Of a stretch of DNA of 32,743 nucleotides, positions 1 to 32,743 are shown one piece after another. Position 1 is the first letter of the stretch. Each line of letters begins with the position of its first letter. The notes beneath the pieces are model-generated. The model worked only from the letters and a program-made list of their open reading frames with translations. It made no database searches and was not told the DNA's origin. The position numbers and the translations under genes were made by a program. The stretch comes from Pelomyxa schiedti. Its lineage: Eukaryota > Protista > Evosea. Location of the stretch: the NCBI GenBank assembly GCA_020536535.1, contig JAHLWZ010000989.1, positions 1 to 32,743 on the forward strand, given 5' to 3'.

Positions 1-397
1 GATACTCATACACCATGAGGTAAAAACCCCTCAATACCCAACACAACAAAAAAAAAAAAAAAAAAAATAACTTACAGCACAAACAGACACAACTGAACAC
101 TGGGATGGAATAACACACAAGGAAGCTGCAAACACCCTGGCAAAGAACCACGACACAGCACCAACTTGTAAATAATGAAATTTCTGCGGAATCTCTGTTA
201 ATTCGAAGTTTCATCGAAATTTCCTTGTTTTTTTTGTCCACTGCTAGTGGGGTATGCCACTAGGAGTTGATCCCCCCCAAAATTGATAATTGCCCCCGGC
301 CAAATGACTTTCGGATTCCCAGATCCCTTTTCCATTCCCACTACCAATTCAGGGGGGGCAACAATTAAAGTGGGAGGACACAAGCCTTTTTGGTCCA

Positions 398-2130
398 ATG
401 AGGGAGGTGGTTTTTATTCACGTTGGTGAGCGGCTGTGTTGCCCGTAACAAAGAGACTAGCAGCTCACTGGGTTTTTTTCTCCTTCTTATGTGTGTTGTA
501 GGTCAAGCTGGAGTAAGCATTGGTGACTCGTGGTGGGACCAATTTTCCGCAGAGCATGGTGTGGAATCAAAAAGGGTGACAGTTGATTATGGGAGTGGTG
601 GCACAAACAAGGGGGATCGGAGGGTCCTATTTCGGGAGGTACCCAGTTGAATAATATATACAGGTGATTTAAAAACTGTTCTCAATATTGCCCTTTCATG
701 CTATGAATACAACACCCTCTCCATTTTAATTTGCACCGTGATGCCGGGCTTAGGACTCATCTGGTGGATACATCCCACGTTCTCTGTTTGTGGACTTTGA
801 GGTTTGTTGGCTGGGTTAATGTGCCTAAATATTGCCTAGACTGCTACAATTGAATGTGTTAAGAGTGGTCATTCTGGTGGACGCTATGATCCAAATCAAT
901 TCATAAGCCGCAATACACCAGTTAGTTTGTACTGCAGGGGTTACAACACCATCGGCTCAACTATCATTGACGAATGTATGTCTCAAATTTCCCGACTCGT
1001 CGAGGAGTGCACGAGTCTGGAAGGTTTTGTTATCAGTCATGCCCTTGGTAACTGTACAGTAAGTTAAAGTTTAAAAATGCTGAGCTCTTACAGGTGGAGG
1101 TACTGGTTCTGGATTTACAGCACTTCTCCTTCAAAAGTTGAGTGCACAGTACCCAAAGAAGCTAAAATCTAATTTTGCGGTTTGGCCCACCAAGGGTTCC
1201 CCAACATCAATTGTGGAGCCATACAACTGTATTCTCGCAGCTCCAGCTATTATGGAACATACCACTTCTACATTACTGGCTGCAAATGATGCATTGTTTG
1301 ATAGATGTCGTGAATATATTCATATACCGAACCCTTCATTCCGGGATATGAACGGACTTACGGCACAGGTTACCTACTCTTTACACTGTCACTCTACAAA
1401 TGAATTCCCAGGTTTTATCATCTGTGACTGCAAGTAGCCGTTTCGAGTGCAAAGGTTCCACCGGACTTTTCGAGCTTAAACCTGCCGCACTGTTGTAGAC
1501 TTTTGAATATTTTGCACTTATCATTTATCCTCAGGGATCCAAATTTGCACTTCATCCTGCCGTCATATTGCCCCCTCAATACCGCTGCAGAGACTAATTC
1601 AACATCTCTCCAAGACATTACAAATGAAGGTTCTCCTGATCTAATCGAAAGTGGTAACATTCACTCCTCACAGTTTTTGAACCACAGAGCTGCCTGATAA
1701 AAAAAACTGTGAGGTCCTCCAAGTTGTTATCATGTTCCCTGGTCTTTAAGGCAGAGACCACCACTGAAGAAGTTTCGTCGTGCATTACTGCAGTCCAACC
1801 AAAGTTGCATTTCTCTGGGTCCTCTCCCACCCAGTATGTCTTATGTTAACTATTTTATCTCATCGTTTCGATTTATGCAGAAACCGGCTCCGGCATTGCC
1901 TATACTCTCCACCATTTCCAGCAAACTCGAGTCCCAGTGTTTGCGCTTTCGAAAACTCCACTGAATTTGCCGGGCTACTAGGGCAGGTGAATCATGGATT
2001 TGATTTGATGCTTGCCAAACGTGCGTGGGTGCATTGGTATGTTGGTGAGGGAATGGAGGAAGGTGAGTTCAGTGAAGCAAGGGAGACCATGGCCCAACTG
2101 GAATCTCTGTATGAGTCTTTTTGCTCATAA
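398..2130 (+). CDS. TUBA: Highly divergent alpha-tubulin-like protein (multi-exon)
   Basis: Manual splicing gives [29 protein letters not shown] (intron 426-501), [11 protein letters not shown], the tubulin signature [19 protein letters not shown], and the alpha-type C-terminus [29 protein letters not shown]. Stop TAA ends at 2130. Confidence 0.9.
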
Positions 2131-2205
2131 TCAACAAACTGTGTTCAACAATACAAAACAGAATTTTCGGTTTGCCAAAAGCCTTTTTTTTTCAGAAGGT
2201 CGGCA

Positions 2206-4537
2206 CTACCAGTACAGAAGTGCCTCTTGTTTGGCTAACCACCAGGCAGTCTCCGTAGAACTTGGATAGTCAGGACTATCCTGGAGGCCGCGGCATAACT
2301 CAACAATGCACTGGTAGGTGACTCCCAACTTTTGGACTGTGTGTTCAATGTGGAGTGGTGATACTGTAACAAAAGGCAGGAACTTGTCTTGGGTCCTGAT
2401 AACCTTGGCAGTTAGGCCAGGAAACTTTCTCAGCAGCATTTTCCACGTGGGAAGGCTGATTTGCCTAAACGAAGCATGCAATTGGTCCCGCGGCATGTTT
2501 ATAACCTAGATTGATTTAGTGAGTTTCAAACTGTTGTGAGGTATGGAAGAATACCTCGGAAAGAGTGATGTAAAAATTGTCAATCAACCACTCAGCGCAA
2601 CCCACCTTGGAAAAGCTCAGCAACTGGAAGAACAAGTGGTTGGTGTTTGCCTTGACCTGGTCTGGTGTCAGGTGATATGTTTGAATCAACCACTTGACAA
2701 CTTTGCTTGAAAATCCTTTGGTTCCACTCTCTGTTAAGCATTTCACAACCTGCGATTGTGTGATTTCGCTTATGGCAATTATTTCTTTTGCTGAGGAGAT
2801 ATCTGCCATTCCGATTGCCATTCTCAGCAATTTCTTCATCTGACTGCGGATCGTGACATTCCCAAGGGGGATATGAAGCTTCTTCAACAGGTACAGAGCA
2901 CCACTTAAATTACCTGTCTCTAATAGTCTCTGAACTGATTCAGCCATTTCAGTTTCTTCAAAACGGCCCACTGGAACACGTTGGCAGAACCACTCTAGTG
3001 CTGCGAACCCAGAATAAGAACGTTCTGCAACACTCTCCAATCCAATCCAAGCATTCTCTATGTCTTCGGTATTTTTAAGTGCTCTTTCTATATAGTGATA
3101 AGTGTCTTCCAGCCACGTGGAAACTGAAAGGTTTGCTGCTCCCAGTGCTGCTCTAACGGATCCATCAATTATTTCCGGAGGCAAATCCCCTGCAACGTGG
3201 TGCACCATGCATTTCACTACTGACACACTATCCTTGCTGTTTTCACATGCAACTGGAATATTCTCTGGTTCGGAGACCATGGAGAAATCTTTGAATAACC
3301 ACTCCAGGAGGTCAGGTTCACATATACGGAAGAAGGCGCTGCGCAAACTCGTTTTAGATGGCTTCACGGCACCGCTCTGAATCAGCCACCTCAGCGTCTG
3401 CTCCTCGTACACGGGAACCTGCTCCCACTGCATCGACGGCATCGCCCTCATGAGCCACTTGCACGCTTCAATCTTTTCATCGGCACTCCGCATGCTCTTG
3501 AGAAGGTTGCACGCGATCACGGCCTGCAAGCCGGCCGCGCTCTCGCCGGTTCTCGGCGGGAATCTTTCGAACACCCACTTGATGACCTCCAAGCACCCGC
3601 CTTCGGCAGCGCACTGAGGAAATGGGTGCCACGCAAGCATCTCGCACGCGGAGGGAATGTCGAAGAGCCCGGCGAGCCACTCCACCACGTCGATGTGGCC
3701 CCCGCACAGCGCGGCCATGAACGCGTGGAAGAAATACAGCTCGCCGATGCGGAACCTGGACACGAGCCACTTTGCGGTCTCGAGGTGCCCGGCGCGGCAG
3801 ACGCTGCACAGCAAAGTGTTGCTGCTCCCTTTGCCTTCGTATGGCATGGTCGCGGCCACCAACTCGTCCCTCAGGTTCCAGTCACTGTCTCCGCCGTCGT
3901 CCTCTGGCCAGCGGAGATGGCTCCCGGCCGCCCAGGGTCTCCCATAAGTGGAATCGGTGGTGCCAGTGGTGTGGGGATCGGGGCCGGCGAATTGCTCGGC
4001 TGTTGGCAGGTGCCCCGCGACGCAGAGGCCACGCAGCACGGCGAGGCACTCCTTGTGGGGGTGGTGGCGCGGGGGTGACTTATGGGACACGATCCAGGAC
4101 ACGCAGCGGCCGTCGCCGCAGGCCTCGGCCGCGCACTGCAGGGCAAAGTAGGACGAGCGGTACTTGATGTGCTGGTAGCCGCGCACATTCACGCCTGCGG
4201 TGGCGAGCACGGCGCGGCAGGCCATGGGCACGAGCGGGAACAAGGCCTCGGCTACGGTCAGAAGCAAAACGCAGCGCTTGTGGGACAGCGGCCTCCGGTA
4301 GGGCTCAGAAAAGGGACGAACTATGGGAGGACGGCCCAGCAACCACCCAGGCAACACCACGTCGGTCCATACAATACGGGAAACAGACACAACAATACTT
4401 CTCTGTTCCAACACAACACAACTCATCGTTAGGGGAAAAGATCTCCTGAACCTCCACACCTTCTCTGGACCCGTCCATGTCTTCCCGCCACCCATACTTC
4501 TGGAGAAAACATCAGAAAAGAAGGGGAGAGTCGGCAT
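2206..4537 (-). CDS. Lineage-specific ankyrin-like repeat protein (2 exons)
   Basis: Long ORF 2516-4597 with degenerate ankyrin-like repeats (CRAGHLETAKWLV, ALCGGHIDVVEWL, AAEGGCLEVIKWV). A phase-0 intron at ~2507-2553 joins it to the 2206-2506 exon. It is collinear with the paralog at 11134-13544. The start is uncertain; the first ATG is at 4537. Confidence 0.8.
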
Positions 4538-5194
4538 CTCTGGCGTGCCAAGTTGTGGTTTTAGGAGAAGAAAAGAGTTTATCAGAACAAAACGCACAGC
4601 CGTAATGATGGCCCAATGCCACCCATAGCCACCGTGATAATATTATCCTCCTCTTGTCGCACACACACGATGCGATGACACTCGAGAAAGCACAAATTTG
4701 TTGGTCGACCGTCCTGTTCCGTTAGGCGAGAATTGTGGATTTTCCAAACCGCACATACGCCGGCCACAAGATCGGATCTTCAGTCAGTGTTGCACACAAC
4801 GCAATAGCGCATTGCTGAACAGCCCACATTGACACCGACCGTATGATTGTTTCTTTTTTTTTGATTGTATCAAAATGAATTTGCCTGCGCACACAACTAA
4901 ACAACCAATTAGACAGACATCTTACGCTAAAATAGATTTTTAGCCACACTCCAAGTCTTAACAGTTGCGCAATTGCTTTCCAAAATTGTAATTAATAATG
5001 CTTTTGAAGGGCAGATCCACCTCTTTCATTTTTTTACACGCGTCGCAGCAAACAACCCGGTACGCAACACAAACGCACCACAAACCCAACCCGTAACGCA
5101 AACACAAACTCCTCGTCGAAAACACATCAACCTGCGTGCTGCGAAACTATTTCCAAGATCCTTCGAAGTGACACTATCGCCAGTGGAATAGACT

Positions 5195-5426
5195 ATTGCA
5201 CCTCGCGGAAGGAAGCAGAGACTCGAGGGAGGGCGGTGGGACAGTCCTGTCAACCGTCAAAAAACTCAAACTCCCCGGCAATGCAATGCGTGCACTCACT
5301 CCCACAGTGGTACTGGTACTGGCACTGACACTGACTTGGAGGCTTTGGGGAGCAAGGGCAGTGGCCGTTTTTGAGGGTGGCGGCGAGGACTGGGCTGTCC
5401 GCTGCGTACACTCTCTTCCCTGCAAT
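5195..5426 (+). ncRNA. Candidate long rod-like hairpin RNA (array unit A)
   Basis: Nested helices: ATTGCA/TGCAAT (5195/5421), GGAAG/CTTCC, GCGG/CCGC, CAGTCCT/AGGACTG (5242/5386), TCAAAAA/TTTTTGA (5257/5368), CTCCCC/GGGGAG (5271/5347), CAGTG/CACTG. Confidence 0.45.
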
Positions 5427-5664
5427 GCAGCAATGGGCTATATGGACTACCTACGATAATTTACGTACACCTTGGGCACTTGTATAGGAATGAGGACTTG
5501 TCACAATACATATATATTGGCGGCAGTATATCCACTTCCTTCATTTTGTTTTACTAACTGTTCCATGAGATACAAATTCCCGACCTTTTGCGAAGCTCGA
5601 ATAATATTGGGGCATTTCATTCCCGTTTTAAACATATTCATTTTTTTCCCAATAGGTACTTTTT

Positions 5665-5857
5665 CCCTTGAGGACCCCCATAGCGTGGGCTGATGGTGGT
5701 GTCATTTTGCGGGCTCCCCCTTGGGCTCATCACAGCCAGTCGTGTGCTCGATCTGCAGCGGCGGCATGGATGTGTTGGGCTCTCCCCTTTTTCGCCCGCA
5801 GGATGCACCCATCCATCAGATATCCCAGTGCTAGAACTCAAAGGGGTCTCTCTTGGG
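5665..5857 (+). ncRNA. Candidate long rod-like hairpin RNA (array unit B)
   Basis: Nested helices: GACCCC/GGGGTC, TAGCG/TGCTA, TGGG/CCCA, CTGATGG/CCATCAG, CATTTTGCGGGC/GCCCGCAGGATG, GGGCTCA/TGGGCTC, CACA/TGTG. G-U pairs favour the + strand. Confidence 0.55.
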
Positions 5858-6062
5858 TTTCTCTCACACTCACTGTGGAGTCGATTGCGCTTCGGCAGTA
5901 TATACAATCCCTTCATACAGTTTTACTAACTGTTCCATGAGATACAAATTCCCGACCTCTCGCGGAGCTCGAATAATATTGGAAAATTTCCTTCACAATT
6001 TTGTTCTCATCATCGAAATAGATTTCATTTCCCCAATGGGTGCTTTTTTCCTTCCATTCCCA

Positions 6063-6250
6063 CCTTGAGGACCCCCATAGCGTGGGCTGATGGTGGTGCA
6101 TTCTGCGGGCTCCCCCTTGGGCTCATCGCAGCCACTTTTCGTGACGTGTGCTCGATCTGCAGCGGCGGCATGGATGTGTTGAGCTATCCCCTTTTCGCCC
6201 GCAGGATGCACCCATCCCCAGTGCTAGAACTCAAAGGGGTCTCTCTTGGG
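6063..6250 (+). ncRNA. Candidate long rod-like hairpin RNA (array unit C, duplicate of B)
   Basis: Same fold as unit B, including a continuous GGTGCATTCTGCGGGC/GCCCGCAGGATGCACC helix. Three substitutions relative to B keep pairing. Confidence 0.55.
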
Positions 6251-6583
6251 TCTCTCTCACACTCACTGTGAGTGGAGTGGAGTCGAGTCACCATCACTCG
6301 AAACAAAGCAGTATCAAATCCCCTCAATCTCACTACTAAACAAAATAATAGCACACCCCTTTATTACCAAGAAGCTGATTTTCCTCCGATATCTACGCGT
6401 TTATTCATGTTTTATCCCCCCATTCTTCACATAATTGAGTTCTCTGTGCGGTGCACTGTAGTAGATTAATAAGAGGTTGAAATTTTCTATCTATTTTGGT
6501 TAAGTAACCACATCCCATCCAGCGACTGTGATGTCATTGTTATCGTCATTGTCATCAAGGGGGGTCTCCATGGAGTCACACGT

Positions 6584-6776
6584 GTGCCGGTGGAACCTTG
6601 GAAAATATGAAGGCTAAAAAAGGTCTTTCACTTCCGCAAGAAAAACCACCCATTAACATTTTTTAGTAGGTAGGAAATTTTGCGGAATGTAAGTCGGTAG
6701 CAAAGAAGATGATTGAAGAAGAATAGACTTCATATGCGAAGGTAATCCTCCCTCTGGTGGGTTTCACTGTTTGCAC
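6584..6776 (+). ncRNA. Candidate long hairpin RNA (array unit D)
   Basis: Nested helices: GTGC/GCAC, CGGTGGAACC/GGTTTCACTG (6588/6760), ATATGAAG/CTTCATAT (6605/6728), TCTTT/AAAGA, TTCCGCAAGA/TTTTGCGGAA (6632/6678). Confidence 0.45.
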
Positions 6777-7134
6777 CGCTTACCACCTCAAGGTAGATGC
6801 TTTTGACAATCAGAGAGCACAGCTAGGCAATGGAGTCACTCACACACTCAAGGAACAACAACCTCAACAACAACACACGCTATCACACAGGAACATCCAA
6901 GAGTGCAAATGAATGCACTCTCCTACTCACACATCGTCCCCCCGACACTCCAAACACGGGGTGGTTGTCATAATAAAATGTTTCTGTTTGCAAGATAAAA
7001 TTCAACAGTAGTTATTTCCTGCTTGCCAAAACATTAACCCTTAGTTCAGCCAATCTCCAAGAGCTACTGAAACTGTCTTCCGAACTACTCAAGATCGATG
7101 ACAACAGCACTCTACTTCGTCGAAAAGCACCATA

Positions 7135-8967
7135 ATGTTGTCGGCCCACGACGGGTGCGTGTCGTTCCTCGGCGTCGACGCGTACTCAGAGACGTCGTCC
7201 AGCGCAGCTACGTCGTCAGCGCCCCCGGGCGCCGGCGACCGCTTCGTCCCCACGCTGCTGCGCTCGTCCTCGTCGGAGCTGGAAGCCGCGCACAGGGAGG
7301 TGCTCGCGGCGGAGGCGGAGGCCGAGGCGGCCATGCGGCGGCTCACTCTCACGGGGCCCGACGACGACCTCGTGCGGCCGCCGCCGGGTGACGACGCCAC
7401 GGGCGCGCAGGGGAGTACTGCCAAAAGGGCGTATATAAGGGCCGTCGAAGCTGCCTTGTGCAACAATACAACGGTTGGGTTTTCGTTTGTTTTATGGGGT
7501 TTTTGGGTTTTTCGCCTCCCTCTCGTAAATTTTAGTTGATTCTATGCCGATTGTATTACGTTCTGACATAGTACCCTCCAAAAACCAGAAAAAGGTTCTC
7601 AGTTTCTCACCTGCCAAGCCTACAAAAGGAATTAACATGCCCGTTAGTACATTGGGGTCATCAAGCAGGACCTCTTCATTCAGCAAGTGCGAACACATTG
7701 ACTTCTGAAAGTTTCTTATATGAACTTGTTCTGTTTTTCACTTTCTGGTTTATCAATATTGAACAGGAACCCCCGTTCCGTACCTCAAGCACCAGAGAGG
7801 GTGCTGGATGCACCTGGTTTACAGGATAACTATTACCTTAATGTGCTTGACTGGGGCACTCACTACCTTGCTATTGGCCTTTCTTGTTTTGTTTATTTGT
7901 GGTCACCTACTATTGCCGAAGCAGTACAGCTTTTGCAGACTTCAGAAGACAATTGTATCTCAGCTGTAAAGTGGGCAGGGTCTTCTTCCTTTCTAGCTGT
8001 TGCTACAAACAGTGGTCAGTCTCTCATACAGTATTCAATTTTCTGACTATCTCTCCTTGGCAAGGTGACATACAGATTTGGACAGCAAAACAAGATTCAT
8101 TTAAGCAACTTCGCACTATTCGAGGTCACACTAGTTGTGTGTGCTCTTTATCATGGGCAGGAAATTTGTTGGCTAGTGGGGCAAAGGATGGCACTATTAT
8201 GATCAGTGATGTGAGTAGACGACCTCATGAGGTGGCCATTTTAAGACACCACACTGATCAAGTGTGTGGGTTAATCTGGTCTCCAAGTCAAACCCAGCTT
8301 GCTAGTGGGGGGAATGATAGTTGTGTTGCAGTATGGGAGCCACATAGGTGTGCAACAGCACCAATGGTTGTTCTGACACTCCACACTGCTGCTGTGAAAG
8401 CACTTTCGTGGTGTCCCTGGGAGGTTGTGTTTCGCCTGTCATTTTTACCTCACTGACCACCAGTCAAGCCCAATATCCTTGCTACAGGAGGCGGTTATGC
8501 AGATAAGTGTATACGAATTTGGAATACATCTACTGGTTCCTGTCTACAATGCATCACTACCAACTCACAGGTGACATCTATTATGTGGTCCGTTGAGTAC
8601 CAGGAGCTTATTTCTTCCCACGGGTGAGTGGCTTTTCTTTTGGAAATTTTAACAACCTACAGAGCCCCAGACTGCCAGCTTTCACTTTGGAAGTACCCAA
8701 CAATGGAAAAGGTTGGTGATATCTTGGGGCACGATGACCGAATTCTCCACACAACAAGAAGTCCTGATGGCAGCATTGTGGTTTCTGCAAGTACTGACGA
8801 AACCATAAGGTATTAACGCTGGTTCTTATGCACAACACACTCACTTGAATGAAAGGTTTTGGTCCGTTTGGCCACCACAAAAACCCCACAAGACTATAAA
8901 TAAAAGTAACACTACTCGGCTCCGCTCTAGGAGTGCTTCGGGCTTCAGCTCAAGGGGATTGAGATGA
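7135..8967 (+). CDS. CDC20: APC/C co-activator Cdc20/Fizzy (WD40), multi-exon
   Basis: C-box-like DRFVP; KVLSF (KILR-like); PERVLDAPGLQDNYYLNVLDWG; LASGGND; HTAAVKALSWCPW; LWKYPTMEKV; SPDGSIVVSASTDETIRFW; ends in GLR-stop. Confidence 0.92.
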
Positions 8968-9195
8968 ACCCGGCTATACATACATAGAACTTATACATAT
9001 TTACACCGCTTCGAAAACAAGAAGGCACTTGGTTTTCATTTTTCAGCATTTCAGTAATAGAACCTCATTCTTTTTTTTTCTGTTGGCATATTTGAAAGAA
9101 AGAGAGAAGGAGCAACACAACCAAGCAAGCAACACCCAAAGTAGGAAGTCTCCAAAAAACCCACAAGCACAAGACAAAGAGAAGAGTAAGCAAGA

Positions 9196-9438
9196 ATGCA
9201 AGGACAACCTGATTCTGCAGGCCCAGACTGGGTGATCCCTGAGTTGGCACCCCACGAGCATCATCCCGAGGAGTACCCTCATGTAGGCACGGCTCAACAT
9301 TCCCCAGAATCCCCGGCAGAGAAGCTTACTGTGCGTGAGTTGAAGGAGAGGTTGCGCCAGAGCGGAGTCGATTCCAGTGGTGTGACTGAGAAGCGTGATT
9401 TGGTGGAGATGGTCAACAAGGCTTGCCCTCTTCACTAG
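9196..9438 (+). CDS. 80-aa protein with a C-terminal SAP-like helix-extension-helix motif
   Basis: ATG-initiated ORF. LTVRELKERLRQSGVDSSGVTEKRDLVEMV matches the LxVxELKxxLxxxGVDxxGxxEKxxLV pattern. Confidence 0.65.
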   Translation: MQGQPDSAGPDWVIPELAPHEHHPEEYPHVGTAQHSPESPAEKLTVRELKERLRQSGVDSSGVTEKRDLVEMVNKACPLH

Positions 9439-9598
9439 CTTGGCTATTGCCGATTGATTGGAATGAATGGGAGTGTCACACCAGAAACCCGCAACATTTT
9501 GAGTGGTGAATGATTGAATAGAAGACAACTCCTGAGGGATGATAAAGTGTTTAGGAGGTCAATTTTTAGATAAGTAGGTTTTTTTGTTTGGTAGTCAT

Positions 9599-11058
9599 TC
9601 ACCAACCCATAACATCGGATATAACTGGAATGACAACTTGAGCCATCTTTTGGTGGCCACTAGTGTTGGGGTGTGCATCACAGCCGTAGTCAACTGGCCA
9701 CGTCAGAATGTTGAGCATGTTAATGTAGTAGCTGTGCAAAGGGATTTAACAAACGGTAGTACGCCAGATACTTACAATTTTTGTGGTTCACCTCCCATTT
9801 GATTTACAGATTCCTTTACACCCAGGCAGCAATGTTGGTTTGTTACAGGTCCGCAGATACAAAATATTGCAGCATTTGGATACCACTTCCTTAGATCTGT
9901 GAGGAAATCCACGTACCCACTCTCAAAGACTGAGAGGGGTGGGTAAGGCTCAGTGCTATAGTCATTGGTTCCCAGGTTCAGGATAACAACATCAGGGCTG
10001 TACAGGGAGAAGTCCCACATGAATTCCTCAGAATTACCAAGAGTTCTGGGCAGACATGAGGTGTAAAAAGAAGAAACTTGGGTATCGGGAAAAAAACCTT
10101 GGATATAAAGAAGGGAAGGGTTCGGATGACGTTATATTGGGGTCTCCATAATTCCTCACCTTGAAGTTTTTCAATTCCTACGCCAAAGGGGCCGGCAAGT
10201 TGTACCATTCCCTTTCCACTCCAAGCTTCAGTATATAGTACGGCATCAAATGTCTCAGCAATTAACGATTCATAGGCTAAGGTTGCATCCTGTGGAATGG
10301 ATCACAGGTTTTTCCGGGGAGTTCATAGAAACATACCTCTGTGTCATCAGACCAATCACAATCCGGTGAGGCACCAAGTATTCCATATCCACATGTCAAT
10401 GAGTCGCCAATGGCTTCAATAGTCCTTTCCTTTGAACGTGGAACAGGTTCAATGGTGTAGTCCCCAAGAGGAACAAATTCCACACCAGCAAAAGAGAGAA
10501 CACCGAGTGAAGCTTCAGTTCTTTTCATAACCAAGAGTTCATGTGCAGCACCGTCACTCGGCCACAAAATGTTGTAAGGAATAATGACTCCATCAGTCTC
10601 ATTTGTAACAAGAACCTGGGAAACCACTCCATCTGCATTACCAAATGCCAATGTCAGATGATTTTAATGCTTTCACAACTACGCAAATAACCTCTATATT
10701 AAATTTTAGAAAAGACACGCCAACGAAATGCACATAACGTCGAATTCCTTATATAGTACTATAGATATCCAGAGATTGTAGGAAAAAAGCACATGCCAAT
10801 GTACACGTTGAAGTAGTTGTCATGATCCGCCATCAGCAAACTAACAGAGGAAGCGCCAGAGATCGACACGCTGAAGGCGCACTGCGACCAATCGCACAAA
10901 AGCGCGTCGCCAGAGTCGTCCGCCATCCACCTCCCGATGTACGACAGCGCCGAGTCCGACCATCGCACGTCCACCACGCCCGACGTCGTGCGCGGTTGGG
11001 CCGCTTCGATCGAAGAGACGAGCCACAGTACAAGTACGCAAAAACCCACGAACCGCAT
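9599..11058 (-). CDS. Secreted SGNH/GDSL hydrolase, carbohydrate esterase family 2-like (acetyl xylan esterase-like), multi-exon
   Basis: Signal peptide MRFVGFCVLVLWLVSSIEA; YIGRW; VMKRTEA; IEAIGDSLTCGYG; AWSGKG; VVILNLGTND; YGCDAHPNTSGHQKMA; C-terminal MGW-stop. Confidence 0.88.
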
Positions 11059-11133
11059 TTCCTTGATCAGATTTGATTTTGATGTTCTTGGAAGTGTCGC
11101 AGTGCCCCGAATCCAGTGATTAGGCAACGTTAG

Positions 11134-13544
11134 ATGCAATTGTGCGGCCGCGATGCTGCCCGCATTGCTACTGGGGACGTTGCGCACGTGATGCGGGTGG
11201 CGCGCGTATTATGGGACAGCGTGGCGTCGCAGGGCTGGCTGGACGACCCCAAGTGGCCAAAGAATAAAATGAAGCAGGAGGCCCCGCAACCGACCCTGTT
11301 CAGCCTCGCCGAGGCCCTTTTCCCCCTGGTGGCCCTCGTATGCTCGCGTGTTCTGTCCCTCAGTGGTCTCGACTACGTCGGAACCTACCGCGCCATCGCT
11401 GGGGCCGCCTCGGTGCCCAGCGCCTCGTGCGTCGCTTGGATTATAGGCCACAGGAACCAACGCAGGCAGAGGCAAATGTCCGATACAACTATACTTAATT
11501 ATAAGCACTGACGCGCCACTTGCAGGGCCCCTGTTACTGCCACTGATAGTGCGACGGCGGAAATAATAGACAGGACTGATGAAAGAGTTGTGGTTAAAGA
11601 GGTCGCGGCGGTGTTGCTTGGCCTGTGTAATGGTGGCCATGTTGAGGAGGCACGCAAGTTGTTTGGTGGTGAGGGGGACGGGGCCACTAATGGTTGTGAT
11701 TCTACTGGCTCTCTGCCGTTATTGTGGGATGGCCGATGTATTGCTACGTGGAGCCTGGCTGCTTCCAATTCTTCTACTGCCTCCGTTTCGGTTTCCGCTT
11801 CCGCTTCGTCTGCTTCCATTTCTGCTACAACTTCGTGCGCAAATGATGGGATGAAAGTGGGAGTTGGTGGTGAGAAACCGGGAATTACTTTGCAGGAAAG
11901 TGTGAAAGAGCATGTGAGGGCTTCATGCGGGAATTATGAGGTGTTTGTGAAGGCTTCAACGGCGGGCCATGTACCCGTCATCAGGTGGCTGGTGTCTGTG
12001 CTCGGAATCCCGAAGGAGGAGGCACCTTGGGTGCTGTCCCAATCGCCCCTGTCACTGGCGCTTCACAGCGGGAAGAATGAAGTGGCCAAGTGCCTGGTTG
12101 ACGAGGTTGGATTCGCAAGCCTGGAACCATCGCAGTTTGCCAGTATGGTTGAGTGGTGTGCCAGGGGAGCATCGCCGGGCTGGGTCAAGTGGTGGGCTGA
12201 GAAGTTCTCGGTGGTTTTGCATTGCGCTTGCTATATTGGTCACTTGTTGTGGAACAGGCACAGCACAGTGGAGGATTGCAAATGGATGGAAGATGATATT
12301 CGCGAAAGGGGGTTAGATTTACTTACCTTGCAGGGAATTAAGAATGCGGATGTTGCCAAGTGGATCCTATCAATACTCCCCGATTCAGCGTGCATAGAGA
12401 GCATTGTAAATAATCTATGCCGTACTCTTGGGGATGTTTCACTTGCTGAGTGGCTTGTCACTGAGAAGCACTTCACACCAACAGAACGGACCTTTGCCTC
12501 GGCATGCTCTACACGTAAACAAGGTTCCTCTCTTGCAAAGTGGCTTTTGAACAGGGTTGCACCCTCACAGCCGTATATAATAAGCTCTTTTACGAACGCA
12601 CTACGTATCAGCAACACAGACGTTGCAAATTGGTTGGAGGAAACCTTCCACGTGATGGATTTTATCAACTCCAATCCTAAGACTGCTGCCTCTACTCTGG
12701 AAGAAATATGCCACGACTATGATGACAAGGACAAAGTGGCAGGGTTGAAGTGGTTCATTAGGCGCCTCTCACAGCCTGATAAGATCGATGACCTAACAAT
12801 TATCAAGGCGATATCTCTGGCAATAACGTATCATCGTATGAATTGCGCATTAATGTTGCTGGATACATTCCCCAAGTTTGATCCATGGAGGCACCCACTG
12901 TTGTTTAAGCTATTGATTGCGGGAGTCCTTAGATGTCGTGATCTGACGACTCTGAAGCGCCTACTATTGCCTATTGGTTCCTCATTCTCACTATCTAGTA
13001 CTTTAGAGATTACGGAACTGTGCTTGTCTGGTAGCAAGTTCCAGCCGCTCTCAAGCAAGATTGTGAAGTGGTTATTCAACAGTTCAATCTACAGTACAGC
13101 CACGTCAGTGTCAATAGCAATGCACTGCTGCTCAAGCTCTTCTGCAGAAGGAAGAATCGATGTGCAGAGTGGCTCATTGACTTGTTTAACATCCCTCTTT
13201 ATGATGCAAGTTCTCGTAACCTTCTTTCTCTTACAATTACCAACCACAAAAACCCAAAACAGGTTGTTGAAATGGCCAAGAATTGGACTGACCATGATTT
13301 TGAACCGGACCTTGCAGGATGGAAAATGCTCATCCGAAAGTACCGCGACGGGATTGACACAGAACTTATCAGACAGAACCTGATGCGTCTCGTTGTCACG
13401 TCACCTCCCATAGCCACATTCACAATGCACAACTACGGAATCACATTGTCAGAGATACTTGAGTATATTGAGACATTGGAGAGTGAAACCTCTCCCACAT
13501 ACAATATGTGGCTTCTTTATGCTCTTCAACATCAAGGGTCTTGA
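11134..13544 (+). pseudogene. Disrupted paralog of the lineage-specific ankyrin-like repeat family
   Basis: Shares AEALFPLV, CVxWI, VLxGLCxxGH, SSKxVKW and CAEWLID with 2206-4537. Has an in-frame TGA at 11509-11511 and a 1-nt frameshift at ~13070. Confidence 0.75.
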
Positions 13545-13903
13545 TTCTGCACGTGTTTTGCTTATTGTTTTTCAACGGTAAGCTGCTTGGAAAGAAAGGA
13601 AAAATAGTGGGTGGTGCACATGTAGTGGCATGGGAAAATGTTCCACCCAGTCATCCGTTGTTACACCTCTGCTGTATGAACCTAAGAGATCCTGGCCAAA
13701 CCGATCACTCAGCCAGAATGTTGCGTGTTCGAGATTCGTCCTTGTCAGATTGATAGGGGCCGGTCTGATTGCGGTTCCTTTGTTGCTATTATGGGTACCA
13801 TTAATAGGAGCAAAAATTACTGATGGCAGATGACTGACTGTGGAGCGGAAAGGCTCGCTGGTTGTGTGGAGGTTCCGGTTTCCTATAAAACTCCTGGCCG
13901 ACG

Positions 13904-15043
13904 ATGCAACTTAATCGCATCGCCGTCGAACGTGTCCTCGACGCGCGTGAACAATTCGTGGCGATGTGCGTTGCACTTTGCCCTCCACCCACAATCCAGT
14001 CACGAGCACCGGCTCGTATCACAAACGACGTAGCAAGGCTCATCGGTGAGTGCTGGGTGCTCACTCCCGTCCGGCGCTTCCTTGCCACTGTTGCTGGCGG
14101 TCACTGTCGCCCCATCGTGGTGTCGATCGGCCCGACGCTTGGCATCGTGAGTGCTGACGAGGACGACGTGTGGACCAGGTTCCATTCGTTGTTGTGCTGG
14201 CTGGGCTGCTACTGTGACAGGGTCCTGGCCTGGTTCGACGATTCATCAGGGTGGCCAAGGAGCATGCAATTGGTGGATGTTACAAGAACCCTTGATCCCG
14301 TGCCGCTGAGAATCAAAACCATGCCGAGCCCAAGGCATGAACCTCTCAAGTACTGGGGGAACCATAAGTGGGTTTTGGGGTTCAGGGAGGGGGAGCTGTT
14401 GCTCAACAGGGCAGATTCAACTTCCTCGTGGGTCGGAATTGCGATACCATCTGTGGTGGCTATTGATGTTGTGTTCTCGCACACCGCGCCTGGCCTCATT
14501 GGGCCCGGCGACGAGGCCTCCGTGCTGGTATCCACTGACACGAACGACGAAACAGTCGTGAGGAGGCTGATGACCGTGGACCTGGGGAAGAGCTTCTCGT
14601 CAGGCTCGCTGGCTGCTGTTTCTGAGGGGGAGGAACTCAGCTCGCAATGGGGGTCCAGGTGCCACACTTGCCTTTTCATTGATGGCAGTTGCCATCTAAA
14701 GACTGTGGAGCTGCATCTCGAACCGGACCACGCGCCCTTCAGTGCGTTTGATGTGAGCTTCGAGACTGGTGAGAGGACCAAGCTGCGTGGCGGGTGCCAG
14801 TTTGTTGACAGGGTGAGCAATGAAATTGTCATGCTTGGTACAACCCCATACCACGTGTTCACACGCCAAGCATGTGCCTCTGTACCCCGTGGTTGGCAAC
14901 AGAACCTTATGAACCGTGGTTTTGTTGTTGGACCAGAGGAACCCTCGCCAATCACACCAATCAAGAGCAGGGCTGTGATTGATATGCAGACAGGGGTGAC
15001 TCTGTGCCGTTTCCGTAGTGCATCATTTATTGTGTTCCTGTAA
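13904..15043 (+). CDS. Intronless hypothetical protein, probably from a lineage-specific expanded family (379 aa)
   Basis: Long ATG-initiated ORF with N-terminal DAREQFVAM...ARLIGECWV...VSIGPTLGIV, plus NHKWV and VDLGKSFSSG motifs. Confidence 0.75.
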   Translation: MQLNRIAVERVLDAREQFVAMCVALCPPPTIQSRAPARITNDVARLIGECWVLTPVRRFLATVAGGHCRPIVVSIGPTLGIVSADEDDVWTRFHSLLCWLGCYCDRVLAWFDDSSGWPRSMQLVDVTRTLDPVPLRIKTMPSPRHEPLKYWGNHKWVLGFREGELLLNRADSTSSWVGIAIPSVVAIDVVFSHTAPGLIGPGDEASVLVSTDTNDETVVRRLMTVDLGKSFSSGSLAAVSEGEELSSQWGSRCHTCLFIDGSCHLKTVELHLEPDHAPFSAFDVSFETGERTKLRGGCQFVDRVSNEIVMLGTTPYHVFTRQACASVPRGWQQNLMNRGFVVGPEEPSPITPIKSRAVIDMQTGVTLCRFRSASFIVFL

Positions 15044-15186
15044 CTCATATTCATTGTACAGTTACTCAACTCCGCTTTAGATCCCTTGACATGACATGAT
15101 GTGAATTGATTGATAACCGGGGAAAAAATTTTTTTGGTACGCAGTGGGCCCTCGTACACTGGTTGTGGTGTATGGGTAGCGTATTT

Positions 15187-16897
15187 TTAGTTAGGGGCAA
15201 AATTGTTGACATGGGTACTGTTGGAGTAGACATAGATAACAAGGGCACCAGTGGTAATATTAACAGCAAAGAATAAAGCGCTGCTTAGCCATAGTGCTGT
15301 GAATGTTGGCTGGCCCAGGAACTCCAAGGAATAAGCATAGTTGAGCCAGAATCCTTGTGGGATGGCCCATACAGCAAATACTACCAGCACACCAAAACCC
15401 AAGTTGCGCATTCCCCTATGAAGGCCAGACTGCACGGTTGCATGCCCTTTGTATCTGCACAGAATTGCGGTCAGGCCCCGTGATAGTTCAGGAACTAGAA
15501 GAGGGAACAATGACAAGTACCACGAGTAGTATTGCATTGTGCAAACCTGTTTAATGGTGAACTTGGGTATCTGTTAGGTGAAAATACCTTGTTAAATGTT
15601 ACAAACATCAGAGTCATTAAGAATAAACACAGATTGATGTGTCTGGTACTCAGTCTCCACACAATAGCCACTAACACGGCAAGCTGAGGAACAAACCCAA
15701 GAAGGGAGATAATAACCCGCTGGAAACCACCGGTTGTGACAGTTGACGAAGATACTGTAGTAAGATAAATGTAGTAGAAATATATAGATAGATTATGGCG
15801 ATGGTCAGTCCGTGTGACATGGTACAAGTAGGTTTGGTATAAAAAATCCCAGCCATACCTTGTAAACAAAGTAATTCCAACAGAAAATAGGCGTTTTCTC
15901 ATACATACAAGGTGTAGCAAAACAAAGTCAGCAAGAGAAACACGGAAAAAGAAGTGATGCCAAACACCCATTGCCTTGCATTGAACCGGTTGAGAATCGG
16001 GAAGCAAGATATTGCCCTCATGAACAGGTTGTTATCTGCCTTCGGTTTCGTTTGGCACGTTCCCCCACCATTTCTTCCCAAATGGAAAAGTAATGGAAAT
16101 GCATAAAGTACTGGATATATCTTGAAGTGAACAGCAGTGCCATATAGAACACTTCCCAGCACCACCCTCGAGGAAGAGATGAAATACAGAGCGGAAATGA
16201 CCAGCGCACAAACCACAGACTCTGAATTCCCCCGCGTACTTATATTGACAGAGAGCGGATTGAAAAGCCAGCAGCAAGCTGCCACCATCCCATAAAATTC
16301 AGCAGCTTTTTGTACTTCTTTCTCCCCATCATGGGACTGATAATTTCGTTTGTTTGCTGTCAGTCCCTTCTTTCCCGTGTCCTTCTCCTCTTCCTTTTGC
16401 TTTTGCTTTTTTCCTTTGCTGCTCAGAACCACAGAGTGATACAAAAACCAGGCGATGGCGCAGTCCAGTACGCAAAACACCAACTTCCCATAATCGCGCC
16501 ACACAAGCAAGCTCGGCGCCACCAAAGCAGCTAAAAGCGGGGTGTATCTATACGTGCTCCTGTCGTACGGCGACCCAATCCACCGGCCTCCCTGTGGCAC
16601 CGCAATGACGTCATCTCCTTCGCCGCAGTTGCTTCTGCCGCTGGCGTCATGATCGGCGCCTGCGCCGACGCCGAAGATCGTCCCCGCGTTTCCGCCGGGC
16701 GACGCCGCGCGTCCCATAATGGCCCCGCCCTCGAGGATGCAGCGAGCGCCGTCCACCACCACGTTGTAGTCGACGTCGGTGTAGGCCACCGGCAGAGCCG
16801 CGTCCTGCCACTCGCCGTACATCACCAAGCACACTCGCACTACAAATCCGCACGCGATGACGCGCAGCAGCACTGAACTACTCGCAGCGCAGCCCAT
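15187..16897 (-). CDS. PIGM: GPI mannosyltransferase 1 (PIG-M/Gpi14)
   Basis: YTDVDY (DxD), SPYDRSTYRYTPLLA, NISTRGNSES, HFKIYP, TYLYHVTRTDHRHNLSIYFY, FVTFNKV, QYYSWY; multiple TM segments; at least two introns. Confidence 0.95.
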
Positions 16898-16996
16898 TGG
16901 ACTACCAAAAAAAAACCCAAAAAGAACCTTTTTGCGGTGTGATGGTTTTCGCGGAAGAGAATGTGAGTGAAAAGAAAGGAAAAAAGGAACGGTCTA

Positions 16997-18911
16997 ATGT
17001 CCCTGCCACCATTCGGGGGGTCTACTTCCGGCCCCCCAACACTGTCCATCAGAGCAGTACTCCCTACACCCTCCTCGTCGTCTTCGCAGCTCACGGCGGT
17101 GGGCCCGGGCCTCCCGCGATTCATGGGCACCGTTGGGCCTCCCCCTCCGCCTCCTCCGGCCTGGTGCGGCTCGCTCCCCCTCTCAGACAGGCAGCAACAA
17201 CCGGCGCCGCCGGCGGTGGTCGCCATGGCCGCCGCGTGCAGCAGCCGGGCCGTGGCCCTGCCCCCGCTCGCCTCCCCCGCATCCACCAACACCTCGGTTG
17301 TCTCTGCTCCCGCTACCGTCATCACCACAACGGCTCCCACCAGTACAGCCACCACCACCACCACCACCACCAGTAGCACGACAATAACCACGGGGCTGCC
17401 GCCCTTAGTGGTGCCCTGCCCGCCTCCTCCTATTACCCTCGCCCCCGCCAGTCCCACTACGCTCCTCTCCAACGCCTTTTCTTCCGCCTCCGCCTCCTCC
17501 TCCTCCTCCTCGTCGTCGTCATCGTCGTCGCCTTCGTCTCAGGTGCGGCCAGTTTACACTGGGGGACTTTGTTCCAATGTTGTTGGGAGTGGGGGTGGTG
17601 GTGCAATTGAGAATGCCTCCTTGGGGGGTGTTGCTCTGCCACCTCTGTTTGTGGCTCCTGTAAGCGGCGCCCTCGCGGTCAATTCTGCGGGTGGCGGCGC
17701 TGTAAGTGGGGGCACTGCAAGACCGGGGACCTCAATTTCGCCGCGGTTCTATTCCAATGAGCTTTCACCGGATATGCAGCAGCAGCAGCAACAACAACAA
17801 CAACAACAGCAACAGCAGCAGCCACAGCAGGCTGAATTGACTCCACAGGGAGTACCTACTGGTGTGAGCACACCACTGGGATTGCCGCCGCCTATGAGCC
17901 CTGCTAGTAAGCCAGTGAGGTCTCCAAAGCGACGAAGGGTCCATTCGGTCACCGCCATGGTTGGTGGGTGCATTGCTGTTGGACCGAATGATGGCACAAT
18001 CACCCTGGATGCCGGGGTTTCCACATCCAACACTTCCTCCTCACCAATTTCTCTGCAAGTAATGCGGGGTAAGAAACCTCACAGCTCCATATCCGCAGCT
18101 TTAGCCACACCCACTCCTATTCCGCCTGTAACTCCCCTGGCACCACTTGCACCCACTGCCAATGGCACAACTTGTCACAAGCCACGATCAGTATACTCCC
18201 CACAGTCACTCTCCATATTCCTTGGCGTAAAATCCCAAATGAGTGCATACAATTTTCTCCAACATCACAAACCAATGCCTCCTAACTTGATTGCGGCCGT
18301 TCTACCGTCTATTTCTCGGCTCAAAAAAGATTACACCACTATACTAGGCGTTCCCGAAACACCCCAAACTCTTACACAAAATACCCCCACCAACACACAA
18401 AGCAACACAACTTCAAATTCCACGAATCCTACTCCTTCAGGCTCCGCTTCTTCCACACAGACAGCACAATCAGTGCAACACCCATGTGACTATAAACCAA
18501 CCGGCTCACCACCCATCACCAACCTTCGCGGTAATGAGTGCTTTGTACGGCCCCCACTTCAGTCCAGTTTCGAAACACTACCCCGCGGAACTCTGATGAA
18601 GGCACCATCACCGGCCTTCCTGTTGCACACAAGAGAACAAGGGATATCTGCAGCAATTTCCCACAGGAAACATGTTCTCTCCCAAAGTGGTGTGACACCT
18701 CAAAACACCTTTAAATCATTGACCTCCTTTTTAGTACAAAATTCCACTGCCACACAACAAGAGCGCTTAGAACTCCTCAAGTTGAAGGTTTTTTTTTTCA
18801 AAAACACTACGTACACTCTGTGCTCATAAAAAACCCAAGGCATTGGATATTCAACACACACTACGGCAACAAGTGAACAGAATAAAAGCAGGAAAAATCG
18901 AGGGCACATAG
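16997..18911 (+). CDS. Low-complexity protein with QLQ-like and Snf2/BRM pre-HSA-like segments, no ATPase domain
   Basis: P/S/T/Q-rich N-terminus; YSPQSLSIFLGVKSQMSAYNFLQHHKPMPPNLIAAV (QLQ-like); SPAFLLHTREQGISAAISHRKHVL; LELLKLK/ALDIQHTLRQQV across a phase-0 intron at 18788-18839; TAG at 18909-18911. Confidence 0.75.
17777..17821 (+). repeat. CAG/CAA trinucleotide repeat encoding polyQ
   Basis: Run of CAG/CAA codons inside the 16997-18911 gene. Confidence 0.9.
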
Positions 18912-18958
18912 GTTATTCCAATTTGGCTCTGTTAGGGCTGGAAGTAAAACTTTGTTTT

Positions 18959-21215
18959 TCAACAAAGAATGCAATGGTCATTGCTATGTGCCTTGGATGT
19001 AGTGGTTGTGGTGGATGTTGCTTTTGCTGTGGGTGGTTCCTCCGGCTTCTGTTCACCATCTGGGGGACAGCCCAATTTTTCTCCAAACACGTGGAGCTGG
19101 TGCATGAATGCACTGTTGGGGTATATGATTGGACGGGCCGCCGACACGAATTTGTGAGCTTCTTCGACGGATATTCTCCGTTTGGCCATCAAATAGGAAA
19201 TAACGATGGTAGCACTTCTGGAAATACCGGCGGCACTGTTGTGTGTTTAGATATCATAAATGAGAAAAGAACTGAAAAGAACCAGTGAACGAGAACTGCT
19301 GTGCCGTGTTCTAAGGCTTCGTCCATGAACTGGTGGCATGCCTCAAAATGAGAAAGTAAATCTGTGCTCTCTTCGTCTTCAACGGGAATTATAAAATAGT
19401 TGAAGTCATGTGGGTAGACCCCAACTTTGACGTCAAGAACTGTTACAACGTGGGTTACATGCCTAGACTGTAACAGTCAGGGAAGATATGAATGTGTATT
19501 TCGTACTACCTTCAACAAATACTTATTTTTCCCTGCCAACTGGGATCCCAACCATAATCCCGGAATAATTTCATTGGAACTTCTCTCTCCAGAATCAGCA
19601 ATACAACCCTTCGGGAGTGCTACAGCAGGCTACAGTGGTGAGATATAGACTCACTGCCGTTTTGTTGTTTGTTACTTGTAGATTCTACACCTCTCGATAT
19701 AGTATTGGGTTTCCTATAAGTAAGAATTGCTTCAAAGCAGGTGGCATCTCTGGTGGGAACTCCTCAATCTCGTTGTAACTGTGAATAGTTAACACCGATT
19801 GGAAAAAGGGAATATACCAGAGATCAAGAGCAACGAGATTCCTCATGCAGGAAATCTGTGGTGGAATAACTGCTATACGATTTGACTGCAGATTAAGGGC
19901 GACAAGAGCAGGGTTCAATAAACACGAGAAATTGTTAATATCGTTATTCCTATTGGTACCTTAACGTCAGTGGCTAACACAAACTTACTCAAGGTGCAAG
20001 GTGTTAAGAGAATGAAGGCTGAACAGCTCAGGTATTTCTTTCACCTTGTTGTTACTGAGATTTAACCTTGATTGAAGATCAACGTTCCAGCTGTTATCTT
20101 AGAGAAACCCACACACGAAGAGCTGAGAGCCTGGAGAGCTGCGATCTGGGCTCTGAAAAAGTTGAAATGTGATTCTCTTGCAATTGCAATTCAGTCAAGT
20201 GAGTAAAAGAGTAAATACACGCTGGGAATTCATCCAACTGATTTTCAGCGATATCAAGGGTTGTCAGATTGGAGAGCTTTGCTGTTTCCAGAATAAGTTT
20301 TTTTTTATGGCGAGATTCATAGGTTTTAGCCTACAAAATGTATGAGGTAAACTATGTATCCTGTTTGCTCCAAGGCGAAGAGTATTCAAACATGTCAAAG
20401 AACCTGATTTTTGTAATTTGGTTAAAAAAAGGGGGAACCCCAGCAGACTACCAAATTCCTCGGGAATTGAAGATATCTGATTTTGACTCAGAAGTAATTC
20501 CGTAAGTCCAGTCAAGTTTCCTATTGGAGTGAGGTTTTAGTACCTGCAGCACCGGGGTTAACCTGACCTATCTGTACTGGAATTTCGGTGATAACATTAT
20601 TGTTCAGGTGCAAAGTGTGTAACTTTGATAGAGAAGTTACTTCAGGAGGAATGATCTTAAATCTGTTGCCTGTGAGCCGGAGTGTGATGAGGTTTTCCAG
20701 CCCCTCAAGTATCACTTAGGCTCCAACAAGTTAGGATGGAAATTACCTCCAAAGAAGGCAGACCCTCCAAGTAATTTGACCCAAGGTCAAGAACCCGAAG
20801 TGATGCGAGCTGAGTAATTTGTGGAGGAAGATCAATACAATCATTATTTGACAGAATCAGAGATGTGATGTGGTCACAGCCCCACAGAATATCAGGAAAG
20901 CATTCACGCGTTGCCAATCGCCTGAATAAAATGCAATGAAAAACATTGCGCTATATTCTGCATAATACGACGGAGTATGGCAAGATTAGCAAGCAAGCAA
21001 ACAAACCTGAATCCCACGAACAACAAGTCACGCTGCGGCGTCTTTCCCAGGAGTGCCTCCACTTCGCCCTCCACCTTTTTTTTCGTGGAGTCTACTTCCT
21101 CAGCAGTCATGGCAAGAGGAGATCTTGCCAAACGCCCGAATCTAACAATAGGTGGCGCTCCGGGTAACGACGTAACAGGGGCAACAACCGTCCGCGTGCC
21201 ACTGACACCCGCCAT
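18959..21215 (-). CDS. Leucine-rich-repeat dual-specificity phosphatase (MPL/LRR-DSP type), multi-exon
   Basis: Many LxxLxLxxNxI repeats, followed by EIIPGLWLGS, IPVEDEES, the catalytic motif VLVHC/AAGISRS (split by an intron) and RPIIYPNSAF. Ends in HCILC-stop. Confidence 0.9.
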
Positions 21216-21438
21216 TTTGTTTTCTTTTTTTTTTCCTCTTTCGTTTTCCCGGTGTCCGTTTTGGTTCCATGAAGCCAAAACAATGTCGTCGCAAGCGACG
21301 CGGCCGCTGACCATGTTGCAAAAGACCGACGCGGAGTTGATTTTGCAAGGGGACCCGACATTTTCCAGAGCGCTCTTCGAAGTAGAGCCACCTCCTACCC
21401 ACCATGAAGTTTGACAAAACCAAAACAACGAAACACAG

Positions 21439-24400
21439 ATGGCGTGTGAGCGCTCTTCCACTTCAGACGAAATTATATCTGCCTATCTCGATTTGATGTG
21501 CGGGGGCACGCTGCCGCCAACGGTATGATATTAATTAGCAAGAACACTGGCCCTCATTCCACACCCTTAGCTCAAGCACCCAGACACCTTGCAAGAAAAG
21601 ATACCACCGGTTGTAGTAGCTCGTCAGCAGACACCCGTGGGTGTTTTGCCTTCATATTCGCCTATGTATCCATATCCGGTGGTACAGCCCAAGACTGGCA
21701 TTACAGGAGGCTTGCCTATTGTGCCACCTACGGGCGGCGTCGGCCTCCCCATCATGGTCCCGCAACCATACGACTATTCCCAACTTCCACTCCCATACCC
21801 AGCCAAGCCCAGGGTTCTTTTCGGCCCCTACACCCCAGCACCCCCTGTGGTGACTGGGACCTCCCCTCCGAAAAGTAACCCCCTCCAAAATCAAAGGCGG
21901 GAGGTGCAACTCCCGGAAGTTATGCCAATACCACAAGGCCACCCGATACCGCAGGCACTAGCAAATCCACAGACACAATTACCGCAACTGAAAACACCAC
22001 AGCTGCAACAGCAGTTGCAGCGCGACCCAACTCCAAATACTCCCACACTTCATGAGCCACTGTTAGAACCAGAACCACAACTTAGGAATATCAAATTTGC
22101 ACCAGTAGAAGATCAAGCCGCCTTCCATGTCGCAGACAACTCTCACCTTCAACAAACGGAGCACACAGACGTTCCATTTTTCTGGAAGCAGAAAGTTGAT
22201 CAACTGACTGAACAGATTAGGATAGGTAGTAATTCCATTGTCGCACACAAGATTCATTTCTTTCAATAGTGGAGATAGAAAACTCGTTATTGAAGGGAAG
22301 GCTGCTGCAATCACAGATTTGCACAATCCATAAGGGAGAAATGGGCTTCGTTGAACTAAGTGGCATTGCAACATCCACAGCCACTCCTATTGGCAAAGGG
22401 TGCAATGGAAGTGTTTACAGAGCACAAGTAGTGCTAGAGAGAGGTGAAACATCAGAAGTAAAAGAAGTCGCAATAAAAATGATGTATAACCTCTACGCTG
22501 GAGCAACAACAAAAAGAATAAAGGACTGGTTTGACAGTGAGCACAGAGTTGGGTTGATGCATCCACACTGGTGCCTGGCAACTATCTTCAATGCTTTTAG
22601 GGGCAATACACAGCTGTGCCTTATCCCTGCTGAATTCCGCTCAAAGTATGTGCTCATCGACGAAAACTATCATCGAGTGGAAGGAAGCACCAGCGGCGAT
22701 GCAATTCAGATGTTCAATCGCACATCGTACCTCACAATGGAGCTCGGCAAGTGCACCCTTGAGGCAGTCATTGCAGATAAATTCTTCAGAGAGGGAAGAA
22801 AGCCACTTCCAGCCGATCTTGGCGGATCCAATCCGCTTCAGGTTGATAGAACGAACACTCAAGGAACGCGTGGCCTTGCACAACTTGCATTTTGCTGCCT
22901 GTGTGCATGTGACAATCTGAACTCACACGCGTGGTATCACTGCGACATCAAGCTTGACAACATCATCCTGGTTCAGAGGCCAACAACAACAGAAATGTTC
23001 CATGCCATCAGTGGCAACATTTGGGCTTTCTGTGACCTTGGGACATCCCTCCACTGTCCAACTGGTGAATTAATCTGCAACAGAGGGGACAGCATTGACG
23101 GTAATGCGGCAAACAGATCCCCCGAGATAGTCAACCCAGAAGAACTGCTTCCCAGAGGAAACCTCAAGTTCCGTCTTGCAAAGAATGACGTGTGGGCTGT
23201 TGGATGTGTACTCTTTGAGGCCATCTGTGGGAAACACCCCTGCTACAAACTCAATCAACTTGACCGAGCCATACTCATCTCATCCACAGCACCGTTTCTC
23301 ATCCCGGACGAATTCCTCGACCACACACCAGTCACATCACTTGTTCCCTACCTCCTGGAGCGGGACTCAGACATAAGGCCCACAGCCAAGCAAGCCATGC
23401 TCATATGTGGGGCTCTCATGTTCCTGCCTCCACCTCACAACACCAACTTATGCTCCCGTAATGCAAACCACATCACAGAATCCATCCGGTTTTTCACCGA
23501 CAACACACCTCAGGTCGAATCCATCCTCCTCCAAGTGCACAGCCACAACCTCGAGGCACTCAAAGGTCCAAAGCCCTATTCAACTTCACCCTCTTCTTTC
23601 TCGCAACAGTCTAAAACACCGCCTCTCCAGCCTACAGTGCCACAACAACCACCGCAGCTCATTCCGCCTCATCCCGGACAACCACCTTACCGGCCACAGT
23701 CACCATCTCCGCGGCCACAGTCTCCGCCTTCGCGCCCACTGTCTCCGCCTCCTCGCCCCCTGTCCCCACCTCCGCGAACCCAAGCGCAACTACAGACACC
23801 CGCCTCATCTTTACAGCCTGCAGAACAAAGGTATGGTCAGTTCCGCTTGTGGATTATTTGTTTATCTGCCTGTGCCTAATCTTTTTCCTCTTTTTTACAG
23901 AAAAGCCCGTGGGTTTAATGTTGAAAAAAAAACACCAGCTGGGATATGGGAACCCAGAGTTCTTGTCTTCACAAGAGCAAATCTTCTGGTTGAAGTTGAC
24001 CCACGACAGAACAACGCCATTGTTGAAAAAACGGAACTGTCTGGTCTGACTGGATTCATACCACCTTGTTTGTATCCCTGATGAATTAAAATCCTACCAT
24101 CTAAAACAGTCTGTCACAGCCACACCAACGGAAGCTATCACGACTGTTTATCTTGAATTTGGGCCAGCCCAAAAAGTTTATCACATCGCAGGTTCACAGT
24201 TAGCCGCCTTTCAGGACCAAGTGGCGCCCTACCTCCCACCAGCAAAGGTAATCCTTTCTTTCTTTCACTGAAGCTGTGTAAAACACAGTACCACAGGTGG
24301 AACCACCAGCTGCAGTGGTCGCATTATCATCATCGTCACCAAGTAATACTAGTACACCCACAACAACATTACCACCAACTGGTAACAGTGCATTCACCAC

Positions 24401-24587
24401 CACAGCAGTCCCAACATCGATCACAGCCCCGGAGCCAATCCCGTCTGCACAATCACAACCAACTCCAACACTTGAACAGGTGTGCTCCCTCGTGTTCACA
24501 AACGAAGCTCTCTCCAATGTTGTTGAATTCTGCTCCGTCATGCTTCAATTCTGCAACCGCCGAGCAGTGTACTACCACAGCACTTAA
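21439..24587 (+). CDS. Ser/Thr protein kinase with a PINK1-like kinase domain, Pro-rich flanks and a possible PH-like C-terminal domain; multi-exon
   Basis: PIGKGCNGSVY, VAIKMMYN, HCDIKLDNII, CDLG, GNAANRSPE, KNDVWAVGC, RPTAKQA. The start (ATG 21439, intron 21523-21570) and the 3' exons are inferred. Confidence 0.85.
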
Positions 24588-25327
24588 AAAAAATCCAAAC
24601 AAAAATCTATCGAATTCGCAACCGTGGAAAAAAGCGTAGACATAACCAAATAATACAACGAGGGGAATCCTAAGAAACCCTCGTTGTGTTACTGCTGGTG
24701 TGTTGTACACAAATGAAAGTTTATTAAATAGCATTGTATGGAATTACTAAGTGGAAACCACTGACAGAGATGTGGCAAACAACAGGACATACAGTGATGT
24801 TGAGAGTGCCAGGAGTGAAAGTGTCAGCAGTAGAGCTCCTCATTGTCAAGACAGAAGAAGAAACTGGTATTACAAGTCAAGCTGGTATCCGACTTGGGTT
24901 TGATTTTCCCTTTCGTAGCTGGGAGAGAACTTTCATTACTTGTGAGTATCAATAAGATGCCTGCAGTTCTTGCCACTATGTACTCAAGGTTCCTCTCTTT
25001 TTTTTTAAAGAAATTACAATACAAGAGGTAGTACTACGTTGGTAAGCTTTCAGTTTTAAACTCCTTGCAGGTAAGCCCTTATTTTCTCTGCATTTGTAAT
25101 CTCAAGTTGGGCCAAACTGAAGAACTTCAACAAGCATTAGATCAATGTGAGATTCTGGCAAACAGTACACATCACTCTGTGATTGGTTTGTGCAAGGATC
25201 GTGCTGGTGCCATACAGTATGTTGTTCACAGAGACAACACACTCGGATATAATTGCTACTGGCTTTGGAGAGCAGAAACTAACTTCCAAGACACACACCT
25301 TCCCTGCACCACAAGCTTCGGACCACA

Positions 25328-25730
25328 ATGATAGAGAAACCAACACCGGCTCACTGGGTCAACCTGGTCAAGAATCTCAACACCAAGGGAATCCCTCCAA
25401 CCCTGCGGAACCATGCTCTCCAAATTGCAACCGGCATGAAGCCCCCGAACAACCGCATGTCCCACGTCCTCCACATTGCCTCAACATGCCCGGCACGGCT
25501 GCAATTCCCCGGAATCGGTCAAGCACATCCTCAACACATGCCGCCACAATTCCGCAATCCACAAGGAACTCCAGTTAAACTCCCTGAAGACTCTGAATGT
25601 CACTCCTAACACCCCAAACTCCGCTAAATCCGGCGCTAGGAATCTGGGAAGTCATCACTTTCACACTACCACGTGTCAACCCCTGCTCGAGTTAAGGAGG
25701 AACCTTGGTCTTCCAACCATCGAAGATTGA
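25328..25730 (+). mobile_element. Decayed non-LTR retrotransposon ORF2 C-terminal fragment (zf-RVT-like zinc knuckle)
   Basis: HWVNLVKNLNTKGIPPTLRNHALQIATG...STCP, then after a frameshift HGCNSPESVKHILNTC, and later ALGIWEV. This matches the IPP...CxxC..ESxxHLxxxC..IW layout. No introns, and no RT domain is visible. Confidence 0.55.
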
Positions 25731-25935
25731 ATCGGAAGCTGTGATCCCTCCCAATCTCATACACTGCCCCCATAAATACCGGGGAAAAGACCCGGACCGT
25801 CACAAAACCGCCTCTGGTCAGCAACACACATAATTCAGCAGCCTCACTATAACCAAACAACATCAGTCTCATAATAATCTGGCAGTTCGATTTTTCTTCC
25901 TCTTTCTTCTTTTCTTCGTTCGTTAGTTTGACCAA

Positions 25936-28027
25936 ATGGGGCAAACACGGAGCCGCGGTTCTATGGCCGAAATTCCGGCGTGCCCGGTCGATACCGAGTG
26001 GGGCGTCGTGTGCAACACCCATCCGCTGCTTCTGGCCGTGTGGCAGCGCAACGTGCAGGGCGTGGCCGCCGCCGTGGCCGCCATGTCGCCCGACGACCCA
26101 CAATTGCGGTCCGCCGTGTCCACCAACCACCGGGGCTTCACGGCCCTCCACGTCGCGGCCATCCACGGGCGCGAGGAGATCGTCAACGCCCTGCTAACCG
26201 CCGTTTCCGCGAAGCTCAACTGCGATCCATCGCAAAGTGTCCCTTCAAGCGACGCGGGAAGTGTTGATGTCTCCGAGGAGTCACAACAGAACCCCAATGG
26301 ATGTGGGTCCACGAAAATACTGAGGGAGTTTGTTAACAGGCCCTGTGGCGAGAATCACACCGCTCTGATGTACGCCACATATATGCACTATCCCGCTGTT
26401 GTGGAGTGCCTCGTGAAGCTCTGGGGTGCTGATCCATTATGGGACCGGACTTGCCTGCAGACGACTGAACCAACCAAGGTACCACCAAGTGAGTTACCTC
26501 GAGTGTCTATGCCGCACAGTAATTCCCGCTATTCTGCACTCCATGTAGCGGCTTATCGCGGTTCTGTGGCCGCCATTGATGCTATTCTCACTCACTCCTC
26601 ACCGCAGCGGCGTATACTTGCTGTCACAGCAACGGACGGAATGGGATTCACCCCTCTTTTGATTGCTTGTGTAGAAAAGAAGCTGGATTGTGTAAAAAAC
26701 CTTCTGGACCAGAAATGGGGTGAGGAGGTAGTGAACAGAGCATGTGGGGAAGTTCGACTCGCTGCCATTTCTAGTGGACCTATTGCACCTCTTTATTATT
26801 GTGCGAGATATATCATTGATGACAATGAAGTTCTCCACCTTCTCTGCGAGCTTGGGGCAATAAATGGGTTGATTGATTCGATCGTTTGGAACATATCTAA
26901 TGCTCGATTTGATATCCTTATTAAGCATCGTCATCTGGCAAAAGTTATCAATGAACTATCATCAGATAACACAACTGTACTTTATGCAGCAACTACACAT
27001 AATCTTAGTGATCAGGCCCTCAAATTAATGACCCTTGGCGCGGACCCAAATATCTCAGGCACTCGGCAAGATTCCCGTGGCACAGATTCTTGCTTTCATA
27101 CACCACTTACTGCAGCATTTATGAGCAAGCAATTAAAGCTCGCAGTGGTAATGATGCAAAACGGCGCAAAGTTTCCAGAGAATTTCAGCTATTTATGTGC
27201 AAAAGATGATCCAACTTTTCTAACAACTAATGGTTCAACCTCTTTGTTCATCAAATTATCATCTGACTTTCCACAGAAGTAATCCAAGCACATTTGGAAG
27301 CCCTTGACAAGTACTTCAACTTACTCCCTACTGTGCAATCTGTTTCCATGTTCTATCGCCAATCTATACAATGCAGAGACCTTTCTGACACTTTATTAGA
27401 GTAAATTCCGGAATCCTTATTTAACATATTAATATAATATTAATATACCAGTGGGGATACAATCCTTCCCAAGCTGTGGAACAGTACAGTAGGAGTTATG
27501 GGAGTTCTATATTATTTAGATGTGCGGACGATAGGCCGGCTACAGCAAGTGTCTAGAATTTGGTAATATCTTCACTTCTTTCTCTTGTTCACACTGGCCA
27601 GGTATAACATTGGTTGTGCAAGCCGACTGTGGAAAGTACTCTTTTTCTTTATTTTTTTTCCCCCACTAATCAAAATCTGGGAAACAGCAAGTACTGATGA
27701 ATACCAGTGCAAAATGGATGAACAAGAGGCAAACTCAACTTCGAAGAATGATTGCTGCTCTAAGTGACACAGAATCAGTGCACAGTGTAAATGTAAAAAA
27801 AAACCACTAAAAAAAATTGACGGTGATCTAAAATACTCTAGTGGAAAAATTTTGCATTCCTGTGGATATCTAGACACCAATGTATTGTGTGTCACAAGGT
27901 CTACCATCCCTATGACAGTTCGAGCTGTAATACATCAGAAAACCACCTGATAAGTCGTGCTGAACCTGAGCTGGATGACATCATTCCAGAGGAGTGGAAA
28001 CCTACATATGACACAGTACGCCATTAA
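25936..28027 (+). CDS. Ankyrin-repeat protein with a C-terminal F-box-like motif, multi-exon
   Basis: GFTALHVAAIHGREEIVNALL, HTALMYA, YSALHVAAYRG, GFTPLLIAC, GADPN; spliced VLYYLDVRTIGRLQQVSRIW/YNIGCASRLWK. The 3' end is approximate. Confidence 0.82.
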
Positions 28028-28095
28028 ACCTACAACCACAACTACTCTCTGTTACAAGACTGTATAAAAAAACCACAAAACAAAAAATCCCAAAA

Positions 28096-29070
28096 CTAGG
28101 GAATTATTCTCCCACAGAATTTATGTGGGGTATCGAATGGCTTAGTGGTGCTCTGCAGAGCTGGGGGTAACTGTAACAGCATCAAGTGACACCCCCTCAC
28201 CTTTACCCTCCTCTTTATGGTGAGCTTCATGTCTGAGTTCATGTTCCACTTCACATATCTCACCCATGAGGTGATAGACATAGTGGAGAGTTGTCAAAAC
28301 AAAGAAGAGTTGCAATGCTGAGAACAGTGCCTCTTCAGCTGTGGTTTCTCCTCCCTTTTTTTGTTGGAAATGGTTTACTTCTCTGGAAAAAGGTTACTGA
28401 GTAGCTCACCTCTTCACCGGCAACTTCATTTACATGCTGCACTATCTCATTTATACAGTAAAACAGTGCATGATAAATCCGTACATATTTATAGGCTCTC
28501 ACGGAATACAAGTCAAATGGAAACCATGATATTATGCATCTGGACTTTAAATTAACTGATAAATCACTACGCTCAAACGAAAAATATCGATTACGATACC
28601 TGAAAACTCCACTCAGTGAAAAAATTAACACCACATAGGCAACAGAAGCGGCTATTCTCCACCCTTTTTCACCCTCAGACTTTGTTACCAAGTATACTAT
28701 CATTTGTAAGTTACGACGGTATTATTATTACGTGGAAATTGACCCACCATATGCAACAATGGAACCAATCCCTGTTACTGTAATGCCATCCACAGACAAC
28801 CATTTTTTCCAGAAGTTCTTCCTGTTTGAGTTTAACACTTCCCTTCTCTTAGGGAAGCAAAGCAAATGGATACATGTTGAGACGAATTGAGAAGACCAGC
28901 CAATAAATAACGCGAGGGATTGTGGTGCAAGCATAAACAGCCCATGCTACATCCTTGTTGTCACCATACATGAGAAGTACAATTGTTGCAGTATACACTT
29001 CTGTCAGAATTTCAAAAGACAACCAAATCCACGATTCCACTTTGCCCATTTCACTCTTGTGGTGTCCCAT
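28096..29070 (-). CDS. Hypothetical multi-pass membrane protein (possibly frameshifted)
   Basis: Consecutive hydrophobic ORF pieces, partly joinable by GT-AG introns (IVAY/VYLVTK). There is an unexplained frame change near 28940, and the 3' end is uncertain. Confidence 0.45.
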
Positions 29071-29451
29071 GATTGCGTGCTTGCTTGCGTGTTTGTTTGG
29101 TGATTTGTTATGCGTGGTCCACTGTGGTGAAGTGTTTTTTCGCGTTTTGGGATTTTCGGCATCGATTCCTTAAAACAAGTCGATCTTTCCGAGCTGCGAT
29201 TCCTGCATTATGTCCTACACAACAACAGTCTCCTACTATGGACGTTGATAAGATGCAAAAAAGGCCTGCACACCGGAAATTCCGTAATTCTCTGTTCGTG
29301 ATATTTGCACCATGGGTAGGAAGAGTGAGGCATTAGGTCAAGAGAGTGCACGAATTTACTCTTTCGTGCTGTCCACAGCACCCAATGTTTTGTTGTTTCC
29401 ATTCACAGATCTCCTACGGAAAACACCCGTTTCACTTAACAGATCACATAC

Positions 29452-30742
29452 ATGGGCACAACACACGCCAGCACCAGCGAGCGCAGCCCCCGGAGCGACT
29501 TTAATGGCAACAGCAGCGGGGACCGTAGTAGCAGTTATGGGGGGGAGCCAGAAGACAGTGTTGTGCTTCTGTCGGTGATGGTGGGGCTGTATGCTGCACT
29601 TGGAGTGATTGTGTTGTGGAGGCTGTATGTGCACGCCACTACATCGCGTTGTTTCAACCGCGTAGTGCAGTCTCATTTGCTCCTTTTGTGCTTTTGTATT
29701 GGTATTCTTTTTTTTTTTTCCCCTTAATGTTTTATTTTCCGCCCCACCCATTCATTGGATGACCTTTTTTTTTTTTATTTTACTCAAGATATTTTGCTGC
29801 TTGGTGTGGTGTCGTTTTTGATACTGGAGGTGGACTCTCTTGCTGATAACAGTGTGATGAACGCTACAGAATATTTCTTTAGCACCACTTCTCATTCTCT
29901 TTTCTATGCCGCTTTACTGTTGGTTATTATGCACATGTACATGCCTCCTAATGGCCGAATTTAGTTCTCATAACTTACAGGGTGGATACCATGTATTCAT
30001 TTCTTGCCTTCAAAAAACCGAACATATCACAGGCGGTAACTATTGCCTTTTGGATATTAATGGCAATACCAATTTTGTACATTTTTGCCACTGCTATTTA
30101 CTTTGCTTGCATACCTGAAGAGAAAGCTCATGGTAAACAATTGCTACAATAACATTTACTCAAGCCAAATAAATACTTGAGACTGGTACAGGTAACCCAA
30201 TTTATGATGTTGCCATCATCTCTGTCTCTGTGTATGCCGCTCTTTGTGCTTTGGCATACTTGATTACAGGAATTCTTGTCTTACACAGGGTAAAATACCT
30301 TGAGAGGAGGGATGCTTTTTTCCGGGGTGATTAATTGTTGGATTACTCTAATTTTCCTAACTTTCCATAGTTAAAAGGCGACCACTTTATCTTATGGTTT
30401 GAGTGAATTCCTCTTTCACTATTAAATATTCAACCAGTTCCTGATCCTTTTCCTTTGTTTTGCCTGCTTTCTTTTGGAGGTAAGTGCCATCCCTTTCTTT
30501 GCATAAATCAAGACTTATTTCTTTTTCAGGGAGGAATGTTTCTCTACAAACCCATAACTGGGAAAGAGATGCCCGACTACCTCTTTGACATTTTTGCCTA
30601 CTGGGTACCAGAGGTCAAACAAAACAAAACAAACAAAACACCTAATTCCTTTAAGATTGGGTCTGCCCTATTGGTCATGCTCATTGTTAGGAAACCTATG
30701 GAACACAGAGACTACAAATCACTTAATGACAATGACAAATAG
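29452..30742 (+). CDS. Seven-TM-type membrane protein, GPR137/TOM1-THH1-like, multi-exon
   Basis: Spliced hydrophobic segments VMVGLYAALGVIVLWRL, SLFYAALLLVIMH, AFWILMAIPILYIFA, LAYLITGILV, FLCFACFLL and FDIFAYWVPE/IGSALLVMLI. Confidence 0.7.
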
Positions 30743-30802
30743 TAACATAAAGGGTGGGTGAGCTTTTGTTGTAAAAGGAAGAGAATTTTTGTTTTTTGTT
30801 GG

Positions 30803-32570
<1,768 letters not shown>

Positions 32571-32743
32571 CCAGTCAACGATTTTTGTGCGATTGTGGCG
32601 AGGTGACTTCGCGTCGCTGTAGTTCTAAGTACGGTTCTAATCACGGATGGATTTCTGGGAAAACTACCGCGAATCTGTTGGGACCCTGAGGGAGATTCAG
32701 GCGACACCTAGAACTGATTCTAGCGCCTTTATAAGCGGGAACA

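Follow-up and report, generated by a model that had tools for sequence, protein, structure and literature searches.

A dispersed family of spliced, non-protein-coding RNA genes with a conserved hairpin module in Pelomyxa schiedti

Introduction

In plant MIR genes the hairpin often lies in an exon that precedes an intron, and in the miR159 and miR319 foldbacks the upper stems are conserved. The non-coding RNA biology of the Archamoebae (Pelomyxa, Mastigamoeba and Entamoeba) is almost unexplored. miRNAs are known in other Amoebozoa, a few of them from hairpins of more than 200 nt, and the amoebozoan miRNA survey does not cover the Archamoebae (PMC11014262). The P. schiedti genome is intron-rich, with 7.4 introns per gene (PMC8887013). 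The locus described here yields a spliced RNA with two hairpins of about 190 nt, each in an exon and each followed at a short distance by a conserved 5' splice site.

Materials and methods

The RNA evidence consisted of contigs from single-cell, oligo-dT-primed (Smart-seq-type) libraries; the oligo-dT priming was evident from the template-switch oligo and the A-tail. The significance of folding was expressed as a z-score against dinucleotide shuffles (200 per test), with both strands tested for hairpins B and C. Further copies of the hairpin were sought in the genome with a covariance model and further units in the window with an nhmmer profile. Rfam was searched at the gathering threshold with the whole window and three paralogous loci, and at E values of up to 10 with the locus and with the hairpin alone. 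Exons were joined solely for measuring ORF length, and six genomic ORFs were taken for the Pfam scans.

Gene structure and transcription

Positions 4555-7000 of the window (the whole 32,743-nt stretch of P. schiedti DNA that was analysed) hold a spliced non-protein-coding RNA gene whose family recurs at about ten loci in the genome. The region had been described in the initial annotation as a gene-free gap; it is in fact transcribed and spliced, with RNA contigs spanning 4775-6856 with GT..AG junctions and silent flanks without such contigs. The RNA is read from the + strand, is about 2 kb long (1.9-2.0 kb) and has six demonstrated and two predicted introns. Five of the six introns obtained from RNA contigs are called GT..AG junctions on the + strand and the sixth was derived from a loose end. 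The features of the gene are as follows.

4555..4775, + strand: upstream block conserved in the family (homology to C847, C893, C1746 and C234, starting at about 4554-4585), probably the promoter plus the start of exon 1
4841..4935, + strand: intron 1, 95 nt, GT..AG (RNA junction 4840>4936, run X1)
4964..5009, + strand: intron 2, 46 nt, GT..AG (RNA junction 4963>5010)
5010-5525, + strand: exon 3, containing the proposed hairpin A
5526..5569, + strand: leader B, a type I mini-intron of 44 nt, GTATAT..TACTAAC..AG, seen spliced and kept in paralogues
5570-5897, + strand: exon with hairpin B
5898..5941, + strand: leader C, a predicted type I mini-intron of 44 nt, homologous to the spliced 5526-5569
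5942-6310, + strand: exon with hairpin C
6151, + strand: tailed RNA 3' end (CC + A23) in hairpin C, at the 5' edge of the 7-nt apical loop
6311..6351, + strand: leader D, a type II mini-intron of 41 nt, GTATCA..ACTAAAC..AG, predicted by homology
6476..6522, + strand: intron, 47 nt, GT..AG (X3 record 10, in which a 16-nt loose end before 6521 equals window positions 6458-6473)
6623..6666, + strand: intron, 44 nt, within the proposed hairpin D (RNA junction 6620>6665, cut +2, X3)
6742..6792, + strand: intron, 51 nt, within the proposed hairpin D (RNA junction 6738>6790, cut +3, X3)
6972..6977, + strand: AATAAA poly(A) signal; the family homology stops about 25-35 nt further on, near 7000-7010

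The first RNA contig begins at 4775, and a TATA-like GATAATATTATCC lies near 4637, inside the upstream block. Part of this block (4576-4695) is also present at two unrelated loci on contig C314. The conserved upstream block, the AATAAA and the edges of the family homology fit a gene with its own promoter and polyadenylation signal, the RNA contigs themselves covering only 4775-6856. From the splicing, the AATAAA at 6972 and the nine runs of at least five T inside the transcript, we infer that the gene is transcribed by Pol II.

Four related leaders had been proposed. Those at 5522, 5894 and 6308 are indeed related, all having GCA|GTAT...ACTAA(C/A)...AG; they are mini-introns (41-45 nt) within the one transcript of about 2 kb, and not promoters or leaders belonging to separate small genes, those of units C and D being predicted by homology. 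The fourth, proposed at 5010, opens the exon that comes directly after intron 4964-5009, and the GT is missing from it. Splicing of leader B was seen in X1 record 1 (junction 5525>5570, shorter side 126 nt); leader C was unspliced in X1 record 2 (5719-6092), and two X3 records (7 and 9) as well as a contig of the C940 paralogue retained leader D. Between subfamilies (see below) the mini-introns are 93-95% identical over 43 nt, a conservation equal to that of the hairpin. GCA|GTAT was found downstream of all 15 hairpins of the family (at +44 to +70), and each subfamily-1 hairpin lies about 100 nt downstream of a mini-intron.

Folding of the hairpins

The four hairpins that had been proposed behaved as follows.

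5195..5426, + strand: hairpin A, z -0.74, with 51 of 200 shuffles as good; paralogues have z -0.3 to -2.8 and competing folds
5665..5857, + strand: hairpin module B, MFE -96.1 kcal/mol, z -4.99, covariance model 229 bits
6063..6250, + strand: hairpin module C, MFE -88.6 kcal/mol, z -3.95, covariance model 220 bits
6584..6776, + strand: hairpin D, z -2.08 as genomic sequence and -1.3 once spliced

Only B and C are robust. None of the 200 shuffles folded as well as either on the + strand, and on the - strand z was weaker (-3.46 for B and -3.12 for C). The preference for the + strand, initially claimed for all four, was confirmed for these two and extends to 14 paralogous hairpins, in which z on the transcribed strand ranged from -3.8 to -7.4 and was lower than that of the other strand in every case (14/14); by energy the + strand was favoured in 12/14. 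A stable hairpin on the transcribed strand, as looked for in miRNA precursors, is thus present in 14 copies.

Hairpin A folded no better than its shuffles. Covariation did not rescue it, as the alignment fold kept about 30 mid-stem pairs with a covariation term of about zero and a z that was not significant; a conserved stem segment within it is possible. Hairpin D is not supported as an RNA hairpin and is split by two introns seen in RNA (6623-6666 and 6742-6792). Nor are A and D detectable as diverged B/C units: the nhmmer unit profile found two units only in the window, with E > 1 for A and D.

Units B (5521-5893) and C (5893-6279) stand in tandem as copies of each other, with about 81% identity overall and 88% in the hairpin, and they are the duplicates that they had been taken for. 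The repeated architecture and the tandem expansion of a cassette are therefore upheld for two units and not for four. A fold conserved despite variable sequence had been envisaged, whereas the sequences of B and C are extremely conserved.

Hairpin C is complete within an RNA contig (X3 record 7, 5957-6329), and the persistence of whole hairpins in RNA contigs of oligo-dT-primed libraries fits a stable structured RNA. X1 record 3 covers 6063-6151 and then continues as a loose tailed end; this is a single contig, with a depth of about 5, from one cell. A templated A-tail was rejected as its source since the junction has no genomic copy, the only match being one with two mismatches, at chance level and below the control counts.

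Family and sequence conservation

The covariance-model search of the genome returned exactly 15 hairpins in two subfamilies, all in the same gene architecture. They are 173-208 nt long (about 190 nt), with one or two per spliced transcript and two at the studied locus. Family copies are 81-92% identical; identity to the second subfamily is about 75%, in the hairpin alone. The introns are kept in all copies, the flanks differ at each paralogous locus, and a genome search with the B/C unit gave no matches outside the family. Conservation is concentrated in three blocks.

5672..5696 in hairpin B and 6069-6093 in hairpin C, + strand: invariant block 1, basal 5' arm
5741..5765 in hairpin B and 6145-6169 in hairpin C, + strand: invariant block 2, apex
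5824..5850 in hairpin B and 6217-6243 in hairpin C, + strand: invariant block 3, basal 3' arm, including the 9-nt bulge GAACUCAAA

These blocks of 25-27 nt show 0-2 differences per copy. Block 1 has ten genome matches, in the ten subfamily-1 hairpins (eight exact and two with one mismatch), and carries one additional G in subfamily 2. Block 2 has 14 matches (13 exact) and block 3 has 15 (14 exact), in both cases in family members only. Altogether 77 hairpin positions are fixed, and 77% of the paired columns are invariant compared with 38% of the unpaired columns. Standard pairs occupy 98.9% of the pair cells, a share that falls to 38-47% once the partner is slid out of register. One pair varies from GC through GU to AU among the copies; covariation here is drawn from the two clades of this genome and amounts to about one independent compensatory event. 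The invariant basal blocks face asymmetric bulges of 9 and 4 nt. The mid-stem is a clean, near-perfect duplex of about 16 bp which differs between the subfamilies through compensatory change. Close copies diverge by 2-4% in the hairpin and by 5-17% across most other parts; between subfamilies alignment is possible for the hairpin, for the mini-introns and for short stretches of A and D.

Searches for known RNAs, targets and repeats

At the gathering threshold Rfam gave no matches for the whole window or the three paralogous loci, so that snRNA, snoRNA, SRP, 7SK, ribozyme and known miRNA families could be set aside; at E values of up to 10 the locus and the hairpin alone gave only chance-level matches to snoZ6, mir-2217 and SNORD88 (E 3-4). 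No tRNAs were found. The initial proposal of a non-coding RNA gene whose fold and 'leader' are conserved, which is transcribed from the + strand and belongs to no Rfam family, agrees with these results. Several further motifs were considered and dropped: a hammerhead core (the CUGAUGG is base-paired and without the A), Pol III A and B boxes (which match poorly, and T-runs occur inside the RNA), an IRE1-type CUGCAGC loop (not within the 7-nt loop of the predicted fold), a resemblance to SRP or 7SK (no support from Rfam) and telomerase RNA (the family being multi-copy). A DUSE-type promoter (TCCCACAATTT-like) was absent from 4300-7100 on either strand at up to two mismatches.

A search of the hairpin arms for complementarity to other sequences had been suggested; at up to three mismatches on either strand, antisense searches with the three blocks matched family members only. 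Blocks 2 and 3 were not found in viral contigs and block 3 was not found in metagenome contigs. Five metagenome matches to block 2 lay inside unrelated genes (HypA, KdpD) of bacterial contigs with 65-72% GC and were taken as chance. The arms do not form an inverted repeat at the DNA level (no inverted pairs at seed 9, and 16-nt pieces only at seed 8). A hairpin siRNA locus (hpRNA) was rejected, there being no near-perfect inverted repeat and no sites complementary to the blocks within three mismatches. A MITE or DNA transposon was rejected as well, as the element has no terminal inverted repeats and is bounded by a promoter-like block on one side and a poly(A) signal on the other.

Discussion

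The best reading of the hairpin is an undescribed structured-RNA module recognised by a putative protein, and it is put forward tentatively. The folded module would be read sequence-specifically by its protein partner at two contact points, namely the invariant base, with two helices around the invariant 9-nt bulge GAACUCAAA, and the invariant apex, with two mini stem-loops. The middle helices would act as spacers in which pairing rather than sequence is maintained. Tandem duplication, which appears to have arisen in two different ways in different copies, would provide each transcript with twice as many modules. The tailed end at 6151 suggests that the module is cut in its apical loop at least sometimes, and the hairpin may also serve as a processing site at which part of the RNA is released or destroyed. 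A scaffold RNA from a multi-copy gene family is unusual, which counts against this reading.

The main rival, a doubtful one that is not favoured, is a precursor of miRNA-like or hairpin-derived small RNAs: a polycistronic spliced transcript would be cut by a Dicer-like enzyme, possibly loop-first, and the products loaded into Argonaute. It is equally doubtful that the 5' splice site downstream would aid such processing, as it does in plant MIR genes. The hairpins are stable and strand-asymmetric, one or two of them occur per spliced transcript, and the arrangement of a Pol II transcript that is spliced, carries several hairpins and has a 5' splice site close downstream is also that of a pri-miRNA cluster. 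The tailed RNA end within the apical loop (one contig) and the near-perfect mid-stem duplex of about 16 bp speak for a precursor as well. The genome encodes Piwi-domain matches at no fewer than four loci, i.e. at least four (C803, C249, C877 and C848), and RNase III at two (C275 and C866), and at C866 two RNase III matches, a dsRBD and a weakly matching PAZ domain share one strand. Against a precursor, the invariant blocks lie opposite the two asymmetric bulges, and the best duplex is the very segment that varies between subfamilies. An invariant apex of 25 nt is unusual, the blocks have no sites outside the family, whole hairpins persist in the RNA contigs, and the hairpin is longer than amoebozoan pre-miRNAs, which usually measure 75-125 nt (PMC11014262). 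An unlikely reading is that the exon-embedded module of about 190 nt between ultra-conserved mini-introns represents a new lineage-specific class of Archamoebae RNA, which would yield a stable RNA of a novel ribonucleoprotein or else the first small RNAs of miRNA type in the lineage. The module would then be freed from its multi-copy host transcript by processing that is either coupled to splicing or endonucleolytic and that includes a cut in the apical loop.

The remaining explanations are improbable to differing degrees. The hairpin and mini-introns could together act in cis, controlling the splicing or 3'-end formation of their own transcript (for example by intron retention or hairpin-directed cleavage), with no function in trans. 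This improbable scheme would account for mini-introns conserved like the hairpin, for the 44-70 nt between hairpin and 5' splice site in 15/15 copies and for the end of the X1 coverage of the studied copy at the tailed 6151. Two of the three leader-type introns are retained in the contigs and one is spliced, although, as these are contigs and not reads, splice ratios cannot be derived from them. It leaves unexplained why a non-coding transcript is kept up at about ten loci and why 77 hairpin positions are fixed. Even less probable is a dispersed repeat, selfish or neutral (such as a non-autonomous transposon or a set of segmental duplicates), that is transcribed by chance and whose hairpin is a relic palindrome. 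The copies are indeed numerous and dispersed, many at contig ends, they have internal tandem duplications and large indels, and the DNA depth of the element is 2-4 times that of its flanks. However, the element lacks both terminal inverted repeats and a genomic poly(A) tail, the introns kept in all copies exclude retroposition, the edges are gene-like and the arms are not an inverted repeat in the DNA. Conservation is also uneven, blocks that differ by at most two letters lying beside unalignable flanks, and no hairpin was found outside the family context. Least probable by far, and largely refuted, is an ordinary protein-coding gene, or the untranslated region of a neighbour, overlooked because of its short exons. 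The many splice sites resemble those of protein genes in this genome, but no splice combination contains a long ORF (longest ATG ORF 84 aa, longest open frame 130 aa). Substitutions between copies show no period of 3 (p 0.17-1.0), just 1-7 of the 23-40 indels per copy are divisible by 3, the others shifting the frame, and Pfam gave nothing significant for the six ORFs. The left neighbour is on the opposite strand, the right one starts separately, with a 5' end at 7924 that carries the template-switch oligo, and the flanks differ at all paralogous loci. The possibility of coding sequence or ordinary UTR, raised with the initial annotation in the event of splicing, thus receives no support even though the RNA is spliced.

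The locus supplies an expressed and strongly constrained RNA module with 15 natural variants, two subfamilies and a defined gene structure. It illustrates that 'empty' gaps of a compact, intron-rich genome can conceal multi-intron non-coding genes and that introns of about 45 nt can be more constrained than the surrounding exons. Should the RNA be only a structured lncRNA, the gain for annotation would be modest.

Comparison with known systems

Plant polycistronic MIR genes are likewise spliced non-coding Pol II transcripts that can hold more than one imperfect hairpin, with the exon followed by an intron, and the miR159/miR319 foldbacks are of similar size (about 180-200 nt), with conservation both basally and in the upper stem region. 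The Pelomyxa module differs in a conserved base whose 9-nt bulge would be incompatible with a miRNA duplex, in an invariant apical loop region and in blocks for which no targets were found, and the sequences are unrelated. The Drosophila roX stem-loops and the Xist A-repeat offer a parallel to the putative function, being repeated, conserved structured modules of spliced non-coding RNAs in which helices are held by pairing and short motifs are fixed. Those are single-copy genes with short modules and known partners, whereas in Pelomyxa a 190-nt module occurs at about ten loci.

In fission-yeast telomerase RNA, the 3' end of which is formed by spliceosomal cleavage, a structured domain is likewise followed directly by a conserved 5' splice site, and by analogy the conserved 5' splice site next to the Pelomyxa hairpin could define the 3' end of an RNA. 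The Pelomyxa family is multi-copy, however, one such intron is fully spliced and no template region was identified; the Pelomyxa RNA contigs gave no evidence of release after the first splicing step. MITE and hpRNA hairpins resemble the module as long fold-backs in transcribed, repeated DNA. The Pelomyxa arms fall short of near-perfect inverted repeats, terminal repeats and target duplications are absent, every copy shares a single gene context and G-U pairs favour one strand. The miRNA precursors of Dictyostelium, Acanthamoeba and Physarum, from the same supergroup, are mostly intergenic hairpins in lineage-specific families, a few of them above 200 nt (PMC11014262, PMC6161686). These are typically 75-125 nt long, whereas the Pelomyxa hairpin measures 173-208 nt, is carried by multi-intron transcripts and is present in 15 copies.

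Sequence and RNA data

Pelomyxa schiedti is an anaerobic archamoeba. Genome-wide searches were performed on its assembly (52,367,397 bases; 5,337 contigs, designated here by C numbers, with loci cut from them designated by L numbers). The published single-cell assembly has 5,337 scaffolds totalling 52.4 Mb; introns number 7.43 per gene, and 98.4% of them are GT-AG (PMC8887013). RNA evidence was taken from three single-cell RNA libraries of one sample, placed as assembled contigs on window positions 3500-9000 (5,501 letters). The libraries were of the template-switch, oligo-dT type, as seen from the switch oligo at the 5' end of the right neighbour gene (7924) and from an A-tail.

Gene structure and coding capacity

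RNA contigs from the three libraries lay on 4775-6856; the flanks at 3500-4770 and 6860-7920 had none. Their GT..AG junctions set the gene strand as + and show a spliced gene at 4775-6856, a region that the initial annotation had described as gene-free.

Table. Introns of the locus and features of its right neighbour (window positions)
4841-4935, +: intron; RNA contig junction
4964-5009, +: intron; RNA contig junction
5526-5569, +: intron, leader B, 44 nt (GTATAT...TTTTACTAAC...CATGAG); RNA contig junction
5898-5941, +: predicted intron, leader C, near-copy of leader B; homology, crossing contigs unspliced
6311-6351, +: predicted intron, leader D, second type (GTATCA...ACTAAAC...AATAG); crossing contigs unspliced
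6476-6522, +: sixth intron; 16-nt loose end of an RNA contig
6623-6666, +: intron inside hairpin D; RNA contig junction
6742-6792, +: intron inside hairpin D; RNA contig junction
7924, +: RNA 5' end of right neighbour gene (part seen, 7924-9000); template-switch oligo
8015-8064, 8424-8468, 8624-8662, 8810-8855, +: four confirmed introns of right neighbour; RNA contigs

Because the contigs crossing them were unspliced, leaders C and D are only predicted introns and are at least often retained; a contig of the paralogue on C940 was likewise unspliced at its leader-type intron. Leader A is not an intron: it lacks a GT, and exon 3 begins at 5010. The relationship proposed for all four leaders holds for B, C and D, of which D is a second type. 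Tiny introns are normal here, since the confirmed introns of the right neighbour measure 39-50 nt. On the - strand, an open frame of 693 aa at 2516-4597 matches ankyrin repeats weakly and lies head-to-head with the non-coding RNA gene; its 3500-4597 part carried no contig of the three single-cell RNA runs. The gene and this frame may share a promoter region.

Whichever optional introns are combined, no ATG ORF in the RNA of ~1.9-2.0 kb exceeded 84 aa and open frames reached at most 130 aa. Six ORFs compared with Pfam had no significant hit. A period of 3 in substitutions was absent from every exon in six aligned copies (p 0.17-1.0). Only 1-7 of the 23-40 indels per copy were a multiple of 3 in length, and the length differences of 1, 8 and 10 nt that separate hairpin B from C put every frame out of register. 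That the locus is a coding gene or a UTR is very improbable. Splicing, the nine runs of at least five T on the + strand and the AATAAA at 6972 point to transcription by Pol II.

Folding of the proposed hairpins

Each hairpin was compared with 200 dinucleotide shuffles. Hairpins B (5665-5857, +; -96.1 kcal/mol, z -4.99) and C (6063-6250, +; -88.6 kcal/mol, z -3.95) were matched by 0/200 shuffles each. Hairpin A (5195-5426, +) was no better than its shuffles (z -0.74, 51/200 as good), and D (6584-6776, +), which is split by two demonstrated introns (6623-6666 and 6742-6792), gave z -2.08 as genomic sequence and -1.3 after splicing. The - strands of B and C (z -3.46 and -3.12) were 9-15 kcal/mol less stable than the + strands. 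Units B and C form a tandem pair (5521-5893 versus 5893-6279, ~81% identical overall and 88% in the hairpins), and they were the sole finds when 4500-7100 was searched with a profile of 11 unit copies, A and D scoring E > 1. The array of four related hairpin units first proposed is thereby reduced to B and C, for which the suggested + strand preference stands. The top of 'hairpin A' (5306-5335), here and in paralogues, is a microsatellite-like (GTACTG/GCACTG)n run that varies in length or is deleted among family copies; ~140 nt of its apex are missing from the C820 copy.

Conservation of the hairpin module

A covariance model of 14 copies found exactly 15 hairpins genome-wide (sense 79-262 bits, antisense at most 21 bits). 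On the transcribed strand z was -3.8 to -7.4 in 14/14 full copies, in each case below the value for the opposite strand. Three sequence blocks hardly vary at all. Block 1, GGACCCCCATAGCGTGGGCTGATGG, was exact in 8/10 hairpins of subfamily 1, which includes the window, and has one extra G in subfamily 2 (the C474 group); block 2, CGTGTGCTCGATCTGCAGCGGCGGC, and block 3, CCCAGTGCTAGAACTCAAAGGGGTCTC, were exact in 13/14 and 14/15 matches, respectively. The three blocks had no other genomic site at up to 3 mismatches. In the predicted fold, the base is made by blocks 1 and 3, as two helices flanking an invariant 9-nt bulge, GAACUCAAA, and the apex by block 2. The intervening helices differ in sequence between subfamilies with pairing kept, as in GCGGGC/GCCCGC versus GCAGGC/GCCUGC (the copy on C847 has the G-U intermediate) or CUGAUGG, which pairs with CCAUCAG or CUGUCAG; the internal loops are C/U-rich and variable in length.

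Standard pairs occupied 98.9% of 803 pair cells, versus 38-47% after partners were shifted by 1-3 columns. Covariation scored above 500/500 shuffles; with most columns constant and the sequences falling into two clades, there is little real independent covariation. Invariant columns made up 77% of paired versus 38% of unpaired positions, and close copies diverged by 2-4% in the hairpin versus 5-17% in most other parts. Judged from these alignments, neutral evolution cannot account for blocks so well kept beside flanks that do not align. UCGA and GAUC, two self-complementary tetramers, lie in the 7-nt loop UCGAUCU predicted at the apex (5748-5754 and 6152-6158), and loop-loop pairing between hairpins is conceivable.

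BLAST with leader-containing queries found leaders in family loci only, and GCA|GTAT followed 15/15 hairpins at +44 to +70 nt, which confirms that leaders are tied to hairpins. The type I intron (as in leaders B and C) ended 99-127 nt upstream of the hairpin in 9/10 subfamily-1 cases. The order runs from hairpin to intron, and the leader does not stand as a genomic motif in its own right.

Gene family

The entire block, from ~4555-4585 to ~7000, also occurs on C847, C820, C234, C994 and C1067, with fragments at the ends of C893, C1746, C4510 and other contigs (identity 76-92%). The subfamily 2 loci, on C474 (two hairpins), C2071, C940 and C632, can be aligned with subfamily 1 only across the hairpin (~75%), the mini-introns (93-95% over 43 nt) and parts of A and D. 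Flanking sequence differs at each locus. Homology begins at a conserved upstream block and ends ~25-35 nt past AATAAA, and by these edges the family block is shaped as a gene and not as a transposon. Two module duplications were seen: a repeated 372-397-nt unit of intron, spacer and hairpin (C989, the window contig, and C847) and an ~800-880-nt unit also holding part of A (C994, L021; C1067, L022; C474, L024). These distinct tandem duplications suggest that selection has repeatedly favoured two modules per transcript or that the genes tend towards this number.

In the DNA run X4, summed word depth over 4600-7000 was 45-131 versus 26-35 in unique flanks (2-4 times), with many short contigs carrying variant letters, as expected of a collapsed multi-copy family; assembly contigs end in several family copies. 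The first ~120 nt of the upstream block (4576-4695) are ~76% identical to two minus-strand sites 2.7 kb apart on C314 (L026; 1715-1849 and 4444-4575, the second partly N), and they include GCCCAGTGCCACCCAAYAGCCACCG and ACACGATGCGATGACAC. Sequence downstream of the C314 sites is unrelated to the family, and the stretch in common may represent a promoter or a 5' module.

Interpretation

There is good support for the locus as a non-coding RNA gene of a kind not described before: it is expressed, multi-copy and multi-intron, and its hairpin module is under strong constraint. That the module is a precursor of miRNA-like small RNAs is rather doubtful. The gene layout fits a pri-miRNA-like cluster, as does a loop-proximal RNA end: one contig of single-cell RNA run X1 (depth ~5) matched copy C perfectly over 6063-6151, where 6151 is the last base ahead of the predicted apical loop, and continued as CC + 23 A. 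No genomic source of this junction was found, sequence after 6151 is not A-rich, no AAUAAA lies upstream of 6151 and coverage in this cell was absent downstream of ~6259. We read this single observation as RNA that was cleaved endonucleolytically within the apical loop and then adenylated. Piwi-domain matches occurred at at least four loci and RNase III matches at two; on the minus strand of C866 (L047, 2000-9000), an exon of 673 aa matches PAZ weakly (E 0.0018, which does not reach the Pfam threshold), and a dsRBD and two RNase III matches lie on that strand as well. This is a candidate Dicer-like gene, and a Dicer route is feasible. Against a small-RNA precursor, the conserved base carries 9-nt and 4-nt asymmetric bulges and would be a poor miRNA duplex, the sole clean duplex is the variable part of the hairpin, the three blocks have no near-perfect targets, intact hairpins are still present in RNA contigs and the hairpin is longer than the usual 75-125 nt amoebozoan pre-miRNAs. 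In two metagenome scans, block 3 had no match, and block 2 matches, in high-GC bacteria, were rejected as chance.

A cis-acting processing element is unlikely. A selfish or neutral repeat is quite unlikely: the family has gene-like edges, no terminal inverted repeats were found and introns are kept in all copies. We tentatively favour a structured RNA module recognized by a protein, since the bulge and apex are fixed, helix pairing is kept and the spacer loops vary. Structured RNAs recognized by proteins show this pattern of conservation.
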